DNA from: Octopus vulgaris
Lineage: Eukaryota
Direction of reading: 5' to 3'
Assembly: GCA_951406725.2 (NCBI GenBank)
Contig: OX597818.1
Span: 86,056,001 to 86,120,000 of the forward strand
DNA: 64,000 nt
In this document: positions 1 to 64,000 of the stretch, piece after piece
How the letters are laid out: each line of letters starts with the position of its first letter
Position numbering within the stretch: the first letter of the stretch is position 1
Program-made: the position numbers and the translations under genes
Notes under the pieces: generated by a model
Database searches by the model: none
Seen by the model: the letters and a program-made list of their open reading frames with translations, nothing else
Told to the model about the DNA's origin: nothing

Positions 1-299
1 ATTTTTCTATACATTTAAATGAAAATTAGATGGAGACAATGTTTTTCTCTAGATAATCGTTGTTTTTATAATGGCCTTATCATTATATTAGAATGTTCTC
101 GAGTAAGACCGGTTTATAATACAAACTGAATGTTCTTCCTGAAAGCACCGATCTATAGAAATGGTAATTAAGTCGATCATTTATCATCCTTATTATAATT
201 TACGCGACGAAACGTCCAAACATATTTTAATTCACCTTAATCACTTGTTATTTTTCTGTTTATTTTATTTTTTTCTGGTGATGTTTCTTATAGACAAAC

Positions 300-2131
<1,832 letters not shown>

Positions 2132-2190
2132 ATATCTGTCTGCCTGCCTGTCTGTCCGTCTATCTATCTGTCTGTCTATCTATCTGCCTG

Positions 2191-3592
<1,402 letters not shown>

Positions 3593-3593
3593 A

Positions 3594-3646
<53 letters not shown>

Positions 3647-4364
3647 CTCCCCTCTCACCTACTTCCTCCTACCCACATCTCCTCCCTTGCTCTGACTCCT
3701 ACTTCTTCAATTCACACCTACTCTTCTTCTCTCTTCTCTTCACACCTATCCACCTTCTCCTTCACACTCTATCGTCACCTCTTCCTCGTAAGCCCCCCCC
3801 CACACACACACACATTCCACCCCCACTTTCCCTATCCTTCCCCATCCCACCCCACCCCATCTCTTACACCCACTCCCACATACCCGAACTCTACACCCAC
3901 CCTCAGCCTAACCCACAACCAACCCTTGCTTTCCCCATTCTCGCCTCCCCCACCTCCCAACACCCTGACACCACACCACACTCCACTACACCTTATACCA
4001 CCATATCACACAACACATCACAACACAACACACCACCACGCACACATCAGCACTGACCACTTCCTAGACCCGCATTTTCACACCTACATATACACACAGG
4101 CACGCGTACCTTCGTTTTGGGATCACAACTACTTTATTATCTCCCCTTCTCCCTAGCTTTCCTGTGTGACCCCTTTGTCCGGCATTCGCCATGATAGATC
4201 GCTAGCCACTACACATTCTCTATTTTCCCTCCTTGTTTCTTCTGTGGAAGAGCGTAGGCTCGAAACGTTAAAGACTTTTTCACTTCCCTAGCGTTATACT
4301 AATACATCTGTTTGTTGTCTGCACGACCTGTCTTCGTCTTTTGTCTTTTTCTTGTGAATTTCCC

Positions 4365-4366
<2 letters not shown>
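3647..4366 (+). mobile_element. Probable Penelope-like element end with a minimal hammerhead-like motif
   Basis: CTGTGGAA-GAGC-GTAG-GCTC-GAAA-CGTT at about 4242-4269; the element ends at (TA)n. A related copy lies at about 50070-50215. Confidence 0.5.
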
Positions 4367-4404
<38 letters not shown>

Positions 4405-5589
4405 ATAGTATATTACGTATATATACATATATAATGCAAACAGCTAAACGTAACACAGTAGTGAACCTTTCCCACCACTGACCTCCTTTTGATGTTAGAA
4501 ATATTGGTTTCCCAAACAAAGCAAAGTCACAGATTCCACTATGAAGATGTAGACTATAGTCGATTATATCAATTCCAAAACTTGACAGGTACGTATTTTA
4601 TCGATTTCAGAATGATGATAGGCTAAGTCGATTCCAGCTGGATTTGAGGCAAATAACGATGATAAATAAAAAAAAAAAAAGAACAGTAACTCAGAGCTTT
4701 AGAATTCTGTACGTTTGAACTGAGAAAGTTAGCAATAAATATATTGCTATCTTCATACCATAAGATTATTTTTAGTAAACCAGATAACATTATGAAATTG
4801 TTTATGGGTTTATTTTGTGATTATTGCGGTTGTTGATTTTGTTGTTGTTTTGTTGTTTACCCTATATTTTTCGTTATTCCTTTTCAATAGTATCAACCAT
4901 TTCTTTCCCTCCACTTATCTTGAAGATGATATTCTCGTTTGTCTGTTACCTAGTCAACGAGCATACGAACATTTTTGTTTCGTATCTTCATATAAGTATA
5001 TATATATGCATATGTATATGTATACACACACACACACACACGCACGTATGCATGCACTCGCGTGCGCGCACGCACACGCACATTATATATCTATATGTAT
5101 GTATGTAAGTACGTATGTGTGCATGAATGTATGTCATTATTCAGGTTTATTTCAAGATTTCTTGCCTATAGAGAAGGAATCGTTTTCTAACCTAGATTCA
5201 AGGCTCCTACATTGGAATTTCAAGAACACCAACGGGGTATTTTTGCATGTGTGTATGTATGTATGCATGCATGCATGTATGTATGTATGTTTACGTCCAG
5301 TATTTGGAGTCAGTATATGTGAAAATTTGTATGTTTTGTTTTACGTTTGTATTCTCATGCATTTCTAGACATGCGCATATATACTGAAATGACAATTTTC
5401 TGGAAAGTTCTACAGATTTTCACAATTTCAGTGATTGCCTGGACCTGTAGTCTTCGAATCAACTTTCTTCTTTCTTATTTTGAGAAACCTAATTTCTTAA
5501 GATTGGTACTTAAGCAGTGTGTTAGATATCCCAGTGAAACAGGATTAGTAACGCAAGCAGGAGAATAGAATGCAAAACAAAACAAGAGT

Positions 5590-5666
<77 letters not shown>

Positions 5667-6092
5667 AACACACACACATATACACAAACACACATACATA
5701 CCTTATTAATAAATGATAGAAGTTGCAGAGTGACTCAAGAATCGAGAATTTCGTGCATTGGCAGTTTAAGTGGCAATGAACAAAACACACGGCCCTTGAG
5801 TGTGTGTGTGTGTGTGAGTGTGTGTAGATTAGACAGGAAGGAAAACCTGAGAAACGTTGAGTTATATGTTGGCAATATAGAGATAGTGTTGCCTTATCAT
5901 AATATATATAATTAATATATAACTACAAGAGCAATATAACTCACTGTAGAGTTTCTACATTTATAATGGTATTTATAATTAATATACAAGTAATAAAGAC
6001 AAGTTTCTCTCTGCAGTGCTCGCTTAGTTACCATAGTTTCATTATGTGTACGTACATATATATATCACTATATTCCTCACTGTATATGTATA

Positions 6093-6493
6093 TGTGTGGT
6101 AAGTAGCTTGTTTACCAACCACATAGTTCCGGGTTCAGTCCCACTGCATGGCACTTTGGGCAAGTGTCTTCTACTATAGCCTCGGGCCGACCAAAGCCTT
6201 CTGAGTGGATTTGGTAGACGGAAACTGAAAGAAGTCCGTCGTATATATGTATATATATATATATGCGTGTGTGTGTTTGTGTGTCTGTGTTTGTCCCCCT
6301 AGCATTGCTTGACAACCGATGCTGGTTTGTTTATGTCCCCGTTACTTAGCGGTTCGGCAAAAGAGACCGATAGAATAAGTACTGGGCTTACAAAAGAATA
6401 AGTCCCGGGGTCGAGTTGCTCGATTAAAGGCGGTGCTCCAGCATGGCCGCAGTCAAATGACTGAAACAAGTAAAAGAGTAAAAGAGTAAAAGA

Positions 6494-6494
<1 letters not shown>
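6093..6494 (+). mobile_element. tRNA-derived bipartite SINE (family A) with an internal (TA)n(TG)n spacer and a (GTAAAAGA)n tail
   Basis: A-box-like TGTGTGGTAAG, B-box-like GGTTCAGTCCC, CORE-like TTGGGCAAGTGTCTT. Many homologous copies occur in the window. Confidence 0.85.
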
Positions 6495-6543
<49 letters not shown>

Positions 6544-7025
6544 TAAATTAGAGATAAAACCACTATTAGGCAAATCAAACAGGGAAAATCATAAGCCAAT
6601 ACATAGAAAAAAATTAATTAAAAAAATATAAAATATACATATAAAAAATATAAAATATAAAATTCCAAATTAAAATATTTAAATTAAAGTTAAAATACTA
6701 TTTATCTTATATTAAACTTTTAATACTTTTTGATAGTTATATAATTTACAAAAATAAAAAAATAAAAAATAAATAAAATAAAATAATAAAATAATAAAAT
6801 TTAAAAAAATTATAATATATATATATATATATTTAAAATTTATAACTTTAAATTATTTAAATAATTTAAAAAATTTCAACTTTAATTTAAATATTTTAAT
6901 TTGGAATTTTATATTTTATATTTTTTATATTTATACTTTATATTTTTTTAATTAATTTTTTTCTATGTATTGGATTATGATTTTCACTGTTTGATTTGCC
7001 TAATAGTGGCTTTATCTCTAATTTA
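6544..7025. repeat. AT-rich inverted repeat with ~150-bp arms
   Basis: 6544-6691 is the reverse complement of 6878-7025 with few mismatches (e.g. CCACTATTAGGCAAATCAAACAG / CTGTTTGATTTGCCTAATAGTGG). Confidence 0.85.
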
Positions 7026-7103
7026 ATATAATATATATTTATACTATAAAATTGGATTTAATCCTAAATCTAATTTTTCCCTGTAAGTTTGAATTTACTC
7101 CCT

Positions 7104-7132
<29 letters not shown>

Positions 7133-7134
<2 letters not shown>

Positions 7135-8391
7135 AGGGTTGGATAAAATAATGGAAACGCCTTAAAATTTCAAGTAAATTTATTTTAAAATGGGGCAGGA
7201 CCACATTTGGCAGTAATTACAGCTTGAATCCTACAAGGTGTGGACTCGTACAAAGTTTGAATTTTTCACAAAGGAATTTTTGTCCATTCTTCAGCTGAAA
7301 CAGTCTTCAGTTCTTGTAGTGATGATGGTGGAGGATATCAACTCTTTATTTGTTTTTCAAAAATCCACCATAAATGTTTGATAATATTGAAATCTGGGGA
7401 CTGTGGTGGCCAAATAAGATGTTCAACTTCACTAGAATGTACCTCGTGCCATTCAGTAACAACTCTAGCTGTGTGAATTGGTGCATTATCATTCTGAAAG
7501 ACTGCGTTTCCCCCCGGAAACAGCTCCGCAACCATAGGATGAATTTGATCAGATAAAATGCTTAAATAGTGTTGACTATTAATTCTGCCATGAAGGGAAA
7601 CCATTGGGCCGGCGGATTTCCAAGATATATCCCCTCACCAGATCATTACAGATCCTCCTCCATGCTTAACAGTTGGTAGAAGGCAGTCTGGGTCAAATGA
7701 TTCTTTTGGCTGACTCCACACATATATTCGGCCGGTGGTCGGAAATAAGGTAAAGGATTACTCGTCCGAGAAAATAACATTCTTCCACTGCTCTAGGGAC
7801 AAGTTGTGTAGGTTTTTACTCCACTCTAAACGCTTTGCAACGTAGTGGTTTTCTGATTGCAGCCCTCCTTGAAATCCGGCTTTGCGCAGCTGCCGGCGAA
7901 CAGTTTTTGTGGAAACAGGGTTGTCGAGGTGTACATTAAGCTCTGCAGTAACTTTGGGAACTGTACTTTTGTGATACTATCCAACAATTCGCGTAAGAGT
8001 CCGACGGTCCTTATCTAAAAGTTTTGGTTTTCTTCCGGAGTTTTGTTTCGACGAGGAGGTTTTTCCCTCTTTCGTAAAGTCTGTCATTACTTTCGAGACA
8101 TTACTTCTTAATAAACCAAACATTTCGGCTGTTTTCGTTACGCTAGCGCCTGCCATACGAGCACCAGCAATTTGACCTCTTTGAAAGTCCGATAGATCTG
8201 TCATTTTAATGAATTTTAATTACCTTTTTCTGATGATATCTGAAAAGAAACAGCAATTTTAGCAAAATATATTAAGCAACACTAATAATAAATAAAAAAA
8301 ACATAAACATAAAGAAGCTTTTGACGGTTTTAAAGATATTTCAAAATTATGATGCTATGGTGCTAGGTGTTTCCCTTATTTTGTCCAACCC

Positions 8392-8394
<3 letters not shown>
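7133..8394 (-). mobile_element. Full-length Tc1-type transposon, DD36E (Incomer-like), decayed
   Basis: ~30-bp TIRs (CAAGGGTTGGATAAAATAATGGAAACGCCT / AGGTGTTTCCCTTATTTTGTCCAACCCCTG) with TA on both sides; length 1262 bp. Confidence 0.9.
7185..8204 (-). pseudogene. Tc1-family transposase pseudogene
   Basis: MTDLSDFQRGQIAGARMAGASVTKTA..SGRKPKL; VIFSDE; FQNDNAPIHTA...WPPQSPDFNII(K)HLW; RIQAVITAKCGP. In-frame stops are present, and the catalytic E has become K. Confidence 0.9.
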
Positions 8395-8471
<77 letters not shown>

Positions 8472-8548
8472 TTTGATACTTTGATAGGTTTGATGTCTAA
8501 CTTTAGCATACCTGGTAATAAAAAGGATCCACGTATATATATATATCC

Positions 8549-8634
<86 letters not shown>

Positions 8635-9222
8635 GTGCGTGCGTGTGTGTCACTCTATATAATGTAAAACAAGGATACGTTATATTATCAATACAGAACT
8701 ACCAGATAAACTACATACATACGTACATACATACAAACAAACAGACATATGATGATCGCTTCATCCTGTCAGATGATAGCCGTTTGATATTCAGCCTGAC
8801 TGCTCTGATTTACTCTGATTTGCACAACACAGATCCGTCGCCAGTGTACATTATAAAATACAAAACGGACCAAGAAATGAAATAATGGCGAGACATCTGT
8901 ACGTCATTGGATTTAAGTGTCCAAAGCTTGTACAACACTTTTATCACTCCAAACATTGCAAGGTGACTGGTACTATTTTGACTGCAAGTTTTATAGTAGA
9001 ATATCTTTCCTATGAAGAGTTGCCTTCTCTTTTCTATTTTGTCAAAAGTAACGAGAGCTTTCTCTATCCTTGGGAAATCTATTTAACTCATAGATGGGAC
9101 CCTGATATGTACTAGCGTTCTGGGTCAGAAGGGAGCTAGGACTCCACACAATGTGTATATGTCTATCCGCCCCCTCTGTCTGTCTATTTATCCGTCTGTC
9201 TGTCTGTCCGTCCGTCTGTCTG

Positions 9223-9269
<47 letters not shown>

Positions 9270-9500
9270 GCCGGAAAATCTTATGGTGGTTGCTTCTGAT
9301 AGGACCCTATGGTGGAGGTACCTCCACAACTGTTTGAGAGATAGTAAATAGAGAAGATGGATGGATACGTTATCAAGAGTATCCTTTTATTGTTTGAAGG
9401 TGACATGTTGTTACATGAGGATGATCTAGCTATTATTTTTTGCCGTTGGATTGACGTATTTTCTTTTCTCATAAAGCTTGAAAAAAAGCTTCTTACATAA

Positions 9501-9760
9501 GCCTGAATTTTTGCATTTATAGGATAAAAGAATAGAGACGTTCTACTTTATTCTGCATTTTCACATCGTTAGAATAAAGGAATGGTAATATTGTACCGTA
9601 TTTTGTAATTTCACATTGCTAGAATAAAGGAATAGTGGTATTGTACTTTATTCTGTTATTTTACATCAATAGAATTATAGAATTAGGTTCTTACTTCATA
9701 TTCAGTCATTTTAGTGCGAGAGGATATAGGAATTGGGACATTTATGCACATTCTGTAAAA
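9501..9760. repeat. Degenerate 50-bp minisatellite, about 5 units
   Basis: The motif TT(C)ACAT..TAGAATAAAGGAAT..TTGTACTTTATTCTG recurs at 9511, 9561, 9611, 9661 and 9711. Confidence 0.7.
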
Positions 9761-11247
9761 TATAGAAACTGACTTGGCTGTTCCGTCTGCAGCGAATTCA
9801 CTGCTGCCTAACAGCATTTACTTCAAGAATGTTCGATACGTATTTGATATAAGACGATAAGTATTTGATATAAATCAATACATATAAATATATAAATAAT
9901 ATAAATATATAAATAAATTCAGTTTAAAACGGACAAGAAACTAATATGAACTGACTGGAGAAATGAGAGTTTCGAGTGAGAATTTTGTGAGAAAATAGTT
10001 GAAAAACTGGAATGATTTAGCAGAATTACTTTAATTCACACAAAAATATAAATGAATAATAAAAGAAAGCTAAAATATTAACAATATCCATTCTTGGATA
10101 GATACAAGACATAAAAATACCGTTTCCACGGTAACAAGAAGCTCTTCTAATTATCATGTCAATTCCTGTATTGCTATTGTCTTTGAAATAATTAGCGAGA
10201 ACAAACACTAATTCGTTATTTTATCAGAATTGTACTTTCAATTTTATCTAAAAAGCTTCTCGATTAACCTTAATAATTTTCCCCATTTTAGTTTAACATT
10301 TTAAAAATTTTGATTGACTAAAAAGTTCTTCAAGTAGCCATAAAAGGCAAAAACGAAAAAAAAAAAAGGTAAAAGAAAAAGAATTTTTAAAGAACTGTAA
10401 AAGCAATTTAGAATCACTGCATTCGTTTAGCTAATATTAATCTCTTGACTCACGTCTTTCCTCTCTGCAATTTATAGACGAGTATTATTTTATTTTTGAT
10501 TTTAAAAAGAAAAAGAAATGCAACAGAAAAAGAAACACAAATAAGAAAAAAAAATGTTTATCCGCTCTGTCTTGATGGCAGCAACTTGTGCATTCATTTC
10601 ATTAACGTATTAATTTGACATTTAAATTACTTCAAGATATTTTTCTTCTCTTTCTCTCCGTCCATCTCTCCCTTCCACCATCCTCCTCTATCTCAGTCCT
10701 TTTCTCCTTCTCTTTTTCTTTCTCTCAGTCAAGATTTAAAATAACGTTTACATTGTAAAAGACTTTATCTTTAAAATACGTCTTTTCGCCCTCTAGTTTA
10801 ATGAAAACCATACGATTTCTGTATAAATGATTTTGATAAAATTATATTTATCTAATATGTCAAATACAAAATTTTGGAATCGAAGGAATTAATTATTCTT
10901 AGTCATGACCCCAAAACAGCCTCAGACTAGAGCTGAAGATTTGCAACATGTTCATTCTTTGAAGTTTTACACCACGTGGACATGTCATGTCACATAACTT
11001 CCTCAAACTCTCGTTTTTCTATGACTGTTACTTACGTTCATATTATATGAGACTTGTATGGATTTGACATGCAGAGACGTGGCATTATGGTTGGAAGTTT
11101 TCATCTCAGCTACATATTTTCTGGTTCAGTTCTACTGCGTGGCACCTTGGATATGTATCGTCAACGATATAACCGTGAGCTGATCGAAAGCATTCTAAGT
11201 GGATTCGGTAGAGGGAAATTTCAGGCTTTGTGCCTATAGTAGAAAAG

Positions 11248-11303
<56 letters not shown>

Positions 11304-11362
11304 CATTATTATCATTCTTCTTGTTCTTGTTCTTGTTCTTGTTCTTGTTCTTCTTGTTCTTC

Positions 11363-11394
<32 letters not shown>

Positions 11395-11418
11395 CTTCTT
11401 CTTCTTCTTCTTCTTCTT

Positions 11419-11493
<75 letters not shown>

Positions 11494-11508
11494 GTTATTA
11501 TTATTGTG

Positions 11509-11765
11509 GAGGCGCGTGGCTTAGTGGTTAGGGTGTCAACATCATGATCATAAGATTGTGGTTTCGATTCCTGGACCTGGGGAAACCCGTTGTGTTCTTG
11601 AGCAAAACACTTAATTTCACGTTGCTCCAGTCCACTCAGCTGACAAAAATGAGTAACGCTGTGATGGTCTGGCGTCCCGTCCAGCTGGGGGAACAAATGC
11701 GCCATTGAAACCGGGAAAACGGGCCCATGAGTCTGGCTAGGCTTTAAAAGGGCGCATTTATTTAT
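11509..11765 (+). mobile_element. tRNA-derived CORE-type SINE with a V-domain-like segment
   Basis: A box TGGCTTAGTGG, B box GGTTTCGATTCC, CORE-like TGTGTTCTTGAGCAAAACACTTA, and V-like GATGGTCTGGCGTCCCGTCCAG. Confidence 0.75.
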
Positions 11766-11790
11766 TTTATCATCATCATCATCATCATCA

Positions 11791-11906
<116 letters not shown>

Positions 11907-11926
11907 TGTTGTTGTTGTAGCAGTAG

Positions 11927-12295
11927 TTTTTCTTCCTTCAATTTTGTTTCAGTTTCTAGCCGCGTGTCTTCTCGAAACTTAGGGCAAAGAAATTCACTTC
12001 CTACAAATTCAAATGATGTTATGTAGTTAAAAAATATTTACATGCAAGGTAATCTTTCTCACAACGCAAGTGTTTTTCTCTATACGCGTGACGTACCAGT
12101 TAAAGCAATCTTTTAGACTTCTTGCAGGGATGGTATACCTAAATATTTTTTAGTTTCTTTATTTATTATCGTTATTTATTATCGCTTCCGCAGTCACTGT
12201 TATTACAACTGCCTTGAGATGTCACATTTTTCAATTTCATTGAGCAAATCTTAATATTCTCTGACATTGTCAAATTCATTAACCGCAATATTATT
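11927..12295 (-). mobile_element. 3' remnant of an R4/Dong-like (RLE) non-LTR retrotransposon
   Basis: The minus strand reads EY*DLLNEIEK..LGIPSLQEV*KIALTGTSRV*RKTLAL*. It ends at a (TAC/TAA)n array. Confidence 0.65.
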
Positions 12296-12742
12296 ATCAT
12301 AGGGCATCAAGGCTATTACATACTGATTTAATTAGCAATAATGCTATCCTGATGTTTCCTGACAACAAATCTTCCCAAATGTCAAGAATTTTTCTCAGAA
12401 TTCTTGCAGTACACAAAATGACACTTTTCTGCCGATCGACAACACGAGCTTCAATTCCAATATCATACTGCCTCTTAGGTAGCATTGTGGGTGTCGTGTC
12501 AAGTGCACAAATCACCATGGTAACAGTTGTAAGCTTGGTGTTCCACAATATCTTCATCTATTTGGCAAGGTCTTGATATTTCTAAATTTTCCAAAATTTA
12601 TTTCATATCCACTCTGTGATTATATGGTATTGCAAAGTCTATGATCTTTCATCGTTTGTTTTTTTCTGTTTTTTTCTTTCTCCCATCATATCTGGTCTTC
12701 TTGATTCAATAGTATGGTCGGTCTTTGTGGAGAAATCCCATT
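12296..12742 (-). mobile_element. 3' remnant of a second R4/Dong-like element (RLE endonuclease domain)
   Basis: WDFSTKTDHTIESRRPD..KIIDFAIP..KYQDLAK..ILW..QKSVILCTARILRKIL matches the RPD/IIDxAIP/KYxDL signature. Short TAA tail. Confidence 0.8.
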
Positions 12743-12806
12743 AATCACCACCACCACCACCACCACCAATCATCATCATCATCCTCCCCATCATCATCAT
12801 CATCAG

Positions 12807-12856
<50 letters not shown>

Positions 12857-12943
12857 CCCTTCTTCTTCTTCTTCTTCTTATTGTTATTATTATTATTATT
12901 ATTGAAATCATCATCATCAATATCATCATCATTGTCACCGTCG

Positions 12944-12977
<34 letters not shown>

Positions 12978-13035
12978 TTAATATCATTATTGTTGTTACT
13001 GTTGTCGTCATAGTTGCTGCTACTTTATTTTATAC

Positions 13036-13067
<32 letters not shown>

Positions 13068-13416
13068 TAGAATACATGTATACTGTATAAGTAAAGAAAC
13101 CTATAGAAAATTCTATACAATAGAAAAACCTATACACTATAGATATCCTATATTGCATATTATCATGACTTATAAACGTAGCAGGATTATTTCCTGACTA
13201 CATTATACACTGCTCCCAACGAAATACACACATATGGAGATTTCATAATAACGCATTATATATCACACTGTAGAATACCACATTCATAGTAACAATATAT
13301 AATGCCGTTATTTATAACATGCTATAGCAGTGCATACATATTATCTGTATTAGCCTCTCCCTCTGCCTCTCTCTCTCCCCCTTTATATGCTGTATATGCA
13401 TATTTGGATGCGTATG

Positions 13417-13469
<53 letters not shown>

Positions 13470-13579
13470 GTATATGCATGTGTGTGTGTGCGCGTGTGTA
13501 TATATGTGCGTACGTGAAGTGTGTGAATAGAATATTTTAAGTATGTGGATACAAGCGTAGGAGTGCTTTTATATCGGTT

Positions 13580-13659
<80 letters not shown>

Positions 13660-13875
13660 GCACACAGATAAATAGATAGATAGAGAGAAATATATATATA
13701 GAGATAGAGAGACAGACAGACAGAGGTATATGCAATTGTAAGCTATATATATATATGAAATATAATGTATATTTTCACGCATATTGTGTGTGGTATATAT
13801 ACTATTTATTCATGCATATACACATTCATGTATGCATATATGCACATTTATATATATATGTACATACATACTTTC

Positions 13876-13922
<47 letters not shown>

Positions 13923-14611
13923 CATGGGCATAATTGCATATAAACATGTATATACATGTGTGTGTGAGTATATATATGTATATATATGTATGTACGTATA
14001 TATATATAAGTATATATATATATGCCTGTGTGTGTATATGTATATATATCAATGAATACATACATGCATGCATATATGAATATATATGTATGTACATATG
14101 TATAAATGTATATATGATTATGTATGAAGCATATATAATATGGTACACTGGGACTCGTGTATACGTTGTAATATAAACACATAAATATGAGACGCCATAA
14201 TTTATTTATATTTTCAGCTACTTACTTTCTGGTGTGTTTATTGAATTACAAGTGTGATGCTCCACTTTAAGATAGCTAAAACACAGAAGATAACTCTTCA
14301 AGTCTGTTTACTATCAGTGACTATGGCATTAGATTATTGAGCGTAAAATACAAACTTCTAACAAAGACACAATGTACTTCTGATTATTATTATTGTTGTT
14401 GTTGTTGTTTGTTTGGTCTACACGAATTTATATTGGCAAATTACATCTATTCCATAATAATTTTCATAGAGAGAAGGAGATTAGCTCAATAATAGGCAGT
14501 ACAGGCATCGAAGCTCTTTTGTGAATGCTTGTAGTAATGACTGGGCATCGAATCTCCTTTCATTTTTTGTCTAATATTTCTGTGAAGGAGAGGTGGCTTT
14601 ACGAGGCCCAA

Positions 14612-14680
<69 letters not shown>

Positions 14681-15049
14681 TGTATGTATGTATGTACGTA
14701 CATACATACATACATACATATATATATTGCTATGTTAATGCAAAAAGGAAAACTAGAACTCAAAATATGAGTTATATGAATATATTTTTTATTAATGTTT
14801 AGAAGTAACAGAATGATTCACGGTCTGAGAGTTACATGAGTTGGCTCTTTCCAAACTAGTTAAAGGTCAAAGACCTGTGAGTTATGTCGTTCAATAAGCA
14901 AACACATAGATAAATAAGTAAAGATATAGAGAAAAAAGAAAAAAAAAACTTCTGCGTTTTATCACATACACACGCAAACATACACACACACACCAAAACC
15001 CCCACAAATTTCGCACACATATTCTTTTGTACTCGATTCTTTTCTACGC

Positions 15050-15190
15050 AACTGGTACTTAATTTATAGACCCGAAAGGATGAAAGGCAAAGTCGACCTC
15101 GGCGGAATTCGAACTCAGAACGTAATGACCAGACGAAATACTGCTAAGCATTTCTCCAGGCGTGCTAATGTTTCTGGCAGCTCACCGCGT
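15050..15190 (-). mobile_element. SINE family B fragment (tRNA head + Meta-like domain)
   Basis: Reverse complement of GACTTTGCCTTTCATCCTTTCGGGTC and of the head; homologous to 55880-56120. Confidence 0.8.
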
Positions 15191-15683
15191 TCTTTCGCAC
15201 ACACATGTATGGGAGAAAGTGTGTATGAATTATGCGTATATGGTAAATATATATATATATATATATATACTAGCTGAAAGCCCGCCCTGCGAGCTCTTAT
15301 GTGTTGGTCACTTGATTATATTTTGACATTTGATTCTCAATTCTAATATTTTTATGATATTTTACCTCTAATTATTTCGTTGTATAATAGTGCTCACTTG
15401 CTTAGTAAATATTGCATTCATTATTTTATCACAGTCATAATCTCTCTCTTTTAATCAAACACCAAGGTAGTTCAACTACGTTTAGTGTTAAAAAAAATAG
15501 CAGTCATCACACAGAGATATTATAATACCTACAGCGTATCAAATAGCCATAGCAAAAAATTAACTCGATAGTTCTTAGATAAGGACGGAAATGAAATTAG
15601 TCACATAAGTTGGAAGCCTCAGTAAGTTTTAACAAGTTGATCAATATAATTTTTTCGGGAGAGAGAGAGAGAGAGAGAGAAAG

Positions 15684-15749
<66 letters not shown>

Positions 15750-15860
15750 ACGCTAAATGAAAAGGAAACATTTCGCCAGAACATAATATTGTTTATCAAA
15801 TGTTAAAACCTACTCTGCAGAAAACGTAAAGCTTCACAGCCAATATATAAATTTGTGATA

Positions 15861-16454
15861 TCTATATATATAAAACTCAACTTGTGTGTCTGTGTTTGTA
15901 TATGTGTGTGTGTCTGTGTGTTTAACTTCCCGGCACATCTCCTTCTAGCCAACAAATCGTAGAACCACCCAAAATGGGTCACTTAAAGTTCAGGCGAATG
16001 AAAATTGAACTGCGCTATTTCTGTTCCGAAATTCATCTCGCAAGTGCAAAAATCGATAATGTGTTTGTTTAGGCCTTATCCCATGCATTGAATAGTGAAC
16101 TTTACTCAGTCAGCTGTTTGACGTGAACTGTGTTCACCACGCGTGTAAGCATGCGTAAATTGCATGAAAAATGCCCCAGCATGGCCACAGCTCATTAGCT
16201 GAAACTAGAAAAATCAAAATCAAAAATCAAAATCAAATATAAAAACGAATCGCCGTAAACATTGTAGAAATTCGCCAAAGAAATAAATTTTCAGGGTGTA
16301 GCCTGGAGGGTTTTTTCGTATTAATCGTTTGGACTTTGTGAACACATACCAATTGTTTTCATAACATTTTTAACGTTTTGAATTAAATGTGACCATTTAA
16401 TTAATTCGCGCGTGCATAGAACGCACGAGCGCACGAGCCGGACAATACTGCTAG
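15861..16454 (+). mobile_element. Non-autonomous Helitron (inner)
   Basis: A|TCTATATATATAAAA start, internal GT-rich repeat, subterminal hairpin CGCGCGTGC..GCACGAGCG (16407-16431), CTAG|T end, no TSD. Confidence 0.75.
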
Positions 16455-17264
16455 TTAAATATTAAAAGACGCTTCGAAACTGCCTTTTTATCGATATATA
16501 TCAACAGAGGAATTTATTAAAATTTTCCAGAGTGTCAAACCTATAAAAGCTCCTTAAGAACTATCTCGTACCGAATATTTACATTTGTGAACTTGAAGTA
16601 TTCAATAATAAAAGGAAGTTCAGAAAGTAAATTTTATTGAAAACTTCAATTTATAAAAAATAGCAGCGATCACATAATTATTATTGTAAGGCGTATAACT
16701 TTCCAAACAGTCATACTAGCAAAATCACTTTTTAATTTAAAAAAAAATTATACCAGTGTATTAAAAAAATTCTATTTTATTAAAAATATTCATTTAACAA
16801 ACTTCGGAAACTGATATTATTCTTGAAATTGTGCCTCGTATCATATGCTTCAAAGTTATAGAACTATTTTGTCTAATAGCATTCATTCAATGAATAATTT
16901 TTACATTACGTATATAGAATAAACTGTGGGTTTTACAAATAGCGAATTAAAACTTGAAATGAAAACATTGAAATGAATATATATTAAATTATCATGAATG
17001 AAAATAGAGGCGAGAGAGAGTGAGAGACTGTTGTAAATGAATAAGTGTTTATTAAACATTAAAATCTACTCTGCAATGAATGCAACGAATATTTAAATTT
17101 GTAAAAAACTTGTGGTTCAAATATTCAATAAACTTCAGAAATCGAATTTAGAGGAAATTTTTTGGGACATTGATTTATAAAAAAATTCCAGCTTGTGAAG
17201 CTTTTAATAATTGCTTTCTTTTAATAACTATTACATACTTAATTAATAAGCAGATTTCTCCATT

Positions 17265-17489
17265 ATAATATAATCCTTTCTACTCTAGGCGCAAGACCCA
17301 AAAGTTTTGGGGAGGTGGGGCTAGTTGATTAGATCGACCCCAGTATACAACTGGTACTTAATTTATCGACCCCGAAAGGATGAAAGGCAAAGTCGACCTC
17401 GGCGGAATTTGAACTAAGACCGTAAAGACAGACGAAATATCGCTAAGCATTTCGCCCGGCGTGTTAACGTTTTTGCCAGCTCGCCGCCC
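17265..17489 (-). mobile_element. SINE family B, full copy (tail ...CCTAGAGTAGAAAGGATTAT)
   Basis: Head GGCGGCGAGCTGGCAAAAACGTTAACAC and core GCCTTTCATCCTTTCGGGGTCGATAAATTAAGTACCAG on the minus strand. Confidence 0.85.
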
Positions 17490-17522
17490 TCTCAGTCATA
17501 ATATAGATGTATGTATGTATAT

Positions 17523-17800
17523 TGTTATGGCGAGAATCATGATAACCCCTGTGAGAATGGATTAGCCGAACTCGTATAAACAACAGCATGTTTGATTGAG
17601 AGCGAGAGATTAATCGCAGGAAGTCGAAAGGTGCCGTTCGTGAGTTTGCGGATCGCAGGAAATTGTTGAGAAGTTGTTATAGCTCGTTGAGTTTGTTTTG
17701 GAGTTGTTATGTTTGTTGGGAAAACCTCAAGTGGTATGTGTTTATATATCCTGTTATAAGTCCATATCGTAAAAGTGACATACAACGCTACGTCATAAAA
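17523..17800 (+). repeat. 5' LTR
   Basis: TGTTATGGCGAGAATCATG...CGTCATAAAA, homologous to 20060-20382. Confidence 0.85.
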
Positions 17801-20059
17801 GTGGCGACAAGTGATTCGAAGCCTACGTTGGTTATTAACAATTTTTATGATACAAAAGATTAGTTAATTATGAAAGACCTATTAGCTGGCATATTATAGT
17901 GACAAAAGCAACAGCAACAGCAGCAACAGGAGTGCAGCAGCAACAGGAGTGCAGCAGCAACAGCAGAAGGTGTCGCTCAACACTACTCAAGAGTCAAACA
18001 ATAGTATTCAAAAATCGAACAGCAGTTACTGGAACTGATATTGAAGTTGGGAAACACTGCAAGTTTGTTTTCGGCAGACAGCGTAGCGAATGCTATAACT
18101 GATTTAGTTATAACCCAGAAAAAGGTATAACTTTTTCGGCGTAGTAGCAGAAGAATGTCAAAGAATTATCAACCTGCGACAGGACGTTAAGAAAATTGAA
18201 GAAAAATAATTTCTCCCAAGTAGACATGTTGACCAGGCATAAATAAACAAAAAAAGAATATTACGATCAAATCCATGCTATGGGTGTGGAGGTCTGCATT
18301 TTTAGAAAGACTGTCCATTTAAAACTCGGAAATGTTCTAGTTTTCAAAAAATAGGACATAAAACCTCGCACTGCATGGCGAAGCAAAAAGGTCGAAAAAA
18401 TTTTCTTCTAAAAAGGTTTGTTCAACGGAAAGTCGTGACGATACCCAAAAAATAAAGTATGTGTATTTAAAAATAAACGACGCGAACGTGAAACTACAGC
18501 TAGACACAGGTAGCGACATTACAATTATTAATATCGACACGTGGAAGAAAATTGGGAAACCTACATTATAGATAACTTCAAAAAGTGCGCGAGGCGTCAC
18601 AGGTGAAATATTACACTTCTTAGGCGAAATGGTAAGCGACGTTACTTTTCGCGGTAAAAACCTGTAAAGCAAAAGCATTTGTGTTAAAAAATGCAACAAA
18701 CTTGTTCGGTACTGACTGGATGGAATTGTTTGATTTAGGGGACGTCCCCATAAATCTGTTTTGTAAAAGAATTTTGTGTAAGGTCATTCGGGACCTGCCA
18801 GTAACTGTTCAAGGTATAAAGTTAAAATCGCAGAATGACAAATTCATTGCAAAGATGAAAGAAATGTTGAAGATAACAGAGAATGAAAATATACGTAACA
18901 CAAATGCGAACCATTTTTCTCTGTGTGATAATGTGTTGATGTACGCACAAAGAATTGTAGTACCAGCTGCACTACAAAAGCGTGTAATAAGTGAGTTTTA
19001 TATGGGACACCCAGGGATTTCAAGAATGAAATCAGTAATGAGGAGTTACACGTGAGTTACACATTTGTGAAATCCTGCAGAGGTTATGCTCCCGCAGCAA
19101 AGTCACCACCGGTGAAATTCCATTCGTGGCCTAAGACAGATAGTCCGTGGTCTTGGCTACTTATAGATTTGCTGGACCGGTAAATGGCGCGTGTAATCTG
19201 ATCATAGTAGACAACCATACCAAGTAACCGCAGCTATGTAAATGCAGTCAACCAACCTCGAAGGTAACAATAAGGTTCCCACACGAACTTTTTGTGCGAT
19301 ACGGTGTCCCGGATACCATTATATCGGATAACGGAATGCAGTTTTCGGGGTGCGAATTAAAAAAAAATATGTGGAATTTATACAATCAATCACATCTCTA
19401 CTCCGTCATACTACCCGAGATGAAATGGGCAAGAAGAAAAGTTCGTAGAAATATTTAAGCGAGCACTAAAAATATCAGGAAAGGAATTAGGCAATGACAC
19501 AACACTAACTCAATTCTTAAGGATTTACAGAGTAACACCTAACCCGAACACCTGTTCAGGTGAGTCGCCGGCAGAGTTAATATTTGCCTGGAAGATAAAA
19601 TCAACTTTTGATAAATTGTTACCCACAAAAACAAACTTATATAGAAAACCCAAGAAACACTTCATTTCAAAATATATAAAAATGGAAGACAAGGTTGGGA
19701 GGACGGTATAGTGACGCAAAGAATAGGCAGTATGTACATAATAGAAGGTCAAGTAGGCGAGCACAAACAGCATTTGAACCAGTTGAAGACTACGCATTCT
19801 GAAGAAAGAGAAGAAATACCGATGGAAGTTTGTTACGACTTGTTCGATGTTCCAACGTCGAAAGAGGTGGAACCTAAGCGGATCTGAAATAGAAAACGTC
19901 AACAATCAGAACGACTAGAAATAGTCCCAAGCAGAAGAAGTATTAAAACTTCTGAGAAAATTAAAATCTCAAAAAATGGAGAGGGGATGATGAAAGCAAA
20001 AGAATATAATTAAATAAACAATTTGCACTTCCTACAAAAGTCAAATCTCAAAAGCGAGA

Positions 20060-20382
20060 TGTTATAGCGAGAATCATGACATTCCCAGTTAGAATGGACT
20101 AACTGAACTCATATACGTGGCATCGTGTTTGACTGAGAGCGAGAGATGAGAAATCGCAGGAAATCGAATGGTTTCGTTGGTGAGCTCATAGAGTCGCAGG
20201 AAATTGTTGAGAAGTTGTTATAGCTCGTTGAGAGTTTGTTTTGGAGTCGTAACGTTTGTTGGCAGAGTACATTGGAAAACTCCAAGTGGAGATAGTTTTT
20301 GTCTAGTATGTTCCGCGGTATTGTATATATCCCTGTTATAAGTCCTCGTTATAGAAGTGGCATACAGTGTCACGTTATAAAA
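20060..20382 (+). repeat. 3' LTR
   Basis: TGTTATAGCGAGAATCATG...CGTTATAAAA, preceded by the PPT and followed by TGGCAACGAGGAT. Confidence 0.85.
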
Positions 20383-20392
20383 ATGGCAACGA

Positions 20393-20527
<135 letters not shown>

Positions 20528-20528
20528 G

Positions 20529-20578
<50 letters not shown>

Positions 20579-22375
20579 ATGTAATTATAAGATCCAAGGA
20601 TCTATGTGTATGAAGTTTGTAAACTTCGAGCAGTCTGTGGTAGGTATAAAAAAAAACAACGTTTACGAATAATAATAATTTATTGGCAAGGATTGTAGGT
20701 TTTTCCCATATCGAACTTCGATAAGCTGGAAAAAAAATTATGTACTCTTCAGTTAGCAACTTGAGTTGCTATGAATGCGAATAAAAATGTAGAATTAGTA
20801 ACCAAATCTCCCTCACATCACACTCTACTGTGGTTACCTTATATAAAATTATCGTAGGAAACCTATGCACATATCGAACGACGGAAGGTCACCGCTCACT
20901 TTTATTTGTTCGAGTTGACCGTTCAACAAAGCAACAATGACGACAGAATAACTACGCAAGTCAAACGTTTATACATAGAATGATCGCCTTACTTGCAAAA
21001 TTTTCCACGTTTATAAGTGTCAAGAAAGAACACCTGGTAAAATATCTCATTTGAAGGCGTATATCTTTAAGACAAGGATATTACTGTCATATGAATTGGA
21101 TGAGCGGAACACCTAACAAGCGCAACAGACAGTTCTGTCAAGTTGAATTGAGTCGGGAAAATTGTTATGGTTTGCCAACAGCTGTTTCATATTGTTTAGG
21201 TTAATGTATTATTACACAATGGCAGGTTAGCCTGTGATTGATGGTGGTTGCTTGATAGCAATGTACAAATGGAATTATAGATACAGAGAAGGCTACACAC
21301 ATATAGGTTCGCACATGCACTACACAACTCTCATACTTGCACACATTTACGCACGCACAAACACACACACACACACACACACACGCATATATATATATGT
21401 ATGCGTGTATATATATATATTTCTACTATAGCCCCGGGCCATCCAAAGCCTTGTGAGTGGATTTGGTAGACGGAAACTGAAAGAAGCCTGTCATGTATAT
21501 GTGTGTGCGTTTGTGTGTGTATACATACACATATATATGCGTATACACACATACACACACATATATATCTATATATATATGCGTGTGTGTTTATACATAC
21601 CCACACACGCAAATGTGCATGCCATCCATGCTTATATATATATGTACTCACACGTACATACATATCTATACATGTATACATTTACACACATGCATACATA
21701 CATACATACAAACATACATATATATATATATATATATATGTACGTATATATGCGCGTATATGTGTGTGTATGTATATATGCATGTGTGTATGTAGAATTT
21801 GACATCGGTTTTATAAGTGCCAATGCACAAAACTCTCGGTCCTTGAGTCACCCCGTGACGCCTGCTACTAATATTTGATTTTATATTTACTCCGCTTTTG
21901 TTCTTCTCTATTCATCTTAATTATCTAAGCAAAGTACCGTTTTTTTTATTCTATTATATTGATCAAACAGTATCTTTTCATTCTCTGATTTTAACCATAT
22001 TGCATCTCCCTATTCCATGACGTATGTAAAACTCACTTCGACTTCCAGATTTTGATTAAAAAAAGAAAAAAAACACAAATCTCTGATTTTGACAAAACTG
22101 TGTCTCCTGATTTTCTACTCATTTTTTTTTTCATTACAAAGCTACTTATTTCAAATTACTTATACAGACCGACTATTATGATAAATATAATTCACTCTGG
22201 ATTTTTCTTGGAAAAATTGTAAAAACAATTACGTCACGTGAATAATGCATACTTTTTCCACATATTTTGGCCGTTAAGCATTTCAAAAAACTCAAGGCAA
22301 ACTAAAATATATTAACATAAAAGGGAAGGATATAAAATGAACACACTTGAGTTAATGCACCGATGTATATATATA

Positions 22376-22637
22376 AAGAGTAAAGACCCCCTTCGGTCAT
22401 GAATGACCATGGGATTGCACCTAGAGATTTACTCTCTGAGGCACAAGTCCGGGCAAGGTTGTTTATGGAAGACCAGCAGTCGCCCATGCATACCGGCCTC
22501 CCCTCTCCACGCCACCAGTGTTTTCCAAGGGAAAGACATAGGTCGATACAGCTTGGCACCTGTGACGTCGCAACTCATTTCTACAGCTGAGTGAACTGGA
22601 GCAACGTGAAATAAAGTGCCTTGCTCAAGAACACAAC

Positions 22638-22638
<1 letters not shown>
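22376..22638 (-). mobile_element. 5'-truncated CORE-type SINE with a distinct tail
   Basis: The minus strand reads GTTGTGTTCTTGAGCAAGGCACTTTATTTCACGTTGCTCCAG, shared with the 11509 copy, but the 3' part differs. Confidence 0.7.
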
Positions 22639-22676
<38 letters not shown>

Positions 22677-22677
<1 letters not shown>

Positions 22678-22977
22678 TCTTCTTAATCCTTTTTGCCCCT
22701 TTTGGAGAATAGGGCCGGTTTTCCGGTTTCTTTGGCGCATAGGTTCCCCATCTGGACGAGACGCCGGTCCGTCGCAGGTGAGCTGCAAGATACAGGAGGA
22801 AAGAGTGATAGAAAGTTGTGGCGAAAGAGGCAGTAGAAGTTCGCCAATACCTTCTGCTGGAGCCGCGTGGAGCTTAGGTGTTTCTCTCATAAACACACAC
22901 ATCGCGCGGTCTGAGATTCGAACCCGTGATCCTTCGACCGCGAATCCGCTGCTCTAACCACAAGACCATGTGCATCC
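22677..22977 (-). mobile_element. tRNA-derived SINE with a V-like 3' module
   Basis: Minus strand: TGGTCTTGTGGTTAG (A box), GGTTCGAATCT (B box), GCGACGGACCGGCGTCTCGTCCAG..GAAACCGGAAAACCGGCCC (shared with the 11509 copy), GAA tail. Confidence 0.75.
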
Positions 22978-23221
22978 ACACACACACACACACACATGTG
23001 TGTGTGTGCGCGCACATGTATATAAATTCATAATCTACTTTTATCCCTTACTTGATTCAGTTCACTGCTCTGCGACCATTCTGGAGCACTACCTTGATGA
23101 TTTTACTCGAATACCGGTGCTTATTCTATCGGTTAGTTTTGCTGAACCGCTGGTTTACGGGGATGTAAGTAAGCCAACTCCGTCAAGCACTGGTGGAGAA
23201 CATATATACGAATCTGTACGT

Positions 23222-23605
23222 TACGAAGCTTGCTTCCTAACCACATGGTTCCGGATTCAGTTACCCTGCGTAGCACCTTGTCCGGGTGTCTTCTACTATA
23301 GCCTCGGTCCGACCAAAACGTTGTGAGTGGATTTAGTAGATGAAAACTGAAAGAAGCCCGTCGTATATATATATGGGTGTGTGTGTCTGTGTCTGTGTCA
23401 TTGTGTTAGTGTTTCTCTCCCAAAACCGCTTGACAACCGGTGTTGGTGTGTTTACGTCCCCATAATTTAACGGTTGGGCAAAAGAGACAAATAAAGTAAG
23501 AACCATTCTTTAAAGAAATGCGCTGCAGTCGTTACATTCGACCAAACATTCACGAAGGCGATACCGCAGTCTAATCACTGAAACAAATAAAGGATACAAG
23601 ATAAA

Positions 23606-23607
<2 letters not shown>
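23222..23607 (+). mobile_element. SINE family A copy
   Basis: Homologous to 6093-6494 in both halves. Confidence 0.75.
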
Positions 23608-23642
<35 letters not shown>

Positions 23643-23646
<4 letters not shown>

Positions 23647-23856
23647 GAGTGGTGCTGAAATGTACGTAACTTGGGTAAAAGAAAATACAGCCGGATCAGT
23701 TAATTATGACTTTATTCAACATATTCCCCTCTGAGATTCACATATCTATTGTAGCGGTCCTTCAGTTTTTCTTAGCCCTCTAAAAGAACACGGAAGGTTG
23801 AAGCTCTAACCAGGTCTTTCACTAAACTTTTAAAGCCAGGTAGTTTTCAAGACGAC
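23643..23856 (-). mobile_element. Mariner-derived MITE
   Basis: The minus strand retains the transposase C-terminus KLKDRYNRYVNLRGEYVE*. Degenerate TIRs; abuts (TA)n. Confidence 0.55.
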
Positions 23857-24272
23857 TAGTTTCTCTCACTCTCCGCCTTCCAAATCCAAACTTTGGTCGG
23901 CTTGGGGATATAACACAAAATAATTGTCCAAGGTACACGCTGTGGGAACGAACTTAGAACCATGTGGTTGGGAAGCTTCTTATAACACAGCCACGCCAGC
24001 ACCGATGTTCTGGAAAGAATAAAAGACAATTGCAAAGTTACATGAGTAATGACAAATAGTCTGCCCATTATGCAGTTCAATAAATGCATGAATAAATAAA
24101 TAAAGAAAGAAATTAACCAATTAATTAATTAATTAATTAATACACTGAACTAAAATATAATAGGGTAGAAGAGTAGGGGAAAGGATACGCATGTATGCGC
24201 ATATAAACAAATGTAGTGCGCGTGCATATACATACATAATATGTATATATACGCACATACATACGCATATAA

Positions 24273-24470
24273 CCGCAGGCGTGGTTGTGTGCCTTACAAA
24301 CTTGCGCTTAGGTTTAGTATCACTGCATGGAAACGTGGGATACTATATTCTACTATAGCACCAGGTCGGCCAAGGACTTGTGAGTGGATTTTCAAGACGG
24401 AAATTGAAAGAAACCTTTCGTATAAAAACCCACGCATGTGAGTGTATCTCTCTCTCCCCCCCCCTCTCTC

Positions 24471-24545
<75 letters not shown>

Positions 24546-24785
24546 GTGTCTATGTGTCTGTCTACGCGCACATGCATGTGTCTGTGTTTGTACCACCGCA
24601 CCCTACAACCGGTGGTTGGTTTGTTTACACATTCGTAACTAAACAGTTCGGCAAAAAGAGGACAGTAGAAGAGTACCTGGTTTAAAGAAAAAGCACTTGG
24701 GGTAATTCGTTCGAATAGACCCTTCAAGGACGGTGCCCCAGCATGGTCCCAGTTCAATGTATGCAACAAGTAAAAGATAAAAGAT
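24273..24785 (+). mobile_element. SINE family A copy with an internal (TATC)n spacer
   Basis: Both halves are homologous to 6093-6494. Confidence 0.7.
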
Positions 24786-24848
24786 GTACACGCTCAATTA
24801 ATATATATATACATACACACACACATATATACAAATACGTAGACGATT

Positions 24849-24903
<55 letters not shown>

Positions 24904-25506
24904 ATGTATATATACACACACATATTTATATATATATAGTGTATGTGTATATAAAAAAGAGATATATATATATATATATGGACACATACATACATCCTCA
25001 CTTTTGCAAGTACATACAGGCATACACAGTGATGCTCAACAGAGACAGTGGCGCAGATAAACAGCTGAACGACGAGCAGACCATCGTTATACTAGTGTCA
25101 AGAGAATATCTTAGCAATGCCAATCATTGTAAAGCAACGTTCTAGTTTCTATGTATTATTAATATGTTATTTATGTTTCTTCTCTTCTCACAAATAGTTT
25201 CGTTCGGTACAAACAGTGTTTACATTTACGATTATATTTATGGAGTTTTAACATAGAACGTTTGACCTTGCGGTCTATAGAAGTAACGTTAGATTGTAAG
25301 CATTGGTAACCGAGCTGTTCGAATTCCAAAGATATTATCTATACTGTGGTGTTTCCCTACCGTGTAGTCTTGGGTGCAGATCCACTACGCGGGCACTAAT
25401 TTGAGAAATCGTACTTTTTACTATCGCTCTGGGTCGTCCAAAACATTATGAGTGAATTTGGAAGAGAACTGAAAGAATCCCGTCGTCTATCGGTATATAA
25501 ATATAT

Positions 25507-25596
<90 letters not shown>

Positions 25597-25624
25597 GGCA
25601 TTTTATATATATATATATATCATA

Positions 25625-26960
25625 TCCGCCGAGAGTGTTTGAATTTGGAAAAAAAAAAGAAACGGAAGATTTCGTCGCATAAAAATTTAAACTCGACGAC
25701 TTAAACCTGGATATCTTTAAATGTTTAATCTTCGTACAAGGATTAAAGGGCAAGTAAAGATGCAGAGATAAGGGCTCGAAAATGGACAAAGCTTGAACAA
25801 GATTCAAAACTAACTGTACAAATAGTGGCTGAAGAATGCCAAAGAATTATAAATTTACGACAGGACCGTTAAATGGAGGGTATTATCTAACAGTCATAGA
25901 TAATTATACGAAATGGCTGGAAATATGTAAATGTGGGAAACCAACCTCCAAAGTAACGATGGAATTTCTGGACGAACATTTCGCGCGATATGGCGTCGCA
26001 GACGCTATAGCGTCCGATAACATCAAAAGAATTTGAAACCTTTTACAAAATGCATACAGTGGAGTATATTACTACTCCGCCATACCATCCGAAATCGAAT
26101 GGACAAACGGAACATTTCGTAGACACGTTTAAGAAAGCGCTGATAAAATTTAGAAATAAACTACAAGCTGATACTGCTTTGACGCAAGTCTTAAACGTCT
26201 ACCGAATAACACCTAACCCCCAACATCACATCAGGTATGTCATTGGCTGAATTAATGTTCGCCAGGAAAGTCAGGTCAGTGTTTAACAAATTACTACCGG
26301 GAAAAAAAGAAAAAAATGAAGAGAAACACAGAAAATAAACTGAAATACTTCAAAATCGGTGATAAGGTTTTTTTCTAAATATACTGAAACGGAAAGGAGA
26401 GTCAGGAAGAAGGTATAATAAGTAAAAATAACGTACATGGTAAAAGGTCATACGTGGGAACACAAGAGACACTTAAGCCAACTGAAGAAAATGGTTTACG
26501 GAAGAAAGAATAAGACATGAAGAGCCAATGGAACTTCTTTATGACATTTTTGACGTTCCGATACCTCAAGGAATAACCGAACCAACGAGTACAGTGACTA
26601 GGAAAAGAAAGCAAACAGAACTTTTGCAAATAGACCTAAAGCGAAAAAAGAAATTCCAATTTCTTCCCGGGGAATTGAAAAAAATGGGGGAGAGAGGTGG
26701 CAATAAAGATAATAAATAAAAGAAAGATATTGACTTTCAACGAAAGTTAGACTAAAAAAGGGGAGATATTGTGGTGAAATCCTGACACCCCTGTGGAATA
26801 AGCAAATCAACTGTCCTATACCGTATGAAGGCACATATGCATTGTCAGTGATGGACAGTGTGGTCCGTGCAGATGCTTTGTGAAGACAGTCGTAGAAGTC
26901 GTTGAGAAGAGATATTGTTTGTTACGTGTTAGGGTGGGTAATCGAAACCATCGATTCCGC
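25625..26960 (+). mobile_element. Second Mag-like Gypsy remnant (gag fragment, integrase core, PPT, partial 3' LTR)
   Basis: [20 protein letters not shown] (gag); GPLNGGYYLTVIDNYTKWLE..FARYGVADAIASDN; PPYHPKSNGQTEHFVDTFK; PPT AAAAAAGGGGAGA at 26754-26766. Confidence 0.85.
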
Positions 26961-27260
26961 TACCTGTCTGATACTTTATCCTGAAAGGCAAATTTGACCC
27001 CGGCGGGATTTGAACTCAGAATGTAAAGAGCCGGAATAAATACACCAAGATAATTTTTCCCAGCGCTCCTCTGTTGATTCTGCAAATCCACTGCAGTGTA
27101 AGCAAACTGATGAAGCGAACCTGCATTCAGTGAGTTCCAAATAGCCATAAGGTTATCGACACTTCAGGAGCTTTTCCCATGATCAACAGCGCACAAAAAT
27201 GATATGAAATCTATTTGATTCAAAGTAATATACAAACATATATAGATAGATCGATCGATC

Positions 27261-27292
<32 letters not shown>

Positions 27293-28348
27293 CATACATA
27301 CATACATACATACATACATACATACATACATACATACATACATGCATATACTTACATGCATACATACACGCAAACACACACGTATAATATTAAGAAAGCA
27401 CTCCTATATTGTTGCTTTATCCAAATTTTATTCGTTTATTAAACAATTATTACATTGAAATTTTCATTTTTCAATAAAGATATTTTGAAAAAATAATAAC
27501 AAAAGAATTGAATTATATAATTGATGTTGAGAATAATGAAAGAATTTAATATAACAAAAGAATCCTTTTGGAGAATTTTATCGTTGTGATTTTAATAAAT
27601 GTTAATTCAATTCTCAACGCACTTTTCAAATTGTCCTCAACGTTTGAATAAACCTAAAACACGTCATACAATTTTTCCTTTGTAAAATATAATCTGTATT
27701 TTAAAATAATCCAAGATAACAACTATAATTTCCAGACGAATGCCATCTAGTTAGAATACATTAATATATCTAGCATGTAGAACAAGAAAGAGGAGACAGC
27801 TGGTTGTTTAACACAAGTGATAGACACTGTGATATTTATTTATACTTTATGGTCATTGAAAGTAAGGTAGATTTTTCATCTCTGATAAAGGCTAGTGTTT
27901 TTTTTTTATTCTCTCGCCATTATTCAAATGTAAACACAAACGATGGCAAAAAGATCAACAGCATTTAGATTAGCAGCTGCAGTATTAACAACAGCAACAA
28001 TAACAACGAGCAAACTTACAATAGAGTTCATAGTTAGGGTGATAGATATATCAAATGCAAAAACACAGTTTTTATTATATAAAACGTTGGCTTTATTGAT
28101 GTTTATTTTTCCTTCTCTTCACAAACGGCAAATTTCAGTGTTTCTTTGTAATTATTCTAATATATGCATATATGTATATATACACACGCATACCAAGCGC
28201 ACATATAGACACATAGTTAAGAATATGAGTCTCTTTTATGTATATGCATAGTTAAGTATATATATATAGTTGTCAGGATATTTTGCGTTCTTGTCCCATT
28301 TTGTATTTTATTATATATATATATAGCGGCGTACGTACACTTTGTTCT

Positions 28349-28421
<73 letters not shown>

Positions 28422-29147
28422 ATAACATAGACACTTATCCATAACAGTGCTTATGTGTGTATTTATGTATGTATATATATATGTGTGTCTGTGTGTGTGT
28501 GAGTGAATAGAGACAGAGGTGGAGAAAGTCCGTGCGTATATATTTTTGTATGCCTGTATAGATACACACACACACACATATTTATATATATACACACGCA
28601 TAAATATCCATATTCAAGTAAATGACCATGACTATGTGGTGTATATTTATACTTACACACAAACACACACACACATGCATATATACACACACGTACACAG
28701 TCCCTCCACACATTGAATGAATATGCATATCTCAATGCGCTCTTTTTCTGTCCGTGTGTCATTGTGTTCACATGCATATGCGATTAGTAGATCTGATAGA
28801 ACCAATATTTTCATACCAATTATATATGCATAAATGTGTGCGAGTGTATGTGTGTGTGTACGTGTGTGTACGTGTGTGTGTGCGTGTGTGTACGTGTGTG
28901 TGTGTGTTAGTGTTTGTTCATTTGCATGTCTATGGATGCGTAAGATATACTCGTGACCTTTGCAGTCTATGAACGTGCAAAGCTAGCACAAGATCCATGT
29001 TAAGTTTTAACGAACGCTGCATTATGAACGTCAAACCATAATATCGATGCAATGAGCAGAAAAAAATCGTTAAAAAATAACATGCCTGTAAGCTAACATT
29101 CTCCATTTTAAATTCCAAGTACACCACCTAAATCCCACACATGTCGA

Positions 29148-29682
<535 letters not shown>

Positions 29683-29967
29683 ATCCTAATTGATTTTCTT
29701 ATTGTTTAAAGATAGCAGATTGATACTGTTATGAAATAAAATTCTCTGACAAAATTTTAATTCGGTCTTATAATAACTCATTCGTTACTCTGTTTAAAAA
29801 TGTCAAGAGCTTCATTAGCCTGTTCTGTTTATTAAGTCATTCAAAAATAGTGCAGGAGAGAGACTAACCCCAAACTTGCAGTTATAAAGGACACACAAGC
29901 GCGAAGAAAAAGGAAGGGAAGAGAATTTACAAAGAATTTTCTTTCTTTTTTCTTTATATATATACAT

Positions 29968-30026
<59 letters not shown>

Positions 30027-30029
<3 letters not shown>

Positions 30030-30241
30030 TCTTTTACTCTTTTACTTGTTTCAGTCAGCTGACTGCAGCCATGCTGGAGCACCACCTTTAATCGAGCAAC
30101 TCGACCCTGGGACTTATTCTTTGTAAGCCCAGTACTTATTCTATCGGTCTCTTTTGCCGAACCGCTAAGTGATGGGGACATAAACACACCAGCATCGGTT
30201 GTCAAGCAATGCTAGGGGGACAAATACAGACACACAAACAT

Positions 30242-30304
<63 letters not shown>

Positions 30305-30492
30305 CATATATACATATGTATACATATATACGACGGGCTTCTTTCAGTTTCCGTCTACCAAATCCACTCACAAGGCTTTGGTCGGCCCGAGGCTATAGTA
30401 GAAGACACTTGCCCAAGGTGCCATGCAGTGGGACTGAACCCGGAACCATATGGTTGGTAAGCAAGCTACTTACCACACAGCCACTCCTGCGC

Positions 30493-30493
<1 letters not shown>
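30027..30493 (-). mobile_element. SINE family A, full and little-diverged copy
   Basis: The reverse complement closely matches 57409-57822 and 6093-6494. Confidence 0.9.
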
Positions 30494-30542
<49 letters not shown>

Positions 30543-30688
30543 CAAAATGGGACAAGAACGCAAAACATCCAAATAGACCATACAAAAACACGAACGGGTC
30601 ATTCGAAGCCTCTAATCTTCAGTCAAGAACCAGATCATCCTTGGAATTTCGGCTGATTAATCTTGAGTCTTGAGATTGCTCCAATCTG

Positions 30689-30776
<88 letters not shown>

Positions 30777-30785
30777 GGATGGATG

Positions 30786-30834
<49 letters not shown>

Positions 30835-31189
30835 ATAGATAGGTAGATAGATAGGGAGATAGATAGATAGATAGATGAATAGATCCGTCTGTTGTACACA
30901 AGTGTGACATACACAAACCAACACCGGTTGTCTATCGGCGGTAGGGGACAAACATCACACAAACAGGACACAAACACTAAAACACAATCACACGCATAGA
31001 ACAGACTTGCCCAAGGTGCCATGTGGTGAAACTGAACCCGGAACTGTGTAGTTGGGAAGCAAGTTTCTTACCACACAGTCACTCCCACACCTATTGAGAA
31101 CAAAAAATACAACTTACAAATCGTTGTAACGCCCTTTTTCCTGCTTTCCATCATACAATACATACATAAACTATATGGCAAAACAAGAT

Positions 31190-31990
31190 ATAAACTTGCG
31201 TAGGAAGCTATACACAAAAGCACAATTTGTAGTTTTCATGAAAGTGGGCTTTCCAGGAAGCACAAGCCTGTAAGGATTGTATTTCTAGTGAAGAAAAATC
31301 ATTATCACCACACGAAACCTACAGAAAAACTTTTGGCATTTCTTGTGAGGGGAAATGGCACTGGTAATATGAAATCAAAGCCTCTACTGTTATATCGCTT
31401 CGAAAATCTACCCGTATAGTTTAATCGACCCATGATTTAGCATTCACGTTTGAATGACTACGAGCCTTTTCTGAGCTTGGCTTACAAAGTTTTTGCACAT
31501 TTATAAAAAAGGGTACAATGCCAAACGTAGTATATTCATCACAGCATTGCTCCTTTTAGGCAAACCCATAATCCAATCAGCGAATTTGAAAGACTTTTCT
31601 AATAATGTGGATGTGGAATGTATCTCCACCTCCACAAACAATATTTCTTTCTGCTCCATCCAATGGATCAGCGTGTGTTAGTTAACTTCAAGTCATATCA
31701 CCTAAGAAGTTTGGAACAATTCACGAAAGAAATTCACGGAGACGATAAACCTATAATTACAGACTACTAGAAAATGTCTAACATTATGGATTCTGTAGAA
31801 AGCATAGTTGAGATATGGGATGAAGTGAAAACTTGAACACTGAATGGTTTTGGGAAAATAAATATGGCCTGGCTGAAATTATGCATTTCAACCAGCAGAA
31901 AATGTATATGATGTTCAGTACGATACTGGCAAATGATGTAGGTTTTGAAGAAGACGTAGCCGATATTGCATAAGTCATGTAGAAAAAGAT
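31190..31990 (+). pseudogene. Tigger/pogo-type transposase (DDE_1) remnant
   Basis: SFHESGLSRK (resembles FNxDETGLFWK); GNGTGNMKSKPLLLYRFEN; LHPMDQRVLVNFKSYHLR (resembles QPMDQGVIxxFKxxYLR); NIMDSVESIVEIWDEVK. Confidence 0.8.
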
Positions 31991-32329
31991 TTTCAATTGA
32001 TGACGTTGTGTTCGAGTAAAAGTGAGCTTCAGGGCAAGAGCAGGATATAGAAGCATCACCCTCATAACTGTTTTTGTTGATTTCTTGGAGTAAGGCTATG
32101 TACTCCCCTCCTCTTACGCCTACCCCCTTTTGTCACTGTGATCTATTGAAGATCCACCCACCTCACGCGATAGACTGGCGGTTGCATGGGCACTTGGGCA
32201 GTTATATGGGCTGAAAATTCCCTTGTACGTCTCCATTGTCGGCGTCCTTTCTCAGTAATGTTACCACACCTCGGCTAACAACTTTAAGAATTCCCCATTC
32301 TGTTGCCAGTTACTGTAGACATCTACCAA

Positions 32330-33550
32330 GAGGGTGCCAAACAAATTTGGCATGATTTGGTCACTCTGTTGCCAACTCCCTCTGTCTAGCGGCTTAGGCA
32401 TGCCATGGCTTTTGATGCGCAGACACGAATTCAGGTTGCGCCTCCTGCAATGATTTCTAGAGGGTAAACGTATGTGGGCTCCATTTGTGAGACATAGCTT
32501 TCCGCAGCTCGTCTCCTTGACGGAGCTGCAGTCCTGGGTAAAGGATAGGCCGAAACTGGGCGCCTAGCACTTAAAATGTCGTCATGCGCTCACTGTCCTC
32601 TACAAGTCGGGCAATAGGATCGGTGGATGTTTCACTTTAGCTATACACAGAGGATTAGTAACGGGGAAGTGCGACGACGTACTCGGAGAGACCCTAGAAG
32701 TCGACGAAGACGAACTGGCAAGTCTGTTCCGAGAACTTTCCGGTCGAGGACTATTATCGATAATTTCCAGATGCCTTTGGCCCAGCAGTGCTACTGGGGG
32801 AGGCGCTACAAGTTCAAAATAAACTCTACAAGCACGGGTGTGGCTGTCAGACGGGCTTGTCCGAGGTGCTGGCAGAGCGACAAAACCGTTCTTCATGCAC
32901 TCGTTCGGTGTCCGGGCACTGCTGACTTGTGGAGTTATGTCGAACAGCTGCTGTCGCGTGTGGGACGGATCCGTCTGTCAGCCGAGTCCATAAGGATGAT
33001 TTTCCTGCTGCCCGCCCTTATTCGGGCAGTCAAGGCAGTTTTCCTTTGTCAGGTGGCTGTGGCGAAATATGTTATCTGGCGGACGTGACTGAAATGAATG
33101 AGAACAGAAAAATTCCTCCTTGGTAAAGTCCCCATGGACATTTTCAATCTTAAATTCAAAGGAAAGTGAGGGGGGGAAAAGGAGATGCTGTCCACGAGTG
33201 AATTTATGACAATGTGGGTGACAGTTGCGAAAATGGCCAGAGTGGATAGTACCGCTCTCAATGTACACCTGTGAATCGGAAGAAAGGAGTTGGAGAGGGC
33301 ACTCGTCCTTAGTATTCAGGCTGATTTTGGATGGTGGGGTTCTTCGATTATACCTAGAAGTCCTCTGGTATCATTTTCACTTCTTTTTCTCCCTCTTCTT
33401 CTAGTGTCGTATACTATGTATACTTCCCTACTTCAGATGAATACCGTCTAATACTTTTTTTTATCATTCCATCATATATAAACCCTCACACTTTACGTCT
33501 GTCTGTGTATTGTCCCCTCATCCTTCGCCCTGGTGGCAAATAAAAGAAAT
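32330..33550 (+). mobile_element. Older, degraded relative of the Tx1 LINE
   Basis: Translates to SGLGMPWLLMRRH, FPQLVSLTELQSW, CPRCWQSDKTVLHALVRC, AKYVIWRT, with stops and frameshifts. The 3' end GCCCTGGTGGCAAATAAAAGAAAT is followed by (ATC/ATT)n. Confidence 0.85.
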
Positions 33551-33675
33551 TATCATCATCATCGTTATTCTCCTCCTCCTCCTCCTCATTATTATTATTA
33601 TTGCTGTTGTTGTTGTTGTTATTATTATTATTGTTATTATCAATATTATTATTATTATCCTTATCATCATCATCA

Positions 33676-33712
<37 letters not shown>

Positions 33713-33745
33713 CATCATCATCATTATTATTATTGCTGCTGCTGT

Positions 33746-33813
<68 letters not shown>

Positions 33814-33975
33814 TTACTACTACTACATAAGACAATAACAATAAATTAGCATTAAGATTGCCTTTTACAGCATTCATCTTAAGATAGATGGATTTACAAT
33901 CAACTTGAAGAGTTTTATCGATCTTCGCGCAATCACTTCTAATTTCTTCAATAGATTTAACGAATTTCAAATAAT

Positions 33976-34191
33976 TCATTGAGGAATTGCCTTCAATAGG
34001 ATATAATTCTTGTTTTTGGCACGTTGATAAGGAGGATGTGATACCTTATATTGCACCAACCTGTTGTAAAGCATCTCTATTCCGAAACAACGGGCTTTTA
34101 AAAAATTATTGACGTTTTCGATTATTTTCTTATCAAAATCCAAATTCGCCCATTTTTCGATGTCTTCATCTTTATAAAATATTTTTAATTT
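33976..34191 (-). CDS. Candidate orphan exon or coding fragment of unknown product
   Basis: Acceptor-like TTCTTTTTTTTTTTTAG, then 71 open codons KLKIFYKDEDIEKWANLDFDKKIIENVNNFLKARCFGIEMLYNRLVQYKVSHPPYQRAKNKNYILLKAIPQ*. Confidence 0.25.
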   Translation of the reverse strand, partial: KLKIFYKDEDIEKWANLDFDKKIIENVNNFLKARCFGIEMLYNRLVQYKVSHPPYQRAKNKNYILLKAIPQ

Positions 34192-34295
34192 CTAAAAAAA
34201 AAAAAGAATTATTACTGTTATTATTTTTATGATACGTATTTTCCAGTGTTACTCTGTACATGCATACATAAACACATACATACATATACACATAA

Positions 34296-34326
<31 letters not shown>

Positions 34327-34585
34327 GTACACGCGTACATACATTCATTCATACATAGATACATACATACATACATACATACATACATACATACATACAT
34401 ACATACATACATACATGCATGCATACAAACATAAATACATACATACACACATTCAAAGACACATGTCTGCATAGATACATACACATACACATTCACATTC
34501 GTACATACATGCCCATATAGAAACGTACATACATTCATACATACATACATACATACATACATACATACATACATACATACATACA

Positions 34586-34626
<41 letters not shown>

Positions 34627-34856
34627 TTGCGTACATGCATAAATATATACACACATTCATACATACATGCCTGCATGCATACATGCATAAATACACACAT
34701 ACATACATACACTCATACATACATGCCTGCATACATACATACATACATACATACATACATGCATGCATACGTACATGCATACATACATACATGCATGCAT
34801 GCATACATACATACATACATACATACATACATACATACATACATAATGCATACATA

Positions 34857-35430
34857 CGCCCTCTCATTAAACCTACTATCATACCTGCTCATAAAACACA
34901 GCGACCATAGAAATGGATCTAGAAGTATCTCCTCTCTTTTCTTTGTCAACGACCTAAAACTGTATAGGCCAAATATCGACCGCATTAAAAACCCGTTGGA
35001 CCGCATGACCCAATCTTCTACAGACATTGTAATGAAAGTTTGAGAGTTCTAACGTGAATTTTGACATTAAAACGCGAAAAAGTTGTGCCCTCCACTGAAA
35101 AAGAAATGAACTACTTGACAATACAATCTATGCAATGACAAGATGAGGATATCAGATGTGATGGACCAATAAATAAGGAGAAGACCAGGAATGAATACCT
35201 CAGAAGAGTAAAGAGAATATATTCATCAGAACGCTCAGCTTGCAACAAAAATATTGCCTTCGACACCTTTGCAGTGCCTGTCCTCACGCCTACATTTGGC
35301 CTTCTGAACTGGTCACTATAAGAACACAATGTGATAGATGTTTGAACTGACAAGCTACTCGGTGTTAGAGGAAATTTCAACATCAATGATGATGTAGACA
35401 GGTTATAATTCCCATGCAAGGATGGTGTTT
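34857..35430 (+). mobile_element. Reverse transcriptase fragment of an R4/Dong-like LINE
   Basis: LSLNLLSYLL..ISSLFFVNDLKLY (YxDD box degraded); EYLRRVKRIYSSE..NKNIAFDTFAVPVLTPTFG; DVDRL. Confidence 0.8.
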
Positions 35431-35679
35431 ATGATATCGTATTCGAAGGCCACCTTGATGCAATTCAAGAACAGGAGATCTCCACCAAGTACCTACAGCA
35501 TAAAATGATGAAGAAAACAATATACATACATTCATTTATATATACTTTATCCTTGGCCCCAGTTCCTTGATAGAATCGTAGAGACACCGTAGAGAGACAT
35601 GCGGCATGTCTTGGGCATTTTAGACTTAGCGAAATCCTTCCTTCTCCAGATGTGATCTCAACCGATTTCTTCAAGGAGA

Positions 35680-35755
<76 letters not shown>

Positions 35756-35981
35756 AGAAATAAAGAATGACGGGAAGACAAGAATTGATCTCAGTATAGA
35801 ACTGGTATTTATTCATCGGATCCGAAAGGTTGAAAAGCAAGTGTTGCCTAAGTGGAGGTCAACTTTGCCTTTTGTCTCTCGAGAGTCGATAAAATAAAGT
35901 ACCCGTCAAGTACTGGTGTCGATGGCATCGGCTAAAATCTACCCTCAAATCATGCCGACCTTTTTACATTAATTAGAAACC

Positions 35982-36851
35982 GGTATCCAAAAGAAACCAG
36001 AGGCTTGCAATATTATTTTATTCACGTAGTTTTACATGTTTACACTTTCATCGCCTTGAAAATATTCTCCATTTGAAGCAATGCATCGATCCAAGCACGT
36101 TTTCCACTATTCGAAGCAGTGCTGGAACTCTAGTAAAATGAAGCCTTTTAACGCCTCCTTCGTTTTTTTCTTCACCTCTTCTTCATCTGCAAATTCCGTG
36201 GCATCAACTTTCGTCATCAGTGATGACCTTCAAAAAAAGGTCCGGATCAACTTCCAACATTTCTTTCAGTTTACGATACGCATTCAGTCGTGACTGCTTT
36301 TGACCTTCTGTGAGCAAGCGAGCCACAAATTTTGCTGCAGCTCTTTTCATTCGCAATTCCTCACTCAAAATCCGTTGACAGGAGCTCCAGGATACACCAG
36401 TCATATCAATAAGTTCGTCAATTGTTCAGTGATGATCCTCCAAGATCAGTTCATGAATTTTCATGATGTTTTCATTCGTTCGGGATGTCGGCGGTCGTCC
36501 TGAACAATGTCGGTCTTCGAGCGACATGCGATCATTCCTAAGGCGTGGAAACCACTCGTAAACTTGTGTTTTACTTATGGCAGCGTTTTTGTAAACTCTT
36601 TGAAGCATGACAGCTGTTTTGGCGGCCGTTTTCCCCCAGCAGAATTTCCCGGAAGCACGCAGTTCCTTCGTTTCAGCCATCGTAAAAATCGATGAACAGA
36701 TGCACCACGTGACAGTATGACCCAAATTGACGATGCCAGTCGGCAGACTGATTCCTGAGGGTATCATCAAGTGGCTTCTAGCAGCGGAAGCCTGAATTAC
36801 AACTGTTTATTCCACAGAGAACGTTTCCGGTTACTTTTGGGTACCTCCTCA
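35982..36851 (-). mobile_element. Internally deleted mariner transposon
   Basis: MAETKELR..QVYEWF..SGRPPTS; AKFVARLLT..VITDDES joined directly to the C-terminus CIASNGEYFQGD. TIRs GGTATCCAAAAGAAACC / GGTTACTTTTGGGTACC. Confidence 0.85.
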
Positions 36852-37829
36852 TATTTGACTTCCCCGTTGTTTCCAACAGAATTGCGTACCTCATTACAAA
36901 GTATACTGTAAGTAGATGAGTATTCTACTCTTAATCTTCACCCAGAAGTCTTGTAAGACTGTGTATAGCACCCCCCCCCAATCACAAATACAGTTTATGC
37001 AGTTTCAGCATAGAACGTCCTTGTATATGGCTTCAATCACTCAGTTTTGGTCTCTCAAATTCCATAACAAGGCCTGTGTCTAAGGTGAAAGACATTTGCC
37101 CAACGAGAGCTGCACAATGAGGTTGAACGTATGACGTAATTCTGAAGCAGTGAGCCTCTTCATCCTTTGGCTATGTGCCCTATATAAGAACTGAATGGCA
37201 AAATTTTCTTCGTCAGGTAAACATAAAACTCAATTATCATTAGACATCTTTTTCTTTTATATAAACTTTATATTACGTATTTACCATAGTATTTTTTTTT
37301 CTATTTTATCAGTCTCCGTGTCATAAAATCGTAATATATTGTTAGTTAAAATGTTGGCAGATCAGCTGAAAGATTGACGTAAACATCTCTTTTAAAATAA
37401 CATCTATCACGTCCTGATAGCATAGAAATAGATGATATACAGAAAAACACACACAAACAAACAAACAGTACACATATCTGTATGTATGTATGTATGTATG
37501 TATGTATGTATGTATGTATGTATGTATGTATTATGCATGTACTAATATGTACGTACGTATGTAGAAATACTTATGCGGCAACAGCGTTTATTTGTATATA
37601 TGTGTATGTTTACGTCTACGGTTATAAACATACGGGTTTTTAGTTTTTTACTTTATCATGACAAGATTACGAGATTAACAGATAAATGTGATGATGTAAA
37701 TGTAATTCTGGTAAGAAAACAACTCTACGCCCTTGTTTATAAGAAATACCTGTTGGAGTATTTCGTCTTTCAACAAGAACTTAACAATCGCGTCTGAACA
37801 GAGATACTAATGCATAGTTTTGTGAGAAC

Positions 37830-38260
37830 AACATCCATCAATCTATTTTCTCCACCCGTTATTCCTGAAGGGGTCGTAGGGTAGAGCCCACAGGCACCTC
37901 ATCCATAGGGTCCTCTCAGAAGCAACCTCCATTAGACTTTTCGGCTGGATTCCTTCGTGTGACTAACTGAGACTGGGTATTATCAAAGAATCACGTTCTT
38001 GTTCTATCCCTAGGTTTCCTGCTGGTTGGAGCGGCTTAAAGAATCCGTCTTGCGATTCTTTCCTGTGACAATCTAATAACATGTCCATAATACCGAAGAT
38101 ATGACTCTTTAATGCGGAAAAGTAGGGGGTCGACCTGGAAAGCCATGCTGATCTCCGAGAGCATACCTTGTCGTGTAATGTTACTCCAGAGTACCTTCGG
38201 AGAAACCCCATTTCGACTGCTTGTATTCGCGATCGTACTATTTCAATCATTACCCAAACA
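37830..38260 (-). mobile_element. 3' remnant of an RTE-clade (Rex3/Expander-like) LINE
   Basis: RSRIQAVEMGFLRRYSGVTLHDKV; the 3' end reads CTACCCTACGACCCC..AACGGGTGGAGAAAATAGATTGATGGATG. Confidence 0.75.
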
Positions 38261-38460
38261 TAACAGAAATAATGGAAAATTCTGTGGAATGCAAAAACAT
38301 CGAGTGAGAAAATACACAAAGGACTTGTCTGGGTAGAATTATTGGATGAATGTAGATCAGAGGTCTTGAGACTAAGAGGGGTTATCAACTGAATCTGATG
38401 GAAGAAATGGTTTGTCTATGACTGTCAAGGATTTCTCTCTCTAAACAGGAGAGATATTAG

Positions 38461-38815
38461 CATTGGTCAGTTGCTTGCATAATACGAGTCCCATTGGTCA
38501 ATTATTAGCCCAATATAAAATTCCTACTGGCCAGTTACTGGCACAATATAAAACCCTAATCGGTCAGTTATTGATGCAATACAAAGCCTCGTTGGTCAGT
38601 TACTGACCCAATACAAAGCTTCATTGGTCAGTTACGGTCCTATATAAAACTTCAGTGGTCATCTAATGGCTCTATACAAAGCCCCTTGGTCAATCACTGC
38701 TTTACATGCAAAGACCCGTTGGTAGTTACTGGTCCAACACAAAGCCCCGTTGGTCACTTATTGGCACAATGCAAGGCCATTTGGACAGATAATAACCCAG
38801 TGCAAAACCCCATTG
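38461..38815. repeat. Degenerate ~32-bp palindromic minisatellite, about 11 units
   Basis: Approximate consensus CATTGGTCAGTTACTGGCCCAATACAAAGCCC. Confidence 0.85.
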
Positions 38816-39009
38816 CATTGTTTTCATCTTTGATATAATGCTGTTATCACATATGCACTAATATCATTTCTACATCCATTAGTGTCTTTCAATAGACAAG
38901 AAATGTTTCAGCACTAGTCTGTTGCCGACCCCCATTGCGTTGGGCGTTGGTTCCATCTATGAAGCAATGCTGCTATTACACATACACTAATATCTCTTCC
39001 TATGTGGAA

Positions 39010-39422
39010 AGGCGGTGACCTGACAGGATCGTTAGTACACCGGCGATAAAGCTTAGCGGCATTTCGTCCATCTGTACCTCCTGTGTTCAAGTTCCACCAA
39101 GGATGACTTTGTTTTCCATCCTTTCGGAGTTGATAAAATAAGTACCAATTAAACACTGGAGTCGATGTAATCGACTTATCCCCACAGAACTTGCTAGCCT
39201 TGTACCAAAATTTGAAACCAATATATAAGTATATAAGGCGGAGAGCTGGCAGAATCGTTAGCAAAATGCTTAGCGGCATTTCATCCATTTTACGTTCTGA
39301 GTTCAAATTCCGCTCAGATTGATTTGCCTTTCATCCTTTTCAGATTGATAAAATAATATCAGTTGAGTACTTAGGTCCTCCTCTGAAATTTCCAGCCTTG
39401 TGTCAAAGTTTGAAATCAATAT
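39010..39422 (+). mobile_element. Two tandem SINE family B copies (tail ...CCTTGTRYCAAARTTTGAAAYCAAT)
   Basis: Heads at about 39010 and 39236; both carry the TTTCATCCTTT core. Confidence 0.75.
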
Positions 39423-40439
39423 TTCTTCTCATGTGACATCCATAACTGATTGGTAAAAATTCACTCACCAACAAATTTCAGCAATTATTTCACACACATG
39501 CCGTTTCTCCTCTCTGCCTCATATAACGCTACATCCATGGGCTCGCTTTCACTGAACTACAAAGCTGTATACCCTTTCCACCCAATCTCCGTTGTAGCAC
39601 ATGAGTATCATGAAACTAGTCACATTAAATACTTTGAACGGTCACCCTTTCCCTCGAATTGCGACACACAGGAATTTTCTCTCCATGTCCAAGCTTTACC
39701 TTCCAGACATCAGCAGACAAATGCTTGAGCTGAATTAAAACCATGATGATGATGATGACGACGGAGGGTTGTGATAGTGGTGTTTGTGGTGGTGGCGATT
39801 ACGGTGGTGGTGGTAGTGGTGGTATTTACGACTACGACCGATGATTAAAACCACGCCATTCTTGCATCATCATTATCGTCATCATGCTTATTATGATCAT
39901 CATCACAGCTACATTTGCCATCATCATCGTCGTCGTCGTCCTTCTCCTCCTCCTCCTCCTCATCATCATCATCATCGGTCTTAGTCGTAAATACCACCAC
40001 CACCACTGCAATCGCCACCACTACAAACACCATTACCACAACCCTACTGCTATCATAATCATCACCACCACCACCACCACCATCATCATCATCACTGATG
40101 TCGTCACCAACGTCATCTACCTTTTTCTCCTATCGTTTTTATTTATTTATTTTTTTTTCTTCCCTCATACTTCATTTTTTCCTCTCCCCAAAACCGCTAC
40201 AAAAACCACAGCGAATACCTCAACATCGCCCTAATACCCACACCACTACAACCAAAACCACAACAAGAATCTCTACCACAATACCAACTCCAATCTCCAC
40301 CACCACTTCCACCAGCATCACCATTCCGGCGTCTCCACCTCTGCGATCATTTCCTGTCAATTATGCTAAAAGAAAATATTATAATTAAGATAATGGTGTG
40401 TTTGGAATGGAACTAGCAGCGATATAACGTACTTCTTGC

Positions 40440-40654
40440 TAGCAAGAGCAGCAGAAAGAAGAAGAAGAAGAAGAAGAAGAAGAAGAAGAAGAAGAAGAAG
40501 AAGAACAACAACAACAACAACAACAACAACAGCAGCAGCAGCAGCAGCAACAGGAACACCAGCAGCAGCAACAACTGTTCCTGAAGCAGCAGCAACGGCA
40601 GCAACAGATACGGCATCAGAAACAATGGCAGAGAAAGAAAGAATTGCAACCATT

Positions 40655-40718
<64 letters not shown>

Positions 40719-40959
40719 CAGCAGTAATAGTAGTAGTAGTAGTGGTGCTGATGGTGGTGGTGGTGATGGTGGTGGTGGTTGCGGCGGCAGTAACAGCAGT
40801 AGCAGCAGCAGCAGCTATAGTGGTAGTAGTAGTAATAGTAGTAGTAGTAGTCGTAGTAGTAGACATAAAAGTAGAAGCAAGAGCAGTAGTAACAGGAGCA
40901 GTAGCAGCATCAACATTAGCAACATCAGCACTAGCAGCAGCAACAGCAAGACTAGCAGC

Positions 40960-41009
<50 letters not shown>

Positions 41010-41063
41010 CAGCAGCAGCAGTAACAGCAGCAATAGTACTAGTAGTATTCGCAGCAGTAGCAA

Positions 41064-41096
<33 letters not shown>

Positions 41097-41335
41097 CAAT
41101 AGTAGCAGTAGCAGTCGTAGCAGTAGCAGTCGTAGCAGTAGCAGTTGTAGCAGTAGCAGTCGTAGCAGTAGCAGTCGTAGCAGTAGCAGTAGTAATAGCA
41201 ATAGCAATAGTAGTAGTATTAGTAGTAGTAGTAGTAGTAGTAATAGTAGTAGTAGTAGTAGTAGTAACCAGAACAGTAACAACAGCAGCAGCACCAGCAG
41301 CAGCTGCAGCAGTAGTAGTGGCAGCAGCAGCAGAC
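40440..41335. repeat. Compound trinucleotide array (GAA/CAA/GCA/GTA)
   Basis: Direct observation. Confidence 0.9.
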
Positions 41336-41640
41336 ATGTTAAGGTGGTAGCCTCTCTAATAGATATGTTGAAACTCATACTATTCCTCTGCGTTTCATTC
41401 TTTTATTACAAACGTTTCTTCCTCTCCCTCTCCTGCACCCTCTCTCTCTCTCCTGCACCCTCCCTCTCTCTCCTGCATCCCTCTCTCTCTCTCTCTCACT
41501 GTCTCTCTCATTCTTGCTCTCTCCATCTTTCGCGCTTTTTTTTCTTGTCCCTCGAAACAGTTCTAATAAAACAGAGCTAATTTCTTCAGTTCTCATTCAT
41601 CTCAATTAGGGCGTCTTATCTTCCTTCTCACCCAGATCTG

Positions 41641-41680
<40 letters not shown>

Positions 41681-41753
41681 TTCATCACCACCATTATCAT
41701 CATAATCATTAACAATACATTTATCATACTACGACCACCACCACGACCAACAG

Positions 41754-41798
<45 letters not shown>

Positions 41799-42993
41799 TA
41801 TCTTATCGTCGTCATAACCACCGCAATAATCATCTTTAATCATCAACATTATCACCATCGTGATCATAATCATCATTATAATCATCATCACCTTCCACCA
41901 CCATCACCATCGTCACCATTACCAACCACCATAACCACCATCAACATCATAATCATTATCATCGTCACCACTACTACCACCACCACCACCATCATCTTAA
42001 ACACCACCATCATCATCATCATCACTATCATCATCGTCTCCATCATCATATTAATGTACTGACGAATGTATGCTTGTTATTTTTTTTAAAGATTTATCTA
42101 AAGATTTTCACCTGCAGGATTCAAGCTCTAATTAAACGATGGCAATTAGGGCGTGTTTCATCAATAGAAGAACAGAGAACAACCGAAGAAGTACCATCTG
42201 CACTATTATACACTATGATCAACATTTAAGCAGTGATTTATTTGGTACGAAACGTCGAGCCTAACCAGTCTAGCTTCCTTTGACTCGCTTCTCCTTTAAA
42301 TTATTTGATACAGTTAAAAATTAATGGTTTTAAAACTGACACCTTGTTTCAATGTGTTTAAATACAGTGCCTTAAACTTCCAGAGTCGATAATTGAATGA
42401 GAGGTTTAAGCCTTCATCTAAGTAAGAGTACTTTATAAGCTGTTGCATACGGGCTCAGGTAAGGCTGGCGCAGACAAGGTTGGCGCAGACAGGGCTGGCG
42501 CAGGTAAGCTAGTGCAGGCATGGGCGTGTGGTTAAGGAACTTGCTTCGCAGCCACATGGTTTCGGGTTCAGTACCACTGTACCACACATTGTGCAAATGT
42601 ATTATACTCTTCTATGTTAGCCCCTGACCGATCAATACCTTGCAAGTGAATTGAGTAGGCGAAAATTGCATAGAAGCCCGTCGTGTATATATACATATAT
42701 AAATATAGAATAGTGGTACAACAACTATTTACTGGAAATAGCAGTCGATAATATACGACGCTATCGTAAAGCTTCACCGTATATATATATATATTTATAC
42801 ATACATACTGGCAAATATGTTTGCGGGCAGCAAACATAAATAAATTTCATCTTACCTGTAGCAAGAACATTAAATAAATGTACAAACCAGATGTGGATAA
42901 TCTAGGACCTAGGTTTCAAACTTTTCAAATTACGTTTGTTAACGTAAATTTGATTAATTCTCTTCGGCTAGATTCACCTGGACAAAATTTCGA

Positions 42994-43026
<33 letters not shown>

Positions 43027-43118
43027 TGTATGTATGTATGTATGTATGTATGTATGTATGTATGTATGTATGTGTATATGTATATCTGTCTATCTATCTA
43101 TATATATCTTTCTTTCTA

Positions 43119-43218
<100 letters not shown>

Positions 43219-43922
43219 ACTGATTATATGCAATCTTTCTTTTTTAATGTTGAAAATTGACCTATACACACATTTTACCTATTTTGGTTATATCATCTTT
43301 GATAATCTTAAATTTTATTTTTATACAACATTACAATATTGTTTATAAACAATTACCCATAGTACCCCATGATAAAATTTCCCCTGTATTAACATCACAT
43401 GTTTTGTTTGCACCTTGCCCCTTTAACTGGTAATTAACATCATGATTTAGGGACTTCCCCTACCCAGCTTCCTTTTATAGACAGTTACTCTATACCCAAT
43501 TTACTACTCCTAATATCTTGACAATATTTATGACCATACCTAGCCATTGGCTGTCAACTCAATCTTGCCCTTCATTACAAACAGACACAGTCCTCTAGTC
43601 TTAGATTTAGTAGTTGATAAAAAGACAAATAAATTAGAAATGAACCACAATCCTTTACAAGCTATAACCCTAGTAAGCTCCATGCTTTTCTTGGAAGTGT
43701 AATATATTCTTAGCTACAATAGCGACAACATAAATATCTTCCATATTCTTGCTCTGTTAAAGTATTTGAGAAAAATTATATTAAAGTGTCCAACTGAAAA
43801 AAATTCTATTTACTTGTGCAGCTGATGATAGCCCTGCATCTAAATTGATATAATGTTCAATTAAATGGAGCCTCCGAAACGGTCGTACAGCATCACTTCT
43901 TGATATCCTGTTGCTTAGTGTG

Positions 43923-43926
<4 letters not shown>
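43219..43926 (+). mobile_element. Probable Penelope-like element end inserted in (TA)n
   Basis: Flanked by (TA)n on both sides, with a hammerhead motif about 40-100 bp before the 3' end. Confidence 0.5.
43815..43889 (+). ncRNA. Putative type I hammerhead ribozyme
   Basis: CTGATGA at 43822, a stem II region with AATTGA/TCAATT, GAAA at 43876, minimal stem III with GTC at 43882-43884, and possible stem I TGTGC/GTACA. Confidence 0.55.
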
Positions 43927-43999
<73 letters not shown>

Positions 44000-44039
44000 T
44001 AGAATGAGTAAATATTCAAAATAAATATTCGTAAAGATG

Positions 44040-44121
<82 letters not shown>

Positions 44122-44730
44122 CAGGAGCAAATCTAAATAATTGATGACAATAATAACATTAGTAGCAGCAAGTAATGCTAGCATTTAACAGCTACACAAT
44201 AAATTCTTAATCCCATTAGAGGGTATAGGAAGCACCAGTTTGCTAGAAAGTGAAAGTAAAAACCTCAACTTAACCACCAATCTTTCACTCTCTAGGAAGC
44301 TGGTGCTTCGTGTACCCTCTAATATAATTAATATCTATATATACATACATATACAAATGCTTGTGTGTGTGTGTGTGTGTGTGTGTGTTTGTGTGTGTGT
44401 GTATGTGTGTGTGTGTGCGCGTGTGTGTGTGTGTGCGTGGATATGTGTATATGTATGCCTCTTTCTGGCTTGTATTTATGCTTCCCACCGCAGTCACCAC
44501 CGTCGCATTACTGCCAGTTTCAGTTTGTTTATGCCTCAGTACGTTAGCGGTTCGGCAACTCCACCACGTCCATAGAATAAGTACCAAACTTTGAAAAAGG
44601 AAAGCAATATTAGGATCGATTCGTTCGATTTAAATCCTTGAAGGCAGTGCCCAGCATGACAGCAGTTCAATATCTGGTGCAAGTAAAAGATACAAGATAC
44701 CAACCTATTCCAATATTTTTGCAACTGGAA

Positions 44731-44961
44731 GGTGGCGAGTTGGCAGAAACGTTAGCACGCCGGGCGAAATGCTTAGCAGTATTTCGTATGCCGCTACGTT
44801 CTGAGTTCAAATTCCGACGAGGTAGACTTTACCTTTCATCCTTTCGGAGTCGATTTAATAAGTACTAGTTACGCACTGGGGTTGATATAATCGACTTAAT
44901 CCATTTGTCTGTCCTTGTTTGTCCCCTCTGTGTGTAGCCCCTTATGGGTAGTAAAGAAATA
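44731..44961 (+). mobile_element. SINE family B with a Tx1-like tail
   Basis: Ends CCTTGTTTGTCCCCTCTGTGTGTAGCCCCTTATGGGTAGTAAAGAAAT. Confidence 0.85.
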
Positions 44962-45156
44962 AGAAACGTTAGAACGACGGGCGAAATGCTTAGCAGTATT
45001 TCGTCTGTCTTTACGTTCTGAGTTCAAATTCCGCCGAAGTCGACTTTGCTTTTCATCCTTTCGGGGTCGATAAATTAAGTAGTAATTGCGTACTGGGATC
45101 AATCTAATCGACTGGCCCCCTCTCTCAAAATTTCGGACCTTGTATCTAGAGTAGAA
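44962..45156 (+). mobile_element. SINE family B lacking the first ~14 nt, with the alternative tail
   Basis: Starts AGAAACGTTAG and ends CCTTGTATCTAGAGTAGAA. Confidence 0.8.
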
Positions 45157-45270
45157 TATTCTTGTAACTGGGACACTTATAAGGGATCAGATAATCCACA
45201 AAATGAAACTGTAATGAATTGCAATTTTGTATTGACTTTTAAAACTTAATTTAAGTCACACGCACGCACT

Positions 45271-45327
<57 letters not shown>

Positions 45328-46069
45328 ACAAGCACTCACACAAGCACTCACACACACATGCACACACATTCATATACACATATATATGTGTGTTTGTACG
45401 TGTGAATTTATATTACACGCGCACACTCATACCCATATGTGCGTCAAAACAGAAAATTTATATTTTTAAAGATTATGTAACATAACATAAATAAAATTGA
45501 AAACGGGATCTTTAAAATAAATAAAAATACAGCAAAATGATAAAAATGAAGATTAATAATACCTCGAGGATATAACATTAAGAATCTGGTGTAGATATAC
45601 GTTCAACGTTTTGTGTCAAAATTTCAGATTTTAGTAATAAATTATGTACGTTAAGCCCAAGAATGTTATATTTGATAATGAATTTAATTCGGTAAATTCA
45701 TTTATGAAGCATGTGAGATTTATTATATATTATGTTTTATTTATTATTATTATTATTTTATCTATTTCATATATACATACATATGTATTTGTATGTATGT
45801 ATATATATATATATATATGAGCGACAGAGGTAGTATTAATCCCGAGCGGTGATATTTATCAGCCCCTCAACGTGGATGTGTTATTACAACAAAGTATACT
45901 GCGGTAGATACTATGAGAGAAATTCGCATATTAGTTTTTCGTGCAAAATCGTTCCTGTTTATACCGCTAAAGGGCAGATAAATCCGTGCCATCTCCAGTG
46001 CAGAGACCACCAGATACGTGATTTCGCTCTACCTTTGTCTTCTCAATGATGGACGCTCAGCCGTTGTAT

Positions 46070-46120
<51 letters not shown>

Positions 46121-46613
46121 CATATAAATATATACACACACACGCACGCATATATGTATATAAGATTGGCTTCTTTCAATTGCCGTCTACCTAATTCACT
46201 CACAAGGCTTTGGTCGGTCCGAGGCTATAGTAGAAGACATTTGCCGAAGATGGCACGCACTGGGACTGAACTCGGAACCATGTAGCTGGGAAGTAAATTT
46301 CTTACCACACAGCCACGCATGCGCCTCTGTATATACACACACACATATGCACGTACATGCACGCACACATATATATATATATATCCATATGCAACTCACT
46401 CACAAACGTAAATGTTTATTTTACTTCAAAAGGTAAAGCATAACAGTCACTTCGAACAGTCACTTCGAAATCTCTGGTTTCTTGCCTTCGAAGTCACTGT
46501 CAGCATTTTCCTTGCAAAAGTTTAATAATCATGCAGAATACTAAAAGTACAGAATAATCCTTCACTTTAATGTTAAATTGCTTCTACATGTAACTTGATA
46601 TAAAAAACAAACA

Positions 46614-46665
<52 letters not shown>

Positions 46666-46697
46666 AATAGAAAGATGAATAATCTTGTTGCAGATTA

Positions 46698-46945
<248 letters not shown>

Positions 46946-47719
46946 TATAGAAGTCGGCCAGCTGGCAGCATCGTTAGCATCGGGGGGATAAATGCTCAGT
47001 GGCATTTTGTCTGCCTTTACTTTCTGAGTTCAAATTCTGCCGAGCTCGATTTTGCTTTTCATACTTTCGATAAAGTAAGTACCAGTTGAAATCTGAAGCC
47101 GATATGATCAACTTAACCCTTCCCCGAACTTGCAGGCCTTGTGCAAAAATTTTAAACCTACTTACATTCATTTATTTATGTATTTATGTATGTATGTATA
47201 TGTGTATATATGTATTTTTGTACGAGAAGAGAATAAAACAGATTTATCGTTTTACTATAACATCATAAATTACATATTCTTTACACGTGTGCGGTAATCG
47301 TTAGGAAGACAATTGCGTAATAACCTTTAAACATCAGATCTTCAGAAAAAGATAATCTAAGTATACTCAATGCTTGACTGGAATCTGTATAAACAGAGAT
47401 TTACATGGAGTTTTAAGCATTGCTCAACCGTTATACCATCTCATTCGAATTGGCGATCTTTCAACACGCACGCACATACTCACGCACGCAAAACGCACAC
47501 ACACACACACATATATAAAGTAAAGACAAATGGCGTTTGAGATTTACGACGGCTGCTCCAGTATAATTTCATTTATTTAATGCGGTCTTAGAAGATTACA
47601 TCTTGATAAATAATCAACCACCATCATGTAAGATGTTAAACATCTACTCAGACAAAATCATTATTAGCTGAACCAGTCTTCTTATGAATATTTATCACAC
47701 AATCACATATTCTTTTATT

Positions 47720-48062
47720 GTTTTATTCTTTTACTTGTTTCAGTCATTTGACTGCAGCCATGCTGGAGCACCACCTTTAGTCGAACAAATCGACCCCAGG
47801 ACTTATTCTTTGTAAGCCTAGTACTTAATCTATCGGTCTTTTTGCCGAACGTTATGTTACGTGTATATATATATAAGACGGGCTTCTTTCAGTTTCCGCA
47901 CACAAACATTTCGTCGGCCTGAGGCTATAGTGGAAGGCACTTGGATGTTGCAATTGGTTGCGCACCAACTGTCTTTACAGTGACCAGAGATTTTCAGTGG
48001 GACTGAACCCGGAACCATGTGGTTGGGAAACAAGCTTCTTACTACACAGCGACTCCTGCGAC
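47720..48062 (-). mobile_element. SINE family A copy with a rearranged middle
   Basis: Head at 48062-47875 and tail at 47860-47720, on the minus strand. Confidence 0.7.
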
Positions 48063-48081
48063 TATACATACATACATACAC

Positions 48082-48136
<55 letters not shown>

Positions 48137-48183
48137 AAGTAGATAAATGAATTATCTTCGTTCAGCTCCATTTCTTCCTACAC

Positions 48184-48266
<83 letters not shown>

Positions 48267-48579
48267 GTATAAGTAACGGTTGTTACCGCGTTAACGTAGT
48301 TTTTCCATACAGAACACTGCTACTACTGTTTATAACCCCAGGAGTATATCTCATGATAGTAATTGATTAAGTAAGGGTTTAAGTAATCCATATTTTATCT
48401 ATGGACCCCTTTCATTACTATTCCATTCTGGTGGACCCCCATAGCCATTCAATGTTTAAAATTATAGAAACTTCTTTCAAAATACCTATTTTGTTTTTCA
48501 CACATTAACTCGTGCAGGTTGAACTGTTTAAAATGTTAGAAAAAAAACCCTGGTTCTTGCAGTATATCTCAATACATGC

Positions 48580-48870
48580 ACCATCATCATCGTCGTCGTC
48601 GCTTAACGTCTGCCTTCCATGCTAGCATGGGTGGGACGGTTTCACAAGAGCTGGCCAGGCAAAAGCCTGCACCAGACTTCTGTGACTTTTTTTGGCAGGA
48701 CTTTTACAGCTGGATACTCTTCCTAACACCAACCACTCAGCAGAGTGGACTTAGTGCTTTTTACATGACACAAGCACAGGTGAGGTCAGTTTTGGATACC
48801 CTTCCGAACACTGGACAGCTATATATCCTTCCGAACACCAACCACTTTACTGTGTGGACTTGGTGTTTTT
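48580..48870 (-). mobile_element. RTE-derived non-autonomous retroposon/SINE fragment
   Basis: Minus strand GGTTGGTGTTAGGAAGAGTATCCAGCTGTAAAA (RTE 5'-like, repeated) and end GCATGGAAGGCAGACGTTAAG + (GAC/GAT)n. Confidence 0.55.
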
Positions 48871-49022
48871 AAGTGGTCACCCTAAATAAAAATTCTTTTC
48901 GGGGGCCTTAAAATACTGTTGTAAATTCTCAATTTACTACTTTATTAAGTGAAGCCCCCTGAGGGTCTATATTGAGAACCTATGAAGTAGCCAGAAGATG
49001 GATTTGGTATTACTCTTTATTT

Positions 49023-49128
49023 TATACGACGATCGTTTCGACCCATCCAGCTACAGTTCCTTATAGGTGGGACTTCATGCATTATGTTGTGATGCATCAA
49101 TCTTGCTGTCTGGGTCACATAAGGTACA
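49023..49128 (-). ncRNA. Degenerate hammerhead ribozyme fold (Penelope-like)
   Basis: Minus strand TGTAC-CTTATGT-GACCCA..TGGGTC-GAAA-CGATCGTC-GTATA, followed by AATAAA. The core CTGATGA carries two mutations. Confidence 0.5.
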
Positions 49129-49433
49129 CTTCTACATAAGGTGGTGTCTCGCTAAAGATCTTGAGTTTAGGCGGCCGTGTCGTTATTTTACCGTTGATTT
49201 AGGGAATGAAGCATTTCTACAATTTTGTTAAATTTCCATAACAAATATTGGTAAATATAAACATATACACTGTAGATAAGAAAGAAAGAAAAAGAAGAAA
49301 AAACTTTATGCAGTGGAAGTACAGCTTCAGGATTCGCGAAGGCATCTGTGCGAGTTGTTTTAATTGCATGAAACGAATAGTAGCTCATAATAAATATATA
49401 TATTCTATTTATTAAATAACACGCACACGCACG

Positions 49434-49540
<107 letters not shown>

Positions 49541-49689
49541 GTTGCAGTCTAATATTCACTGACAAGGTATCTGTCTGCAGGAACTGAATCAGAAGACACT
49601 TGCTCATGGTACCGCATTATTTAGTTACAAACAATGATTCTAAACAACACATCCATGTCTAAGATCTTATATTATACATGACATTACTG

Positions 49690-49741
<52 letters not shown>

Positions 49742-49796
49742 ATATCAATTACTAAGGTGGCTTTTTCGCAATTTACAACCAAAAGGCACAAATATA

Positions 49797-50048
49797 GACG
49801 TCACCAAGGCGACTGAGGGTGCAATCCAGCACCAGTATTCCTAGAAATATGAGTCAGAAGACCTCTTAGCCACGTGAAGCAATTATCTAATGACGAAATC
49901 ATCAGTGATATGGCTCTGTCTAGCTTGATGTGGGGTGCTGGTCTTCCTTAGTAATGAGATAAGTTCTTCCCGTGGCTAAGAGCTGTTCTGACTCTTATTT
50001 CTAACAATGCTAGTGCTGGCTAGCACCCCCGGTTACCTTAGTGACGTC
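49797..50048. mobile_element. MITE with ~100-bp TIRs and a TA target duplication
   Basis: TA|GACGTCACCAAGG..CTCTTAGCCACG is the inverse of CGTGGCTAAGAG..CCTTAGTGACGTC|TA. Confidence 0.8.
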
Positions 50049-50213
50049 TAAATTTACAAGTTTTTTTTTCATTCTCTCTCTGTTTATTTTCCCGTATTCC
50101 TTTCTGTTGAAACGTAAATGACTTTTTCATTATCCCGAGCATCAAACTAATACACCTGCCTGTTGTTCATACACCTGTCTTCGTCTTTTATTTTTCTATA
50201 AATTTCAACTGTT

Positions 50214-50245
<32 letters not shown>

Positions 50246-50279
50246 TGTATGTATGTATGTATGTATGTATGTATGTCTA

Positions 50280-50358
<79 letters not shown>

Positions 50359-52497
50359 CTATATATACAGTAATATTTATTTTTATGTTCAGTTATAATA
50401 AAAACAATTTTACATAAATCTGAAGGTTTCCTCCACAGTTTTGTAGCGTGCAAAGATATAAATAAATCATCATACACCCCTTCTTTTCCTTTCATTTATC
50501 ACTTATTTTTCTATATCACTTATCCTGGATGTCTGAAGCACACCCTTATTTGACATACCGACCTTGTTCATGTCTGCTTTTAACAGAGTTCAATCCATTG
50601 GACCAAAACCCGTATTCCATCCCTGTCTTCATTTTTGCAGAAAACATTAATTTGTAGACATTTAGCCTAAACATCGGCTACCTTCATCTTGTCAGTTTCG
50701 GAAGGCCTACAAAAGATATGGGCTTCTAAATTCTGTAATAATATATTAAAATATTCTTTAATTCCACCAAAAACAAAAATAGCTTTACTTTTATTTGAAA
50801 TAAATATAAAATTGATTTAGCAAAAATATCGTTGCTAAAATTTTATTGTAAACATTAAAAAAAAATCTTACTTAGATTTAATCTAATAACAAACCATAAA
50901 AATATTCGTATTTATCTTTTATTTTATGGTAAACATGAAACAATATATGATGTTTATTAAAAAAATATTCTGACTTTGATTTTATTGGAAGCATTAAAGC
51001 AAATTATAGTATGTGAACGATAACGTTTTGTTTTAGATGTCACATCCGTTTGGAAAAACAGTAAATTTTGTACAATTATAAAAGAGACAATTTGCTTTTT
51101 ATTTTTATTTTTTATAAATGTAGCAGGATTTTAAATTTCACAGCTTGTTTTTTTTTTTTTAAAAAAAGTAGACATTTGAATGTATAAATATATATATATT
51201 TTCTCGTAAGACAGTTGACGATGAAAAATACGACTTACTTGCAGACAACAGACGACACCAAACAAGTAGTGGTCATCTGTTTCCAAAGTTGGATATAAAA
51301 ATATCACTTAGGTGCAGGTCCTGTAAAGTTGCAGCTCTGCGAAAAAAAAAAAAAAACCCGGTAGAATAAGTACTAGGCTTAGATAAAAGAAGTCCTGGGG
51401 TCGAATTGTTCGACCTTCAAGGTGATACCCCAGCATGTCCGCCGTGTAATGCGTAAAAGAAGTAAAAGGCAATAGATAAAAAGAAATAGAAAAGTAAATA
51501 AAAGCACTTTATAATTGAACTACCTTAAGTCTAAATTACTATTCGCATAGACTTCTACTCTCAGAACCGACGAGTACGAAATCACCACCATGTTATTCAA
51601 GCCCTTTAAAGATCTAAAACAGTGAATAATGCACTCTTAAGTAATACATGTTCAGCAAGAACGGCGAAAATATGCGTAACTGAAAAAATCAGAATAAAGA
51701 TGAAATCTCTTCAGAGTCCGTTTCGAGAACTTGCTGGAAAATATGTGTGTAAAAATAAAATATTAATATTGTTTGTTTCTCACAGCATAATAACTTTTTG
51801 TTAAATTTTAAATTTCTCGGTTATTTACCTAAACTGAAAACAGCCTGAAGATTGTCTCTGCTATGAATTTTGCTTAAAGCAGTAAAGTTCAAAATATCAA
51901 CGCAAAGAAAGATACGGACACGCATACCTCCTCCCCATGCACTTACTACCTCGTTTGTTAGTTTGTCTCATTTCCATAAGCACCCGGACTATTATACGAT
52001 CATTGCAAATTTAATTAAACTATTTTCTTGTGTGTGTGTGTGTAATTTTTTGACTATTGGGCTAATGTCAGTTTGTGTGTTGAGTAAAGCACGTTCACAG
52101 GTTGGGCTACCTGGTGTCATCCACACAATTAGATGCATAATATTCTACCCATAACGGACAGTTGCAGCATGGATCGGAATGATCGTCGTACTGAATAAAG
52201 ACTATTGCTAAATCTGTCTTCCGTCTCCTTCATCAATTATTATTATTATTATTATTATATGTATATATGCAATGTGTGTGTAGATAAACTGGAACGGTTA
52301 TCGAAGCAGATAAAGCCATAACAAATAGTGTGTAAATGCTGGATTAAAAGAAACACTTGCATAGATTTATGCCGAATGCCTAATGGATTCGAACTCACAT
52401 GCCTTGTAGTGACAGGCGTTCTACCACTGGACCAAAGCAATCTTTCGAATTTTTCTATCCATCTTTATAACGTCAACAATACATATGCGCGTGCGTA

Positions 52498-52530
<33 letters not shown>

Positions 52531-52809
52531 ATGTATGTATGTATGTATGTATGTACGTATGTATGTTTGTATAGAGATATATTTTCAAGCTAAAAAGCGA
52601 GGTCTTTATATCATACCGAGTTTATACTTATTAGAAATTAGTCTCTAATCCTTTTACTTCTCAGAGTTTCGCGTTTTTAAGGCACATATATCTCACGGTC
52701 AGACAACATTTGGCGGAATTGAGGAAACTTCCTCTGCGACACAGCAACTTGTAGAATTTTGAATAGTGAAGGTGTGCAAAATCATCGAATACATCGCTAA
52801 ATAAAAATA

Positions 52810-53030
52810 TTGATTTCAAATTTTAGCGCAAATCTAGCAATTTCGAAGGAAAGTTGTAATGTAAGTCGATTACATCGACCCTAGTGTTGAACTGGTACTT
52901 ATTTTATCGATTCTGATAGGATTAAAAGTAAAGTCTACCACGGTGGAATTTGAACTCAGGAGATGAAGACTGACGAAATACCACTAAGCATTTTGCTCGG
53001 CGTGCTAACGATTCTGCCAGCTCACCGCTT
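52810..53030 (-). mobile_element. SINE family B copy
   Basis: Reverse complement of the head, core and TTTGAAATCAAT tail. Confidence 0.75.
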
Positions 53031-53051
53031 TACTAAATAGAAATACTGATC

Positions 53052-53199
53052 GGAGTGGCTGTGTGGTAAGTAGCTTGCTTACGAACCACATGGTTCCGGG
53101 TTCAGTCCCACTGCGTGGGACCTTGGGTAAGTGTCTTCTACTATAGCCTCGGGCCAACCAAAGAGTTGTGAGTGGATTTGGTAGATGGAAACTGAAAGA

Positions 53200-53235
<36 letters not shown>

Positions 53236-53473
53236 GTGTATATGCTTGGGTGTCTGTGTTTGTCCACCACCCCCACCCCCACCCCTACCAACATCGCTCG
53301 ACAATCGATGCTGGTGCGATTACGTCCTCGTATGCTAACGGTTCGGCGAAAGCGACCGATAGAATAAGTACTAAGCTTACAAAGAATATGTCCTGGGCGC
53401 GATTTGCTCGACTAAAGGTGGTGCTTCAGCATGGCCACAGTCAAATGACTGAAACAAATAAAAGAGTAAAAGA
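53052..53473 (+). mobile_element. SINE family A, full copy
   Basis: Homologous to 57409-57822. Confidence 0.85.
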
Positions 53474-54137
53474 GCATATCAAATTTTGTCACAAGGCCAG
53501 CAATTTTGGGGAGGGGGTAAGTCGATTACAACGAGTCCGGTGTTCAACTGCTACTTATTTTATCAACTGCGGTGAGATGAAAGGCAAAGTCACCCCCGGT
53601 GGATTTTGACTCAGAACGTAAAGATTGAATAGAAATAATGCTTGCTAAACTACAAAAGTGCACAGAATGCATAGGAAATTATTTATGCATCTATACACTC
53701 TTTTGCCGGTATAGTATAGCTTGCATACTTCATGTCTAATAAATCTACCCCTCCTCCTCACCCCCACACATATTCACTTATATGCATGTACATAAAGCAA
53801 ACAATACACAATAATTGCATTCTCATATTTTCCTGCGTTTTATGTTCACATTCAGTGTATACGAACCAATGAATTGACAGACAAATAGATATAGTTGAAC
53901 AAATATATAGATACGTAAACGTTCGCCAGTACGCATGCACCTGAATATTAACACACCTACATATATACACGCACACACACATCATAAATATATATGTTTA
54001 CATATACTATGTACTGTATACCTTATGTATATACTTATACGTGCGTACGTATGTGTGTGGGAGGGAGGCTTACTTAAACGTCAGATACGTTTGCTCGGTG
54101 TACTATACCGACAAAAGCGTGTGCGTTTGTGTGTGTG

Positions 54138-54177
<40 letters not shown>

Positions 54178-54595
54178 CACATTAATGTACATTCACGTAG
54201 TATTCGATCACGTATTGTTATATACACGTAATTTCAGACAATCATTCGCTTGGACATCTTCACACGCGAACAAGCTCGTGTACACGTTCGCACTCGTGCA
54301 TGCGGCATCTATATACAAGATATGTCATGCAGATAGTTACTGCCCACAGATATATGGCTAACACAGAGCGAAATGAAAAAGATGGAGATGCGAAACGAGA
54401 AGGAAAGCAATTGAACTGAAATACAATGAAGTTCAGTGAAATACGTGGAGTTACAAAGAAAAGAATTTCATACATAATTTATCCATGTTATATTTCCGCA
54501 CGAGCTCTATACTAGTCTCTTCATATTACTCTTTGTAATCCCACGTATTCGTTTTGTATTCTTTATACTTTTCCTGATATAAGCGCGAGCGTTTA

Positions 54596-55078
54596 GCGTG
54601 GCTGTGTGGTAAGAAGTCTGCTTTCCAGCCACATGATTCCCGGTTCAGTCCCACTGCGTGTCCATTTGTACAAAAGTTTTCTACAATAGCCTCGGTTCGA
54701 CCAAAGCCTTGTGAATGGTTCTGGTAGACAGAAAATGAAGAAAAAGCCCATCGTATAGCCGCAGGCGTGTCTGTGTGGTAAGAAGCTTGCTTCCTAACCA
54801 CATGGTTCGGGATCTAGTCTCACTGTGGGGCACCTTAGGCAAGTATCTTCTACTATAGCCTCGGGCCGACCAAAGCCTTGTAAGTGGATTTGGTTGACGG
54901 AAACTGGAAGAAGCCCGTGCCCGTCGTATATATATATTCTTGTATTCTTTTACTCGTTTCCGTCATTTGACTGGGGCTATGCTGGAGCACCGCTTTTAGT
55001 CGAACATATCGATCCTAGGACTTACTATTTGTAAGCCTAGAACTTATTCTATCGGCCTCTTTTGCCGAACGCTAAGTT

Positions 55079-55115
<37 letters not shown>

Positions 55116-55280
55116 CGACGGGTTTCGAGTTTCTTTCAGTTTCTGTCCACAAAATCCACTCGCAAGGTTTGGGTCGGCCTGAATCTATACTAGAAGATAC
55201 TTACCCAAGATCCCACGCAGTGGGACTGAATCCAGAATTTTGTGATTTGGAAGCTAGCTCCTTACCACACAGCTACGCCT
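54596..55280. mobile_element. Cluster of SINE family A copies (two + heads, one - copy)
   Basis: Heads at about 54596 and 54760 on +; a minus-strand copy at about 54945-55280. Confidence 0.8.
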
Positions 55281-55879
55281 GTATAATGCCTGAACTGAAA
55301 CAGAAAAAAAAAAATGAATGATATAAATACTATATTTTCTTCATTTCTTTTCTATTCTCATTATAACTATATCTCCATTTTCGTGTTGCTATCTTTTCTT
55401 ATTTCTATATCTACATTCGTCTGAGCGTATTGATTTTAATTTACGTTCATACAATTGTGTATGGGTTAGCAAAGCCTAGGGTCATAATTTCGAGTAATCG
55501 GCTGCCAGTGGCTTTAAATTCTTAAAGAAGACGTACCTTTTGTAACAATAGTAGGAGAGGTCACTTTTCGTATATGCAGTTTTCCTTATGGAAGTAGAGG
55601 AGGCCAATGTGATGAACTCTAAGGGAGTAAAGAAGAGTCCTCAGAAGAAAACACTGGAGGAACCCAAGGAAACTGCTTCCATGGTTCTGGAGTGTCCGGA
55701 TAAAGCAGGAGCAGAGGGTGGAGTTTTCACTGTCCCTACCCTTGAAAGCGTTCTTTATTTTTGCATAAATCTTTCAGTGGACTCATCGGCTGACATAACC
55801 ATCTAAAGAAATAAAGAAAGAGAGACAGAGATGGGGAGGGAGAGAGAGGTAAAGTGAGAGAGAGGTAATGAAAGAGTCA

Positions 55880-56120
55880 TGGCGACGAGCTGGCGGCGAG
55901 CTGGCAGAAACGTTAGCACGCCGGGCGAAATGCTTAGCGGTATTTCGTCTGCGTTACGTTGTGAGTTCGAATTCCGCCGAGGTATACTTTGCCTTTCATC
56001 GTTTCGGGGTCGATAAATTAAGCACCAGTTACGCACTGGGGTCGATGTAATCGACTTAATACCTATGTCTGTCCTCGTTTGTCCCCTCTGTGTTTAGCCC
56101 CTTGTGGGTAATAAAGAAAT
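55880..56120 (+). mobile_element. Full-length SINE family B with a Tx1-like tail and a 17-bp TSD
   Basis: TSD AGGTAATGAAAGAGTCA at 55863-55879 and 56121-56137. tRNA-like head, Meta-like core, tail ..TAGCCCCTTGTGGGTAATAAAGAAAT. Confidence 0.9.
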
Positions 56121-56738
56121 AGGTAATGAAAGAGTCAAAGAGAAAGACAGAGAGACTCGTTTACTACATTCCATCTTTATAACTGTATAAAGTGGTGGGA
56201 GCACTGTTCGTTGGCGGGTGCCACAGTTATGAGTCTACAGCTGCATCCTGTCCGTCGAAATTGCGTATTCACAGCTAACCTTTAAATCTATAGATTTATA
56301 CATTCATGTCTCGAGGTTATTCGACTCTACGCCACAGGTTGATGCGAACTATAACGCTAGAGAAGCTCTACAATGGAACGGACACACACACACACATACA
56401 CACACACACATACACACACACACACACACACAGAGCAAGAGAGAGAAAGAGAAGGAGAAAGAAAGATAAGGATGGAGACTATCAATTAGCTAATTAAGCA
56501 CAATGTGATCATTTAGTTGATGGGTCGAAGCAAGTGTACGGGTGACAGACAGATGAGAGAGACAAAGACGACCCTGTAGACGAGGAAAGTAGATAAGGCA
56601 ATTAATCCGTAGACATTGTAAACAATATGCTGGCCAGGAAATGTTACACCCACGCTCCAGTATCAATCGAAACATTACATCTTTGTCCGACCTGGCAGAC
56701 AGACATATCGTACTCACATAGATTGCACACGCGCATTC

Positions 56739-56773
<35 letters not shown>

Positions 56774-56844
56774 TACATATATATATATATGCATATATAT
56801 ATACATTATATATGTGTAAGTGTAGGTATGTACATGTATGTATG

Positions 56845-56876
<32 letters not shown>

Positions 56877-57408
56877 GATGCATATATATACAATACATAC
56901 GTACATATAACACATATACACATACTTACACATATTCACACATACAAACAGACATGCATATATACATACATACATACATATACATACATACATGCATACA
57001 TACATATATACATACATACATACATACATACATACATACATACATACATACATACATACGGAAGCTATCGACTCATAAACGCATATGACCATCACTGGCA
57101 AATTATCTTATCCTAGATGTTAAAGAGAATGAGTAGTTGTGATGCCTGAGCTGAAATTTGAAATCAATAACAACCACCAATGCAACATCGCTAAGACTCT
57201 CACCTACAAAGCCAAGTAATCCGAGAACAAGCAGGAGCAGGATCTCTGGCTTTGCAATGGTGGGAGGGGAGTATTCTTTCGGAATTTCTTCCTCCTAAAG
57301 AGATGTGTCTAAAGAAAGATTAGGGATCTCCCAATCCCAGTTGTTGGGTAGCTGTTGACTCTACTGTGTTCATCTGTCCTTTGACAGGATTTGTTTGTCG
57401 ACATACAT

Positions 57409-57822
57409 AGGCGCAGGAGTGGCTGTGTGGTAAGTAGCTTGCTAACCAACCACATGGTTCCGGGTTCAGTCCCACTGCGTAGCATCTTGGGCAAGTGTCT
57501 TCTGCTATAGCCCCGGGCCGACCAATGCCTTGTGAGTGGATTTGGTTGACGGAAACTGAAAGAAGCCTGTCGTATATATGTATATATATGTATATGTATG
57601 TATGTGCATGTGTTTGTGTGTCTGTGTTTGTACCACTAGCATTGCTTGACAACCGATGCTGGTGTGTTTACGTCCCCGTCACTTAGCGGTTCGGCAAAAG
57701 AGACCGATAGAATAAGTACTGGGCTTACAACGAATAAGTCCCGGGGTCGATTTGCTCGACTAAAGGCGGTGCTCCAGCATGGCCGCAGTCAAATGACTGA
57801 AACAAGTAAAAGAGTAAAAGAG
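57409..57822 (+). mobile_element. SINE family A, full copy
   Basis: GGCGCAGGAGTGGCTGTGTGGTAAG head, internal TA/TG spacer, (GTAAAAGA)n tail. Confidence 0.9.
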
Positions 57823-58911
57823 TATACATACATACCTACATACATACATACATACATACATACATACTTACATGCATACATACATACATACATACATACA
57901 CATACACATAAATACATAAATACATACATAAATACATACATACATACATGCATGCATACATACATACATATATACATACATACATACATACATACATACA
58001 TGCATACATACATACACATACACATACACATAAATACATACATACATACATACATGCATACATACATACACATACACATAAACACATAAATACATATATA
58101 CATGCATGCATGCATACATATATACATACATACACATACACATAAATACATAACTACATACATCCATGCATACATACACACATATACATGCATACATACA
58201 TGAATACATACACACACATATATGCATACATACATGCATAAAAATATACGTATTCATAGAGAACTATACACACAAACATATACATACGTACATATATACA
58301 TTAAAACATACACATATATATATATATATATGCATAAATACAAACGTATACGTACACAAATATATATACATATATATACACAAACATAGACATGCATACA
58401 TAATACATACACGCATACGTGCCTGCACACACAAACGCACACATACACAAACACACAAAAACACACACTTACACACACACATACACACACACACACCCTC
58501 TCACACACATATACAGAGAAACAGGCAACTGCTAGGCAGACGACCAGCGTCACAGGCGGACACACATAACTATCTAGTTGAAGTCCAAATTCCTAAAAGA
58601 GGGCCTTGGATCTAGATTGCAAACAGACGTTTTTATATTGCTGGGAATTGCTTTAAATATAATCAGATCGCATGTAAATAGACACACACACACACACACA
58701 CAGATGCACGCAAGCACACACACATGCACGCACGCACGCAAGCACACACATACACGCACGTACACATACAACGATGCATGTATAAATACATACATACGTA
58801 TACATGAGTGTACGTGTGTGTGTGTGTAAGCATCCATTCAGATAGATAAGATAAACATACTTAGACATCAATGCATATAGATATATATATCTATACATAC
58901 ACACACACACA

Positions 58912-58988
<77 letters not shown>

Positions 58989-59456
58989 GTCCATACATAC
59001 ATAAATACATTGATGGGGAAACGTAGTGTATACATACAGACAAAAGATTTTACACAGGTGTCTTTCACGAAGGCTCATGAACGATACATTACTGATAGGA
59101 AAACCCGCCATTGTTACATTGCATCACGTCTCGAAGGAAATGCTTTTGTAATCCAAAAGCAGAACACAATAACTAAATATTTGATGAACAATAGAAACTA
59201 AAACCTTTATACTCTCGAGATACTACGAATATGATGATTATGTCATGCAAAATGACATAATCGCGCTATTAAAACAACGTACACTGCTACCCTATGTATT
59301 GCAATAGATATTGTTTATAGGATTTACAAAAAGCATATTCTTACCGTTGTGTATATCCACACGTCTCTATAATATTGATAGAGAATTCAGTAAAAGCTCT
59401 GCTAAAATCAATCAGCGTAGGCTTGATAAAATTGTTTGGAACAGAAAATACTACGT

Positions 59457-59674
59457 CGGAACAGCTTGCTTGTGAAACTAACGTGCAAGTGGCTGAGCAT
59501 TCCACAGAATGAGACAAGTCTGGCCCTTTGAATTACAAGTACTACTCATTTTTGCCATTTAAGTGGACTAGAGCAATGTTAAATAAAGTGTCTTGCTCAA
59601 GGACACAACGCGCTGCCAGGAATCGAACTCATGATCGTAAGCCGAATACCCTAACCACTAAGCCACGCGCCTTC
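59457..59674 (-). mobile_element. CORE-type SINE with a third type of downstream module
   Basis: Minus strand GGCGCGTGGCTTAGTGGTTAGGG..GTTGTGTCCTTGAGCAAGACACTTTA, then CAGCCACTTGCACGTTAG. Confidence 0.7.
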
Positions 59675-60822
59675 ACTGGAACAGGAAATTAAGGAGGCGT
59701 TTAGTAACTGCGTGTCGTAAGCGCCATCTAGGCTATTTTCCAAGTTAGTATATCATTTTCTTTGTCTCGACGTCTAGAATCTGAAAAAGTTGGGAGGAAG
59801 AACAGGTGAGGCTTGGAATAAGGTCGAAAATCCGGCTGAAAAAACTGTGCCTCGATGCTATCGACACGACGCTCGCTCACCCAAACACGGACTAGAGAGT
59901 TTAGTAACACACCATCGTAAGCACACACGCTCAATCGAATACGTTTGGTGTGGTCCCTGTATCATTTTTCGAGATGTTATGGCTCATTTTCTAATATTCC
60001 TCGTTACCATCGTAACGATAATGGGCTATTATCTTGCTATATCTTACTATCTAGTCTTACCTCTTGAAGATACTTACCTTGGCATAGTAAAACACAAACA
60101 TTACCTTTGGGACTGGTCCCTATATGTTTTTTCTAGGTATTATGGCTAAAATATGCAATGCAATACACCGTTTCGTAGTACTGGTATATTCTACAAAATG
60201 AGAAAAACGCAGTCATTGTTTCATCTTTCAGATGCATACATAAATAGATAGCTGTACAGAGATGGAATGATTTTCACAGTCATCTTAAGACCAAAACCAA
60301 CTTCCTAACTTCATTCCTTGCCGTGATATCACATTCTGAAATATCGCAAACCTTTGACTGCGTTTTTCTCTGTTTCTAAGTTGTGACGCTTACAACGGTC
60401 TGTTACGAAACGCCTCAAATATTGTCAATAAGTATAGAGATCATCTGTCCTGTAGATGTGAACACTTCATTGAAAATTAGTAACAGGGAGAGCATTTGGC
60501 GATCAACTAAACCCCAAATTTACGTAAGTAGATACTGCGTTTGCGTTTTAGTTTGACACATTGGTGCACTTAGTTGTCTTACTTTATCGTTATTCTTTAC
60601 TTGTTTCAGCCACTAGACTACGGCCATGCTGGAGCACTATCTTGAAGGGCTTTAGCTAAACGAATCGACTCCAGTTCTTATTTTTTTCATAAAGTTCGGT
60701 ACTTATTCTATCGGCTACTATTGCTGAACCGCTAGATTATGGGTTGTAAACATCTCAACATTGGTTGCCAAGCGGGAAACAGCCACAAACACAAAGATAC
60801 ACGCGTAAACACACACCTGCGC

Positions 60823-60890
<68 letters not shown>

Positions 60891-60970
60891 GTCTATCTAC
60901 CTACCTACCTACCTACCTACATACCTACCTACCTATCTGTCTGTCTGTACGTCCGTCCGTCCGTCCGACC

Positions 60971-61067
<97 letters not shown>

Positions 61068-61069
<2 letters not shown>

Positions 61070-61846
61070 AGAGCGACGAAACCGTTCTGCACGCACTCGT
61101 GCAGTGTCCAACAATTTCCGACCTGTGGGCTTGTGTCGAACAACTGCTGTCACGTGTGGGACGAGTCGGTTTATCAGCTGAGTCTATCGTTAATATTGTC
61201 ACGCCTCCCTCCTTCAAACGGGAAGGAAGAGCTATTTTCATCATCCTTGTGGCTATGGCGAAAGAATGTATCTGGTGGACGCGTCTGAAAGGATTGGAGA
61301 CAAACACTTTCCTCTCTGGTCAATCTCTCATCAACTTCTTCAAGTACCACTTGAAAAGGAAAGTGAGAGTAGAGAGGCAAGTTTTGTCTAGCGAACGTTT
61401 TAAAAAAGATGGGTGAATGTAGCAAGAATGGCACGTATGAATGACGAAGCCACCATGAGCATGATCCTATGAACGCAGAAATTGAAAACAGAGAGTTGCT
61501 TATTTGCAAAAAAAAAAAAAAAAAAGAAATATAACATCTGACTCCATTGACCGAGGTTACCGTGGCCTTTTCCGTAGGCTTTTCTTTCCACGGGTAAACC
61601 TCACATGTCCTCCCCTTTACACTTCATATTGACATTTCTGTGATAACGATCCCTATTGATCAATTTTTTTTTTCCTCTCCCCCTTTTTTAACCCCCCTTT
61701 TTTTGTCCTCTTTCTCTCCTTTTACGATCCCTTTTGATCGAAACTCCCCCTTCCTTTCTTTTTTTTTTTTTTAAACCTTCAAAAGAAAAGCTCTACCTTG
61801 TAATTTGTTCTATCTGTGTGCAGCCCTGTGTGGCTAATAAAGAAAC
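61068..61846 (+). mobile_element. Tx1-clade LINE copy 3, independently 5'-truncated, in (TATC)n
   Basis: Starts at TCAGAGCGACGAAACC ([13 protein letters not shown]). Highly similar to copies 1 and 2, with a 1-bp deletion in an A-run near 61405. Same 3' end, TATC on both sides. Confidence 0.9.
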
Positions 61847-61847
61847 A

Positions 61848-61914
<67 letters not shown>

Positions 61915-62081
61915 ATATCTATCTACCTACCTACCTACCTACCTATCTGTTTGTCTGTCTGTCTTCTGTCTGTCTGTCTTCTGTCTGTCTGTCTTCTGTC
62001 TGTCTGTCCGTCCGTCCGTCCGACCGTTTGTCTGTTTGTCTGTCTGTCTGTCTATCTGTCTGTCTATCTATCTATTTATCC

Positions 62082-62149
<68 letters not shown>

Positions 62150-63929
62150 GTCCGTCTGTCTGTCTGTATGCATGTAAGTCTCTCTGTCCGTTATTCTTGA
62201 TATCTATCCGTGTTTGTGTGTGTGTGTGTACGGTAGGATTCCGCTCAGTTTCGATCAACCAAATTCACTCACAAGTCAGTGGTAGGCTTGGCTCTATAGT
62301 ACAAAGTAGATGCCTAAGGTTCGTCGCAGCATGACTGAACCAGAAACTTCGTGGTTACAAAGCGATCTTCTTATCGACCCACACACACATGCCTGTACCT
62401 GTATTAACAAGTGCTACATTGATGATCTGTCAAGGCTGGGGATTGTAGAGAAATAATTTTACTATGCTACATGTAGTTTGTCGATTCAAGTTGTAAGTGG
62501 AAAATGAAAATATGCAAGTTTAGCATGTTTCAGATTTACTTACATTGATATCTAAAATCGATACATATATGCATACAAACACATATACATACACATATAC
62601 GCACACACACACACGTGTGTGTGTGTGTGAGATTGCGTGTTTGCATATCAATTACATTCGTATATGCTGATCTAAAATGATGCATCAAGTTCTGTGCCTG
62701 TACACCGTTCGTAGAGATAGATAAAATATACATTATTAGTAGACAGAAATAAACTCTGAGATCGATGTGATAAGCGAAACCATTGATAGCAGTGCTACAG
62801 CATGGGCGCAGTCAATTAACATAAACCCCCACGTGCGTCGATCTAAATCTGTAATTAAAATGCAACAATGCAGACCACAGAGTTTATCTGTTATTGATGT
62901 ATAACATAAAGAGTGAACTTCTAGACGAGGATAACTTTGAATGTTATACACGCTATGTGAATAACAATGTTTCGTGTCTGTATATTAATGCGTGTATGTG
63001 TGTGTGTGTATGACTATGTGCGTAATGTGTGTGTGCTAGCAAATATGTGTATATCACACTATATGGATAAACAAAGTAAATGTGTGTTCAGTGATGCGTC
63101 TGGTTTTAAATTAGGCAGCCATGTTGCGGAGAAGCGATGTTGTTAAGCAATAGTTTTATGGCGTAGGAGTTAAGAGCAAGGCGAGGAATATTCTACTTCT
63201 GGGACATGTTTGTACAGTTGGATTGGTGACTGGGTTCTAAATAAATACAGCATTAGTTTGCTTTGAAAAGGCGGATTCTAACGAGAGAAGTAGAGCTATC
63301 TATTAAATGAGAATGTAATTAAAATAAGGAACCCAAACCGGTTCATTCCAGTTGAAGCAATTATATAGCCTCGATGCATAACACTGGAATTAATAGTAAA
63401 AGTAGGCACTAGAATACTCGGTAGAAAACTGGAGAATTTTGATTAAAATTACATCCTCAATAATGAGAAAAATCGTATTGTACAAGACTAAAACTGGACA
63501 AAAAATAATAATAATGAAGGGGTGGGTAATAAATTAAAAAATTTAATTAACTGAAATTAATTAAATATCGAATTCACTAGAGTGTGAGTCACTCCTTTAG
63601 CAGTAGAACAATAACTCAAGGTACGTTTCGATCTTATTAACTCTTATCAGTGAGACATTTTCTAATTGTGAATGTTAGAACTAAGAACAAATTCAGAGAT
63701 ATAGGAATTTTGTAAGTTAGTATAGAATGGTGCTATTAATTTTTTTAAAAAAAGCTGATACCAAGGACTGCTTATGGCATTAAAACATGATAGAAAAATT
63801 GGCGGTAGTATAATTAATGTTGGCAAGAACTACATTAAAATTGTTATTTAATTTCAAGTAATATCGTTATAGTTTTCACTGATTCTTTAATTGAAGCATT
63901 ATGCCTCGGATAATCTTGAGTTCCTGTGC

Positions 63930-63962
<33 letters not shown>

Positions 63963-64000
63963 TGTATGTATGTACTTATGTACATACATACGTTCATGCA

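What the first reader, a model, noticed from the sequence alone, without database searches (positions are those of the whole stretch)
55863..56137. SINE carrying the Tx1 LINE 3' end: candidate LINE/SINE partner system
Seen: the SINE tail CCTCGTTTGTCCCCTCTGTGTTTAGCCCCTTGTGGGTAATAAAGAAAT (also at 44914-44960) aligns with the LINE end CCTTGTAATTTGTTCTATCTGTGTGCAGCCCTGTGTGGCTAATAAAGAAAC and with the older LINE end at 33510-33550. All keep a GCC(C)..GG(C/T) hairpin followed by AATAAAGAAA or a close variant. This copy has a perfect 17-bp TSD and an 11-nt duplicated 5' end. Known: stringent-type SINEs borrow the 3' end of their partner LINE. Inference: a Tx1-type enzyme mobilises this tRNA/Meta-like SINE, although the SINE is not in TATC, implying a sister LINE with relaxed targeting.
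Basis: partly seen in the sequence, partly recalled or inferred. Interest (0 to 1): 0.82.

Follow-up and report, generated by a model that had tools for sequence, protein, structure and literature searches.

The report
Octopus SINE with a Tx1 tail
A very abundant short jumping element in octopus-like DNA ends in the same 42-60 bases as Tx1-type long jumping elements beside it, so it likely borrows a Tx1 enzyme to copy itself, a pairing by shared tail that I did not find described for this clade.

Summary
Observation confirmed. The SINE at 55880-56121 has an exact 17-bp target duplication and a 10/11 duplicated 5' end. Its last 42 nt match the 3' end of a young TATC-embedded LINE at 34/42 (window background at most 23), and about 58 nt match an older LINE end; 0 of 2000 shuffles reach either score. 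Relatives of the LINE group with Xenopus Tx1 (99/98), not vertebrate L1 (AU p 0.014). The same SINE head and body also carries two other tails that match neither LINE, so the tail is a swapped module. Not supported: 'Meta-like' body; a conserved hairpin (z -1.4 to +0.6, no compensatory pair). The exact partner LINE was not found. Instead of relaxed targeting, contigs from 4 of 4 runs hint at a GGTA-led target that includes the SINE's own head (unphased). Shared-tail SINE/LINE pairs are a known kind; a Tx1-derived tail was absent from the 58-pair table and ten literature searches, but Repbase, Dfam and the original octopus SINE papers were not seen. New variant of a known kind; interest 0.55.

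The parts
55863..55879 (+). left target-site duplication, 17 bp, begins AGGTA
55880..55890 (+). 11-nt duplication of the SINE 5' end (10/11 identical to 55891-55901)
55892..55978 (+). tRNA-like head: pairing ends GGCGG/CCGCC, B-box-like GTTCGAA at 55965, A-box-like TGGCAGAA at 55901 (by eye), long internal hairpin 55923-55950; no ARAGORN or Rfam hit
   Evidence: contigs begin at 55892; z -2.6
55979..56056 (+). body shared by all tail types; superfamily not identified; not Meta
56057..56121 (+). tail T; 56078-56119 matches the young Tx1-type LINE end (34/42), 56064-56120 the older LINE end; no poly(A)
56121..56137 (+). right target-site duplication (first A shared with the element end)
44731..44961 (+). 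second tail-T copy, 204/230 identical to the first
44962..45155 (+). 5'-truncated copy with tail B directly behind the tail-T copy, starting at AGAAACGTTAG; the same joint recurs in 4 of 4 runs
859..2132 (+). young Tx1-type LINE, 5'-truncated (ORF2 C-terminus + 3' UTR), in a TATC array
2313..3593 (+). tandem duplicate of the former (same 5' truncation, 1267/1273 identical); zf-RVT domain; ORF2 stop at 3209; ends AATAAAGAAACA without poly(A)
469..507 (+). stub holding only the last 37-39 nt of the young LINE inside the same tandem array
61068..61847 (+). independent young LINE insertion, shorter 5' truncation, in a TATC array (396/405 identical over the ORF part)
32361..33550 (+). older, decayed Tx1-type LINE (66% nt identity to the young one) ending in the related tail, followed by ATC/ATT repeats
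32205..32353 (-). inverted RT-region piece abutting the 5' end of the older LINE
17265..17488 (-). same head and body with tail B (no match to either LINE)
52805..53028 (-). same head and body with tail C; further tail-C copies start at 39011, 39237, 46955 (+) and 53621 (-)

Best explanation
This is a high-copy SINE of an octopod whose last 42-60 bases match the 3' ends of two Tx1-group LINE subfamilies, so it likely took that tail from a third, unseen Tx1 subfamily and is likely copied by that LINE's enzyme. Shown: the terminal match, the lack of poly(A) in both, the 17-bp duplication, the Tx1 placement of the LINE family, and that the same head and body also carry two unrelated tails. Inferred: Pol III transcription from the tRNA-like head; a tail swap by template switching onto Tx1 RNA; recognition of the tail by ORF2p in trans and priming of reverse transcription at the fixed end AAAGAAA(C/T)A; a partner whose endonuclease prefers a site beginning GGTA rather than TATC repeats.
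For: Tail match 0/2000 shuffles against both LINE UTRs and at the terminus; five tail-B/C controls score like shuffles (455-1904 of 2000). The young and old LINE UTRs (384 and 282 nt) align best in their last 24 nt (5 of 500 shuffles as good), so the tail looks like the conserved part of the LINE, which points to LINE as donor. All 4 young LINE ends stop at the same base and both SINE copies at the equivalent base, without poly(A). LINE family: zf-RVT; P0169, 70% identical to the window fragment, scores 340 bits against Xenopus Tx1 ORF2 and 175 against human L1 ORF2p; RT tree 99/98 with Tx1, grouping with L1 rejected, AU p 0.0136. Tail T is covered about as deeply as the body in 4 of 4 runs with four organism labels (peak bins 31.8/40.8, 66.1/66.2, 10.7/11.0, 10.1/10.8 million; not a copy number), so it is a fixed family feature. 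Two SINE variants equal the young LINE's letter (56085 C>T 18-25%, 56094 T>G 5-10%). The TSD length is like the 16-bp TSD reported for the Tx1-moved SINEU-3 (PMC4494074). Published SINE/LINE tail homologies in bivalves span 35-61 bp at 72-95% (PMC11481361); this one is inside that range.
Against: No LINE with a tail closer than 81% was found; the pattern and protein scans gave only bacterial chance hits or nothing and no genome is held. Without AATAAAGAAA the match is only p about 0.01-0.02. No hairpin support. The young LINE sits in TATC (2 independent insertions), neither SINE copy does. Other common variants move away from the LINE (56090 G>A 18-30%, 56111 A>G 61-63%, 56084 and 56086 C>T). 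3' ends of other LINE clades could not be compared: only Tx1-type fragments were found in the window with 261 query proteins. The Tx1 placement rests on relatives, one named Tx1 protein and three L1 proteins, two of them identified by score against human L1 and one by grouping with those.
Confidence: 0.72

Rival explanations
1. The partner is the young TATC-embedded LINE itself (or its direct ancestor); the SINE tail has drifted and SINE RNA is inserted with looser site choice than LINE RNA in cis.
For: Best score is to this LINE (44 vs 35); two SINE variants carry its letters; both fold the same outer helices UCU/AGA and UGU/AUA.
Against: Target choice is set mainly by the endonuclease (PMC4494074), yet 0 of 2 SINE copies are in TATC; the upstream part of tail T matches the older subfamily and not this one; LINE copies are 98-99.5% alike while the SINE copies are 89% alike.
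Confidence: 0.15
2. The tail is a Tx1 relic: it was captured once, but most copies spread as read-through dimers or tandem arrays driven by the tail of a downstream unit (B, C) or by DNA-level amplification.
For: Tail T is very often followed by SINE head sequence: loose ends behind 56125 (1107, 1413, 713, 583 contigs) read TTTCGTCTGCC, and joints from 56115-56121 back to 55906 hold 30, 49, 23, 19 contigs; the window has such a dimer at 44961/44962; there is no TTTT terminator from 55892 to 56400.
Against: The 55863 copy is a monomer with an exact 17-bp TSD at the end of tail T, which only priming at that end explains simply; matching 5' joints (host head to 55946-55952, then a new head) exist in 4 of 4 runs and fit insertion with a 15-16 bp duplication.
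Confidence: 0.08
3. The likeness is chance or convergence: T/G-rich low-complexity sequence plus a poly(A)-signal-like word.
For: The match is short; dropping AATAAAGAAA leaves 25/2000 and 40/2000; an unrelated repeat in the window also holds GTCTGTGTTTGTCCCC internally (6237-6252 region).
Against: 0/2000 for the whole tail, window background at most 23/42, terminal position in two LINE subfamilies; a Pol III SINE has no need of AATAAA and most copies carry AGTAAA.
Confidence: 0.03
4. Direction reversed: the LINE lineage took its 3' end from this SINE.
For: The SINE is far more abundant (131,467-293,863 contigs laid per run).
Against: Two LINE subfamilies only 66% alike both end in the tail, older than the roughly 89% identity of tail-T copies; established pairs run from LINE to SINE (PMC3747384).
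Confidence: 0.02

Closest known systems
Stringent-type SINE/LINE pairs (58 pairs, Ohshima 2012/2013; PMC3472496, PMC3747384)
   Same: tRNA-headed SINE whose 3' end matches a LINE 3' end of the same genome; similar length and identity to bivalve pairs (PMC11481361).
   Different: Table 1 lists no Tx1 partner and no mollusc; its three L1-clade pairs are maize/sorghum and Chlamydomonas. Those pairs show a stem-loop with compensatory changes; none was shown here.
Crocodilian SINEU and Tx1-Mar (Kojima 2015; PMC4494074)
   Same: SINE moved by a Tx1 element; 16-bp TSD; preference for another repeat; tandem copies from repeated insertion at one site.
   Different: SINEU has U1/U2 heads and poly(A) tails and no LINE sharing its 3' end was found; the link rests on shared targets. 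Here the link is a shared tail, the head is tRNA-like and there is no poly(A).
Microsatellite-targeting Tx1 families Kibi (TC)n, Koshi (TTC)n and crocodilian (TTCC)n/(TTTC)n families
   Same: Tx1-group element embedded in a simple repeat (PMC4494074).
   Different: Repeat unit here is TATC (young) and possibly ATC (old); no partner SINE is described for them in the passages read.
Tail-swapping SINE superfamilies of molluscs (MetaSINE, CORE, V, Deu; PMC4824008, PMC11481361)
   Same: One head and body with several alternative tails.
   Different: Partners named there are CR1, CR1-Zenon, L2 and Nimb; Tx1 and octopus do not occur in the main text of PMC11481361. The body here is not Meta.
Published octopus SINEs (OK, OR1, OR2 of Ohshima and Okada 1994; 'Twin' of Albertin 2015, names OK, OR1 and Twin recalled)
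   Same: Abundant tRNA-derived octopus SINEs; this family is so abundant that it is very likely one of the described or database-listed ones.
   Different: Their sequences could not be read, so identity is untested; no passage seen assigns any of them a Tx1 tail.

Membership tests
Stringent SINE/LINE pair | SINE 3' end homologous to a LINE 3' end | tested here: met
   34/42; 0/2000 shuffles for two LINE subfamilies; tails B and C negative
Stringent SINE/LINE pair | Shared part lies at the very end of both elements | tested here: met
   alignments end at 382 of 384 and 281 of 282; TSD begins right behind
Stringent SINE/LINE pair | Conserved stem-loop with compensatory changes | tested here: inconclusive
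   small hairpin present but z -1.44 to +0.60; 2 pairs, 0 compensatory in only 4 rows
Stringent SINE/LINE pair | Same target-site signature as the partner | tested here: not met
   for the young LINE: TATC arrays vs GGTA.. and AGAA.. behind the SINE; the proposed sister LINE was not found
Stringent SINE/LINE pair | Concurrent activity; tail-dependent mobilisation in trans | not testable with these tools
   no genome held; needs an assay
Tx1 clade (the LINE) | ORF2 with AP-type endonuclease, RT and C-terminal zinc knuckle | tested here: met
   zf-RVT in the window copy; RT in P0003/P0004 and PF03372+PF00078+PF13966 in relatives at about 40%; window copies are 5'-truncated
Tx1 clade (the LINE) | RT groups with Tx1 apart from L1 | tested here: met
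   14-row careful tree 99/98, AU p 0.0136; 48-row quick tree SH-aLRT 87; only one named Tx1 reference
Tx1 clade (the LINE) | Target-sequence preference (many families) | tested here: inconclusive
   2 of 2 independent young insertions in TATC arrays; too few
MetaSINE | 66-bp Meta domain right behind the tRNA head | tested here: not met
   by-eye comparison with BivaMeta-SINE1; one 14-nt motif at 3 mismatches hits no SINE copy; a full-domain alignment was not run
tRNA-derived SINE | [quoted passage not shown] | tested here: inconclusive
   loose B box only; strict A and B patterns fail; pairing ends in the fold; no ARAGORN or Rfam hit
tRNA-derived SINE | Short, interspersed, high copy, TSD, no coding capacity | tested here: met
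   12 body hits at E<1e-7 in 64 kb; over 130,000 contigs per run; 17-bp TSD
SINEU | U1/U2 snRNA head and poly(A) tail | tested here: not met
   no Rfam match in 55700-56300; no poly(A)
Octopus OK/OR1/OR2/Twin SINEs | Identity to the published consensus | not testable with these tools
   papers or supplements not held

The most novel reading that the evidence does not exclude
A major octopus SINE lineage switched, by a tail swap, to a poly(A)-less, sequence-recognising Tx1 enzyme whose target is a GGTA-led site found in the SINE's own head, so the family homes into itself and builds nested and tandem SINE clusters: a stringent Tx1/SINE pair in an animal combined with self-targeting.
Probability: 0.3. 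Interest if true: 0.72.

Novelty: new variant of a known kind. Interest (0 to 1): 0.55.

Why it matters
SINEs make up about 11.6% of the Octopus vulgaris genome and L1-Tx1 has 13 recently active families there (PMC13282606), yet no paper I could read names the enzyme behind the SINE expansion. L1-clade elements almost never share a tail with a SINE (3 of 58 pairs, all in plants or algae), and Ohshima proposed that strict tail recognition is ancestral and was lost in mammalian L1. An animal Tx1 with a fixed, poly(A)-less end copied by a SINE would give a natural test of that model, and the three alternative tails on one body are built-in controls.

Tried and rejected
No whole genome is held. 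Degenerate tail patterns found 0 loci in viral contigs, 2 in metagenome contigs (both read as bacterial coding DNA) and 9 in prokaryote genomes (not opened, taken as chance from their bacterial titles). ORF2 alignment scans of prokaryote and viral collections found no relative. So no further LINE 3' ends or SINE flanks were obtained. ARAGORN and Rfam gave nothing. NCBIfam gave only sub-threshold group II RT hits; the protein atlas gave unnamed RT clusters. The 48-row careful tree did not finish; its quick version was replaced by a 14-row careful tree that left out 34 rows. Searches for three sequence motifs in paper texts and for motifs in supplements found nothing ([8 of 12 files], 77, 86 [4 of 5 files]). 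Earlier scan notes hold nothing on this genome or sequence. No TSD was found around the 44731 dimer or the old LINE. No LINE partner for tails B or C was found in the window.

Full report
Setting. The window is microsatellite-rich animal DNA; the nearest named homologues of its LINE protein are from Argonauta hians and Octopus bimaculoides, so I treat it as octopod. No assembly is held, so genome-wide evidence comes from one laying of public contigs on the SINE.

The observation. The element lies between two exact 17-bp repeats, 55863-55879 and 56121-56137, and begins with an 11-nt unit repeated at 10/11. Public contigs begin at 55892. Its last 42 nt match the ends of three young LINE copies at 34/42 and a stub at 30/42; nothing else in the window, on either strand, exceeds 23 except the second SINE copy (39). 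Against the whole 3' UTRs of the young and the old LINE the tail scores 44 and 35, reached by 0 of 2000 shuffles each, and the alignments end at the LINE termini; the second copy gives 0/2000 and 6/2000. Removing AATAAAGAAA leaves 25/2000 and 40/2000.

The LINE. Copies at 859-2132, 2313-3593 and 61068-61847 are 5'-truncated, sit in TATC arrays and end at the same base without poly(A). The first two share their 5' truncation and are 1267/1273 identical, so they are one duplicated insertion; there are 2 independent TATC insertions. An older copy, 66% identical, lies at 32361-33550 with an inverted RT piece at its 5' end. The window fragment has zf-RVT. P0169, a 1111-aa relative 70% identical to it, scores 340 bits against Xenopus Tx1 ORF2 and 175 against human L1 ORF2p. 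In a 14-row RT tree the family joins Tx1 at 99/98 and a grouping with three L1 proteins (two identified by score) is rejected at AU p 0.0136; a 48-row quick tree agrees at SH-aLRT 87. One named Tx1 reference only.

The SINE is modular. BLAST finds 12 body copies at E<1e-7 in the window. Two carry tail T, two tail B, five tail C, three are unassigned. Five B/C tails tested score like shuffles against both LINE UTRs. In public contigs tail B branches off at 56056 in 4 of 4 runs and tail C at 56058 among the rows shown for 2 of 4, while tail T is covered about as deeply as the body in 4 of 4 runs with four organism labels from three studies (depth is not copy number). The head folds with tRNA-like pairing ends and a long inner hairpin but has only a loose B box and no ARAGORN or Rfam hit. 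The body does not resemble the Meta domain of BivaMeta-SINE1 (by eye, motif); I could not assign its superfamily.

Mechanism. Shown: terminal homology, fixed poly(A)-less ends, a 17-bp duplication, Tx1 placement, alternative tails. Inferred: the ancestral SINE took a Tx1 3' end by template switching, and a Tx1 ORF2p now recognises it and primes at AAAGAAA(C/T)A. The young and old LINE UTRs align best in their last 24 nt (5/500 shuffles), which suggests the end is the constrained part of the LINE and that the LINE was the donor. Tail T matches the young LINE in its last 42 nt and the old LINE further upstream, so a third subfamily is the likeliest donor; it was not found. Common SINE variants go both ways: two equal the young LINE's letters (56085, 56094), others do not (56084, 56086, 56090, and 56111, where AGTAAA is 61-63% of depth) (40 of 69 rows shown).

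Targeting. The contigs hint at a different preference. The only 3'-end class among the 24 of 1689 loose-end rows shown lies behind 56125 (1107, 1413, 713, 583 contigs): these contigs go on with GGTA, like the window copy's own target, and their majority reading continues TTTCGTCTGCC, which is the SINE's own head from 55939 (agreement 0.38-0.47, so a mixture). Among the 15 of 490 joints shown, four run from head positions 55946-55952 back to 55892 (34, 41, 27, 24 contigs); two rows in one run give the letters between, which extend the host head to 15-16 nt past 55939 before GAAA and a new head. These two junction classes fit insertion into the family's own head with a 15-16 bp duplication. A second site at 55906 recurs (30, 49, 23, 19 contigs) and occurs in the window at 44961/44962. 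The junctions are not phased, contig counts cannot tell many insertions from one amplified dimer, and no TTTT stops Pol III between 55892 and 56400, so read-through dimers remain a rival.

Comparison with print. Ohshima 2013 (PMC3747384; passages and Table 1) lists 58 pairs, none with Tx1, three with L1-clade LINEs, all plant or algal; Ohshima 2012 (PMC3472496; passages) agrees. Kojima 2015 (PMC4494074; passages) links SINEU to Tx1-Mar by shared targets, with poly(A) tails and no shared 3' end. Nishihara 2016 (PMC4824008; passages, supplement part 1 of 4 and a search) and Martelossi 2024 (PMC11481361; passages) describe tail swapping with CR1, CR1-Zenon, L2 and Nimb partners. Kojima 2018 (PMC5786205; passages) has no occurrence of Tx1 or octopus. 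Bonar 2026 (PMC13282606; part 1 of 3 and supplement search) and Marino 2022 (PMC8967140; passages) count octopus SINEs and L1-Tx1 without naming partners in what I read. Also seen in passages only: PMC4758252, PMC3531059, PMC11121367, PMC9223172. Ten searches showed no SINE with a Tx1-derived tail. Not seen: Albertin 2015, Ohshima and Okada 1994 and 2005, Repbase, Dfam, SINEBase sequences; the family itself is very likely known there (names OK, OR1, Twin are recalled), and the pairing may be noted in a database entry.

Verdict. The tail is real and Tx1-like; it works like a stringent SINE/LINE pair, though the stem-loop and shared-target criteria are not met on the data at hand. New variant of a known kind, interest 0.55; the self-targeting reading has probability about 0.3.

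Noticed in passing
window 32205-32353 (-) next to 32361-33550 (+): The older Tx1-type copy has an inverted RT-region piece at its 5' end (aa 443-492 of P0169 inverted, then aa 810 onward), like the 5' inversions known from L1 twin priming (mechanism recalled).
   Followed up: partly
window 469-3593: Tandem array of stub + compound TATC spacer, LINE + spacer, LINE: the same spacer follows 507 and 2132 and both LINEs share one 5' truncation, so a DNA-level duplication.
   Followed up: partly
window 17265-17488 (-), 44962-45155, 52805-53028 (-), 39011-39430, 46955-47165, 53465-53621 (-): Two further tails (B and C) on the same SINE head and body; their partner LINEs are unknown.
   Followed up: partly
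window 6093-6544, 29976-30500 (-), 57403-57866, 53052-53479 and more: A second abundant SINE-like family of about 450 bp with an internal TA/TG repeat; it shares short motifs with this SINE's body and holds GTCTGTGTTTGTCCCC internally, like the start of tail T.
   Followed up: no
window 55923-55950: Long hairpin inside the tRNA-like head; the recurrent junction at 55939 lies at its loop, which could make it a nicking site.
   Followed up: no
window 6521-7048 and 49790-50055: Long self-complementary (palindromic) stretches in the self-BLAST (82% and 73%).
   Followed up: no
window 33551-33800: The older LINE ends in ATC/ATT repeats, perhaps a different microsatellite target from the young subfamily's TATC.
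   Followed up: no
protein P0005: A predicted Octopus bimaculoides Rho GEF 10-like protein begins with about 45 residues of this LINE's ORF2 (83% identity), probably a gene-model artefact or exonisation.
   Followed up: no
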